Source: Mobula hypostoma
Taxonomy: Eukaryota
Reading direction: 5' to 3'
DNA: 64,000 nucleotides
NCBI RefSeq assembly: GCF_963921235.1
Contig: NC_086108.1
Location: forward strand, 15,872,001-15,936,000
Shown here piece after piece: positions 1-64,000 of this stretch. Every line of letters begins with the position of its first letter. The first letter of the stretch is position 1. The notes beneath the pieces were generated by a model. That model ran no database searches. It had not been told where the DNA came from and saw only the letters and a list, made by a program, of their open reading frames with translations. The translations under genes were made by a program, and so were the position numbers.

Positions 1-796
1 TAATGTGGATAAATGTGAAGTTATCCACTTTGGTGGCAAAAATAGGAAAACAGATTATTATCTGAATGGTGGCCGATTAGGAAAAGGGGAGGTGCAATGA
101 GACCTGGGTGTCATTATACACCAGTCATTGAAAGTGGGCATGCAGATACAGCAGGCAGTGAAAAAGGCGAATGGTATGCTGGCATTTATAGCGAGAGGAT
201 TCGAGTACAGGAGCAGGGAGGTACTACTGCAGTTGTACAAGGCCTTGGTGAGACCACACCTGGAGTATTGTGTGCAGTTTCCCCTAATCTGAGGAAAGAC
301 ATCCTTGCCATAGAGGGAGTACAAAGAAGGTTCACCAGATTGATTCCTGGGATGGCAGGACTTTCATATGAAGAAAGACTGGATGAACTGGGCTTGTACT
401 CGTTGGAATTTAGAAGATTGAGGGGGGATCTGATTGAAACGTATAAGATCCTAAAGGGATTGGACAGGCTAGATGCAGGAAGATTGTTCCCGATGTTGGG
501 GAAGTCCAGAACGAGGGGCCACAGTTTGAGGATAGAGGGGAAGCCTTTTAGGACCGAGATTAGGAAAAACTTCTTCACACAGAGAGTGGTGAATCTGTGG
601 AATTCTCTGCCACAGGAAACTGTTGAGGCCAGTTCATTGGCTATATTTAAGAGGGAGTTAGATATGGCCCTTGTGGCTACGGGGGTCAGGGGGTATGGAG
701 GGAAGGCTGGGGCGGGGTTCTGAGTTGGATGATCAGCCATGATCATAATAAATGGCGGTGCAGGCTCGAAGGGCCGAATGGCCTACTCCTGCACCT
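1..796 (+). mobile_element. CR1 LINE 3' portion (RT C-terminus + 3' UTR), young subfamily, disrupted
   Basis: ORF 97..723 contains KDILAIEGVQRRFTRLIPG...TRGHSLRI...FFTQRVVNLWNSLP; ends in a (TTTCTATG)n tail; near-identical to copies at 48351, 53603, 59677 and 62475; CGA>TGA stop near 98 and a 4-nt deletion near 281. Confidence 0.95.
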
Positions 797-867
797 ATTT
801 TCTATGTTTCTATGTTTTTCACAGTTTTTTTTAAAGTGTATGTCGGTGCACCCTCACCTTCAACCTA

Positions 868-1350
868 TGAGGGGTGATTGATAAGTTCGTGGCCTAAGGT
901 AGAAGGAGTCAATTTTAGAAAACCTAGCACATTTACTTTTCAACATAGTCCCCTCCTACATGTACACACTTAGTCCAGCGGTCATGGAGCATACGGATCC
1001 TTTCTTTGTAGAGGTGGTCCACAGCAGGGGTGATTGATAAGTTTGTGGCCTTAGGTAGAAGGAGATGAGTTATACAGCTCTCGTTACATGCACGTGCAGT
1101 TCAATTCTTTGAGTGAAAATGTGGAAAGTTTGGAGTTTCTCCTCATCTTCTACCTTAGACCAGAAACTTATCAATCACCCCTGCTGTGGACCACTTTCTG
1201 GAGGTCCAAGACGCTGACTTCTACAAAGAATGGATATGTATGCTCCACGACTGCTGGACTAAGTGTGTAAATGTAGGAAAAATAAATGTGCTAGGTTTTT
1301 AAAAATTGACTCCTTCTACCTCAGGCCACGAACTTATCAATCACTCTTCG
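868..1350. mobile_element. Mariner-derived foldback MITE with TA target duplication
   Basis: Left end TGAGGGGTGATTGATAAGTTCGTGGCC, right end GGCCACGAACTTATCAATCACTCTTCG; flanking TA at 866-867 and 1351-1352; arms about 200 bp; 933-1010 (minus) translates YKERIRMLHDRWTKCVHVGGDYVEK*, a typical mariner transposase C-terminus. Confidence 0.85.
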
Positions 1351-1352
1351 TA

Positions 1353-2160
1353 TGCCCTCTTATTATCAGCACCCCAATGAGAGGAAAAAGATTCTTATTG
1401 TCTCCGCTACCTAAGCTCCACAATTTTGTTTACTTTTGTCAGGTGATCCACTATCCTTCTCACTTCATGGAAAAATAAACCCAGCCTATCCAATCTCTTT
1501 TTAAAACTGAAATGCACCAATCTTGGTGAATCTCCTCTGTACTTTTTCCAGTGCAAAACACAGCTCTTATATTCTTTGCCACAGCTGTTGATGGAAAGCA
1601 TCTCATATTTGTCATCACCAACTTATCTACAGTGCTGCAACTATTATGGATACAGTATATAGACTTGTCTGCCAAGGTCCAATCCTAAGATTTTGCCATT
1701 TACAGTATATGTCCTACTACACTTGATCTTCCAAAATGCAACAGCTTGCATTGTTAGGATTAAATTCCATCTGCCATCACTCAACCAACTTTCCACTGAC
1801 CTATATCACACTGCATCCTGAGACAATACTCAGGATCATGGTCAAGGTTGTACAGCATGGAAACAGGCCATTCAGCCCACTACAACCACACTGATCAGTG
1901 GGAACCCATCTATAGTAATTCCATCTTCCAGCACTTGACCCATATCCATGCATCAGCAAATCAAGTGCTCTTCAATCTAGACATTACTTAAGTGTTGCCA
2001 CCACTCTCTCAACAAGTACATTCCAGATACGCACCACTCTCTGGCTGAATGATAGCCTTTAGATCCTCTCTAAATCTGTTCATCTTTACCCCAAATGTAT
2101 GTTGTCTGGTTTTATGATGAGGAGAAAGTTTCTTGCTGCCTGTCCTTTCCATACCCCTCA
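1353..2160 (-). mobile_element. Old degenerate CR1 fragments
   Basis: Remnant motifs such as GGATTAAATTCCATCTGCCA and CR1 3'-end-like sequence; no open ORF. Confidence 0.6.
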
Positions 2161-2169
2161 ACCTGTGGA

Positions 2170-4900
2170 ATCACTGAGTCATGGCTGAAAGAAGATCATA
2201 GTTGGGAGCTTAACATCCAATGGTACACGTTGCATTGAAAGGACAGACAGGTAGGGTGGCTCTTCTGGTTAAAAAAAAAACAAAATCAAATCCTTAGAAG
2301 GTGCTGACGATGTAGAATCCTTATGGGTACAGTTAAGAAACTGCAAGAGAAAAATGACCTTGATGGGAGTTATATAAAGGCCTCTGTACAGTAACCAGGC
2401 TGTGGCGTTCCAATTACAACAGGAGATAGAAAGGCATGTAAAATGAGTAATGTTACAATAGTCAGGGGGGGATTTCAACATGCAGGAAGATTGGCAAAAC
2501 CAGGTTGGTGTTCAAGAGAAGGAATTTGTGGAATACTCACGAGATGACTTTCTAGAGTAGTTTATAGTTAAGCCCATGAAGGAAAAGGCAGTTCTGGACT
2601 GGGTGTTGTGTAATGAATCAGATTTGACAAGGGAGCTTAAGATAAAGGAACCCTTTGGAGGCAGTGTTCATAATAGATTCATACAACCTTGAAATTTGTT
2701 TGCTTACAGGCAGTTGCAAAGAAAGGAACCTGAAAGAACCCAATTTTAAAAAAAGACCAACCCTCAGTACCCACAAAGAAAGAGAAAAATAAACACAAAA
2801 CAAATCATGCAAACAATAGAAGCGAGCAAATTACAACAGCATTCTGAGCCAAATTGAGTCCTTAGATCCAAATGCCTGGACTAGGCCCAAAACCTCAGTA
2901 TTTAGTTCATCATATTAGCAGTGCAAGTTGCTGAAAGTTCTTCGATAGTACCATCTTAAACCAGATAGAATAAAATTGGATATGATAGAACTAACTCTGC
3001 ACTTTCAAAGGGAAAGGCTAAAATCAGATGTATCAGTATTACAGTGGAGTAAAGGGAATCTCAGAGGCAAGAGAGACCTAGCCAAAGTTAATAGGAAGGG
3101 GACACTAGAAAGAATGACACAGATCAGCAATGGCTGAAAGTTCTGGGGCAATTTGGACAGTGCAGGATAGATATATCCCAAAGAAGTAGTATTCTAAAGG
3201 GAGGATGAGGCATATGGCTGACAAGGGAAGTCAAAGGCAACATAAAAGCAAATGAGAGGGCATATAATATAGCAAAAATTAGTGGGAAAGTGAAGGATTG
3301 GGAAGCTTTTAAAAACCAACATAAGGCAACTAAAAAGCCTTAAGGAAGAAAAGACTAAATATGAAGGTAAGCTAGCCAATAATATAAAAGACAATACAAG
3401 AAGTTTTTTTTCCAACATATGAAAAGTTAAAGAGAGGCGAGAGTGAACATCAGACCACTGGAAAATGATGCTGAAAAGGTAGTAATGGAGGACAAAGAAA
3501 TGCATATGGACTCAGTAAGTATTTTGCATCAGTCTTCCCTCTGGAAGACACCAACGGTATACTAAAAATTCAAGAATGTCAAAGACAGAAGTTAATGTAC
3601 TCGCTATTACTAAGGAGAAGGTTCTTGGGAAATTTAAAGGTCTGAAGGTGGATGTCACCTGAACCAGATGAACTACACCCCAATATTCTAAAGGAGGTAA
3701 TTGAAGAAATTGTAGAGTCATTAGTAGTAATTTTTCAAGAATCACCAGATTCTAGAATGGTTCCAGAGGACTGGAAAATTGCATATATCACTCCACTCTT
3801 TAAGAAGGCTGGGAGGCAAAAGGCAGTAAGTCATAGGCCATTTCAATGATTTCACAGACTTTAGTGGTCTACTGACTGATGTTGGAGTCCATTATTCACC
3901 AGTTCCACAGTGATCGATGTTTGGACCACTTCTTTTTACGTTATATGTAAATGATTTGGATGATGTAATTGATAGCTTTGTGGCCAAGTTCGTAGATGAT
4001 ACAAAGATAGGTGGATGGGTAGGTGGTGCTGAGGAAGCAGGGATTCCACAGAAGGACTTAGACAAATTATGTGAATGGGCAAAGAAGTGGCAGATGGAAT
4101 ACAGTGTAGCGAAATGTATGATCATGTATTTTGGTAAAAGGAATAAAGGCATGGACTATTTTCTAAACAGGGAGCAAATCCAGAAATAAAGGGTGCAAAG
4201 GGATTTGGGAGTTTCGGGCATGATATCCTAAAGGCTAACTTGCAAGCTGAGCCAGTGGTAAGGAAGGCAAATGCAATGTTAGCATTCATTTCGAGAGGTC
4301 TAGAATATAAAAGCAAGGATAGAATGCTGAGGCTTTATAAGGCATTGGTCAGAATACTTGGAGTATTGTGAGCAGAATGGGCCTCTAATCTAAGAAAGGA
4401 TGTGCTGGCATTAGAGAGGGTCCAGAGGAGGTTCACGATAATGATCCCAGGAATGAAAGGGTTAAAGCTTGATGGCTTTGGCCTGTACTCACTGGAGTTT
4501 TGGAAGAATGAGGGGGGATCTCTTTGTAACCTATTGAATATTGAAAGGCGTAGATAGAGTGGACATGGAGAGGTTGTTTCCTATGGTGGGGAAGGGGGAG
4601 GGGTGCGTGGTTGACTAGACCCAGAGGACACAGCCTCAGTATACAAGGATGTCTCTTTAGAAGAGAGATTAGGACTGTGGAACTTATTGCCTAAAATTGC
4701 TGTTGAGGAATTGTCATTGGGTAAATTTTAAACAGAGAAAATTTAAAACAGGTTCTTGGTTAGTAAGGGCATCAAAGGTTATGGGAAAAGGGCAGGAGAA
4801 TGAGGTTGAGAGGGATAATAACTCAGCCAAGGTGGAATGGCGGAGCAGATGTGTTGGAACAAATGGCCTAATTCTGCTCCTATGTCTTATGGTCTTATGG
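2170..4900 (+). mobile_element. Degenerate CR1 LINE (EN to RT to 3' UTR), with a short repeat inserted at about 2685-2945
   Basis: ORF pieces VPEDWKIAYITPLFKK and GPLLFTLYVNDLD..KFVDDTKIGG; (TCTTATGG)n tail at about 4885-4900; the insert resembles 61560-61735. Confidence 0.85.
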
Positions 4901-4929
4901 CTAATCTTTTACACTACTCTTATCCTCCT

Positions 4930-6010
4930 CTTTTCAATGGAAAACTGATCCAGCTTCTCCAATCTATTTTCATAATTCAAGTATTCCATCCTAGGCAACA
5001 TCTAAGTGAATCTTCTCTATATCTTTCTAGCACTATGACATTTTTCCTGTAGTGTGGTGCCTAGAACTGCATGCAGTGCTTAAAATGAGGTCTAATTGAT
5101 GTTTTATGAAGTTGGAACATAACCTCTGTACTTCCGTATTAAGTGCCCTGACTAATGAAGAGCAGTATCCCTTATGTTTTATTAATCACATTAGTTATCT
5201 GCACTGCCACCTTTGATGACCTTTTGACTAGTACACCAATCCTCTCCTCCCTAGGACCCTACCGTTCAGAGTGTATATCCTAGCCTTAGTAGTATTCCCA
5301 AAATGCACGTACTCACTTACAATGTATTAGGATTAAACTCCAGCTACCATTTTTCAGCCCATTTCACATGGGTATCACCCTGTGGCCCAAGACTACCCTC
5401 CACCCTGTTACCAACTTCACAAAAATTCATGTCACCTGGCAACGTACCTCCTACATGCACATTAAAATCAGTCATATATGTTACAAGCAGCAAGGGTCTC
5501 GGCACTGATTGCTGTGGAAGACCACAAGTTACAGATATCTGATCACAAAAACAGCTGTCTACAGTCACCCTGTCTCCTATTGCCAAGTCCATTTGGATCC
5601 ACTTTGCCCTGACCATTTGGACTAGTCCTCTAACTGAGACTTTGTCCATGTAAGCACCATTTACTGCATTGTCTCATCAATACACCTTGCTACCTCCTCA
5701 CAAAATTAATTCAGATTGTCAAACAAGATCTACTTTGAGAAAACCGTGCTGGCTATCTCTGATTAGTTCCTACTGATATTAGGCTCACAAGCCTGTAATT
5801 ACCAGATTTTTCCCTGCTGCGCTTCTTGAAATGGGGTTTCTGTTTGCTGTCCTCCAGTCTTCTGGTATCTTATTTGTGGCCAACAGAGATTCAAAACTCT
5901 CAGTCCTAGCCTCAGTAGTTCTTCCCTTACGTACCATAGCAACCTGAGGAAAAATCTCATCTGACCCTAGGGATTTTTCCACAAAAGCATTATGTACCTC
6001 CTCTTTACAT
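4930..6010 (-). mobile_element. Old CR1 RT fragment
   Basis: Minus-strand ORFs with VTCGLPQQSVPRPLLLVTYMTD and IPEDWRTAN. Confidence 0.75.
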
Positions 6011-6589
6011 ATGAACATTTACTCTGGAATTTCCCTTTCTCCTTCACTGCATCCTCAAACTATTACATATGTGAATAGGCAAAAAGTCTTGCCTCGTAAA
6101 TCTCCTTCAAACTTTCTCCTCTCACTTTAGGCCTCTAATTTAGCATTTAAGTATTCTCCTGAATCCCTCAAAGGACTTTTCATGTTTCCATTGGGCTATC
6201 ACTGCAATATGCTTCCTTTTTCTCTGTGCATTAGTTCAAGATCCTGCATGAACTTAAACTCCTTGCATCTATGGCCTTACACCTTATTGTGATTTGTTGA
6301 AAGTATCTGCTCTTGCTGTTTCTTGGGGATCCCGTAGTACAATCCCAGCAAAGTGATCATCACATTCTTCTTTTTAAAATTCTATCAATATAGCCTCATT
6401 TGAAGAGCCTTCCCAAGTACATACAGATATTCTCCCTCATCATTAATCCAATGCCCTTTCCTTTTATATATTCTCATCCATCCTCATCAAAACATTTATC
6501 TTAAACCACCAGTTCTGCCATTCTTTCAATCACGTGACTATTATTGTAATAATATCCTATCCCTACAAATGGAACAAGTGCCTATACCT

Positions 6590-7035
6590 CCACCATTTAG
6601 GGCAAACAGTTCTTACAGATGAAGCAACACTTCATCTGCAAATCTGTTAGGGTCATCTTCTGTATCCAGTGCCCCCGGTGCAGCCTCTTTTACATTTAGT
6701 GAAATCTGACGTAGATTGGGGGACTGTTTCATCAAGCACCTTTTGTCTGCCAAAAAAGGCGGGATTCTACGATGGTCTATTCCCATTCCTATTCCTAGTC
6801 CGTGGCCTCCTCTACTCCTAGGACAATGCAACTCCCAGGTTGGAGGAGCAACACCTCGTATTCTGTCTAGGTTGTTTCCAACCTGATTAAATGAACATCA
6901 ATTTCTCTAACTTACAGTAATTTCTTCCCCATCCCCTACTTTCTCTTTCTATTCCCTATTCTCATTCCTCAGTCACTCCTTCTCCTCTCCTGCTCATCAC
7001 CTCCCTCTGGTGCCATCCTCCTTCTCTTTCTCCCC
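6590..7035 (+). mobile_element. Penelope-like element fragment (GIY-YIG endonuclease end)
   Basis: Homologous to 30360-31210 (minus); remnant of CxxCxLxYIxE..RRLGDxFxxH and LEEQHLVFCLG. Confidence 0.7.
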
Positions 7036-7746
7036 AAGCACCTAATCATACCAAACTGCTCTACCTGCTGGACACTGTTTGATCTCTGTATTTGGCTCTA
7101 TGTCCCCACTTGTATACAGTGCACTACTACTTCCAGGTCCCTCTGTTCCTCAGGGTCTTGCTGTTCACTGTATACAAGTCCTACCTTGGATATTTGTCCA
7201 AAATGCATCATCTCATACTTATCTAAGTTGAAATCCACTTGCCATTCCTCAAACTATCTCTCTGTCAGATCAAGATCTCTTTGCAATTCATTGCAATTCA
7301 TTGTAATCTGTTTCACTATCAACAAGACCACTTAATTTAGTACCATCAGCAAACTTAATCATGCCATATACTTTCATAACCAAAGGTCTCAACCCAAAAC
7401 ATCAACATACATCTCTCCTTTCACAGATGATGCTTGACCAGCTGCGTCTCTCCAGCATTCTGTAATTTGCTGAATACAGCCTGTCTGGAGCTGCAACTGG
7501 ACACATTTCCCATACACGTAGTCACCAGAAGTGTCCTTGTTTTTTCAGGAGGATCATTCCACAGCCATGTCTTCTTTAGTCATGTTCTCAAATCAGCACT
7601 TGCATTCAGAAAACTACAGGGGTGAACTGTTTTAAACAATGACAATATTGACCAATCTCCAATTAAAGACTGCAAAGTCCCTGAAAGCGTACAAACTCCT
7701 TCCTCCCATTTTCCTCCTCAACTCCCTCCTTTCCCTTCTTCATCTC

Positions 7747-8872
7747 TCATAAGAACATAAGAGATGAGAGCGGGAGCAGGAGTAGGCCTGTCAAACTTGA
7801 TCCACCATTCAATAAGATCATGGCTGGTCTGGCCATGGACTCATCTCTACCTATCTGTCCTTCCCCCATAACCTTAATTCTCCTATGTCATACAAAAATC
7901 TATCTAACTGTGTTCCTCTCTCCCTCTACCCCTCCTCCCTCTCCCCCTCCTCCCTCTCCCCCTCCTCCTCCCCCTCCCCCTCCCCTCCCCTCCTCCCTCC
8001 TCCCTCCTCCCTCCTCCCCCTCCTCCCCCTCCCTCTCCTCCCCCTCCCTCTCCTCCCCCTCTCTCTCCTCCCCCTCTCTCTCCTCCCTCCCTCTCCTCCC
8101 CCCTCTCCTCCCCCCTCTCCTCCCCCCTCTCCTCCCCCCTCTCCTCCCCCCTCTCCTCCCCCCTCTCCTCCCCCCTCTCCTCCCCCTCTCTCTCCTCCCC
8201 CCTCCCTCCCTTTCTCCCCCTCCACCCATCCCTCCCCCTCATTTTTCTGAATTCCTGTGAATACATGCCCAGAGCGATCAAACACTCTTCATATGACAAG
8301 CCATTCAATCTTGGAATCATTTGTGTAAATCTCCTTTGAACACTCTCCAGTTTCAGCACATCCTTTCTTAGATAAGGGGTCCAAAACTGCTCACAGTACT
8401 CCAAGTGAGGCCTCGCCAGTGCTTTATGAAGTTTCAACATTACATCCTTGCTTTTATATTCTAGTCCTCTTGAACTGAATGCTAACATCACATTTGCCTT
8501 CCTCACCACAGACTCAATCTGCAAATTAACCTTTCAGGAATCCTGCACAAGGACTTACAAGTCCCTTGGCGCCTCAGATTTTTGTATTTTCACTCCATTT
8601 ATAAAATAGTCAACCCTTTCATTTTTTCTACCAAAGTGCATGACCATGCACTTCCCAACACTGTCTTCCATCTGCCACTTCTCTGTCCATTCTCCTAATC
8701 TGTGTAAGCATTTCTGTAGCCTCTCTACTTCCTCAAGGCTACCTGCTCCTCCACCCATCTTTGTATCATCTGCAAATTTTGCAACAAAGCCATGAATTCC
8801 ATCATCCAAATCATTTACATTTAACGTAAAAAGAATTGGCCCAACACAGACCCCTGTGGAACATCACCAGTC
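7747..8872 (-). mobile_element. CR1 3' fragment interrupted by a CT-rich microsatellite
   Basis: ORFs 8555..8809 (AKFADDTKMGG) and 7904..8524 (RPHLEYCEQFW); CATAAGAA tail near 7748. Confidence 0.85.
7915..8240. repeat. Pure C/T low-complexity tract including (CCCCCCTCTCCT)n
   Basis: About 325 bp almost entirely C/T, with a 12-bp periodic core at about 8090-8185. Confidence 0.95.
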
Positions 8873-10559
8873 ACTAGATTTTGAAGCAGTAACCACAGTG
8901 TGTCTTTGTTCTGTTTGTATATTAATCATATAACCTGTTGGGAATCTTTTGGTGATACCGATTCTTCACACTCCTAGGACTCTCTGGTGCTCAAAGCAAG
9001 ATCTGGTTAATTTTCCCCATTTCCTTCTCTTGTTTCAGTTCATTTCATTTTCCTAAAGTGCGATACTTCATGGAGAAATGCTTGAAGCGACTTTCTACTC
9101 AAAGAAATGGCAAGGCTCCCACCACTTTAATTTGAGGCAACTCACTATTTACTACAGATTGGACCATGGCCAGCTAGAACTAGTGCAAAGAATTCCTTAT
9201 AATGCATCAGCATCTGCCTTGCAGTTCCCTGGGGCATGAACATGAAGAACTCGGGATGCAAAATAGCATCTTCCATGGAGGTTTTCATTTGTTTTGAATG
9301 TGTTTTAATCTGCTTGTAATCTTTCTTGGCAAAGAAAAAGAACTTTTGTTTGGACAGATCTTTGTCACCTTAAATCACCTCAGCATATTTTGTAAAACAG
9401 CTGTTGAAGTCACAATCCAGATGGACTTGGTGGATTCTGTGGATGTCGAATGACAGAGCAAAGTCATCTTGTGGTGCTGTGAATAGAAACATGGGAAGCT
9501 GTGCATCTGTCAGAGTGGGCACATTCAACATCTCATTCAAAGGATGACATTTCCAAAGGTGACCCTGGTGTGCATTTAGCAACATAATTGTGTCTCAGAC
9601 CACATTATATGCTGGCTGCTCTATAGGAGCTTGAATCCTGCAGCCTTCTGACTTGCAACTGAACCACAACCTACTCTGGGGAGACCTGACCCGCTCTTTG
9701 AATTGAAATACTATGATCTTGCTGCAGTCCATCAGCTGGGTCTAAAAAAGGTGACTAATAATATTTTGATGTAAAATGTTTCTTCTTCTTATGCTGAAAA
9801 CATGCCTTGTTTAAATCTGGATCATGTCTATACTCATTTCTGGACCTGCCGAGTATTTACAACAATCCAGCCCAGACCTTCCTGTTGCTGCTACACACCC
9901 TGTAGAGGCTGATATTGTTGTAGGTTAGTACCTCCTCTATCAGATCCTTCTGGAATAAACAGGAGAGGAATGAAGACTCTTTTGATGCTTACACTGTTAA
10001 AGGCAACACTCAGACTTGAGAAGAAACTATCCTTATCTCTGAATGTTAGCCCTATTTTTGCTAGATTTTACATTTATATCTTTGCAGAACAAAAACCATT
10101 GTCCATTATCTCCTTGGGTTCCTTTCAGTTTGCTCTTGATAATTATCAGGATTGCTTTTGAATGGCATGTACAATTTGCTTTCAATTGCTTTAAATTGAT
10201 TGGCATCAGAAAGTTTTCTTTATCTTGGCTTTTATACATCCTCCTGCTTATCTGTTTTCCTACAGTGAGAATTATGAATTTGTATTCTCAGTTTCATTAG
10301 TGCTGTGCTAAGTTCCATATTCAACCCTCATAATTCTGTATCCTTCTAATCTTTTCCTGTAATTCAGATCCTTCATTCCTGGGCTAGTAAGCTTGCATTA
10401 TATACATATGTGATGCTTTGAGAAGATGCTAAAAGTGTACATAGTACACATCATTGTTCTGTACAATGACCTCCCTCCTGCACACAAATCCCACTTAATC
10501 TGGAAATACTGTGTTCTCACTGCAGTCCATCAGCTGGAGAGATGAGACCAATAATTGAA

Positions 10560-10850
10560 TGGCACTGACTCACAGTTCCAGAGACTTGTGTTCAATCCTG
10601 ACCTTGGGTGCTGTCTATGTCAAACTTGCACATTCTTACTGAGGCCATGGGTTTCCAATGAGTGCTCCAGTTTTCTCCCTTGTCCCAAAGACGTGCAGAT
10701 TAGTGGGTCAATTGATCATTGTAAGTCTCCCTTAGTGTGTAGATAAATTGTAGAATTTTTGGGGGAGTTGATGGGACTGTAGAGATAATAAAGTATAGGA
10801 TTAGTGTAGGTAGATGTTTCATGCACACTTGATGGGCTGATAGTCTTTTA
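10560..10850 (+). mobile_element. tRNA-derived V-SINE/HE1-like SINE, degenerate
   Basis: B-box-like GTTCAATCC and V-domain-like GGGTTTCC..TGCTCCAGTTTTCTCCC..TCCCAAAGACGTGC. Confidence 0.7.
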
Positions 10851-12390
10851 CAATTCCAGATGACCCAATGGACGTTTAAATGTTTTTTATTCTAATACAG
10901 AAACCTACTTTGCTTAAATCTGGGTTATTTGCTGGGCCCCTTACCAGACCTGCTGAGTGTTGCCAGCATTTCAATCAGAGGAAACAATCTGTGGTTTAAG
11001 TAAAAGTGAATTTGAAGGTGTCAGATTGCCTAGTCCAACTGGTTCCCTGCAGTGTGGTTCAATCTTACCTACCATCTGAAGAGGCCCTGTAAACATTTGG
11101 TCGAGGTGGGTGGTGGATGTTGGATCTGACAGAATCTAATGTCTAGCTAATAATGTCCAGATCCCGAGAATCAACAAAAAAATCAATAGTTCATTTAATA
11201 CAGTCCTTTGCTGGCTCCATTAGATTTTGTATCATTACCAGTCACTGGGTTCAAATTCCATCAATTAATTTCTTCCCCGCACTATGTAAAATCATTTCTC
11301 TCTAAATGTGAGAAGCTCCTTATAGTTCCCATCGAACTTCCATTCTCTTCCACCTCTGATATCTAAGGTTCACAGTAAGTTTATTATCAAGGTCACCATA
11401 TATTATCCTGAGATTCATTTTCATGCTGGCATTCAGAGAAGAACAAAGAAGTACAATAGAGTCAATGAAAAACTACACAATACATCTATTTGCATCACCA
11501 GAGGTCCCATCCCCAGAGCTGTCTGTCCCATTCTCTGCAGCATAAACCTATAAACTGAGTAGGTCAAAGAGGCTGGAAATGAGGTTGCTTTTGTAGAGCA
11601 TGATCTCCTCCCACCCACCCTCCCCACCCAAGACAGTGATCAAGAGTAGCCCAACCCCTCTGGAAAACCCACAAGAATGATCCAGTGCTTAAAGAGTTAA
11701 ATTATGAAGCTAAGTTTCATGGACTGATCTTGTATTCGAATGAATATCAAAGCATAAGGGCTGTTTAAGAGTAAAGTTAAATAATAAGTTCAACAAAAAA
11801 GTATTTCCTTTGGTGAGGGAATCCAGAAAAAGGGGACGGGGCCTTAAGATTGAGTGATAATGATGTTAGAAGCAGAGGTGAAAGTCTGGAATTCCCTCAC
11901 TATCCCACCTTGGGTCACGTAAAAATAACAAAACTGAAGTTAGGTGGAAGTAACTGCATCAGCCTTAAAGAGGGGCTGAACACTCTCCACTAGCGTGAAT
12001 CTACTGAGATGCTTACAGTTGATCCTAGTGTCTTTAAAAAAATCAGTGGATTGATATTAAAAAGTATTTTAAAGTTGTTGGTGCCATAAGATTCAAAGTA
12101 GCCACTCCTAATACTTGTTTCCCTTATTTCACTTCCAACCCTTCACTCTCCACTCCCACCATCATCTGTAGGCTTCTGCCAGAGCTCAGAATGGGGGATG
12201 TGGTCCCTGCAGATGCACTCAAAGCCAGTAAGGACCGCTTCTGTGGTCTCTCACTCTCTCCACACTCCCCACTCCCAGATCAGTCCCAGTCGAAGTCACA
12301 ATGAAGGGAAATTTGCGTATCTTGCTACTTTTACCATCTCCAACTGAGGTGTAAGTACTTGCTTTCCTTCTGTTGTTTTCTCTTTAGCAG

Positions 12391-13500
12391 ATGCAGTATC
12401 ATCATAAGTAAATCAAATTCTTCAGCAACTGTGAAAGGCTCCACAGTCACTTCGGCTGATGGAGCTGTTTCAGTCCGCTGACCAAAATCTTCCACCAGAA
12501 TCAGGTGATTGTGTACAGACGGGGAGGTTTCAAGCCAGACTAACAATCCTCAGTATTCCAGTTCACACAAAGGCATTTATCCAGCCAGAATATATCACAT
12601 TTAGAGTTTCAGCTTTAATTTCAGTTGTCTTCTAATGCAACATTCTACTCTGGTGTGACTCATATAGGAAGTACCAGAACCTGACAGGAATTCTTCCATT
12701 TCCCTCTCACTGCTTTATTAGGGTTAATTTTTTTTAATGCCCACTCTAATTTCACTCCACCTGAGGACCATGCAAATTGACACTCTGTCAAAAGGCTGGG
12801 GCTATGGTCCCTGTGGAGTGTGTGAGGTCGAGGTGTCACAATGATCCTCAGGACCTGGCATGGCAGCGATCAAAGTGAAGAGTATGTGCTTTTCAATTAG
12901 CACGTTAGGTTTTTAGATAATTAACTTTGCAACTTAAAACTGAAATAATTAACAGAAGGGCTACTAGCAAGCTAGCTTTTTTAAAAAAAATGCTGTGACA
13001 TGGCATTGGTGCTGAATTTGATACTCTGGGACAAGATATGTACTTCTGAGCCTATTGTAAAAATATTATTGGAATTTATGTGAAGGCTGCTGCTACTTTG
13101 CAATTGTACCAAATGATTTATCACATCGCAAAGCAAGCTTGAAACTTGAAGGTTATGTTCATGAATGTGTGTGTCAGACCTTTTAAATTGAACTATCAGC
13201 TTTGAATGAAATGATGTCTGGACAATTTCATGGGTAGATTATTTATTCCCTCGTTCCTAGTTTCATGTTGCTGGTTGATAAGGCCTGTGTTTCACTGCCC
13301 TCCACGTTAGTGTTGTTTGCAGACGTGTTTGAATGAACACCACACACCTTTGACAGTATTTCATTTCTCAGAGCTTGGGCTTCTATCTACGGCCATACTA
13401 TGCTTGTGTTGTGCTGAAACTCAGGATCTTGTAAATGTTTTGAAAGTAATGTGCGGAATGTTCATTTGCAACAAAATAAATGTTACTTTTTATAGCCTGT
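12391..13500 (+). other. Candidate alternative terminal exon of RABGAP1L (phase 0: MQYHHK*) with 3' UTR
   Basis: Strong acceptor TTTCCTTCTGTTGTTTTCTCTTTAGCAG ending at 12390; no recognisable TE in about 1.1 kb; AATAAA at 13475-13480 followed by GT/T-rich sequence. Confidence 0.4.
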
Positions 13501-13589
13501 GTTTAGTTGTGTTTCTTGGTGAGGGCGGGGCTGAAATCTTGAGAATTAACCAAATCTCCAGTTCCTTACTATATATATCTGTTACCAGA

Positions 13590-13950
13590 TGATGCCTAGA
13601 GCAGGACTACTATTCTGCCTAGTCCCATCGACCTGCACACGCACTATAGCCCTCCCATCCATGTAGCTCTCCGAACTTCTTTTAAATGCCAGAATCAAAC
13701 ACTCATCCAAGCTTGCACTGGCAGCTCATTCCACACTCTCACTGCCCTCTGAGTGAAGAAGTTTCCACTCATGTTCCCCTTAAACATTTCACCTTTCACT
13801 TTTAACCCATGACCTCTAGTTCTAGTGTCACCCACTCTCAATGGACAAAGTCTGTTTGCATTTACATTATCTATACCCCTCAATTTTGTACACCTCTATA
13901 AAATCTCCCCTTATTCTCCTACACTTCAGGGAATAAAGTCCCAACTACTT
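13590..13950 (-). mobile_element. CR1 3' end fragment
   Basis: ORF 13695..13883 TRTRGHGLKVKG..NFFTQRAVRVWNELP. Confidence 0.85.
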
Positions 13951-14889
13951 CAGATAATAAGCTACTCAAATCCTTTTATCTCAGAGTTTCAGCATTCAGT
14001 GTTTTGGCCCTCTTCTGGTTGCTAAGATTATTTCATCAACTTCGCAGATGTACCTTCTCAAGAGTCCACAGCCACATCACTTGTGTCACTCAGTCTCTCT
14101 TGGTCCCCATCCTTGTTTTTACTGTGATTCCCTCTGCCCTTCCCAACTATAGTTTCTACCTTTTTCCAATTCAGATGCTGCCTGGCTTGCTGGGCATCTC
14201 CAGCAACTTTTGTTTTTATTTCACATTTGCATCTGAATCATTCTGCTTTTGATTTACAATAAATATCAGTTTAGAAGGGAAATGAAGCTGAGCAACAAGT
14301 GAAAGGAAATGGCTCAGTTTCAGAGAAAAATACAACAGCCATGAATAATCTGTAAAGCAATCTTCACAACCTGTTATATTAGCATATTCTGAAGCTGGGC
14401 ATTTCAGTCTATCAAACCTCCTGTTCCCACTCTCCATGTACAATATAGTTTATGCTAGACTTCACTCACTTATTTAATCTCCTTCCATATCCCATGTAGT
14501 CTCTATCCAGTCATAGAGGTTAGCCACATGTCCTGCCACTCACTGGGAATGTCATTGTGTGTGTGGATGTCATTGATTTGATGTCCACACATAGCCCATT
14601 ACAAGGGGGTGTCAGCAGGGTAACCTCTAGGATAACAACAGAATTTAATGATGGCTGTTGTTGTGAATGGCCTGTCAAACCTTTCTAGTCAAGATCAGCT
14701 TTTAAGCTGGTGGCCTTGTCTTGACACTGTCATTATGAGAACCAATCACAATCAGTCATAAATTTGTCTTGTTTGATCCATACCAGTTTCCCAGGGGAGT
14801 GATCCCTGTCCCATTCCCCACTCCTTGTATCTTTTGCAGTTCATTCTCACCCACATGGTGTCAGCTTAACTTTTCTGATTCTGGTTGTT

Positions 14890-15060
14890 TACCACAAGGG
14901 GAAATGTTCAGCAGTCAGTCTGCACATCTTTGGGAAGTTGGGGGAAGCTGGAGCACCCATGGGAGCTGCACAGTCACAGAAAGAACATACAAATTCCACA
15001 CAAACAGCACCTGAGGTTGGGAGTGCACCCAAGCCACTGTGAGGTGGGAACTAACTGTGA
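14890..15060 (-). mobile_element. V-SINE-like fragment
   Basis: GGGGGAAGCTGGAGCACCC...AGAACATACAAATTCCACACA is the reverse complement of the V-domain seen in other copies. Confidence 0.6.
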
Positions 15061-16309
15061 ACCTTGATGGGTGTATTTATTTGATAGCAAATTAATGAAA
15101 ATATTTTTTTAATTTCACACTGTAGAATAGATCTCAACCCAAAGCACTTGACTATCAGTTTCCACCATAAAATCTGCCTGACACTCTGTGTTCTACCACA
15201 TGTACAGTATTTTGTGTTTGCACTGTACCCTGATGGATAAACGTATCAAACAGAATACAGCTAATTTTACAGCAATGGAACCTCAGATGCTGGGCAAGTA
15301 CAAGACAAGGCATGTGAAGGAAATACAGAGCAGGGGAATGGTGCTGAAATAAAGGATTAATCATGAGAAGTGAAATGGCCCATACTTGCTATTATTTTCT
15401 TTATAAGGTCTTTAAATGTCACTGAGTCACACTGATTTCTGCTGGAAGAGAACCATATCCATTCTTGACAGTTGCAACACTGTGGTTGTCAGTCTGTTAG
15501 CCAGCACTTGGCATACCTTCCATTCTGTTTCCAGAAGTGAGTGCAAAGTTCATCTCCAATGCTGCATCAAATCTGCAGGAAGAACAGGCATGACTTTAGC
15601 TCAGAGGCCTCAGTGGCCCATGGGACTGAACACAATGACAGTGCCCGGTGGCAGCCCGCATGGGGTAAATCAGGCTGCAGTGATTGAGCTGTGATTTCCT
15701 GTACTTGCAGAGGTGTTTTACTAAGCAACACCTTACCAGAGTGTGTCCTGCACAAAATGCTTTGTTGAACCATAACTTAAACCTGGCTGCCAGTGTTAAG
15801 TGGGAGCAGGACAGACAAGGTGAGGGAAAGGGACGAGGCAGCTGAAAGGTGCAACGGATGGAGACAGGTTTGGAAATGGGAGTGGTGAGAGAACAAAATG
15901 GAAGAGTCAACCCAAAGAGACCTAAGCCATTTTAATGGAAAGATGGGATTACAGAGCCTGAGATGGGTGAAGCAGTTGGGGAATTTGAAGCAGCTGGAAA
16001 TACCATTCCAATTCTGTTCCCTGCTGGCACAGACTTACTTTGCAAGTCAGTTGTCAGCACCATCCAGTGGCCCTTACTTATTACTGCGAGCCGATTCAAA
16101 CTTTATTAACACATCTTCCAAATCCAACATGGAGCTATTGGCACTTACCAGTTTGTTTCCTCAGAATTTCATCACTGCCCACCTCTATTGCAGAGTACTG
16201 TGTTTTGGATTTCCTGGATGCCAGTGATAGAGAAAGACTAAGCTCTCAGCACTCCAGTGCTACATGTGACCCACCCATTATGGACAGGGAAATGACAGGT
16301 GGAATTAAT

Positions 16310-17130
16310 CCAGCCAGTGTAAAGTGTTACACTTTGGGAGATCAAGTGTAAAAGGACAGTACACTGTTAATCACAGGACCTTTAACAGTGTTGACATACG
16401 GAGGTATGGTATCTTGTGGTTAAGGTCCATTGCTCCCTGAATGTGACTTCACAAGTTAATAGAGTGGTAAAGAAGGCCTATTAGTAGGCAAACCTTTATT
16501 AGTCAAGTCATTGAGTTCAAGAGTAAGGATGTAATGTCGAAGTTTTGTAAAACTCTGGTTAGGCTAGAACACAAAACTCTGTGGAGTAATGCATTCAATT
16601 CCCATCCTACCCTTATAGGAAGGATTTGGAGAGGGCACAGAAGAGTTTACCAGGATGTTGCCCAGATTAGAGGGCATGTGCTATAAAGAGAGGCTGGACA
16701 AACTTCGGTTGTTTTCTCTGGAGCAGTGGAGGTTGAGGGGAGACTTATAGAAGTTTATAAGATTATTAGAAGCATAGGTAGAGTAGACAGGTGGTATCTT
16801 TTTGCTTGGGTCGAAATATCTATAACCATATAACCATATAGATATATAATCTAATACTAAAAGGACATACATTTAGTGTGAGGGGGTAAATTCAAAGGAG
16901 AATAAGGGGGAAATTTTTCACAAAAAGAGTGGTAGTTACCTAGAATGTACTGCCAGAAGTGATAGTGGAGGCAAATATGATAGAGGCGTTTAAGGGCCTC
17001 TTAGATAGGCACATGAAATGTAGAGAATGGAGAGATCAGTTTAGTTAGGCATTTAATTACTAGTTGAATTAGTTCTGTGCAATATCATGGACTAAAGGGC
17101 CTGATCCTGTGCTGGACTATTCTGTGTTCT
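16310..17130 (+). mobile_element. Degenerate CR1 3' fragment
   Basis: AGAGTTTACCAGGATGTTGCC...TTGAGGGGAGACTTATAGAAG and 3' UTR AAGGGCCTGATCCTGTGCTG. Confidence 0.8.
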
Positions 17131-19137
17131 GTTACCAGCTATGCTGCTGGATGGTGCTTGCAACATCTACATCCTCAGCTAACTTTCCAAAACCACCCCT
17201 CCCCCCCCCCCCCCCCCATCAATGCTGGCTGCAACAATCTGCAGCACAACTGAAGAAATAGGAGCCAACAAGCAACTATTTTCATTTAGGTTTGGCAGGT
17301 CCTAGGGAACAGTGCAAGTCCCAGTTCATAGGGAATTCAATGTGCTGTCTTCTCAAGAGATGTAAAACAAAGGAGTATTCATCATGAGGCTTAGGGTCAG
17401 ACAGCAAGAGGCAGGCAATGATTCCACCATCATTGGTGCTGCTGTTAACTTGAGCAGCTCACCAGTCAGTGAAAGACCTCCCTGAGTGAAATAGGACTCC
17501 AGGATCTTGCTCAGAGAATCTACCTTGAAAAACTCTATGTTAATCAAAACTGAAAGCTACAATGTCTTCATACTGTGCTTTTCCAATAATAAAAACTTAA
17601 ACAAAAATAGGCCTTTGATGTGTTAACAGAAATGGTACCTACTGCATCTGGCTGAACATTACCTGTTTGTAAAATGTGCACAGAGTTCCTTGAAGAAATT
17701 AAGTTAATAGTCATCTGGAACAAAACATTGCAGAGAAATGCAAAAATAATGTGCCATAAAGCTTTGTCAGTGCAGGGGTTCCCAATCTTTTTTATGCCAT
17801 GAACCCTTACCAGTAAGCAAGAGGTCCAGCTGTGGCTCCAGTTCCTTAACATGGTTTCTAAGGAGCTGCAGCTCAGTGCACTTTGTGTAGATGTACTTAT
17901 CAGGGAGAATGGAAGTCTCCCAGAGTTCCCATATCTCACATAAAGAACATACCACTAACTCCAAACCCATTCTCAGTGCACTTGCTTTGTATTAACAGAC
18001 AAAAAAACTTACTAAGCACTTTCTTATTTACTTACTTAGAACCTCCGCCTGTGCTTGCCCGGGTCTGTTTTTGCCTGAGCCTATTGAGCCAAAGCCTGTA
18101 CATTCAAACGCTGGCCCACTCCCACAATGGCCACTCCACTTAGACCTCCTTTCATTTTATTGACCCTACACTGATTGCAGCCTGCCATTAAGAGACAAAA
18201 GCACCAGAGCTCTTTTTAAACCTCGCGTTACATTACCAGTGAGTGACCTCTCGTGCTGATTTCAGCCCACCAACTGTATGAAATGATCTATCTGAATGGC
18301 CTGTAAACAAAGGCCTTTCACTGTATCTTGGTGCATGTGTCAACGATAAGCCACTTACAAATTAGCTCACCTCTGGTTCATGTTTGGACCAAGGCTGTAA
18401 TGAGTCTTGAAACCATGGTCTTGGCGAAACTGGGGATTAATAAGTAGATTTTTAGTGAGTGACTCCTATTTAATAGTACTGTGTACAATAACTTTCATCG
18501 CTTTGTAATGATTGAGAGCAGTTGAATTGGTTGCTAATTAGCTGGATTTTGTGGACAGGGCAATCGTCTTCATTGTTAATTGTGCTAACCTCTGCTACCC
18601 TAGACTGATTTATTTTGTGTTTGGTTGACCATGGTGAAAGCCCTTCTGTCATTTTATGGAGATATTGAATAAAAATAATGATTGCACTGAGGAGATCAAG
18701 CATTTAGTAAAGAATCTCATGAGAGGGTGTTTTTGAAAGCCTCAGTTCATGATTTGGAAAACTGAAGTTAAAATATCTTCATTAAAAGAAATCACTTCTA
18801 AAAATGCACATCAACTTTTGCAGTTGGATCAATTTAATTTTGTCTGTTCACGGATGACTCACATTCTGTTATAAACATACTGTTGTTATTTGGATGAAGT
18901 TGTGAAACAAAAAAAGGGCAAGATGTTGGAAATCTGAAATAAAAAACAAAAAACTCACTGGAACTTTTCCACAGTTCGGATGGCAGCTGTGGAGAGGGAA
19001 ATACAAGTTTCCTGTTGGTTACCTGAAAATCCAAAAGGTTATCACTGTTTCTCTGTCCAAAATTGCCACTTGTTTGACCTGCTGAGAATTTAGTTTTTAT
19101 TTCTTATTAAGTTAATTATGTTTTGTATCTTCAAATC

Positions 19138-19590
19138 ATGAAAACCATTCAGAAGAAAGAAACACAGAGCTGGGAGTTATGTGTCTTTTACTTTAAGCGA
19201 GGAGCGCACATATGATGTGGTGGCATGATGATGTATGCTATTAACATACTTTTACATATAGCCAGTAATGAAATAATGTAAACAAAGAACGCTTAATAAA
19301 ACAATATAATTACAAGATCACTCAAATATTATTGCAATCTTAAAATACACAACACTTCTCCCTGCTTAGCTATAAACTCCAACTCAATATAGAATGCATC
19401 CCAACTTGCATACCTATAATATTATATACATATAAATACAACCACTATATAGATATCCACAGCATAGTAAATTTTAAATGGTCTCATTTGGGACTAAAGA
19501 TTTAATCACTTTGAAAGCTTTTTACTCTTGTGGGATAATGTCTTTCTTGACAAGGGGGATCATTTTGCTTGACAAGATGAGAACTTGTGA
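19138..19590 (-). mobile_element. 3' end fragment of a second Gypsy-like LTR element (pol tail, PPT, LTR)
   Basis: Minus strand: purine tract CTAAGCAGGGAGAAG directly followed by TGTTGTGTATTT (LTR start at 19354); upstream remnant ERHYPTRV-like pol tail. Confidence 0.55.
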
Positions 19591-20619
19591 TAAATCTTAA
19601 GGTAGGTCGGTGTTTATCAGAATTGGCAAATAATTCTCCACCCTATGAACATTACTAACTCTTTTCAGGTCTTTCACAAATACTGGGTATTGACCCACAG
19701 TTGCAATGATCCTTAATTATAAGTTAAGAAAGATTCAAACGCTAAGCAGACAAGATAGAATTTCAGTAATGGTATGTAAAGTGAAAGATAAAATGAGTCT
19801 GGAACTAATTTGAATGACTTTAATGTCGTGATCGATGGATGACTCAATTGAGCAAAGATTTTTTTCTGCCTCCCCTTTATTTTTCCAAGTGTTGGATCAC
19901 TACTTGCCTCCATATTTGTGTATTTCTATCCATGAAACAGTCTCTCCTTCCCTCCTTTTCTCTATCTCCACAGCTCCACTCTCTCTTCCTTCTCAGTGCT
20001 CTCCTTTCTTCCTCACTCTTTCTCTTTTTCTGTCCACGTCCCTCTCATAATCAGTACATCTACATCCAGAATCCTGCTTCCTTCACTGTGACTGTGCTCC
20101 TTTCCGCACAGTGACTCCTATTTCAGTGTGTCACCTTGTCTTACTGCCATTCACATATTTCATGTTTCTTGTATCGAGGAGGAGCCCATTCACCAGGCCT
20201 GTGCTGATTCTCAGAGCATTTCACAGAAACCTGTTTTTCCAGTACTATGTCTCCTTTCCCAGTCTGTCCCAATACCTTTGTTCAATGTCTCCTCTTTTTA
20301 TCACTATTTTTGTTTCTCTCTTTAATTGCCTTATAACTTCTGATCCTTTTCATGTCCTGTTTTGAAAGTTACTACAGTTGCCTATCTTGTTATTTTCTCT
20401 CTTACCTCCTCTCTGTATATCCCATATAACTGGTATTGAACACATTTCCCCATTATCCTCCAGACTTTGCTGCAGTGTTGTTTTGGCCTGTGTCTCCTTT
20501 GCACACACTCCCAAAGTAGCTGCCTCCTGTGTGCAGATCCACTGGGGCATAATGTGGTCAGATGCACTGTCCCAGTGACTGTGTTTGTCCTTTTTATAGC
20601 CACTCCCATTCATGAATAA

Positions 20620-21360
20620 ACTCTTCTCAGACATCCAGCTAGGTACAGGAATCGATTATAACCAGCGTTTCAATGACATTCTTCATTCGGGATGATGCCT
20701 GGGCATGTCTAGTCCAATGGTAGACTGTCCCTCCTGATTGGTAGACCTCATCCAATCAGGTTTCTGCTCTCCCACCTTGTTTACCATCAAATTCCAGTTC
20801 TTACTGAGAGCAAGGCCTTCGTCTTTGTTAAAATACTTTTCCTCTAGTTTTATTTCAATGACTTCCTTTACCAGGCAGTCCAAAAGCCATTGGCACAACA
20901 CAGTAGTTTTGTGCCATCAAAGTTAATCCTATGGCCATTGCGAATACGGTGTTTTGCTACCACTGATTTCTCTGGGTAATCCAAATGGGTACACCTCCTT
21001 GGCTCCTTGATGTGGGTTTCCATGCACCCCTTCCCTTTTGGCTGATGTATGCTGCTCTGCATTCACAGAGAATTCTGTAAATGCCAGCCAACCTGAGTCC
21101 CAGGTCACCTTTGACCCGCAAAAGGCGAAGGCCTCACTCTTAAGTAAGAACTGGAATTCCACTGTGAACAAGGTGGGACAACAGAAACCTGATTAGATGA
21201 GGACTAACCATTCAGGAGGGACAAATGATGTGGGTATAAATACCACTAGACTAGACATGCCCAGGAATCATCGTAAAAGCAGGTTATAATCAATACCTGT
21301 ATCTGGCTGGAAGCCCAAGAAGAGTTTATTCATCATATATACACAGAAAGCACTAGATTC
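20620..21360. mobile_element. Penelope-like fragment with inverted duplicated 3' end
   Basis: Minus-strand GIY-YIG remnants (ETHIKEPRRC..PEKSVVAKH; LVKEVIEIKLEEKYFNKDEG); 21120-21350 is an inverted copy of about 20620-20825. Confidence 0.75.
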
Positions 21361-21418
21361 ATTTTCAATTCCTATTCATGTTTCTCTAATGCCATTCATC
21401 ACTTTCAGCCATTTTTAA

Positions 21419-21985
<567 letters not shown>

Positions 21986-22601
21986 TAGGGTGGAACACTT
22001 CCTTTCCTGTAACACCTTTCACAGAGTACCTTACTCTGGCGCGAACCACCATCATTGCTACAGGAATCATGGTGGCCAGACAGTGCACAGGAAGATTCCA
22101 TAAACTGTTGCATGATAAGTCCCAGATAATCCTTCGCTATAATTATAATGGTTGGGTGATGCATGTTGTTTGAAAGTCTCCCCTCAGTATGGAACACATC
22201 AACACCACTGCAGAGATGGATAGTCCCTCGCACTTCAGCACACAGAAACAGCCCTGTGCGTTGCCACTGTCCTTCAGTGCTCCACCAGCAGTGCCACTCT
22301 ACGTTGCGATTCACGTTTATTTCTCCTGTAGTCCGGAATGGTACTTTGGCCTTGCTCGCATTTATTGTCCATCCCCCACAGCCAATGGATGGACCAAGTC
22401 AAAAGTCCTCTGTGCTGGGATTGAGGTCTGGTAGACTGGAATGCACACCAGCCATAACCTTCCAACCCAGAGCTAAGACCTGCGTTCTCTGAGCCGAGCG
22501 CTGCAGTCTGAAGTAGGGGTATAGGGGTGGGAAGGAAGTGCAGGAGAGGGTTGGATGAAGCGCTGGGAATACCTGGACCTTCATCACTGACCCAGCCATG
22601 A

Positions 22602-23432
<831 letters not shown>

Positions 23433-23559
23433 CTGTCAGGCCTTGGGATTAAAATTGGGACCGCGACTGGTGAGGAAGTAATGGCCTGGGCTGTTCCTGA
23501 GTGAGGGTGGGAAACCCTGAGCCAGAGCTGTGGGAATGAGGCTTGTCTTAGTGTGGGAC

Positions 23560-24010
23560 TGAGCAGATGTGAGAGTGAGACCCTGGGCCACGGGTGTGGA
23601 TGGAAGAGTCAGGCTTGGGTGTGAGAGTGAGGCCTGGTCCAGGTGTGGGAGTGAGCCTCTAGAAGAGAACGTGGGTGTGAGAGTGAGGCCTGGACAAGGT
23701 GTGGGAGTGAGACCCTAGAACAGGATGTGGGTGTGAGAGTGAGGCCTGGACAAGGTGTGGGAGTGAGCTTCTACAAGAGAACGTAGGTGTGAGAGTGAGA
23801 CCCTGGGCCAGGGATGTGGATGGAAGACCTAGGCCTAGGTGTGTGAGTGAGGCCAGGCTTAGCTGAGGGATTGAAGGCCTGGGCAAAAGCTGTGGGTGGA
23901 AGGGCCAGACCTGGGTGTGGGAGAGAGTCCCTGGGCCAGGGCTGTGGATGGGAAAGTCTGGCCCTGGTGTTGGAAGGAGACCAGAGGACAGGACGTGGGT
24001 ATGGGAGTGA
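23560..24010. repeat. Degenerate G/T-rich minisatellite, 56-bp period in the core
   Basis: GGGTGTGAGAGTGAGGCCTGG recurs at 23617, 23673 and 23729. Confidence 0.8.
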
Positions 24011-24073
24011 GGCACTGACCAAACCTCAGAGGATGATGTAGGTTTGTACTTCTCTCTGGATTTTCCATTACAG

Positions 24074-24157
24074 ATCAAGGAGGTTTTCCGCAGAGAGTTG
24101 GAGAAAGCGGAGTCGGAGGTGAAGAAGACGAGTGCTATAATTTCAGAGTACAAGCAG
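24074..24157 (+). CDS. RABGAP1L: RABGAP1L coding exon: IKEVFRRELEKAESEVKKTSAIISEYKQ
   Basis: cag/gtact boundaries, 84 bp, phase 0. Confidence 0.95.
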
Positions 24158-24407
24158 GTACTGACAGAAAGACACCATCGCCCGCAGACAGTTCAGACAC
24201 AGGGCCATTACCACTGGTGGCTGAGGGGCGGAGGTTACACTGATGGGGCTGAGGGTCGGGTAAGGTGGATGGTGACACAATCTCTCTATATTTTTGGGAC
24301 CATTAGCTATGAATCAGTCAGACTGAAGTTCCACTCCCTTCTTCTGGACCTTCTAAACCCTGTGGTTAGAGCAATAAAATAGGGTTGAAAGAGCTCCTCA
24401 TCCCTTG

Positions 24408-24745
24408 ACCCCATCTCCTCAGTGCAGACAGCTCCTTACCCCCAGACCCCGTCTCCTCAGTGCAGACAGCTCCTTTCACCCAGACCCCGTCTCCTCAGTG
24501 CAGGCAGCTCCTTTACCCCCAGACCTGTCACCTCAGTGCAGACAGCTCCTTTACCCCCAGACCTGTCACCTCAGTGCAGACAGCTCCTTTACCCCCAGAC
24601 CTGTCACCTCAGTGCAGACAGCTCCTTTACCCCAGACCCTGTCTCCTCAGTGCAGACAGCCCCTTTACCCCAGCCCTGTCTCCTCAGTGCAGACAGCTCC
24701 TTTCCCCCAGATCCCGTCTCCTCGGTGCAGACAGCTCTTGTCCCC
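24408..24745. repeat. 38-bp minisatellite, about 9 copies
   Basis: Unit CCTCAGTGCAGACAGCTCCTTTACCCCCAGACCTGTCA at 24493, 24531, 24569 and further copies. Confidence 0.95.
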
Positions 24746-25022
24746 ACTGTCTGGGAGAAGAAATTTCTATCCACCTCAGATTTAACTGACTGGCCCCCTT
24801 ATTTTGTTACTGTGATATCTTTTGTTCGTGGCTCTGTTGCTGGTAACCTCATCTCAACATCTACACTGCCAGCCTCCCTTAGGTTCTCATATGATTGGTT
24901 GAGATGGCCCTTCATTTATCTAAGCTCTACGGTCCAGACTCGATGTGGTTTTACTCTTTTGCCTCCCCTTCTCCCTCCATGGCCTCTGTCTTCCGTTTGT
25001 TGTGTAACAGGACCAACACTGA

Positions 25023-25235
<213 letters not shown>

Positions 25236-26410
25236 TAGACTCAGCTCCTTGCCTTGACAACCCTGCTACCGTCTCAACAGGAGTCTGAGCCTGGTAACAC
25301 TGGTTGGGTACAGCCGCAGGGGTTCCGAGGCTTCCCCAGAAACAATAAAAGTCTGTTGTGACTGTTAACGAAAGCACCAGAGAGAATAAATCCTTTATTT
25401 GGCACACACAAGCTGACAGCATTTGGAATCACTTTGGAGAGAGGTTCCCTGACCCAACGTTACATCACATTTTTATATGCTAAAGTTCAGGGTAACATCA
25501 AGCCAAATTCTATAGTTACAATGCATTCATTATACCCGTACCAGCCAGTGATACAGCCAGTCAAGATGCTCTCAATGGTACCCCTATAGAAGGTCTTGAG
25601 GATTTGGGGGCTAATGCTGAACTACTTCAGTCACCAGAGGTGGAAGAGATGCTATTGTGCTTTTTTCGTCACACAGCCGGTGTGGTCAGTCCAGGTGAAA
25701 TGCAATATATGTCTGATTTTGCAAAGTGCAAGAACTTCCACAGGTGGGCTTCAGCTGCAACTGTTCTTACCCCCTGTTTAAAGAGTTGTTAGCACAGAAA
25801 CAGGCCCTTCAGCCCACTACATGCTACTGATCATTACTAACCCCATTTACTTAGGTTAGGTCCATAGCCTTCAATGCCTTGGCAATTCACATGTGTGTGA
25901 CGATTCTCCTTAAATGTTGTAAATGTCTCTGTCTGTGCAACCTTCTCTAGGTGTGTGTTCCAGATTGCAACCACCTTCTAGTGAAAACACTTCTCCGCAG
26001 ATCCTCTCTGTTGGATTCAGGTGTAGAATTGTTATTTTTCTAGCATTTTCCTTGTAGTTTAACTTTTCCATGCTTACTTATAATTTTTATATGATCACCT
26101 ATATACATGTAATTGTTTAGTAAATTTCCCAATAATTGTTGTATAGCTGATTCTGTGTTTTTCTAGAATCTTCTCAGTTCTTTGTGCAGCAGGTGTCATG
26201 TCATTTGAATCTGGCTAGTTAATAGATTAATTGTTATCACTGGAATGTGCTGTTATCTACAGTCTGAGTATGAAATGACCATGATTTCTCTTCTTTGTTT
26301 TTGTTACACTTGATAAAACACAACCACCTGGTTTTATGCCTCATTCTTTACTTCCGAAGAACCTCAGAATCAATATCAGCAGATTCAACATCTCTAAACC
26401 TCCAACTGCT

Positions 26411-26680
26411 TGGTGCAGTAGTGTAGTGGTTAGCACAATACTTCACAGTACCAGCAACCCGGGTTCAATTCCCACTGCTGCTTATAAGGAGTTGTACCTT
26501 CTCCCAGTGACTGTATAGGTTTCCTCCAGATGCTCCAGTTTCCTCCCACAGTTCAAAGATGTACCAGTTGGTAGGTTGTTGTAAGCTGTCCCATGATTAG
26601 GCTAGGGTTAAATTGGGTGTTGCTGGGCAACGCAGCTTGAAGGCCCAGAAGAGCTTATATCTCAATAAATAAATAAACAA
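26411..26680 (+). mobile_element. tRNA-derived V-SINE/HE1-like SINE
   Basis: A-box TAGTGTAGTGG, B-box GGTTCAATTCC, V-domain GTTTCCTCCAGATGCTCCAGTTTCCTCCCACA, (AAAT)n tail. Confidence 0.8.
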
Positions 26681-27099
26681 ACCTTGGTCTTAGACATTCC
26701 CATCCAAGAAAAATATTCTTACTATCTTTGTTTTGCTTTTGGTTCTAATCAGGTTCTTTTGTGCACTTTTCTTATAGAATTTATGTTTAGTTTATGTTTT
26801 TTCTTTTGAATGTTGTGTCTCTAAAGTTCAGTGCCTGTGTTACCACTGCAAGTTTTTCATTGCCTCTGTACATATATGCACTTGTGCATTTGACAATAAA
26901 CTCAGCTGAACATGACCCTACCTATCCCTCTTTTAATGTTGTTAGCTCTACAATTGCTGGTTCAACATAATTGTCTTCATGACTTTGTATACATTGTATT
27001 TTTGATCACCTTTTTCCTGAACTACATGTATGCACTATACTATTCAAATAAATCTTTACACAGAGACTGATAACTAATAAATAACAGCAGTGATTACAA

Positions 27100-27385
27100 G
27101 GGTAGTAGGGTGGAGACTTGTTCTACCAAAGGAGGGATAAAGCGCTCCTTCTCTCCGCTAGCCTGCAGGTCACTCTTGACCACCACCACCCCCCCCCCCC
27201 CCGCAAATCAGGATCATGTGAAGCCATGGGAGCAGGTGGCACATATCACAACTCCTGGTTATGCGACCACTAACGCTAGGCAAACAACCTCTGAAGAGTA
27301 TTGATAATGGCTGGGATCACCCATCTTGTAAAGACACTGCCCAGAAGAAGGCAATGACAAACCACCTCTGAAGAAAAATTTGTCG
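27100..27385 (+). mobile_element. Short RTE/BovB-related non-autonomous element
   Basis: 3' motif GAAGAAGGCAATGACAAACCAC resembles RTE/BovB-type tails. Confidence 0.5.
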
Positions 27386-27549
27386 GACCTCTTTCTCTTT
27401 GTTCCTACCACTTCTGAAGTCACAAAACTGTCTCCTTTGACTGTATGAGGCTTTCAGTTCAGACATGACTGTGTACAGCTTCTCTGGTCATGTCATGTTC
27501 TGCTCTGTTGTGTCGGGTTGACAATAAATTAACAACAACTGTAACATCC

Positions 27550-29760
27550 CTTAGAGTTTCCGTGTGAAATTTACATTTACAACTTGGGTGTGAGTGTAGG
27601 AGGAATGATTAGTAAGTATGCAGATGACTTGAAAATTGGTGCTGATGAAAATTGATGGGAAGAATTGTTGTCTAAAGATACAGCAGGATATAGCTGAGAT
27701 AGAAAACTGAAAAGAGGATTGGCAGATGGAATTTAATCCAGACGAGTGTGAGACTGCCGTTTGGGAAGTCAAATGAGGGAGGCATATACTGTAGATGGAA
27801 GGGTGCTGTGGAATATTGATAAACAATGGATCTGGGGATTCAAGTGCACGGTTCTCTGAATATGCCAACACAGATCAATAGGATTCAATAGATGGTGAAG
27901 AAAGTGTATTTCATACTTGCTTTTCATAAATTGGGACATAGAGTGTTGGGACGTAATTTTGCAACTATACAAAACATTGGTTACACTGTACTGAGAGTAT
28001 TGTGTGCAGTTCTGGCCAGGAAGAATGTAGTTGCAGAGGCAAGAATGCAGAGGAGATTCACCAGGGTGTTGCCTAGATTGGAGTTATGGGGAGGGATTAG
28101 ATAGGCTGGGAAGAGTCTGTCTTTCCTTGAGTGAAGGGGGCTAAGTGAGGGGTGACCTCATAGAAGTACATAAAATTACAAGAGGCATAAAAAGAGGAGA
28201 TGCCCTGCCTGTTCAAATGTCTGTCTGAAAGCATCTTAAACATTGTGATTGTATCTGATTCCATCACCTGCTCTGGCAGCACCTTCCAGATATCAACGAC
28301 TCTAGAGGTATCAAGAACAAGAGGGCATAGGATTAAGGCGAGGGGAAGAAACTTGAAAGGGGATCCAATGGGGACGATTTTTCTCACAGAGAGTGGTTGA
28401 TAAAGAATTGCTATCAGATTGGGGCTCTGAGCCAGTTGTCAAAGATCAGCTGTGGAAAAGTTATTGGAAGGTATTCTAAGGGATGGGATATACAAGTATT
28501 GGATAGTCGTGGACTGATTAAGGATAGTCAACATGTCCTCGTGCATGGTAGATCATGTCTAACCAATCTTAGAGAGCTTTTCGAGGAAGTTACCAGGAAA
28601 GTGGATGATGGCAAGGTAATGGATGTTGTCTACATGGACCTTAGTCAGGTACTTGACAAGGTCCCATATAGGAGGCTGATCAAGAAGGTTCAGTCACTCA
28701 GCATTCAGGATGAGATAGTAAATTGTATTAGACATTGGCTTTGTGGGTGGTTAGAAGAGGGTTGCCTCTCTGACTGGAGGCCTGTGACTAGCGGTGTGAC
28801 ACAGGGATCAGTGCTGGGTCCTTTCGTGTTCATCATCTATATTAATGATCTGGATGATAATGTGGCGAACTAGATCAACAAATTTGCGGATGACACCATG
28901 TTTGGGGGTGTAGTTGACAGTGAGGAAGGCTATCATGGCTTGCAGAGGGACCTGCATCAGCTGGAAAAATGGGCTGAAAAGTGGCAAATGGAATTTGATG
29001 CAGACAAGTGCAAGGTGTTGGACTTCGGTAGGGCCAACCGGGGAGGTCTTACACAGTGAATGGTAGGGCAGTGAGGAGTATGGTAGAGCAAAGGGATCTG
29101 GGAATACAGGTCCATAATTATCTGAAAGTGGCATCACAGAGAAATTGGATCGTAAAGACCTCCATAAATCAATGTATTGAGTACAGAAGATGAGATGGTA
29201 TGTTGTATAAGACATTGGTGAGGCCTAATTTGGAGTATTGTGTGCAGTTTTGGTCACCTACCTACAGGAAAGATGTAAACAAGGTTGAAAGAGTGCAGAG
29301 AAAATTGACAAGGATATTGCCAAGTTTGGAGGACCTGAGTTATAAGGAAAGATTGAATAGGTTAAGGGCTGTATTCTTTAGAACATAGAAGATTAAGAGG
29401 AGATTTGATAGAGGTATACAAAATTACAAGCGGTATAGATAGGGTAAGTGCAAGCAGGCTTTTTCCACTGAGGTTAGATGGGACTGCAATCAGAGGTTAT
29501 GACTGAAGGATGAGAAGTTTAAGGGCAACATGAGGGGAAACTTCTTCATTCAGAGGGTCGTGAGAGTGTGGAATGAGCTGCTAGCACAAGTAGTCCATGG
29601 GAGTTGATCTCAATGTTTGACAGAAGTTTGGAAGGGTATGTGGATAGTATGATATGGAGGGGCTATGGGCTTGGTGCAGATCAGTGGCAGTAGGCGATGG
29701 TTTCAGCATGAACTGGATGGGGTGAAGGGCCCGTTTCTGTGCTGTACTTCTCTATGACTG
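27550..29760 (+). mobile_element. Two tandem degenerate CR1 RT fragments (boundary near 28410)
   Basis: ORF 28397..28873 ([31 protein letters not shown]) and ORF 29200..29388; 3' tail TCTATGACT near 29755. Confidence 0.85.
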
Positions 29761-30359
29761 ACAGGTAGTGAGTGAAACAATAGGTGGTTTACACCTACTT
29801 AACACTCCCTTCGGCAAACTACCTGTAGCAGATGAATTGCTGGAAGTGACTACTGTACAGTCCTTATGGAGACAATCCCATCACCCTCCCTGTTGTGCCG
29901 CACTGTAGACCAGCAGCCATAGCAGAAATCTGTAACTTCATACTGTCAGCCCTGGTGCAGGGAGGAGTGGAGAAGGGTTAACTGGGAGGTGCACCAGGTA
30001 TAACCAATACTGATGAGATGGCAGCCGAGTGACCCTGTAATATAGGATTAGGTGCACACTGAACAGTAACAACATGAAACACACAGAGATAAGTGATCTC
30101 ACAACCCATGATTCCAATCAAAGTTCTGTGATCCTACCACATCCAGTCGTGAATGGTGGTGGACTATTAAATACGTAGCTCACAGGAGGAGAAAGGTCCA
30201 AGAACATCCCATCCTCAACATGTGAGTGATAAAGGCTTGACCATTTGCTCCCGTGAATAATCCATCTCAGTACTCTGAAAAGGATAATTGACAGTGCAAA
30301 GATATAAAATTAGCATAAACTAACAATAAATGAATGGTGCAAAAAATAGAAATAATGAA

Positions 30360-31210
30360 AAACAAGAGAAAATCTGCAGATGCTGGATATCTGAGCAACA
30401 CAGCGGGCAAGGTAGCATCTAGGAAAAGGATACATTCGACGTTTTAGGCCAAAACCCATTGGCACGACTGGAGGAAAAAAGCTTGAGGAGTAGATTTAAA
30501 AGGTGGGGGGAGCGTGGGGGAAAGGGGAGAGAGAAGCACTAGGTGATAGGTAAAACCTGAAGGGTGAAGGATGAAGTAAAGAGCTGGGAAGTAAATTGAT
30601 AAAAGAGACAAGGCCATGGAAGAAAGGGAGGTGATGGGCAAGCATGGAGATAAGGTAAGAGACGGAAAAGGGGATGGAAAATGGTGAAGGAAAGGAGGGG
30701 GTGGGGGGAAATACTGGAAGTTCGAGAAATTGATATTCGTGCCATCAGGTTGGAGGCTACCCAAATTGAATATAAGGTGTTGTTCCTTCCACCTAAGTGT
30801 GGCCTCATCACAACAGTGGAGGAGGCCATGGATGGACATATCAGAATGGGAATGGGAAATGGAATTAAAATGGGTGGCCACTGGGAGATCCTGCTTTTAC
30901 TGGTAGGTAGAGTTTTGGTGCTTGGCAAAACGTTTTCCCAATCTACATCGGGTCTCACCAATATACAGGAGGCCACACCGGAAGTATATGATCCCAATAG
31001 ACTCTCAGGTGAAGTGTCACCTCACCTGGAAGGACTGTTTGGGGCTCTGAATGGTAGTGAGGGAGGAGGTGTAGCAGTTGTTCTACTTGCAAGGATAAGT
31101 GCCAGAACGGAGATCAGTGAGGAGGGACGAATGGACAAGGGAGACCCTGCAGCAGAAAATGGGGTCGGGGGTGGGGGGGAGGGAAGGATGTTCTTGGTGG
31201 TGGGATCATA
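30360..31210 (-). mobile_element. Penelope-like element 3' fragment with pLTR
   Basis: GIY-YIG remnant (GLLYIGETRCRLGKRF) and ATHFNSISHSHSDMSIHGLLHC..KEQHLIFNLGSLQPDG; pLTR AAATCTGCAGATGCTGG. Confidence 0.8.
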
Positions 31211-31214
31211 ATGA

Positions 31215-31625
31215 TGCTAGTGTTAATGTGTCCATGGACCATTCAGAAATGTAATGATGAAGGGGAAGAAGCTGTTTCTGAATCATTGAATGTGGATCTT
31301 CAACTTCCTAAACCTCTTCCCCAATGATGGTAGCGAAAAGAAAGCACGTGCCGGATGGTGTTGTGCCTTAGTGATGGATGCCACCTTCTTGATCGTGAGG
31401 AGGGTTGTGCCCATGACAGAGCCAGCTGAGTCTAAAACCCCTTGCACCCCTGCTGATTGCAGCCTCCATACCAAGCTCTGATGCAGCCAGTCAAAATGTT
31501 TGCTGTTGTACAACTATCAAAATTTGTAGTCTTTGGTGACATACCCAATCCCTTCAAACTCCCAATAAAGCAGAGCCACTGACCCACTTTTGTGATTGCA
31601 TCAATGTGTTGGGCTCAGGATAGAT
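31215..31625 (-). mobile_element. Rex1/Babar-like LINE 3' fragment
   Basis: ORF 31283..31513 KKVASITKAQHHPARAFFSLPSLGKRFRKLK; homologous to 50400-50524 + 61470-61550. Confidence 0.7.
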
Positions 31626-32879
31626 AGTATCGGGCCAGTTTGATTCATTCCACATAACATCAGGAAACTGAGAACACTGGAAGCATTAAAGGGTTTTGCT
31701 GTAATACTGAAGACCTGTGCTCTAGAACTAGCTATGCCTCTAGTAAAGCTGCTCCAGTACAGTTACCTGACAGTGTGGAACATTCCCCAGGGCATTTACA
31801 AAAAGCATGACAAATCCAATACAGCTTGTTACCATCCAGTCTGGCAAATTGCAGTCAGTGGTTTTCAAAGGAAGGTCATTATGATCGTTGGGCATCACTG
31901 CAGGAGTTATTGAGAACATTGTTCTTGACCAAACTATCTTCAGCTGCTTCATCAATGACCTTCCTTCTATCATAAGCTTGGATTGAGGATGTTAGTTGCA
32001 CAGCACCTTGTCAGATGTGCAGTCCGTACTTGTGTGCAGGAAAACTGTAGCCACTGTGTAGAGGAAATCGACGGGATTGTGACACAAGTGTGTGTGTGTA
32101 ATTCTGAACCCAAGGGATGTACTAAATTTTTGAAAACATCCTGAGTTGCCTATCTGGCAATGGATTTAAATCCTGCAATACAGAGGAGCATTCATCCAGG
32201 GTCCTGCTGTTCAGTGTCTTAGCCATTAATCTCGCTTTATCCCTACTGCATCACTAATTCTGTTTGTCTCACCAACCCGTCTGCCAGTGCATTCCAGTTC
32301 TCAACAGGAACAGAAGGCTGTCACCTCCCAGAATTATATTTTCCATTTTCAATCCGTCTCTCCATCTTGTTTCTGTATCCTCTATATCTTTACCTAAAAA
32401 AAAATTAGTCACAAAGTAATGTAGTACGGAAACAAGCCCTTCTGCCCAACTGCTCCATGCTGATTAGGTTGCCCAACTAAGCTAGTCCCATTTGCCCACT
32501 TATCCTTCTGAACCTTTCCCATCCAATCAACCCTCTCCTTTTCCTCTCCCACTATCTTCTCCTTTTCTCTGTCTACCCTCTCTCCCCTCTCCCTCTGTAA
32601 CATGTTTTTTAAAAAAAACTTGTCAAACCTTATATTGTATAAAGCCGTAACAGTTTTGGTTTGTGAGTTTTAATTGATTCCTAGTCTCAGTAACTCATAA
32701 TTCAGAGATCTCTGGATTTTCACAGCTGCTGTGTGGACAGTCATCTCCCAACTGCCCAGTTCTGTCTTCTTGCTCTGGAACACATCCCTTCACCTGGGAG
32801 AGTGTGAGGGTGGGAAAGTTTTAGCTCTGCCTTTCAAAATTGGAGAGCCTATTGATGGAGTGCTTTGTTCAACCATCAG

Positions 32880-33074
32880 GGTAAGGTGCTGACTTGTGAG
32901 CGGTGCTGCGAGCTCTTCAGAAAGGACGGCGAGCTGATCCCAGAGCCTGGGCAGGCCAACATGCACCAGGATGTGGATGAAGAGAAGGAACTCCTAAAGA
33001 AACAGCTGAGAGAGATGGAACTGGAACTCGCACAAACCAAACTACAGCTCGTGGAGGCTAAATGCAAAATACAG
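32880..33074 (+). CDS. RABGAP1L: RABGAP1L coding exon: GKVLTCERCCELF...KKQLREMELELAQTKLQLVEAKCKIQ
   Basis: cag/gtacc boundaries, 195 bp, phase 0; the ELELAQTKLQLVEAKCKIQ hallmark is present. Confidence 0.95.
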
Positions 33075-33127
33075 GTACCAGTTCAACAGGGAGGTAAGAG
33101 CTGAACCAGCTACTGGTGAAAGGCTAC

Positions 33128-33915
33128 CTCCTCTCCCTTCTTTCTTTCCCCTCTCTCTCCTTTCTCTCCCTTTCTCCCTCTCTCCTGCATATTAACCCTT
33201 TTTAACATTCTCTCTAAGTCATTGTCCTCACTCATTCTCTCTCTCACATGTTTTTTGTTATCTCATTTTTCCTTATCCTCCTCCTATTATTTTACTTTCT
33301 CTTCCTATCGCTTATGTTCTCCTATCTCATTGTAGTCACATTCACTCTCTCTCGTTCTCCAAGTCTGACACACCCTTAGTTCCACTCCGTCTCAATCCTC
33401 TAGCCAAGTCCCATCTCAGTCTTTCTCATCCCTGTTTTATTCCTCACTCACTCTCCTTCACTATGTCTCTGCATGTCTCATTGTTGCTCCCTTTCTCTCT
33501 TTCACATTTTGTCTTTCTCACTATTTCACTATTTCTTACCTTCTACTTCTTCTCTCCTACTCTCCCCTCCCCTTCTCTCCCTCTGTCCTCCCCTCCATTT
33601 CTCTCCCTCTCTTTCTCTATTTCTTCTCCAGTCCCTCTCTGTTCTCCACTCTCTCTCTCCCTCTTCCCCTCTCACCCCTATCTCCCCCTCTCCTATTTCT
33701 CCCTCTCTCTCTCTTTTCCTTCCCTCTCTCTCTCTATCTCTCCCTTCTCCCCCTGTCCTATCTCTCCCCCTCTCTCCCTCCCCCTCTCTCTTCTCTCCCT
33801 CCCTCCTCTCCCTTCTCTCCCTCCCTCCTCTCCATCCCTCCCGTCTTTCCCCCTCTCCTTCTTTTCTCTCTCTCCTATCTCTTCCCCTCTCTGAAGTTTT
33901 CTCTCTCTCTTTCTC
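33128..33915. repeat. Long CT-rich tract filling most of the last intron
   Basis: About 790 bp pyrimidine-rich low-complexity sequence. Confidence 0.9.
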
Positions 33916-34028
33916 CACTGCCTCTATCTACCCAATATGTGTACAAGTACAATTGTGTTGAGTGTTCCCACCCCACCCCCATGTGCGATTTTGGGGCTGA
34001 ATTCCTTCTCTGTTGTATGTTCTTTTAA

Positions 34029-34184
<156 letters not shown>

Positions 34185-35039
34185 TCCTGACCAGCTCCAG
34201 ACTGTGTGAGCAGCATCCTAAACACTACTCCACACAGCCAGGCTGCACAGGGGAAAGGCAGTTACTGGAGAGTACCAGCCTGTCTGGCTGACCACTGTTA
34301 GCCCTTTTGTACATTCATAGGTTCGTTCATTATTTAATCCAATGTTACTAACTGTTGGTTTGTGTATTGTAAGGCAACAGATGTTTATTGTATTTTATAT
34401 TACCTTGGTGTTCCTTTCATTGCCATTGGTCTTTTGATTGACATTGCCACTGGCCAATGTAGTAAAAGCACCAGTTCTGTACTCTGCATGAGGGAAGGTT
34501 TCCCTACAGTATTCTACCCCTCCCTGAATATAATAACATCTTCCTTCCCTCCCTGGGCTCAGTGACTGAGAACAATCAAGCTCTGTGCCAGTCTGTCTCA
34601 GACTGACTGAGAGTGTCACCCTCAGTTGATTTGATCGGCTGATATTTGTTGCATTGTTTATGTTGGTTGCTGAGCCACATGGCCACTGGCTGGACACCTT
34701 GAATGTTCTTTTAACATCCTGCAGGACTGCCCCAACCTTCTCCTCTTAGAGTCTTTACAAACTGATGTGTGTAGATGTGGCAATGTAACTGATACTGGAT
34801 TCAATTTGCACAATGTATAAAGAAATTATCTATCTTGTTTCTCTAATTTTCAAACTGGCTCAATATTAAAAATAGTTAAATTTGGGAAAGATTTTATGCT
34901 TAATCTGCTTCCTGTCCTGGCAGGAGGTAGGTTTTTTCTGTTTCGGGTTATCTATAGTTTCAGGCTTCCCATCTCTTGACTCATGGCACAGACCCAGACC
35001 TATGGGAGAGCTTGAATTTCTAACAGTTGTATTTTCGAA

Positions 35040-35045
35040 AATAAA
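35040..35045 (+). terminator. Likely polyadenylation signal of RABGAP1L (AATAAA); alternative ATTAAA at 34865
   Basis: First AATAAA I found after the stop codon, at the end of a TE-free 3' UTR-like stretch, with TTGTGTCTG downstream. Confidence 0.6.
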
Positions 35046-35419
35046 CTAACTGGCTCAGACTTGTGTCTGCCTGAATTCTGTGACACTCCATCATGGGAGA
35101 TAACACATTTGTCTATAGGGCATTCCCAGCTCCTCGATCACCTTGCCAGTTCAGCTAGAGCAGATCCAGAGTAAGTTGGGACAAACTCCTGGACAGCAAA
35201 AGCTTGGGACCATTGCTCTCTAGCACTGCACTGCATGCAGGATATCCTGACCACTGCCTGTGGCACAGACACTCATTAACTGACCAGGGCTTGTCCACAT
35301 TACCAGATGTTAGATCCAGCAGGATTTTAGACATCCATCCATAACCAACAAAGGGTGAATGACACAGAAATAGCTGTCATTGGAAAGGCACAATGACTGG
35401 ACAGGACGGGGAAGAAAAC

Positions 35420-36370
35420 ATTTGGCACATTTGCATCATCAGTCTGGGCATTTACAAGAGTTGCAATGTCATGTTATAATTGTTTGAGTTGTTAGTGAGG
35501 CCACACTGGAAGTATTGTGTGCCTTTCTGGTTATTCAGCTATAGGAAGGATGTCACGTAGGAAAAGATATGTAAGTGTGTTGATGGATATGGAGGGTTTG
35601 AGTCATAAGGAAAGGCTAGATAGACTGGGACTTTTTCTCAGAATGTGGGAGGCTGAGCAGTGACCTTATAGATCTTTGTAAAATTATGAGGAGCATAGAT
35701 AAGGTCACTGTCTTTTCCCCATGATAGGAGAGTTTAAAACTAAAGGATATTGGTTTAAGGTGAGAGGGGAACGTTTTAAAAAGGACCAGATTTACAGTTT
35801 CTTCACACAGAGGGCAGGAGGTATGTGGAACAAGTTGCCGGAAGAAGTAGTGGAGGTGCATAAAATTACACTGTTTAGAATATGTTTGGATAGACAAATG
35901 GATAGGAATGTTTAGAGCGATGTGGCCAAGTGCAGACCAATGGGATGAGCTCACATGGGCATAGAGTCGTAGAAAAGTACAACACAGAAACAACCCCTTT
36001 GGCCCAGCTAGTCCATGCTGAACCATTTAAACTGCCTACTCCCATCAGCCTGCACAGGGACCATTGCCATCCATACCCCTACCATCTGTGCACCTAACCA
36101 AATTTCTTTTAAGCATTGAAATCGAGCTCGCATGCACTACTTGTGCTGGCAGCTCGTTCCACACTCTCATGACCCTCTGCGAGAAAAAGTTTTTGTCAGA
36201 TTCCCCTTAATCTTTTCACCTTTCACCCTTAACCCATGACCTCTAGTTGTAGTCCCACCCAATTTCAGTAGAAAAAGTCTACTTGTATTTATTAAAGGTG
36301 CACACAATAGCCCAAATTAGGCCTCACTAATGTCTTGTACAACTTCAATGTTACACCCTCTCTCCTGTAT
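35420..36370. mobile_element. Two CR1 3' fragments tail to tail (+ 35420-35960; minus 35965-36370)
   Basis: FFTQRAGGMWNKLPEEVVE on +; reverse-oriented 3' UTR motifs. Confidence 0.75.
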
Positions 36371-36384
36371 TCAATAATTTTATT

Positions 36385-36655
36385 TATTTATTTGTTTGTT
36401 GGGACTCAGTGCGGAGTAGGCCCTTGCACCTCAAGCCATGCCAATCAGCAATCCCCTAATTTTAATGCCAGCGTAATCACGGGACAATTTACAATGATAA
36501 ATTAGCCTACCGACCAGTATGTGTGGGAGGAAACCAGAACACACAAAGAAAACCCACATGGTCAGGGAGAACATACAAACTCCTTACCGGTAGTAGCGAG
36601 AATTGAACCCGGGTCACCTGTACTATAAAGCCTTGTGCTAACCACTACGTAATTA
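36385..36655 (-). mobile_element. V-SINE-like SINE
   Basis: Reverse-complement A/B boxes (GCTAACCACTAC, AATTGAACCC), V-domain GTGGGAGGAAACCAG and (TTTA)n tail. Confidence 0.75.
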
Positions 36656-36774
36656 CCCCATTAGGTAATTTCTAAGGTAAGGACATGTTCGGCACAGCTT
36701 TGTGGGCCAAAGCGCCTGTATTGTGCTGTAGGTTCTCTATGTTTACTACGCTACCCAATGTGCCAAAAGCTTTA

Positions 36775-36970
36775 TAGAAACATAGAAAATAGGTGCAGGA
36801 GTAGGCCATTTGGCCCTTTGAGCCTGCACCGCCATTCATTACGATCATGGCTGATCATCCAACTCAGAACCCTGTACCTGTCTTCTCTCTATACCCCCTT
36901 GATCCCTTCAGCCACAAGGGCCTTATCTAACTCCCTCTTAAATATAGCCAATGAACTGGCCTCAACTGTT
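36775..36970 (-). mobile_element. Very short 5'-truncated young CR1
   Basis: ATAGAAACATAGAAAATAGGTGCAGGAGTAGGCC tail shared with the young subfamily. Confidence 0.85.
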
Positions 36971-39900
36971 TATGACCCTGTCTACCTGTGACACCACTTT
37001 CAATGAAGTACAGACCTGTATTCCACATCCCATTGCTCTGCTGCACCCCTCAGTGCCCTGCTGTTCACCATGTAAGACTTAGGGTGGTGGGTTCTACCAA
37101 AGGCCGACACCTTGCACTTGTCTGCATTAAATTCCATCTGCCATTTTTCAGCCTATTTTTCTAGCTGATGCAAATCCCTCTGCAACTCTGACAGTCTTCC
37201 TAGCTGTCCACTGCAGCCTCAGTTTTGGTGTCATCCATAAATTTGCTGATCCAGTTAACCACATTATCTGGACAAACGACAGACCCAGCATCATTCCCTG
37301 CAGCACTCCACTCATCACAGGCCTCTAGTCAGAGAGGGAATAATCTGCTACCACTCTCTGGCCTCTCCCCCAAAACCAATGTCTAATCCAATTTACTACC
37401 TCATCTTGAATGCCGAGCGACTGAACCTTCTTGACCAACCTTCCATGTGGTTCCTTGTCAAGTGCCTTGCCAAATCCATGTAGACAATGTCCACTGCCTT
37501 GCCTTCATCCACTTTCTTGATAACAGCTTTGAAAAACTCTATAAGGTTGGTAAAATATGACCCACCTCACATGAAGCCATGCTGAATGTCCTTAATTAGA
37601 TTAGATTATGAGGACACGCAGTCCTCTTTTATTGTCATTTAGTAATGCATGCATTAAGAAATGATACAATGTTCCTCCAGTATGATATCACAGAAACACA
37701 AGACAAACCAAGACTAAAAAAACTGACAAAAACCACATAATTATAACATATAGTTACAACAGTGCAAAGCAATACCGTAATTTGGTAAAGAACAAACCAT
37801 GGGCACAGTAAAAAAAAAAGTCTCAAAGTCTCTCAAAAGTCCCATCATCTCACGCAGACGGTAGAAGGAAGAAAAAACTCTCCCTGCCATGAACCTCCAG
37901 CGCCGCAAACTTGCCAATGCAGCACCCAACCACAGTCCGACTCTTGAGTCTGTCCGAAAACTTCGAGCCTCCGACACCGAGCACCGAGCACCATCTCTGC
38001 TGAGCGCTTCGAACCCGGCCCCGGCAACAAGCAATAGGCAAAGCCGAGGATTTGGGGCCTTCCCCTCCAGAGATTCTGGATCACACAGTAGCAGCGGCAG
38101 TGAAGCAGGCATTTCAGAAGTTTCTCCAGATGTTCCTCTGCACTTCTCACGTCTGTCTCCATCAAATCAGGATTGTGCACGGTACCTACTTAACAAATAC
38201 CGATATCATTTTGGAGCGGCCGCGCACGCTACGTCGCAACACCATCTTCTCCTCCCCTCCCCTTAGTCCATGTCTATCCAACTACTTATATATCCAGCTG
38301 AGGGAACTGCTTGTTAGGCCCTGGGGATTTATCCACCCTAATTTTCTCCAGGACAGCAAACACCTCCTCCTCTGTAATCTGTATAGGGTCCAGGAAATTG
38401 ATGCCACTTTTCCTCACACTGTGTCCACCTCCTGAGTAAATACAGATGCAAAAAATTAATTTAAGATCTTCCTTATCTCTTTTGGCTCCACACCTCACTA
38501 GACAGTTCTCCAGTTGGTCATAACTGAGCACTGCTGTAACATTTTCCTTGACTAGTATCTCCACCACTCCTCCTCTAATCTCTCCTGTTTCGTCATGCTT
38601 AAAACAATGGAAGCCCAGAATACTGAGCTGCCAGACCTGCCCCTCCTGCAACCAAATGACTACAATATCAAAATTGTATGTGTTGATCCATGCTTTGAGC
38701 TCATCAGCCTTAACTATGATACTTCTTGCATTGAAATATAAGCATGCTCAGGACATTGATTACACCATGCTCAACCTTTTGATTCCTGACTTTTGAGGTC
38801 TTAACAAGATCTGTCTCCACAACCTTTCCACTAACTGTTTTGGCACTTTGGTTCCCATCCTCTGCAGCTCTGGTTTAAGCACCACCACGCAGCACAAGCA
38901 AACCCTTCTGCTCGGATATTAGCCCCCTTCCAGTTCAGGTGCATACCATCTCTTCTGTACAGGTCCCACTTTTCCTGGAAGAGAGCACAATGATCCAAAA
39001 ATCCTATGCCTTCACTCCTACACCAACTCCTTAACCATGTGATAAAACTGTATGATCTTCCTAGTTCTGGCATCACTAGCATGAGGCATGGGTAGCAATC
39101 CTGAGATCACAACCCTGGAGGTCCTGCCCTTTAACTTAGCACCTAATTTCCTGAACTCCCTTTGCAGAACCTTGTCATTCTTCCTACCTATGTCCTTGGT
39201 ATCTTTGTGGACCACGAATTCTAGCTGTTCACCTTCCCAATTAAGATTACTAAAACTCAATCCAAGATATTCTGAACCCTGGCACCTGGGAGGCCACATA
39301 ACATCTGGGAATCTCGTTATATCCACAGAGTCTCCTTTCTGTTCCCCCAACTAACGAATCCCCTGTCACCACAGCTCGCCTCTTCTCCCCCACTTCCCTT
39401 CTGAGTCATAGAGTCAGACTCGGTGTCAGAGACCCAACCGCTGTGACTTTCCTGTGCTAGGTCATTCCCCTCTCCCCAACAGTATCCAAAGTGATATAAC
39501 TGTTGTTGAGGGGTGTTAACACTGGGGTACTCTGGACTGGCTCCTTAACCCCTTTCCCCAAACCCCTGTCACTCAGTTTCCTGTGTCCTGCGCCTTGGGT
39601 ATAACTACCTCTCTATATGTCTTATCTATCACCCCTTCAGCCTCACAAATGATCTGAATTTCATACTGTTCCAACTCCAACTCCTTAATGCAGAGTGTTA
39701 GTAGCTGCAGCTGAATGCACTTCTCACAGTTGTAGTTATCAGGGACACTGGAGGTCTTTCTGACTTCCCACATCCCGCAAGAGGGGCATTCCACTATTAT
39801 CCCTGGCATCTCTACTTTTCTAACTGAGCAAATATGAAAGAACAATAAACTATGGGGTGAGGTGGGGAACTCTACCTACAGATTTCACTGAAGCCTCTCC

Positions 39901-40000
39901 ATGCTGAAACTTCCAAGAGTTAAAGCCTGAAAATATCCACTCTGACTCTGACCACTCCAACGATGGCCACGCCAATAATAGCTGCTCTGCTTGCCCCTAC
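36971..40000 (-). mobile_element. Internally deleted CR1 retaining ORF1 remnants (zinc finger + SGNH esterase), interrupted at 37596-38260
   Basis: VECPSCGMWE..NCEKCIQLQLL (39573..39845), VVISGLLP and WDLYRRDGMHLNWKG, followed by EN and RT remnants. Confidence 0.8.
37596..38260 (-). mobile_element. About 660-bp young CpG-rich non-autonomous retroposon
   Basis: Minus strand starts GGGAGGGGAGGAGAAGATGG and ends AATAAAAGAGG..CATAATCTAATCTAAT; splits a CR1 RT sequence that resumes after it. Confidence 0.7.
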
Positions 40001-41214
40001 CTTACTTTAATTTGTTCTTGCCAATCAATCCCACACTGATTGGCCACTGCTCAAAGCACCAAACTGCAGCAAGTTGTTGTCTTTTCAATTCAATCAGCGA
40101 ATCTGAATGAGCTACATCTTCTTAGGCTTCTGATCTCCAATTTGCTGCTCCTCAAAGCTCCAAACTGCTACAAGTTGCTGTCTTTTCTACTGAGTTGGTG
40201 AACCTGAATGAGCTATGTCTTCTCAGGCTTTCAATCTCCAATTTGCCACTACTCAAATCTTAGTCAATATGGGCATCTGGACCAAAGACCTGTTTTCATG
40301 TTTTTTTTTTAACTCTGATTCTACAACTGACTGATCCCTATGTGAATGCATTCAAACATCACAGCAAGTTAGAGGAGTGATACTGAGGGAAAATGCAAGA
40401 TGGAAATCACAAGCATGATTGGATAACGGTCCAGTCACAATCTTACTCACACATACACTTCTGGGAAACAGGAAGCTGAGACACAACCTTCAACCAGTAC
40501 TGGAAGTCAGTTCCACACTTGGTTACATATTCCCACAGAGGTCCAGGTGACAGTCATACTATGAGGTGCTCTTCTCGGGCACTGACATTACTGACACCCT
40601 GATGAAGCAAGTGGTAACTTGCCATTTGCCTTCATAATAAACCTATCAACTTGTGCAGACACTTTCAGGGACTATGGACTTGGACCTCAACATCCCTCTG
40701 CATATCAACACTGTTAAGGGAATGCCATTACCTTACATTTGATCTCCCAAATGCAGCACTTCACATGTGGCCAGGTAAAGCTCCATCTGCCATTTATTCG
40801 CCCACATCTGCAACTGGTCTGTCCACCATATCCTTTGCCGGACCTTACACTACTCACTTCTATGCCAATCTTCATATAATCTGTAAATTTACCAACCTAT
40901 CCATCTACACTTTCATCCATGTCATTTATACAGTCTATATCACAAACATCAGTGGTCCTGTAAAAATCTCAGTGGAACACCACTTGGCAAGGCATCCAGC
41001 CAGAATAAGTCACATCAACCACTATGGGCATCATGATCCCATGCAGTTTAATCATCTGGATGAGCCTCCTATGAGAGACCTCGTCAAATGTCTTACTAAA
41101 ATCCATGTGGAGAACATCCACAGCTCTACCTCCATCAATCACTTTTGTCACCTCCTCAAAAAACTCCGGTAAAACATGACTTGCCCCACATAAAGCTAAG
41201 CTGACTGTTTTTAA

Positions 41215-41740
41215 CTGAGGCCCACCATTGGTCAAGGTCGACCATGAATGATGAATGTTGCATTCCAGCTGTCCGCGCGATCTGCAAACCAGTCTGCAAC
41301 CCAGGGCAGTACAATATGGAGAGCAAACCATTGCCATGGAGCTCCCCCTCTCCATGTGGCTGATGAGTCCAAAGGAACAACAAAGACCGATACAGTTTGG
41401 CACCAGCAGCATTGCAGGAGCTCCAGTTAGCATTGCACTTGACAGAGGACCACCTTAGGGATTCCAGCTCTGGATTTTTCCTTGGGGTTTACTCGTGAAA
41501 CCCTCCCTATGTGTGGGTACAGCTGCAAGGCAGCAGAAATTTGAGATCTGAGTTTTTCTTATAGATGGGCTGCTGAGCACAGCTGACGAGCCTCTGCCCG
41601 AAGTGATTGGTTTTAAGGTGCCAGTAACCCACCTTTGCCCGTTCTCCTGTAGAAATGGTTCCACCAGGCTTAGTAGCTAAGCCACATGTGAAGGCCAGGA
41701 GCTGGACTTGGTTATCAGAGACGTACAATAGTGGGAGCAT
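41215..41740. mobile_element. Non-coding interspersed repeat, possibly RTE-related
   Basis: Discrete GC-richer block between two CR1 pieces; family assignment by general resemblance only. Confidence 0.35.
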
Positions 41741-41756
41741 TTAATAGATAGAGGGA

Positions 41757-44686
41757 GCCGCACACGGACTATATCCCTCCATACACCTCCCATCCATGTA
41801 TCTGTCCAATTTATTCTTAAATGTTAAAAAAGATCCCGCATTTACCACCTCGTCTGGCAGCTCATTCCATACTCCCACCACTTTCTGTGTGAAGAAGCCC
41901 ACCCTAATGTTCCCTTTAAACTTCTCCCCCCTCACCCTTAACCCATGTCCTCTGTTTTTTTTCTCCCCTTGCCTCAGTAGAAAAAGCCTGCTTGCATTCA
42001 CTCTATCTATACCCATCATAATTTTATATACCTCTATCAAATCTCCCCTCATTCTTCCTCGCTCCAGGGAATAAAGTTCTAACCTATTCAACCTTTCTCT
42101 GTAACTGAGTTTCTCAAGTCCCAGCAACATCCTTGTAAACCTTCTCTGCACTCTTTCAACCTTATTTATATCCTTCCTGTAATTTGGTGACCAAAACTGA
42201 ACACAATACTCCAGATTCAGCCTCACCAATGCCTTATACAACCTCATCATAACATTCCAGCTCTTATACTCAATACTTTGATTAATAAAGGCCAATGTAC
42301 CAAAAGCTCTCTTTATGACCCTATCTACCTGTGACGCCACTTTTAGGGAATTTTGTATCTGTATTCCCAGATCCCTCTGTTCCACTGCACTCCTCAGTGC
42401 CTTACCATTAACCCTGTATGTCCTACCTTGGTTTGTCCTTCCAACGTGCAATACCTCACACTTGTCTGTATTAAACTCCATCTGCCATTTTTCAGCCCAT
42501 TTTTCCAGCTGGTCCAAGTCCCTCTGCAGGCTCTGAAAACCTTCCTCACTATCTACTACACCTCCAATCTTTGTATCATCAGCAAATTTGCTGATCCAAT
42601 TTACCACATTATCATCCAGATCATTGATATAGATGACAAATAACAATGGACCCAGCACTGATCCCTGTGGCACACCACTAGTCACAGGCCTCCACTCAGA
42701 GAAGCAATTCTCTACCACCACTCTCTGGCTTCTTCCATCGAGCCAATGTCTAATCCAATTTACCACCTCTCCATGTATACCTAGCGACTGAATTTTCCTA
42801 ACTAACCTCCCATGCGGGACCTTGTCAACGGCCTTACAGTCCATGTAGACAATATCCACTGCCTTCCCTTCATCCACTTTCCTGGCAACCTCCTCGAAAA
42901 ACTCCAATAGATTGGTCAAACATGACCTACCACACACAAAGCCATGTTGACTCTCCCTAATAAGTCCCTGTCTATCCAAATGCTTGTAGATTCTGTCTCT
43001 TAGTACTCCCTCCAATAACTTACCTACTACCGACGTTAAACTTACTGGCCTATAATTTCCCGGATTACTTTTCAATCCCTTTTTAAACAACGGAACAACA
43101 TGAGCCACTCTCCAATCCTCCGGCACCTCACCTGTAGACAGCGACATTTTAAATATTTCTGCCAGGGCACCTGCAATTTCAGCACTAGTCTCCTTCAAGG
43201 TCTGAGGGAACACCCTGTCAGGTCCCAGGGATTTATCCACTTTAATTTTCCTCAAGACAGCAAGGACCTCCTCCTTTTCGATCTGTACAGTTTCCATGAT
43301 CTCACTACTTGTTTCCCTTAATTCCATAGACTTCATGCCAGTTTCCATAGTAGATACAGACGCAAAAAACCTATTTAAAATCTCCCCCATTTCCTTTGGT
43401 TCCGCACATAGCCGACCACTCTGCTCTTCCAGAGGACCAATTTTATCCCTTACAATCCTTTTGCTCTTAATATACCTGTAAAAGCTCTTTGGATTATCCT
43501 TCACTTTGACAGCCAAGCCAACCTCATGTCTTCTTTTAGCCCTCCTGATTTCTTTCTTAAGTATTTTCTTGCACTTCTTATACTCCTCAAGCACCTTATT
43601 TACTCCCTGCTTCCTATACATGTCATACAACTCCCTCTTCTTCTTTATCAGAGTTGCAATATCCCTTGAGAACCAAGGTTCCTTATTCCTATTCACTTTG
43701 CCTTTAATCCTGACAGGAACATACAAATTCTGCACTCTCAAAATTTCTCCTTTGAAGGCTTCCCATCTACTGATCACATCCTTGCCAGAGAACAACCTAT
43801 TCCAATCCATGCTTTTTAGATCCTTTCTCATTTCTTCAAATTTGGCCTTCTTCCAGTTAAGAACCTCAACCCTAGGACCAGATCTATCCTTGTCCATGAT
43901 CAAGTTGAAACTAATGGTGTTATGATCACTGGAACCAAAGTGCTCCCCTACACAGACTTCTGTCACTTGTCCTAACTTGTTTCCTAACAGGAGATCCAAT
44001 ATTGCAGCCCCTCTAGTTGGTCCCTCTATATATTGATTTAGAAAACTTTCCTGAACACATTTTACAAACTCTAAACCATCTAGACCCCTAACAGTATGGG
44101 AGTCCGAATCAATATATGGAAAATTAAAATCCCCTACCACCACAACTTTATGTTTCCTGCAGTTGCCTGCTATCTCTCTGCAGATTTGCTCTTCCAATTC
44201 TCGTTGACTATTGGGTGGTCTGTAATACAATCCCACTAATGTGGCCATACCTTTCCTGTTTCTCAGCTCCACCCATAAGGACTCAGTAGACAAGCCCTCT
44301 AATCTGTCCTGCCTGAGCACTGCTGTAATATTTTCCCTAACAAGCAATGCTACTCCCCCACCTTTCATTCCTCTGCCTCGATCACATCTGAAACATCGGA
44401 ACCCTGGAATATTAAGCTGCCAGTCCTGCCCCTCCTGTAGCCAAGTTTCACTAATTGCTATAACGTCATAATTCCACATGTCAATCCATGCTCTCAACTC
44501 ACCTGCCTTCCCCGCAATACTCCTAGCATTGAAATATATACACCTCAGAAGATTTTTACCACCACTCACAACCTTTCTATTAGCAGATTTGTTTGAACTT
44601 CTAACATCATTTATTTTCACCCCAGCCACACTGTCAGCTCTGGCACTCTGGTTCCCATCCCCCTGCAAATCCAGTTTAAAGCCTCC
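41757..44686 (-). mobile_element. CR1 LINE with uninterrupted ORF2 (APE endonuclease + reverse transcriptase)
   Basis: ORF 41741..44818: YFNARSI, ISETWL, VGDFN, SDHN (EN); [22 protein letters not shown] (RT). ORF residues from 44687-44818 come from an older flanking CR1. Confidence 0.95.
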
Positions 44687-46270
44687 ATTATCCCTGATGT
44701 TCATTGAATAATTGAACAACATTAGCTTCTCACCAGTCCTCTGGACCTCACTCGTGCCTAGGGATCTCAGGAAGATCTTGGTCAAGGCTCCAGAAAGCTC
44801 ATCTTTGGCCTCTTTCAATAACCTGAGGTATATCCTGGGGACTTATCCAACTTAATATTCTTTAAGACATCTCATTCTATCTCAATGCTATCTCATTCTT
44901 ATCTCAAAATGCCACAGAATATTAGCACACTTCCATATTGATCTCCCTGCCCTCCACGTCCTTCTCGTTGGTTAATATAGATGCAGTATATTCACTTTAA
45001 AGACCTCATCTGCATCCTCCACCTCCAAGTACATGTTCCCTCCTTTATCCTTGTGCAAACTTACCCACTTCCTTGTTATCATCTTTGATGTGCTGTATGT
45101 GCAAACAGCCTTGGAGTTTCCTTTAATTCTACTTTTTAAGGACTTCTTATGACCCTCTTGGATTTTTTAAATTCCCTTTTTGAGTTCTTTACTGTTTATA
45201 TATATATATATAAAATCCTCAAGGGCTCAGTATGATTTTAGCTTCCTAAACCTTAAATATTCTTCCCTGCCCTGCTCTTTACGAAAATTAACCCTACTGT
45301 ATTTCTCAAAAAAAATGTTCCTTTAGCGTGCCATCTTTGTCCTGCCTTCTGATTTGCCCTGTACTCTGTGCAGTTGGTCTTTAAACACCCTCCACACGTC
45401 AGATGTGGGCTTGCTCAAAAAGAGCTGTTCCCCATTAACGCTCCCTAGTTCCTGCCTAATGCTCTTGTAATTTGCTATGATTCAAATGAATATTCACAAC
45501 ACGCTGGAGGAACTCAGCAGATCGGGCAGCATCCGTGGAAAAGATCGGTCGATGTTTCGGGCTGGAATCCTTCGTCAGGCTTCATCAAATGAATACTCTC
45601 CCACATAAAATAAAGATCCATATTTATGTTTAACTGTAGCAGTACGAAAACTTATGGAGTTGTGATCTCTTTTCCATAACTGTTGTCCCATTGAAGGGCC
45701 AGGCATCAGGCCAGGTTCATTACTAACGCCGGGTACAGTACACCCCTCCTTTTGTTCGACTATCTACATATTAATTAAGGAAATCCTCCTGGATGCATCT
45801 AAAAAATTCTGCCCCATCTAAGCCTTTTGAACTAAGGAGGGCCCAGTTGTTTTTACATCTTTCCCAAATCTGCTAGTATGTATGTTCTTCAATGTCCTTG
45901 TAGCTATTGGGGGGGGGGGGGTAGTGTGTAGTATAGACCCATCGGAGTGATTTAAACTTTCTTATTCTTGAATCCTCCTCATATAGACAATGGATGGGCC
46001 TTCCATTATGTCTCCTCCATGTGCAGCTGTGATATTGTCCCTGATTTATAGCACAACTCCTTAACCCCACCCCTCCTTATAACCCCTTCTTTACTAAAAC
46101 ATTAAAGCCCTGGAACTTTAAGCACACATTCCTGTTCTTCTCTCCTTTGTGTAATGGCCATAACATCATACTTCCATGTACTGATCCATGCTCTAAATTC
46201 ATCACCCTCGCCTATAATACTCTAAGCATTAAAATATACACACTTCAACCTTTCCATTCCTTTGTGTCTA
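44687..46270 (-). mobile_element. Older degenerate CR1 (EN/tether region)
   Basis: Remnants colinear with the EN region of the 41757-44686 copy. Confidence 0.65.
45493..45584 (-). mobile_element. Tiny Penelope pLTR fragment with hammerhead core
   Basis: Minus strand CTGACGA..GAAACATC; flanked by direct repeat TCAAATGAATA (45482-45492 and 45585-45595). Confidence 0.65.
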
Positions 46271-46274
46271 TTAC

Positions 46275-46765
46275 CTTATAACCATATAACCATATAACAA
46301 TTACAGCACGGAAACAGGCTATCTCGGCCCTTCTAGTCTGTGCTGAACTCTTACTCTCACCTAGTTCCACCGACCTGCACTCAGCCTATAACCCTCCATC
46401 CTTTCCTGTCCATATATCTATCCAATTTAACTTTAACCAACAACATCGAACCTGCCTCAACCACTTCTGCTGGAAGCTCGTTCCACACAGCTACCATTCT
46501 CTGAGTAAAGAAGTTCCCCCTCATGTTACCCCTAAACTTTTGCCCTTTAACTCTCAACTCATGTCCTCTTGTTTGAATCTCCCCCAGTCTCAATGGAAAA
46601 AGCCTATCCACATCAACTCTATCTATCCCCCTCATAATTTTAAACACCTCTATCAAGTCCCCCCTCAACCTTCTACGCTCCAAAGAATAAAGACCTAACT
46701 TGTTCAACCTTTCTCTGTAACTTAGGAGATGAAACCCAGGCAATATTTTAGTAAACCTCCTCTGT
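46275..46765 (-). mobile_element. CR1 3' fragment with (TATGGT)n-like tail
   Basis: ORF 46381..46809 VQRRFTKILPG..RRLRGDLIEVFKIM. Confidence 0.85.
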
Positions 46766-48350
46766 ACAATTGGTGAGATGGAGAGTGCTGTGTGGGCTGT
46801 GTGGTCCAAGCATGTCGCTGCACCAGGATCTGGGTCCTAGAGCGAGGCATTACCCAGTGCATGGACAATTGAAAAGGCCGTCCAAATAGATGGGAAAACC
46901 TGAGTGTCGGGACCCCAGGCTGGACTGGTTGTGCTCGCTTTCCAGTGATGCTCATTCCTCTCGTGGCCGCAATGAGGCCATGAACCCCTCCAACTGCTGT
47001 CGTCTCTGCGACATTTTTGCCCCGCTAATATGATGCACTGAGATTGGTACTCTGGCTGCTCTGGGGAATGGATCTAAGGACTCAGTCTCGTTCGGAATGC
47101 TATTGCTTGCTCCTATTGTTTGCATGATGTGTGTGTGTGTGTGTGTGTGTGTTTTCTCCCCCTTTCTCACTGCAGTGGTTATGGCCTTTCATTTTTTTTA
47201 AATTGAGTTCTTCAGCTTTCTTGCTTTGTGGCTGCCTGTAAGCAAATAGATCTCAAGGTACATAATTTTTTCATTCTTTGATAATGAATGTACTTCGAAT
47301 CTTGAATCTTTGAATATCCTGCAGCGACTCTGATACATCCTGGACACTAGCGCCCAGGAGGCAACCTGGTGTCTCTTTTGCCTCCACAGAATCTCCAGTC
47401 TGTCCCCCTAACTATCAAGTCCCCTGTAACTACCTCATTGTCTGACTTTACCCTTCCCTGTTGAGCCTCAGAACCGGCCACAGTGCCACCAGCCTGGCTG
47501 CTGCTGCCGTACCCTGATGGGTCATCTCCCCAGCAGTATCCAAAGACGTATACTCATAGCTGAGGGGAATGGCCACAGGGGAACACTGTATTGACTTCTT
47601 AATCTCCTTACCTCTACTGGTGGTCACCCATCTACTGTCCAAAGCCTGTACTCTGGGTGTGACCACCTCTTCAGAAGTTTCATCTATAATATCAGGGTCA
47701 GGACAGTCTATTGGTGATGTTTGCTCCTACAAGCATGAAGCTCTCAACCTCAGCTCCACTGGTGAAGACAAGAGCATATGCATCGCCTGCCTTCCTGAAT
47801 TTAATGATCAACTCTTTTGTTATGCTGACACTAACAGGAAAGTTGTCATGCCACCATGTCATTAAGTTCTTTATCACCTGATGTATTCTGACTCCTCATT
47901 ATTTGAAAGATTGCCCACTATGGTGCAATCATCTCAAAACTTGTAGATGGAGGTAGAGCACAATCTGACCACACAGTCATGAGTGTACAGGATCAGGCTA
48001 GAATCAACTCCTGTCTCAGCAAGGACCTGGACCCACTGCAATTTGCCTATCACCACAATAGGTCAACGGCAGATGCAATCTCACTGGCTCTCCATGCAGC
48101 CTTGGATCACCTGGATAGTACTTCAGGATGTTGTTTATTGACAACAGCTCAGCATTTAACACAATCATTCCTACAGTCTGACCAAAAAGCTCCAAAATAT
48201 GGGTTTCTGTATCTCCTACTGTAACTGGATCCTCAACTTCCTAACCAGCAGACCACAATCTGTGCAGATTGGAAATAACATCTCCACATCCTAGACATAC
48301 AAGGCTGGCACACCTCAGGGATGTGTGCTTAGCCCATTGCTCTATTCTCT

Positions 48351-49797
48351 CATAGAAACATAGAAACATAGAAAATAGGTGCAGGAGTAGGCCATTCGGC
48401 CCTTCGAGCCTGCACCGCCATTCAGTATGATCATGGCTGATCATCCAACTCAGAACCCTGTACCAGCCTTCCCTCCATACTCCCTGATCCCTTTAGCCAC
48501 AAGGGCCATATCTAACTCCCTCTTGGATATAGCCAATGAACTGGCCTCAACTGTTTCCTGTGGCAGAGAATTCCACTTTCTCTGTGTGAAGAAGTTTTTC
48601 CTAATCTCGGTCCTAAAAGGCTTCCCCTTTATCCTCAAACTGTGACCCCTCGTTCTGGACTTCCCCAACATCGGGAACAATCTTCCTGCATCTAGCCTGT
48701 CCAATCCCTTTAGGATTTTATACATTTCAATCAGATCCCCCCTCAATCTTCTAAATTCCAACGAGTATAAGCCTAGTTCATCCAGTCTTTCATCATATGA
48801 AAGTCCTGCCATCCCAGGAATCAATCTGGTGAACCTTCTTTGTACTCCCTCTATGGCAAGAATGTCTTTCCTCAGATTAGGGAACCAAAACTGCACACAG
48901 TACTCCAGGTGTGGTCTCACCAAGGCCTTGTACAACTGCAGTAGTACCTCCCTGCTCCTGTACTCGAATCCTCTTGCTATCAATGCCAGCATACCATTTG
49001 CCTTTTTCACCGCCTGCTGTACCTGCATGCCCACTTTCAATGACTGGTGTATAATGACACCCAGGTCTCGTTGCACCTCCCCTTTTCCTAATCGGCCACC
49101 ATTCAGATAATAATCTGTTTTCCTATTTTTGCCACCAAAGTGGATAACTTCACATTTATCCACATTAAATTGCATCTGCCATGAATTTGCCCACTCACCC
49201 AACCTATCCAAGTCACCCTACGTCCTCTTAGCATCCTCCTCACAGCTAACACTGCTGCCCAGCTTTGTGTCATCCGCAAACTTGGAGATTTAATTCCCTC
49301 ATCCAAGTCATTAATATATATTGTAAACAACTGGGGTCCCAGCACTGAGCCTTGCGGTACCCCACTAGTCACTGCCTGCCATTCTGAAAAGGTCCCGTTT
49401 ACTCCCACTCTTTGCTTCCTGTCTGCCAACCAATTCTCTATCCACATCAATACCTTACCCCCAATACCGTGTGCTTTAAGTTTGCACACTACTCTCCTGT
49501 GTGGGACCTTGTCAAAAGCCTTTTGAAAATCCAAATATACCACATCCACTGGTTCTTCCCTATCCACTCTACTAGTTAGATCCTCAAAAAATTCTATGAG
49601 ATTCGTCAGAGATGATTTTCCTTTCACAAATCCATGCTGACTTTGTCCGATGATTTCACTGCTTTCCAAATGTGCTGTTATCACATCTTTGATAACTGAC
49701 TCTAGCAGTTTCCCCACCACCGACGTTAGGCTAACCAGTCTATAATTCCCTGGTTTCTCTCTCCCTCCTTTTTTAAAAAGTGGGGTTACATTAGCCC
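48351..49797 (-). mobile_element. Young 5'-truncated CR1
   Basis: ORFs 49103..49972 and 48450..49211 (frameshifted RT); CATAGAAA x3 tail. Confidence 0.95.
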
Positions 49798-50524
49798 CTC
49801 TACATCTCTCTCTACATCCACGACTGTGTGTCTTGGCACGGCTTAAATGCCATCTATAAGTTTGCTGATGACACATCTTCAGAAGTTGGCAGAATTTCAG
49901 ATGGTGACAAGAGGCCATTCTGGAGCAAGATATATCAGTTAGTTGGGTGGTGTCACTGCAACAACCTTGCATTCAACATCAGTAAGACCAAAGAACTGAT
50001 TGTGGGCTCTAGAAAGGTAAGATGAGAATAAACACACAACAATCCCCATAGACAGATCAGAAGTGGAAAGAGTGAGCAATTTCAAGTTTCTGGGTGTCAA
50101 TATCTCTGAGGATTTATCCTGAGCCCAACACATCAATGCAGCTATACAGAAGGCCCAACAATGACTTTATTTTGTTAGGAGTTTTGTTTATTTTATTATT
50201 TACAGGTTGAGTGCATCGCGAGCTAAGCCGGCATTTATTGCCCATCCCCAGTTGCCCTTGAGAAGGTTTGAGGAGATTTGGAATGTCACTTAAGACACTC
50301 GCAAATTTCTACGGATGTTCTGACTGACTGCATCTCTGTCTGATATGGGGAGAGATGGACTGCTACTCAGTGTCGACTTAAGCTGCAGAGAGTTGTAAAC
50401 TCAGTCAGCTCCATCATGGGTACTAGCTTCCATAATATCCAGGACATCTTGAAGGACCAATGCCTCAAAAAGGTGGCATCCATCATTAAGGACTCCCATG
50501 ATCTAGGTCATGCTCTCTTCTCAA

Positions 50525-51247
50525 TGTAGCCTCCTGGTAAGCCTCAGGCTCACTCAGCTCACTTTCGTTCAGAGGGAGCAGCCTTCAGCCCGCCAAACTG
50601 GGTAATCAAGTTTGTGTAGATGCTGTGTGATGTACCCCACCCCGCCAAATAAGACAATACACCATATGTGATTAAATGATTACACTTTATAGATCTTACT
50701 GGAACTATGTAATTAATAGAGATACAATATAAAAGGAAAGGAAAAGGCACCAAACTTATTAAAGTTCAACCACTTTGTGCACAACCGTTGGAGCTCGATG
50801 AATGGAGTCTTCTTTCCATCATGCGATTTCCTTCGACCCCCTCGACCCGCCGCCTGGGACCAACCACAGTGGTCGACCAGAGCGCGTCCAGCACATCCTT
50901 CCTCTTTGGTTCTCCTCCCCAAAACCCTGGGCCTTGGACTCCCGCTTGGAGTCTGTTCCGTCACCCAGCTTACAGCATCGCATCTCCTCTCTCTGTCCCC
51001 ATCGCGCCTTCTGCCCCAAAGCCCGCAAAAACAATAGCTTACAGATACACAAGAAAGAATAACATCTATCCCAATTGGTTAGCAAATTAATACAATTCCC
51101 TTATCAGTAATATAACCCAAACAAGTTGCTAGAGAGAGAACCACTGTCTCAGCAGTTAACATCACCGAGAAGTCATTTTATTTTTAACATAACAAAGAAG
51201 CCATTTTATTCACCTTAGCAGTATCATAAAAGAAGAAACCTCTTACA
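50525..51247 (-). repeat. Gypsy 3' LTR (723 bp, TG...CA)
   Basis: Direct repeat of 56670-57239 + 61315-61467; preceded on the minus strand by PPT TTTGGTGGGGGGAGAG (51248-51263). Confidence 0.93.
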
Positions 51248-51753
51248 CTCTCCCCCCACCAAATTTAGTCATGTCCTCATGACTTCTAAATAACTCACCA
51301 ACCCTTCCTGCAGACACAAAAATCCAATCCAGGTACAAACAGTGACATTGCTCCCCAAACAGTGGACCTTATGCCCTGTTCCTCAAGCGCTGCATAGGCT
51401 AACCTATCTGGGAGTTTCCTAATCCTCCGAGACATCCGTACCCCCTCACCTAAACCCTTCAGGCTCGGACACTACTGGGGATACTTCGGGTCTGCTTGCC
51501 AACTCCTCTCTCAATCTCTTACTCGTGCCCCCACTGCAACTCAGAGCCCCATGTCCCATGTCCGGGGCCCCGCTTCTTTTCCTTCAGGGTCCTGCTGTAA
51601 CACAGGCTGCCCACAGCTAGCCCTCTTCACTACCCCTGACTCAGTGGGAGAAGGGCCAAAAGTCTCTTCATCCAACAAGGGGAAGTTAGTGAAAGGCAGC
51701 ATGTACCACACATCCAGCACATTATCCTTCAAATCCGTATTCTTCCTCATTTC

Positions 51754-52188
51754 CTCGATCGGTAGCTGCTGTTTGATTTTCTCCAAACTGAAGCACTTAG
51801 CCTGGCTGCCTCTGCAGCCTCTCCAGCCTCCTGTGATCGAAATGTCAGCTTCTTCTCTGACTCCTCCAATCCTCACCCTAGTCTCAGCAGTTCTGACCCA
51901 CGCTTCATGTCCATCTCCATCTGGGATGCAATTACACCACCAGCTTCTTCCAATCTGTTCTGGATCGATGTCTTGAGTTTCTGCTGATCCTTTCGAAGGT
52001 TGGTCATTGTTTTGTCTCTGGATTAATTCATCAGTAAATGACCGCAGTTTCAGCTCGGAATTCCGTTTCCCCGTCTCCACTTTGACGAGCGTGAACTCCA
52101 ATGCTTCAATGGTTGTCCCAAAATTGCAGCACTCCGTCTCCAGCCTGCATTTCTGAGCATTCAGTTCAGTGGTGCAAATCTCCTCACT
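51754..52188 (-). pseudogene. Captured sarcomeric myosin heavy-chain rod fragments inside Gypsy pol
   Basis: Translates (two frameshifts, one stop) EEICTTELNAQKCRLETECCNFGTTIEALEFTLVKVETGKRNSELKLRSFTDEL../RDKTMTNLRKDQQKLKTSIQ/NRLEEAGGVIASQMEMDMKRGSELLRLG*GLEES/EKKLTFRSQEAGEAAEA../QAKCFSLEKIKQQL, matching recalled myosin-II tail motifs. Confidence 0.85.
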
Positions 52189-53230
52189 CAGGAGCTGCGT
52201 CTCTCTCCAGACTTGGCACTCGTCCAAAGAAAGTTTTACTTCGTTAATCCCTAGTCGCCCGGGATCCTTCACTCGCCTCGCTTCATAGTCTTCCAAGGCG
52301 AATCCCAATGCTAGGAGATTATCCAAATACACCAAAACTCCACACACCTCCACATCCCCCATGGTCTTCTCCATGCCCCGTGGGAAGGTTTCAGGGGCTC
52401 CGGATATGCCCTGTGGCATCTTTTCGGGCCAGAAGAATCGTAGGGGACCTATAACGGCCGTCTTCTTGTCAGCTTCACTCATCGGGATCTGGCAACATCC
52501 ACTCCTCAGATCCAGCACATTAAACCACGTTGCACCACTCAGACAGACCATCGCGTCTTCGGCCCTCAAGACCGTATACTGGTCATTGACCGTGCGCCTG
52601 TTCAGAGTCCTATAATCCACACACACGCTGCCTACGTCTTCCACAGCTGCAGGGGCCAGTCACTGCGACCTCTCTCTCACCGAGGTGTCTTCAGCGATCA
52701 ACTCCCCTCCCTCGTGGTATTCCGGAGCGTCCACTAAGAGGGTCTCACCCTCAGATACCTCCCCCAGGCCGTACCACGATCGGTTCTCGTTTAAATTTGG
52801 CACAGGCCCAATGCTGCTACACACGTCCTCACAAGCAGCTGGAAACACTGGGTGCACAGACAATGCCCCCAAAACAGCTCTCACCCACCTTCTCCTGGCA
52901 GGCCCCCATGCACCTCCTCACCAGCCCAGAATCGAAACGCTGCCCATCACACCAGGGTCCAGACACATCAGCATTAACGATTCACAACCCTCTGACACCC
53001 ACACATTGGCCTCCAAGAACTCCAGTTTCACTGACCAATAACCGTCGTCTGGATAATCACCGGCACAGGTACCCCAAATCTCCAGTGTCCTTAATGTTGT
53101 CAAGAGTAAATACTTCAAATACCGGTTGTAAAACGAACTGTACAGCAACTTGACTTGTGCCCTAGTGTCGAGGATGGCTTTAGCATAGCTTCCATCTATC
53201 CGTAACAATACCCGAGGGCGCGGTCCCGCT
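52189..53230 (-). pseudogene. Gypsy protease and RT remnants
   Basis: AILDTRAQV (aspartic protease); CVDYRTLN, LDLRSGCCQI, MPQGISGAP, YLDNLL (RT with degenerate YxDD). Confidence 0.9.
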
Positions 53231-53602
53231 AAGCCTTCAGGAATAGGGTCTTTTCCTTTCGGGAGTTCCTTGGTTCATTGCTGAGAACGTGCTTCGCCAG
53301 AGACCCCAAGCCATTCCCTCACTGGGCTTCCACTAAGTTTCCTGACACCTCTCTGATCATCTGAACAACTGAGGGAGGGGCTGATTCCCTTAAAAGATCC
53401 CCCTGGCACTGCAAGCAATTTAGCTGCCCCCCTATCCAGAGAAGCTTTTCCCCAATCTCCTGACACAGGTATGGAAAGCCCCTCAGGCACTGCATTTTAC
53501 TTCCAGTCAAACGAAATGCATTTTCCCCCGCTTTCAGATAACTGGCAGCTGTCACTATGGGGCAATTGACCCTGACAGTTCTAACACCGTCAACAGCCCG
53601 CC

Positions 53603-56193
53603 TAGGGCAAAAATCAAAAAGGGCCACTTTTCAGCATAATTGTATAAGGGCTAAGAGTGTTGTAAAAGCAAGCCTGAAGGCTTTGTGTGTCAATACAAGG
53701 AGCATTCATAACAAGGTAGATGAATTGAATGTGCGGATAGTTATTAATGAATATGATATAGTTGGGATCACAGAGACATGGCTTCAGGGTGACCAAGGAT
53801 GGGAGTTCAACGTTCAGGGATATTCAATATTCAGGAGGGATAGACATGAAAGAAAAGGAGGTGGGGTGGCATTGCTGGTTAGAGAGGAGATTAACGCAAT
53901 AGAAAGGAAGGACATTAGCCGGGAGGATGTGGAATCGGTATGGGTAGAGCTGCATAACACTAAGGGGCAGAAAACACTGGTGGGAGTTGTGTATGGGCCA
54001 CCTAACAGTAGCAGTGAGGTTGGGGATGGCATTAAACTGGAAATTAGAAATGCGTGCAATAAAGGAACAGCAATTATAATGGGTGACGTAAATCTACATA
54101 TAGATTGGGTGAACCAAATTGGTAAGGGTGCTGAGGAAGAGGATTTCTTGGAATGTATGCGGGATAGTTTTCTGAACCAACATTTTGAGGAACCAACTAG
54201 AGAGCAGGCTATTCTAGAATGGGTACTAAGCAATGAGGAAGGGTTAGTTAGCAATCTTGTCGTGCGAGGCCCCTTGGGTAAGAGTGACCATAATATGGTG
54301 GAATCCTTCATTAAGATGGAGAGTGATATAGTTAATTCAGAAACAAAGGTTCTGAACTTAAAGAAGGGTAACTTTGAAGGAATGAGACGTGAATTAGCTA
54401 AGATAGACTGGCAAATGATACTTAAAGGGTTGACGGTGGATATGCAATGTCAAGCATTTAAAGATCGCATGGATGAACTACAACAATTGTTCATCTCAGT
54501 TTGGCAAAAGAATAAACCAGGGAAGGTCTAGTGAGATGGAGGAACTGAGGGAAATACATGTTAGTACGGAAGTGGTGTTAGGTAAATTGAAGGGATTAGA
54601 GGCAGATAAATCCCCAGGGCTAGATGGTCTGCATCCCAGAGTGCTTAAGGAAGTAGCCTAAGAAATGGTGGATGCATTAGTGATAATTTTTCAAAACTCT
54701 TTAGATGCTGGACTAGTTCCTGAGGATTGGAGGATGGCTAATGTAACACCGCTTTTTAAAAAAGGAAGGAGAGAGAAACCGGGAAATTATAGACCGATTA
54801 GCCTAACGTCGGTGGTGGGGAAAATGCTAGAGTCAGTTATCAAAGATGTGATAACAGCACATTTGGAAAGCAGTGAAATCATCGGACAAAGTCAGCATGG
54901 ATTTGTGAAAGGAAAATCATGTCTGACGAATCTCATAGAATTTTTTGAGGATGTAACTAGTAGAGTGGATAGGGGAGAACCAGTGGATGTGGTATATTTG
55001 GATTTTCAAAAGGCTTTTGACAAGGTCCCACACAGGAGATTAGTGTGCAAACTTAAAGCACACGGTATTGGGGGTATGGTATTGATGTGGATAGAGAATT
55101 GGTTGGCAGCCAGGAAGCAAAGAGTGGGAATAAACGGGACCTTTTCAGAATGGCAGGCAGTGACTAGTGGGATACTGCAAGGCTCAGTGCTGGGACCCCA
55201 GTTGTTTACAATATATATTAATGACTTGGATGAGGAAATTAAATGCAGCATCTCCAAGTTTGCAAATGACACGAAGCTGATCGGCAGTGTTAGCTGTGAG
55301 GAGGATGCTAAGAGGATGCAGGGTGACTTGGATAGGTTGGGTGAGTGGGCAAATTCATGGCAGATGCAATTTAATGTAGCTAAATATGAGGTTATCCACT
55401 TTGGTGGCAAGAACAGGAAAACAGATTATTATCTGAATGGTGGCCGATTAGGAAAAGGGGAGGTGCAACGAGACCTGGGTGTCATTATACACCAGTCATT
55501 GAAAGTGGGCATGCAGGTACAGCAGGCGGTGAAAAAGGCGAACGGTATGCTGGCATTTATAGCGAGAGGATTCGAGTACAGGAGCAGGGAGGTACTACTG
55601 CAGTTGTACAAGGCCTTGGTGAGACCACACCTGGAGTATCGTGTGCAGTTTTGGTCCCCTAATCTGAGGAAAGACAGTCTTGCCATAGAGGGAGTACAAA
55701 GAAGGTTCACCAGATTGATTCCTGGGATGGCAGGACTTTCATATGATGAAAGATTGGATCAACTAGGCTTATACTCTCTGGAATTTAGAAGATTGATGGG
55801 GGGATCTTATTGAAACATATAAAATTCTAAAGGGATTGGACAGGCTAGATGTAGGAAGATTGTTCCCAATGTTGGGGAAGTCCAGAATGAGAGGTTACAG
55901 TTTGAGGATAAAGGGGAAGCCTTTTAGGACCAAGATGAGAAAAAACTTCTTCACACAGGGAGTGGTGAATCTGTGGAATTCTCTGCCACAGGAAACAGTT
56001 GAGGCCAGTTCATTGGCTATATTTAAGAGGGAGTTAGATATGACCCTTGTGGCTAAAGGGTTCAGGGGGTATGGAGAGAAGGCAGGTACAGGGTTCTGAG
56101 TTGGATGATCAGCCATGATCATACTGAATGGTGGTGCAGGTTCAAAGGGCTGAATGGCCTACTCCTGCACCTATTTTCTATGTTTCTATGTTT
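53603..56193 (+). mobile_element. Young CR1 (EN + RT, internal deletion near 54527) inserted in Gypsy gag
   Basis: ORFs 53557..54531 (GITETWL, SDHN) and 54665..55813 (RT, FAND); (TTTCTATG)n tail; gag resumes on both sides. Confidence 0.95.
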
Positions 56194-56620
56194 ACTCAAA
56201 CTTCCAACCTCCAACCAATCCCTGCCACTCTCACTCAACTGAGCACTGCCACTCATCCAACAACTGAGTGATCCATTCCACCCACGTCTCGTACACCTCC
56301 GCCCCTTTAAGGGTGGACATTATCCCATAAACCAGGTGGAGCCTGCCATAGCTGAAACATTTATTCACAGACACTACCTCTGAATCAGACCACTCTTTCC
56401 TCTCTCTCCTAACAGTATGGACAGCCCATTGATGCCTCAGTTGGGTCACCAATAGACACTGGCAGTCCCACCTCCAACTCGTCAGCGCTAGTCTGAACTC
56501 AAACAAAGACCTCCAGGGTACCAACAGCCACCCCACCCAACACGCATGCAGTAACAATCAGCAATCCCACCGAGGCACACCAGCTTTCCATCCCTGCAGC
56601 ATGCATAATTTAAAGAGGGC
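56194..56620 (-). pseudogene. Gypsy gag remnant (PNMA-like capsid), continuing at about 53300-53602
   Basis: YGRLHLVYGIMSTLKGAEVYETWVEWITQLLDEWQCS..RAVDGVRTVRVNCPIVTAASYLKAGENAF resembles PNMA/Gypsy gag. Confidence 0.7.
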
Positions 56621-56648
56621 GATCACACAGCTTCCTACAAAAATCCAT

Positions 56649-56666
56649 ATCCTGGACGAGCACCCA
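56649..56666 (-). promoter_or_regulatory. Primer binding site, tRNA-Pro type
   Basis: TGGGTGCTCGTCCAGGAT, 16/18 match to TGGGGGCTCGTCCGGGAT, 3 nt after the 5' LTR end. Confidence 0.8.
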
Positions 56667-58070
56667 CAATATAGCCCCCTGGTAAGCCTCAGGCTCACTA
56701 AGCACACTTTCGTCCAGAGGAAGCAGCCTTCAGCCCACCAAACTGGGTAATCAAGTTTGTGTAGATGTTGTGTGATGTACCCCACCCCGCCAAATAACAG
56801 ACAATACACCATATGTGATTAAATGATTACACTTTATGGATCTAACTGGAACTATGTAATTAATAGAGATACAATATAAAAGGAAAGTAAAAGGCGCCAA
56901 ACTTATCAAAGTTCAACCACTTCATGTACAACCGTTGGAGCTCGATGAACGGGGTCTTCTTTCCACCATTCGATCCCCTCCAACCCCCTCGACCCGCTGC
57001 CTGGGACCAACCATGGTGGTCGACCAGAGCGCGTCCAGCACGTTCTTTTTCTTCGGTTCTCCTCCCCAAAACCCTGGGCCTCGGACTCCTGCTCGGGGTC
57101 CATTCTGTCGCCCAGCTTACAGCATCGCATCTCCTCTCTCTGTCCCCTTCGTGCCTTCTGCCCCAAAGCCCACGAAAACAGTAGCTTACAGATACACAAG
57201 AAAGAATAACATCCATCCCAATTGGTTAACAAATGAATAGACCATAAGACCATAAGACAAAGGAGTAGAAGTTGGCCATTTGGCCCATTGAGTCTGCTCC
57301 ACCATTTTATCATGAGCTGATCCATTCTCCCATTTAGTCCCACTCCCACACCTTCTCACCATAACCTTTGATGCCCTGGCTACGCAGATACCTATCAATC
57401 TCTGCCTTAAATACACCCAATGACTTGGCCTCCACTGCCGCCCGTGGCAACAAATTCCGTAGATTCACCACCCTCTGGCTAAAAAAATTTCTTCGCATCT
57501 CTGTTCTGAGAGGACGCCCTTCAATCCTTAAGTCATGCCCTCTCATACTAGACTCCCTCATCGTGTGAGACAACTTTGCCACATCCACTCTGTCCATGCC
57601 TTCAGACATTCAGAATGTTTCTATGAGGTCCCCCCTCATTCTTCTAAACCCCAAGGTATACAGTCCAAGAGCAGACAAACATTTCTCATAAGTTAACCCT
57701 CCCATTCCCGGAATCATCCTAGTGAATCTTTTCTGTACCCTCTCCGACGTCAGCACATCCTTTCTTAAATAAGGAGACCAAAACTGCTCACAGTACTCCA
57801 AATGAGGTCTGACCAGCGCCTTATAGAGCCTCAACATCACATCCCTGCTCCTATACTCTATTCCTCTAGAAATGAATGCCAACATTGCATTCACCTTCTT
57901 CACCACTGACTCAGCCTGGAGATTAACCTTAAGGGTATCCTGCACGAGGACTCCCAAGTCCCGTTGCATCTCAGAACTTTGAATTCTCTCCTCATTTAAA
58001 TAATAGTCTGCCCATTTATTTCTTCTGCCAAAGTGCATAACCATACACTTTCCAACATTGTATTTCATTT

Positions 58071-58606
58071 AACATACAGCAAAGTTGCTGGTGAACACAG
58101 CAGGCCAGGCAGCATCTCTAGGAAGAAGTACAGTCGACGTTTCAGGCCGAGACCCTTCGTCAGGACTAACTGAAGGAAGAGCTAGTAAGAGAGGCACATT
58201 CCAAGAAAGGATATATGGCTGTGATAGCGAGTCTGAGTTAAAATGTGGTTGAAAAGTTGCAGAGCCGAAGAAATTACAGATGGGGAGCAGTGAGAGATGG
58301 TTTCACTGAACTCCCATTGAAGAGAAGATTTAAACTTCTTCAGTGTAGGCATCACCAGAAGAGGCTCCACAGTAGTGAATTTAAAAACGCAAACACGAGG
58401 AATTCTGCAGATGCTGGAAATTCAAGCAACACACATCAAGGTTGCTGGTGAACGCAGCAGCTCTTCCTTCAGTTAGTCCTGACAAAGGGTCTCGGCCTGA
58501 AATGTTGACCGCAGCTCTTCCTAGAGATGCTGCCTGGCCTGCTGCGTTCACCAGCAACTTTGATGTGTGTTACTTGAATTTCCAGCATCTGCAGAATTCC
58601 TCATGT
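58071..58606. mobile_element. Penelope pLTR-derived insert with inverted repeats
   Basis: 13-bp flanking duplication TTGTATTTCATTT (58058-58070 and 58607-58619); 58071-58183 is inverted relative to 58459-58570. Confidence 0.85.
58132..58167 (-). ncRNA. Minimal type I hammerhead ribozyme motif
   Basis: AGUC-CUGACGA-AGGgucucggCCU-GAAA-CG-UC-GACU: complete core, stem I AGUC/GACU, palindromic ACGU stem III. Confidence 0.75.
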
Positions 58607-59676
58607 TTGTATTTCATTTGCCACTTCTTTGTCCATTCTTCCATTCTATCGAAGTCTCTCTGTAGGCTCTCCGTTTCCTCAACACTACCGGCCCCTCCAC
58701 CTATCTTCGTATCATCAGCAAACTTAGCCACAAAGCCATCTATTCCATAATCCAAATCATTGATGTACAACGTAAAAAGAAGTGGCCCCAACACAGACCC
58801 CTGTGGAGCACCTCTGGTAACCGGCAGCCAACCAGAATAGGATCCCTTTATTCCCACATTGTGTTTCCTGCCAATCAGCCAACGCCCTATCCACATACGT
58901 AACTTTCCTGTAATTCCATGGGCTCTTATCTTGCTAAGTCGCCCCATGTGTGGCACCTTGTCAAAGGCCTTCTGAAAATCCAAATATACAACATCCACTT
59001 CATCTCCCTTGTCTAGCCTACTTGTAATTTCCTCAAAAAATTGTAATAGGTTTGTCAGGCAGGATTTTCCTTTAAGGAAACCATGCTGAGTTCTGCCTAT
59101 CTTGTCATATGCCTCCAGGTACTCTGTAACCTCATCCTTGACAATCGACACCAACAACTTCCCAACTACCAGTGTCAAGCTAACAGGTCTATAATTTCCT
59201 TTTTGCTTCCTTGCCCCCTTCTTAAATAGCGGAGTGACATTTGCAATCTTCCAGTCTTCTGGAACCATGCCAGAATCATTGACTTTTGAAAGATCATCGC
59301 TAATGCCTCCGCAATCTCCACAGCTACTTCCTTCAGAACACGAGGGTGCATTCCATCTGGTCCGGGAGATTTATCTACCTTTAGACTATTCAGCTTCCTG
59401 AGTACTTTCTCTGTTGTAATTGTGACTGGGCACACTTCTCTTCCCTGCCACCCTTGAGTGTCCGGTATACTGCTGATGTCTTCCTCAGTGAAGACTGATG
59501 CAAAATACTCGTTCAGTTCCTCCGCCATCTCCTTATCTCCCATTACAATTTCTCCAGCATCATTTTCTATCGGTCCTATATCCACTCTCACCTGTCTTTT
59601 ACTCTTTATATATTTGAAAAAGCTTTTAGTATCCTCTTTGATATTATTTGCTAGCTTCCTTTCATAGTTCATCTTT

Positions 59677-61262
59677 TGCAGATAAATCCCCAGGGCCAGA
59701 TGGTCTGCATCCCAGAGTGCTTAAGGAAGTGGCCCAAGAAATAGTGGATGCATTAGTGATAATTTTTCAAAACTCGTTAGATTCTGGACTAGTTCCTGAG
59801 GATTGGAGGGTGGCTAATGTAACCCCACTTTTTAAAAAAGGAGGGAGAGAGAAACCGGGGAATTATAGGCCGGTTAGCCTAACGTCGGTGGTGGGGAAAC
59901 TGCTGGAGTCAGTTATCAAGGATGTGATAACAGCACATTTGGAAAGCGGTGAAATGATCGGACAAAGTCAGCATGGATTTGTGAAAGGAAAATCATGTCT
60001 GACGAATCTCATAGAATTTTTTGAGGATGTAACTAGTAGAGTGGATAGGGGAGAACCAGTGGATGTGGTATATTTGGATTTTCAAAAGGCTTTTGACAAG
60101 GTCCCACATAGGAGATTAGTGTGCAAACTTAAAGCACACGGTATTGGGGGTAAGGTATTGGTGTGGGTGGAGAATTGGTTAGCAGACAGGAAGCAAAGAG
60201 TGGGAATAAACGGGACCTTTTCAGAATGGCAGGCGGTGACTAGTGGGGTACCGCAAGGCTCAGTGCTGGGCCCCCAGTTGTTTACAATATATATTAATGA
60301 CTTGGATGAGGGAATTAAATGCAGCATCTCCAAGTTTGCGGATGACACGAAGCTGGGTGGCAGTGTTAGCAGTGAGGAGGATGCTAAGAGGATGCAGGGT
60401 GACTTGGATAGGTTGGGTGAGTGGGCAAACTCATGGCAGATGCAATTTAATGTGGATAAATGTGAAGTTATCCACTTTGGTGGCAAAAATAGGAAAACAG
60501 ATTATTATCTGAATGGTGGCCGATTAGGAAAAGGGGAGGTGCAACGAGACCTGGGTGTCATTATACACCAGTCATTGAAAGTGGGCATGCAGGTACAGCA
60601 GGCGGTGAAAAAGGCGAACGGTATGCTGGCATTTATAGCGAGAGGATTCGAGTACAGGAGCAGGGAGGTACTACTGCAGTTGTACAAGGCCTTGGTGAGA
60701 CCACACCTGGAGTATTGTGTGCAGTTTTGGTCCCCTAATCTGAGGAAAGACATCTTTGCCATAGAGGGAGTACAAAGAAGGTTCACCAGATTGATTCCTG
60801 GGATGGCAGGTCTTTCATATGAAGAAAGACTGGATGAACTGGGCTTGTACTCGTTGGAATTTAGAAGATTGAGGGGGGATCTGATTGAAACGTATAAGAT
60901 CCTAAAGGGATTGGACAGGCTGAATGCAGGAAGATTGTTCCCGATGTTGGGGAGGTCTAGAACGAGGGGTCACAGTTTGAGGATAGAGGGGAAGCCTTTT
61001 AGGACCGAGGTTAGGAAAAACTTCTTCACACAGAGAGTGGTGAATCTGTGGAATTCTCTGCCACAGCAAACTGTTGAGGCCAGTTCATTAGCTATGTTTA
61101 AAAGGAAGTTAGATATGGCCCTTGTGGCTACAGGGGTCAGGGGGTATGGAGGGAAGGCTGGGTTCTGAGTTGGATGATCAGCCATGATCATAATAAATGG
61201 CGGTGCAGGCTCGAAGGGCCGAATGGCCTACTCCTGCACCTATTTTCTATGTTTCTATGTTT
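59677..61262 (+). mobile_element. Young 5'-truncated CR1 with intact RT frame
   Basis: ORF 59648..61168 (DKSPGPDG..KFADD..WNSLP), (TTTCTATG)n tail; splits the minus-strand CR1. Confidence 0.95.
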
Positions 61263-62474
61263 TCCCTCTTAATGACCTTCTTAGTTTCTTACGATGATAA
61301 GAGATAATTCAAGAGAATACAATTATCAGTAATATAACCCAAACAAGCTGCTAGAGAGAGAACCAGTCTCAGCAGTTAACATCACAGAGAAGCCATTTTA
61401 TTTTTAACATAACAAAGAAGCCATTTTATTCACCTTAGCAGTAACATAAAAGAAGAAACCCCTTACAACAATGTTACCATCAGCAAGGAGGTACAGAAGC
61501 CTGAAGGCACACATACTCAATGATTCAGAAACAGCTTCTTCCCCTCTGCCACCAGATTTCAAAGTTTTAAAGTTTCAAAGAACATTTATTATCAAAGAAT
61601 GGATTACTTATACACCCTTCAATTTTGTTTGCTTACAGGTAGCCATGAAGCAAGAAACCTAAAAGAACCCAATTTTTAAAAAAGACCAACACCTGATGTG
61701 CAAGAGGAAGGAAAACAAAAACTCAGATCATGCTATCTGATCACAAATTTGAATGGACATTGAACCCATCAGCACCACCTCACTGCTTTTTTATTTTTAT
61801 TTTTGCACCACTTATTTAATTAACTGTAATTAATATATACTTACTGTAATTTATTATTTGATTTTTTTTCTCTGTTGTTTTGTATTGCATTGTACTGCTG
61901 CCGCAAAGGCAACAAATTTCACGACTTATGCCTGTGATATTAAACCTGAGTCTGATTCTGCTTTGCTTTTGGGTCAAGCCTCTACATTTCCTGACATGGG
62001 GGGGTGAACATAAGACCTTATGGAGCACCAATGTTTGGAATAATCGGGCAGAGTTATTGCTGCCTGTCCTTTCTGACTGTGGTCTTTTGGTCAGGTAGTA
62101 AGTGATCCAGATTCAGAGGGAGGCATTAACTCCCAGTGTCTGGAGAATGGTGATGTGTTTGCTTGAAATTAGAGTATTGAAGGCAGAGCTGTAGTCAATA
62201 AACAATAATCTAATGAGGATATCTTTACTATCCAGTTGCTCCAGAGATGAGTGTAGGGCCAAGGAGATGGTCTCTATCTTAGGCTTGTTTTGACGGTAGG
62301 CAAATTTCAGTGGATAGAAGGCGAGAGTTAATATGTGCCATGGCCTCCCCCTCAAGGCACTCCATGATGCTAGATGTCAGGGCCACTGAGTGGTGGTCAT
62401 TAAATCACGTTATCTTGTTACAACTTTTCTTTCCTGTGGTTTTACATCCATAGGCATCCGTTAGTCTCCTGAGA

Positions 62475-64000
62475 CATAGAAACATAGAAAATAGGCGCAG
62501 GAGTAGGCCATTCGGCCCTTCGAGCCTGCACCGCCATTCAGTATGATCATGGCTGATCATCCAACTCAGAACCCTGCACCAGCCTTCCCTCCATACCCCC
62601 TGATCCCTTTAGCCACAAGGGCCATATCTAACTCCCTCTTAAATATAGCCAATGAACTGGCCTCAACTGTTTCCTGTGGCAGAGAATTCCACAGATTCAC
62701 CACTCTCTGTGTGAAGAAGTTTTTCCTAATCTCGGTCCTAAAAGGCTTCCCCTTTATCCTCAAACCGTGACCCCTCGTTCTGGACCCCCCCCCCAACATC
62801 AGGAACAATCTTCCTGCATCTAGCCTATCCAATCCCTTTAGGATTTTATACGTTTCATTCAGATCCCCCCTCAATCTTCTAAATTCCAACGAGTATAAGC
62901 CTAGTTCATCCATTCTTTCATCATATGAAAGTCCTGCCATCCCAGGAATCAATCTGGTGAACCTTCTTTGTACTCCCTCTATGGCAAGGATGTCTTTCCT
63001 CAGATTAGGGGACCAAAACTGCACACAATACTCCAGGTGTGGTCTCACCAAGGCCTTGTACAACTGCAGTAGTACCTCCCTGCTCCTGTACTCGAATCCT
63101 CTTGCTATAAATGCCAGCATACCATTCGCCTTTTTCACCGCCTGCTGTACCTGCATGCCCACTTTCAATAACTGGTGTACAATGACACCCAGGTCTCGTT
63201 GCACCTCCCCTTTTCCTAATCGGCCACCATTCAGATAATAATCTGTTTTCCTGTTCTTGCCACCAAAGTGGATAACTTCACATTTATCCACATTAAATTG
63301 CATCTGCCATGAATTTGCCCACTCACCTAACCTATCCAAGTCACCCTGCATCCTCTTAGCATCCTCCTCACAGTCAACACTGCCGCCCAGCTTCGTGTCA
63401 TCCGCAAACTTGGAGATGCTGCATTTAATTCCCTCATCCAAGTCATTAATATATATTGTAAACAACTGGGGTCCCAGCTCTGAGCCTTGCGGTACCCCAC
63501 TAGTCACTGCCTGCCATTCTGAAAAGGTCCCGTTTATTCCCACTCTTTGCTTCCTGTCTGCCAACCAATTCTCTATCCACATCAATACCTTACCCCCAAT
63601 ACCGTGTGCTTTAAGTTTGCACACTAATCTCCAGTGTGGGACCTTGTCAAAAGCCTTTTGAAAATCCAAATATACCACATCCACTGGTTCTCCCCTATCC
63701 ACTCTACTAGTTACATCCTCAAAAAATTCTATGAGATTCGTCAGACATGATTTTCCTTTCACAAATCCATGCTGACTTTGTCCGATGATTTCACTGCTTT
63801 CCAAATGTGCTGTTATCACATCTTTGATAACTGACTCTAGCAGTTTCCCCACCACCGATGTTAGGCTAACCGGTCTATAATTCCCTGGTTTCTCTCTCCC
63901 TCCTTTTTTAAAAAGTGGGGTTACATTAGCCACCCTCCAATCCTCAGGAACTAGTCCAGAATCTAAAGAGTTTTGAAAAATTATCACTAATGCATCCACT
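62475..64000 (-). mobile_element. Young CR1 with open RT frame, running off the window end
   Basis: ORF 62566..63999; CATAGAAA tail at 62475. Confidence 0.95.

What the first reader, a model, noticed from the sequence alone, without database searches (positions are those of the whole stretch)
51754..52188. Gypsy LTR element carries myosin heavy-chain rod sequence in place of RNase H and integrase
Seen: after the RT end (LSLDECQVW) pol has no RNase H or integrase motifs. About 435 bp of coiled-coil coding sequence follows, then the normal pol tail (MSRRIRKLPDRLAY near 51395-51440), PPT and LTR. Read across two frames it gives ELNAQKCRLETEC..IEALEFTLVKVETGKRNSELKLRSFTDEL, RLEEAGGVIASQMEMDMKRGSELLRLG*GLEES and EKKLTFRSQEAGEAAEA..AKCFSLEKIKQQL. 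Known (recalled from sarcomeric MYH rods): [75 protein letters not shown] and [32 protein letters not shown], in the same order. Inference: retrovirus-style transduction of a host myosin mRNA into a non-autonomous LTR family with intact cis signals, so it could have been spread in trans. I know of no described case like this.
Basis: partly seen in the sequence, partly recalled or inferred. Interest (0 to 1): 0.88.

Follow-up and report, generated by a model that had tools for sequence, protein, structure and literature searches.

The report
Ray retrotransposon family carrying myosin fragment
This is a dead copy of a crippled gypsy-type jumping gene that long ago swallowed an intron-free piece of a muscle myosin gene and then spread that piece to hundreds of places in ray genomes, a known kind of event at an unusually large scale.

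Summary
On the minus strand, a truncated Ty3/gypsy reverse transcriptase (window 52626-52213) runs into about 460 bp of sarcomeric myosin heavy-chain rod sequence (52197-~51740). A short tail, a polypurine tract and a 726-bp LTR follow. It is a family. The 561-bp stretch spanning the RT-myosin junction, the myosin segment and the start of the tail gave 868 first-look candidates in the same genome. All 39 other scored copies were 87-92% identical.

The myosin part crosses host exon borders without introns. It consists of three colinear rod pieces, roughly residues 925-1005, 1149-1183 and 1393-1430.

A longer relative in the same genome keeps the RNase H end and an unbroken rod stretch (903-1184). 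The capture therefore first replaced only the integrase. The window's subfamily arose later by two further deletions.

Related ORFs are annotated in Mobula and in two stingray genera, some mislabelled as myosin. The donor paralogue is unresolved, at 42-61% protein identity to the host's own myosins. I found no sign of selection on the myosin part.

The mechanism is already described (LTR-mediated retroposition; ERV gene capture). The copy number and persistence stand out. This scan had already found the same family on another piece of this genome (e1-7791871).

The parts
61323..61467 (-). 5' LTR, first 145 bp. It is cut off from the rest of the LTR by a nested insertion.
   Evidence: 95.2% identical to 51101-51247 of the 3' LTR. 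It starts TGTAAG like the 3' LTR.
57240..61322 (-). Nested insertion of about 4.1 kb that splits the 5' LTR. It looks LINE-like and is not part of the element.
   Evidence: It is a gap in the LTR-LTR homology. ORFs at 57334-58068 resemble, by eye, the C-terminal part of the other LINE's RT ORF. ORF 57610-58068 has no Pfam hit.
56667..57239 (-). 5' LTR, remaining 573 bp.
   Evidence: 91.3% identical to 50522-51092.
56651..56666 (-). Putative primer-binding site. It begins with TGG just after the LTR end.
   Evidence: Read from the sequence only. It was not matched to a tRNA.
56200..56650 (-). 5' internal region, upstream of and reaching the start of the gag-like (PNMA-type) ORF of relative L058. 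It is decayed.
   Evidence: DNA homology of 80-82% to L058, covering only window 56202-56368 and 56383-56506. The second block ends about 20 bp inside L058's PNMA-hit ORF (Pfam E 1.2e-14). The window ORF itself has no Pfam hit.
53605..56199 (+). Nested non-LTR (LINE) element inside gag. It is not part of the element.
   Evidence: Exo_endo_phos E 6e-10 and RVT_1 E 7e-31 on its ORFs. Family homology stops at 53604.
53323..53604 (-). Gag-like region, second part.
   Evidence: Homologous in 29 of 29 fetched copies where covered, and to L058's PNMA-hit ORF.
52771..53322 (-). Protease-like region.
   Evidence: tblastn of autonomous relative P0121 residues 1-191: 36% identity, E 1e-23.
52213..52626 (-). 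Reverse transcriptase, truncated just after the ...KxSLDxCQ motif. The thumb is missing.
   Evidence: Pfam RVT_1 E 5.4e-7. P0121 residues 406-544 align at 60% identity, E 2e-44, and P0121's RVT_1 domain runs 397-557. A sister copy hits the Ty3 RT structure at E 2e-12.
51957..52197 (-). Myosin rod piece A, about residues 925-1005 of a 1940-aa fast myosin. It has one frameshift near 52014.
   Evidence: It crosses the host exon border at residue 978 without an intron.
51858..51956 (-). Myosin rod piece B, about residues 1149-1183. It has an in-frame stop at 51873-51875.
   Evidence: A sister copy is 60% identical over 35 residues.
51740..51857 (-). Myosin rod piece C, about residues 1393-1430. 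It has a frameshift near 51803.
   Evidence: The start coincides with a host exon border near residue 1393.
51261..51739 (-). Non-myosin tail, shared by all variants. It includes a pol-C-terminus-like motif at about 51395-51448.
   Evidence: It is shared in 9 of 11 aligned ORFs. The best local alignment lands on the C-terminal RRSxRxRKxPxRL motif of two autonomous pols, and 5 and 8 of 300 shuffles reach that score. BLASTP is not significant.
51248..51260 (-). Polypurine tract.
   Evidence: A purine run directly upstream of the LTR start.
50522..51247 (-). 3' LTR, 726 bp, TG...CA.
   Evidence: About 7.9% different from the 5' LTR overall.

Best explanation
The window holds an old, dead copy of a non-autonomous Ty3/gypsy LTR retrotransposon. 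Two LINE insertions have interrupted it.

The family descends from one event. A spliced sarcomeric myosin heavy-chain mRNA fragment was copied into a gypsy element's genome during reverse transcription. It took the place of the integrase and kept pol sequence, PPT and LTRs on both sides. Template switching between co-packaged RNAs is the inferred mechanism.

Lacking integrase, the chimera could only move with proteins supplied by autonomous relatives. It did so many times, giving hundreds to about a thousand copies.

During this spread, further internal deletions produced subfamilies. The window's subfamily lost the RT thumb, RNase H and the first ~22 captured myosin residues in one deletion. 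It lost rod residues ~1005-1149 in another.

The myosin piece is most likely a passenger without function.

Shown: the anatomy, the myosin origin, the absence of introns, the copy number, the shared junctions, the longer variant, and related ORFs in other rays. Inferred: the template-switch mechanism, mobilisation in trans, the single origin, and the order of the deletions.
For: Anatomy:
- LTR pair, PPT, PR and truncated RT are present.

Myosin origin:
-.
- Pfam Myosin_tail_1 scores E 6.4e-10 on the longer relative.
- That relative aligns gap-free over 190 residues at 44-45% identity, E ~4e-35.

No introns:
- All 10 host sarcomeric loci listed split the query at residue ~978-980.
- The element copies match straight across that point.
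- L058 runs unbroken over residues 903-1184, where the host genes have at least four exon borders.

Family:
- 868 first-look candidates; 40 were scored, and the 39 non-self copies are 87-92% identical, nearly all over the full 561 bp.
- All 29 fetched copies are homologous from the gag-like region to the 3' LTR.
- 8 of 29 keep one open frame through RT end, myosin and tail.

Integrase replacement:
- L058 aligns to autonomous pol P0121 up to residue 780, the end of RNase H. Myosin then follows.
- P0121 has Integrase_H2C2 at 919-974 and rve at 989-1085.

Possible helpers:
- The RNase H segment has 1641 first-look candidates.
- About 34 of the scored ones are 76-79% identical.

Single origin:
- The piece B to piece C junction is shared by 9 of 11 aligned ORFs. 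The myosin-to-tail junction is also shared by 9 of 11.
- These ORFs come from this genome, Mobula hypostoma, M. birostris, Hypanus sabinus and Hemitrygon akajei.

Spread in other organisms:
- 4260 and 3269 contig pieces of two further coded organisms lay on the stretch.
Against: - No autonomous partner was fetched, so shared LTR, PBS and PPT signals with a helper are not shown. The 76-79% class is only presumed autonomous.
- Microsimilarity at the pol-myosin and myosin-tail fusion points could not be examined. I held neither donor cDNA nor autonomous element DNA.
- The tail's pol origin is weak: BLASTP is not significant, and support comes only from a shuffle test at about 2-3%.
- The captured sequence is no closer to the host's own myosins (48-61% per exon) than to fish, bird or lungfish myosins (44-65%). 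Capture in this lineage is therefore not proven, and horizontal arrival is not excluded.
- The target-site duplication of the window copy is only 3 of 4 bases.
- Pfam does not call Myosin_tail_1 on the window copy. On L058 the score is 38.0 bits against a cut-off of 38.1.
Confidence: 0.85

Rival explanations
1. The myosin-derived coiled coil is not a passenger. It is an in-frame C-terminal domain of the gag-PR-RT' polyprotein, and selection kept it because it helps the non-autonomous lineage. It might do so by multimerising, or by binding or interfering with the helper's particles.
For: - The segment is in frame with pol in 8 of 29 fetched copies.
- It is in frame in a 729-aa Hypanus ORF that runs from gag to the tail.
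- The lineage persisted in two ray families.
- Many deletion variants all keep piece C and the tail.
Against: - Transversions are flat over codon positions in the myosin part: 105, 107 and 98, p 0.81.
- The mild third-position excess is in transitions only, and the counts are not independent.
- The lower divergence of the myosin part is explained by how the copies were chosen, as best matches to that very stretch.
- 8 open copies of 29 is about what neutral decay at about 5% per copy would leave. This is my estimate, not a computed test.
- Nearly all of the longest matches to the 729-aa ORF in this genome contain 1-7 stops.
Confidence: 0.08
2. The capture happened in another lineage, and the chimeric family, or its ancestor, reached rays by horizontal transfer.
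For: The captured rod is equally distant from the host's sarcomeric myosins and from those of teleosts, birds and a lungfish. No closer host paralogue was seen among those examined.
Against: - The family is present in two families of Myliobatiformes. Vertical descent from an old capture plus fast decay explains this more simply.
- Three more divergent host sarcomeric-type loci seen could not be fetched and compared.
- The word-based protein search returned no copies outside rays. That is weak evidence.
Confidence: 0.06
3. The likeness to myosin is chance or convergence between coiled coils, and the segment is native to the element.
For: Pieces 2 and 3 of the window copy are individually not significant, at E 0.19 and 0.16. 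Pfam finds no Myosin_tail_1 in the window copy. Coiled coils do give spurious matches, as the weak Pfam hits show.
Against: - The matches are colinear and specific to sarcomeric myosin.
- All of the best 120 of 879 proteins carry myosin motor and tail Pfam domains, and those named are muscle myosin heavy chains.
- A 190-residue gap-free alignment scores E ~4e-35.
- The host's non-muscle-type myosin genes give nothing.
- The autonomous relative has an integrase at that place.
Confidence: 0.01

Closest known systems
LTR-mediated retrocopies of animals (Tan et al. 2016, Genome Res 26:1663, PMC5131818; I read the abstract and passages)
   Same: An intron-free host mRNA piece sits inside a discontinuous LTR retrotransposon. 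The chimera behaves as a non-autonomous element and can go through further rounds of retroposition. [quoted passage not shown]
   Different: Their cases are young and have one or a few copies. This one is old (LTRs 7.9% apart, copies 8-13% apart). It has hundreds to about a thousand copies, many deletion subfamilies, and relatives in several ray genera. The microsimilarity at the fusion points that they report could not be checked here.
Host mRNA capture by crocodilian endogenous retroviruses: nectin3 replacing env, and KIT-ligand (Chong et al. 2014, PMC4299795; passages read)
   Same: A vertebrate endogenous LTR element carries a captured, intron-free host coding sequence at the expense of one of its own genes. 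Copying within the genome followed, and the capture is shared between related species.
   Different: - Those are retroviruses (ERV4-type), not Ty3/gypsy elements.
- They hold whole ORFs with reported purifying selection. Here there is only a patchwork of rod fragments with no sign of constraint.
- They report six insertions, against hundreds here.
Maize Bs1 (as described in passages of Tan et al. 2016; original papers not read)
   Same: [quoted passage not shown]
   Different: It is a plant element with one to five copies, three donor genes and a claimed functional hybrid protein.
Oncogene transduction by acutely transforming retroviruses (recalled textbook knowledge, no call)
   Same: A spliced host sequence replaces part of pol or env, and the result is a replication-defective genome that needs a helper.
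   Different: Here there is no evidence of any gain for the element or effect on the host. The element is endogenous and inherited in the germ line.

Membership tests
Ty3/gypsy (Metaviridae-type) LTR retrotransposon | Two long terminal repeats in direct orientation flank the internal region. | tested here: met
   50522-51247 matches 56667-57239 plus 61323-61467, at 91.3% and 95.2% identity.
Ty3/gypsy (Metaviridae-type) LTR retrotransposon | The RT is of gypsy type and the pol order is PR-RT-RNase H-IN. | tested here: inconclusive
   The RT is closest to the Ty3 RT structure, E 2e-12. It is 60% identical to P0121, whose Pfam order is RVT_1, RT_RNaseH, Integrase_H2C2, rve. The window element itself has only PR and a truncated RT, so it is a deletion derivative rather than a complete member.
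Ty3/gypsy (Metaviridae-type) LTR retrotransposon | PBS after the 5' LTR, PPT before the 3' LTR, and a target-site duplication. | tested here: inconclusive
   The PPT is clear. The PBS is only read from the sequence. The target-site duplication matches in 3 of 4 bases.
LTR-mediated retrocopy / transduced host gene | Host-derived sequence is flanked on both sides by retrotransposon sequence. | tested here: met
   The RT lies upstream. Downstream are the shared tail, the PPT and the LTR.
LTR-mediated retrocopy / transduced host gene | The host-derived part lacks the parental introns. | tested here: met
   Host loci split at residue ~978, while the element copies are continuous there. L058 is continuous over 903-1184.
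LTR-mediated retrocopy / transduced host gene | Microsimilarity between the mRNA and the element at the fusion points. | not testable with these tools
   This needs the donor cDNA and the autonomous element's DNA. Only an internal junction (piece B to C) was seen to fall in a motif, ELEE, that occurs at both rod positions.
LTR-mediated retrocopy / transduced host gene | [quoted passage not shown] | tested here: met
   39 of 39 scored non-self copies match the 561-bp stretch that spans the RT-myosin junction through to the start of the tail, nearly all over its full length. The junctions are shared across species ORFs.
Sarcomeric (class II) myosin heavy chain | Myosin_tail_1 rod at or above the Pfam cut-off, plus a motor domain. 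| tested here: not met
   The window copy has no Myosin_tail_1 hit. L058 scores 38.0 bits against a cut-off of 38.1. No motor domain is present. It is a fragment derived from such a gene, not a myosin gene.
MYH16-type donor (claimed in earlier scan note e1-7791871) | The captured segment groups with MYH16 orthologues rather than with other sarcomeric paralogues. | not tested
   - No MYH16 sequence was on hand.
- The label appears only as NCBI's name for one Hypanus ORF.
- The best full-length representative here is named myosin-7-like, from a lungfish.
- The top named hits are fast skeletal types.
- Identities are too even to decide.

The most novel reading that the evidence does not exclude
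The myosin rod fragment may be a working part rather than baggage. Fused in frame to the end of a gag-protease-RT-remnant polyprotein, its coiled coil could let this parasite-of-a-parasite multimerise with, ride on, or blunt its helper's particles. That would explain why every deletion variant across two ray families kept piece C and the tail while shedding enzyme domains.
Probability: 0.08. Interest if true: 0.75.

Novelty: new member of a known kind. Interest (0 to 1): 0.45.

Why it matters
It is a large, old example in a vertebrate of host-gene capture by a gypsy-type LTR element, followed by helper-dependent amplification. The intermediate forms are still present in the genome. They lay out the order of events: integrase replacement first, then stepwise internal deletions.

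It also has a practical side. Copies are annotated in public ray genomes as 'myosin heavy chain ...-like' or 'putative uncharacterized protein MYH16'. Others are labelled as isoforms of unrelated genes (TMEM192, SDHAF3). Gene counts and myosin phylogenies in batoids should mask this family.

Tried and rejected
- **DNA-level search for the donor.** blastn of the segment against about 145 kb of host myosin genes gave nothing (the tblastx part did not run). Three non-muscle-type myosin genes gave no protein hit either.
- **Pfam on window pieces.** No myosin family was found.
- **Stretch 51541-51810.** It gave no PDB hit.
- **Tail against autonomous pol by BLASTP.** Not significant.
- **Autonomous relatives in the DNA I held.** There were none.
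- **Codon-position test for constraint.** It showed no transversion signal. The lower divergence of the myosin part is an ascertainment effect, because the copies were picked as best matches to that stretch.
- **Intact long ORFs in this genome.** Nearly all of the longest matches to the 729-aa Hypanus ORF carry 1-7 stops.
- **Expression.** No RNA holder was listed. Runs X13 and X17 are only guessed to be RNA, and one is flagged as probably DNA, so their contigs say nothing on transcription.
- **Depth dip at 52181-52278.** The dip appears in all four laid runs. I read it as the window-type RT-myosin junction being a minority form, but contig depth is a poor measure.
- **Donor = MYH16.** I could not test this.
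- **Literature.** Three full-text searches listed 20, 15 and 15 of the 93, 75 and 51 papers holding the terms. No listed title or abstract start describes a myosin-carrying LTR family in rays. The unlisted papers were not looked at. Repbase or Dfam entries could not be checked.

Full report
**What is in the window**

The element lies on the minus strand. It is bounded by a 726-bp LTR at 50522-51247 and by a 5' LTR that a roughly 4.1-kb nested insertion splits into 56667-57239 and 61323-61467. The two LTRs are 91.3% identical over 573 bp and 95.2% over 147 bp, about 7.9% different overall. The LTR starts TGTAAG directly after a purine run at 51248-51260. It ends ...CTACA, and a TGG-initial stretch follows the 5' LTR. 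The flanks match in 3 of 4 bases as a possible target-site duplication.

A second nested element occupies about 53605-56199. It is a LINE with an endonuclease (Exo_endo_phos, E 6e-10) and an RT (RVT_1, E 7e-31).

What remains of the internal region is about 2.8 kb:
- a gag-like part, homologous to a PNMA-type ORF of a relative;
- a protease-like part at 53322-52771;
- an RT at 52626-52213, which stops after the ...KLSLDECQ motif. This corresponds to residue 544 of the autonomous relative P0121, whose RVT_1 domain runs to residue 557 and whose RNase H and integrase follow.

**The myosin segment**

From about 52197 the reading turns into myosin rod.
- Piece 1 of the window copy hits human Myosin-7 residues 925-982 at E 4.6e-5.
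- Pieces 2 and 3 are weak on their own (E 0.19 and 0.16). Their best or only PDB hits are Myosin-7 at 1133-1172 and the 1361-1425 fragment, in the same order.
- The window copy is broken by two frameshifts (near 52014 and 51803) and a stop at 51873-51875.
- Contigs from other runs differ in length at both frameshift places, so these breaks are private to this copy.

In 8 of 29 fetched sister copies the whole stretch is one open frame continuous with the RT. One such ORF gives:
- E 2e-12 to the Ty3 RT, and 4.5e-8 and 2.9e-7 to myosin rods;
- 879 long proteins at E<=1e-3 for its 155-residue myosin part. All of the best 120 carry myosin motor and tail Pfam domains, and those named by their source are skeletal-muscle myosin heavy chains, best E 4.8e-9.

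Against a 1940-aa fast myosin the three pieces map to about 932-1005, 1149-1183 (60% identity) and 1384/1393-1424 (66%). The second junction lies in an ELEE motif that occurs at both rod positions.

**No introns**

The host's sarcomeric myosin genes form a cluster of eight at C68:15.31-15.90 Mb, plus loci on C2 and C40. All of them split the query at residue ~978-980. The element copies match straight across that point. Piece C starts at or near a host exon border (~1393). The other piece ends lie inside exons.

**It is a family**

- The 561-bp stretch spanning the RT-myosin junction, the myosin segment and the start of the tail has 868 first-look candidates in this 3.48-Gb genome.
- Forty were scored. 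The 39 non-self ones are 87-92% identical, nearly all over the full length.
- All 29 fetched copies are homologous from the gag-like part through the 3' LTR.
- Protein-level searches gave 715-1398 first-look candidates for rod parts.
- These counts are floors or rough guides, not copy numbers.

**A longer relative shows the history**

Locus L058, from another contig, is 80-86% identical in DNA to the window element in the 5' region, PR, RT, myosin and tail. It differs in two ways:
- It keeps the RNase H end, aligning with P0121 residues 620-780 up to the ...ALSR motif.
- It then runs into myosin at residue ~903 and continues unbroken to ~1184. From there it makes the same jump to ~1393 and has the same tail.

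Its rod ORFs hit Pfam Myosin_tail_1 at E 6.4e-10 (38.0 bits, cut-off 38.1) and at E 3.3e-4. They align gap-free over 190 residues to full-length myosins at 44-45% identity, E ~4e-35.

So the capture replaced the integrase. The window's subfamily is a derivative with two further deletions: RT residue 544 to rod residue ~925, and rod residues ~1005 to ~1149. The rod part that the window subfamily lacks is present in at least 150 scored places, at 58-82% protein identity to L058. Longer forms are therefore themselves numerous and diverse.

In all four laid runs, depth dips over the window-type RT-myosin junction. This fits that junction being a minority form, but contig depth is a weak measure.

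**Helpers**

- The RNase H segment of L058 has four copies at 86-89% identity and two at 83%.
- About 34 scored copies are at 76-79%, among 1641 first-look candidates.
- These are the obvious candidates for autonomous relatives. I could not fetch them.
- P0121, an unnamed 1490-aa pol from a public assembly, is the nearest complete pol found. It is 62% identical over the RNase H end.

**The tail**

All variants share the sequence after piece C. Its best local alignment to P0121 and to a second pol falls on their C-terminal RRSxRxRKxPxRL motif. Only 5 and 8 of 300 shuffles reach that score, but BLASTP sees nothing. A pol-C-terminal origin is likely but not secure.

**Distribution**

Public proteins with the element's myosin-plus-tail come from four species:
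- Mobula hypostoma: named 'myosin heavy chain, skeletal muscle-like', 'striated muscle-like', or uncharacterized;
- Mobula birostris;
- Hypanus sabinus: named 'putative uncharacterized protein MYH16', 'TMEM192 isoform X1', 'SDHAF3 isoform X1';
- Hemitrygon akajei.

One Mobula hypostoma contig has the same length as contig C1 of this assembly, so the window is probably from that species. These species belong to two families of Myliobatiformes.

The 729-aa Hypanus ORF runs from gag through PR, the RT remnant, an RNase H remnant and myosin to the tail. It carries yet another deletion pattern. The piece B to C junction is shared by 9 of 11 aligned ORFs, and the myosin-to-tail junction by 9 of 11. 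This argues for one capture before these families split. How long ago that was I can only recall roughly, as of the order of 100 million years. It was not checked.

**Donor**

- The captured rod is 48-61% identical per exon to the host's own sarcomeric genes that I fetched. It is 44-65% identical to fish, bird and lungfish myosins.
- The best full-length representative is named myosin-7-like, from a lungfish.
- Non-muscle-type host genes give no hit.
- The paralogue cannot be named from this. The MYH16 label in the earlier scan note and in one NCBI name was not tested.

**Function**

I see no sign of constraint on the myosin part:
- Transversions are even over codon positions: 105, 107 and 98.
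- The lower divergence there comes from how the copies were chosen.
- Nearly all of the longest matches to the long ORF carry stops.

A passenger role is the default.

**Comparison with the literature**

- The mechanism and kind are described. Tan et al. 2016 report LTR-mediated retrocopies in fly, mosquito, zebrafish, chicken and mammals. These have microsimilarity at the switch points and some secondary retroposition. The authors cite maize Bs1, with one to five copies (abstract and passages).
- Chong et al. 2014 report crocodilian ERVs that captured nectin3, in place of env, and KIT-ligand mRNAs (passages).
- Abrusán et al. 2013 survey host fragments in repeat libraries. The paper has no occurrence of 'myosin'.
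- I found no listed paper on a myosin-carrying LTR family in rays. Most matching papers were not inspected, and repeat databases were not available.
My results agree with it on the family, the absence of introns, the ray distribution and the mislabelling. They add the integrase-replacement intermediate and the deletion series. The MYH16 assignment stays open.

**Verdict**

This is a real and well-supported feature. It is a new member of a known kind, notable for its copy number, its age and the preserved intermediates.

Noticed in passing
window 53605-56199 (+), 57240-61322 (-) and 48450-49972 (-): There are several LINE copies of one type, with an APE-type endonuclease plus an RT. Two are nested inside the LTR element, one in the gag-like part and one in the 5' LTR. 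They give a relative order of events: the LTR element inserted first and the LINEs later.
   Followed up: partly
public proteins P0128, P0129, P0123, P0126, P0130: Ray genome annotations name ORFs of this element family as myosin heavy chain-like or MYH16, or as isoforms of TMEM192 and SDHAF3. P0128 (729 aa) shows only weak RVT_1 and PNMA hits in Pfam and no TMEM192 domain. P0129 was not scanned against Pfam.
   Followed up: partly
G000 C18:48745523-48746731, C50:30689110-30689772, C184:304888-305403, C157:172388-172903: These are long contiguous Myosin_tail_1 matches (up to 400 profile positions in one stretch, with stops). They look like processed myosin pseudogenes or other intron-free rod copies, and are distinct from the family studied here. 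They were not examined.
   Followed up: no
L058 (G000 C1:175391000-176996999 region fetched as 175391000-175396999), 5' ORF: The gag-like ORF of this element lineage matches the PNMA family at E 1.2e-14. PNMA is a family of gypsy-gag-derived host genes.
   Followed up: no
host loci C36:112722934-112724614 and C68:14663723-14666748: Two divergent sarcomeric-type myosin loci split the large rod exon at about residue 1163, where the fast-type cluster genes have none. This points to old paralogues with a different intron pattern. They are candidates for the donor question.
   Followed up: no
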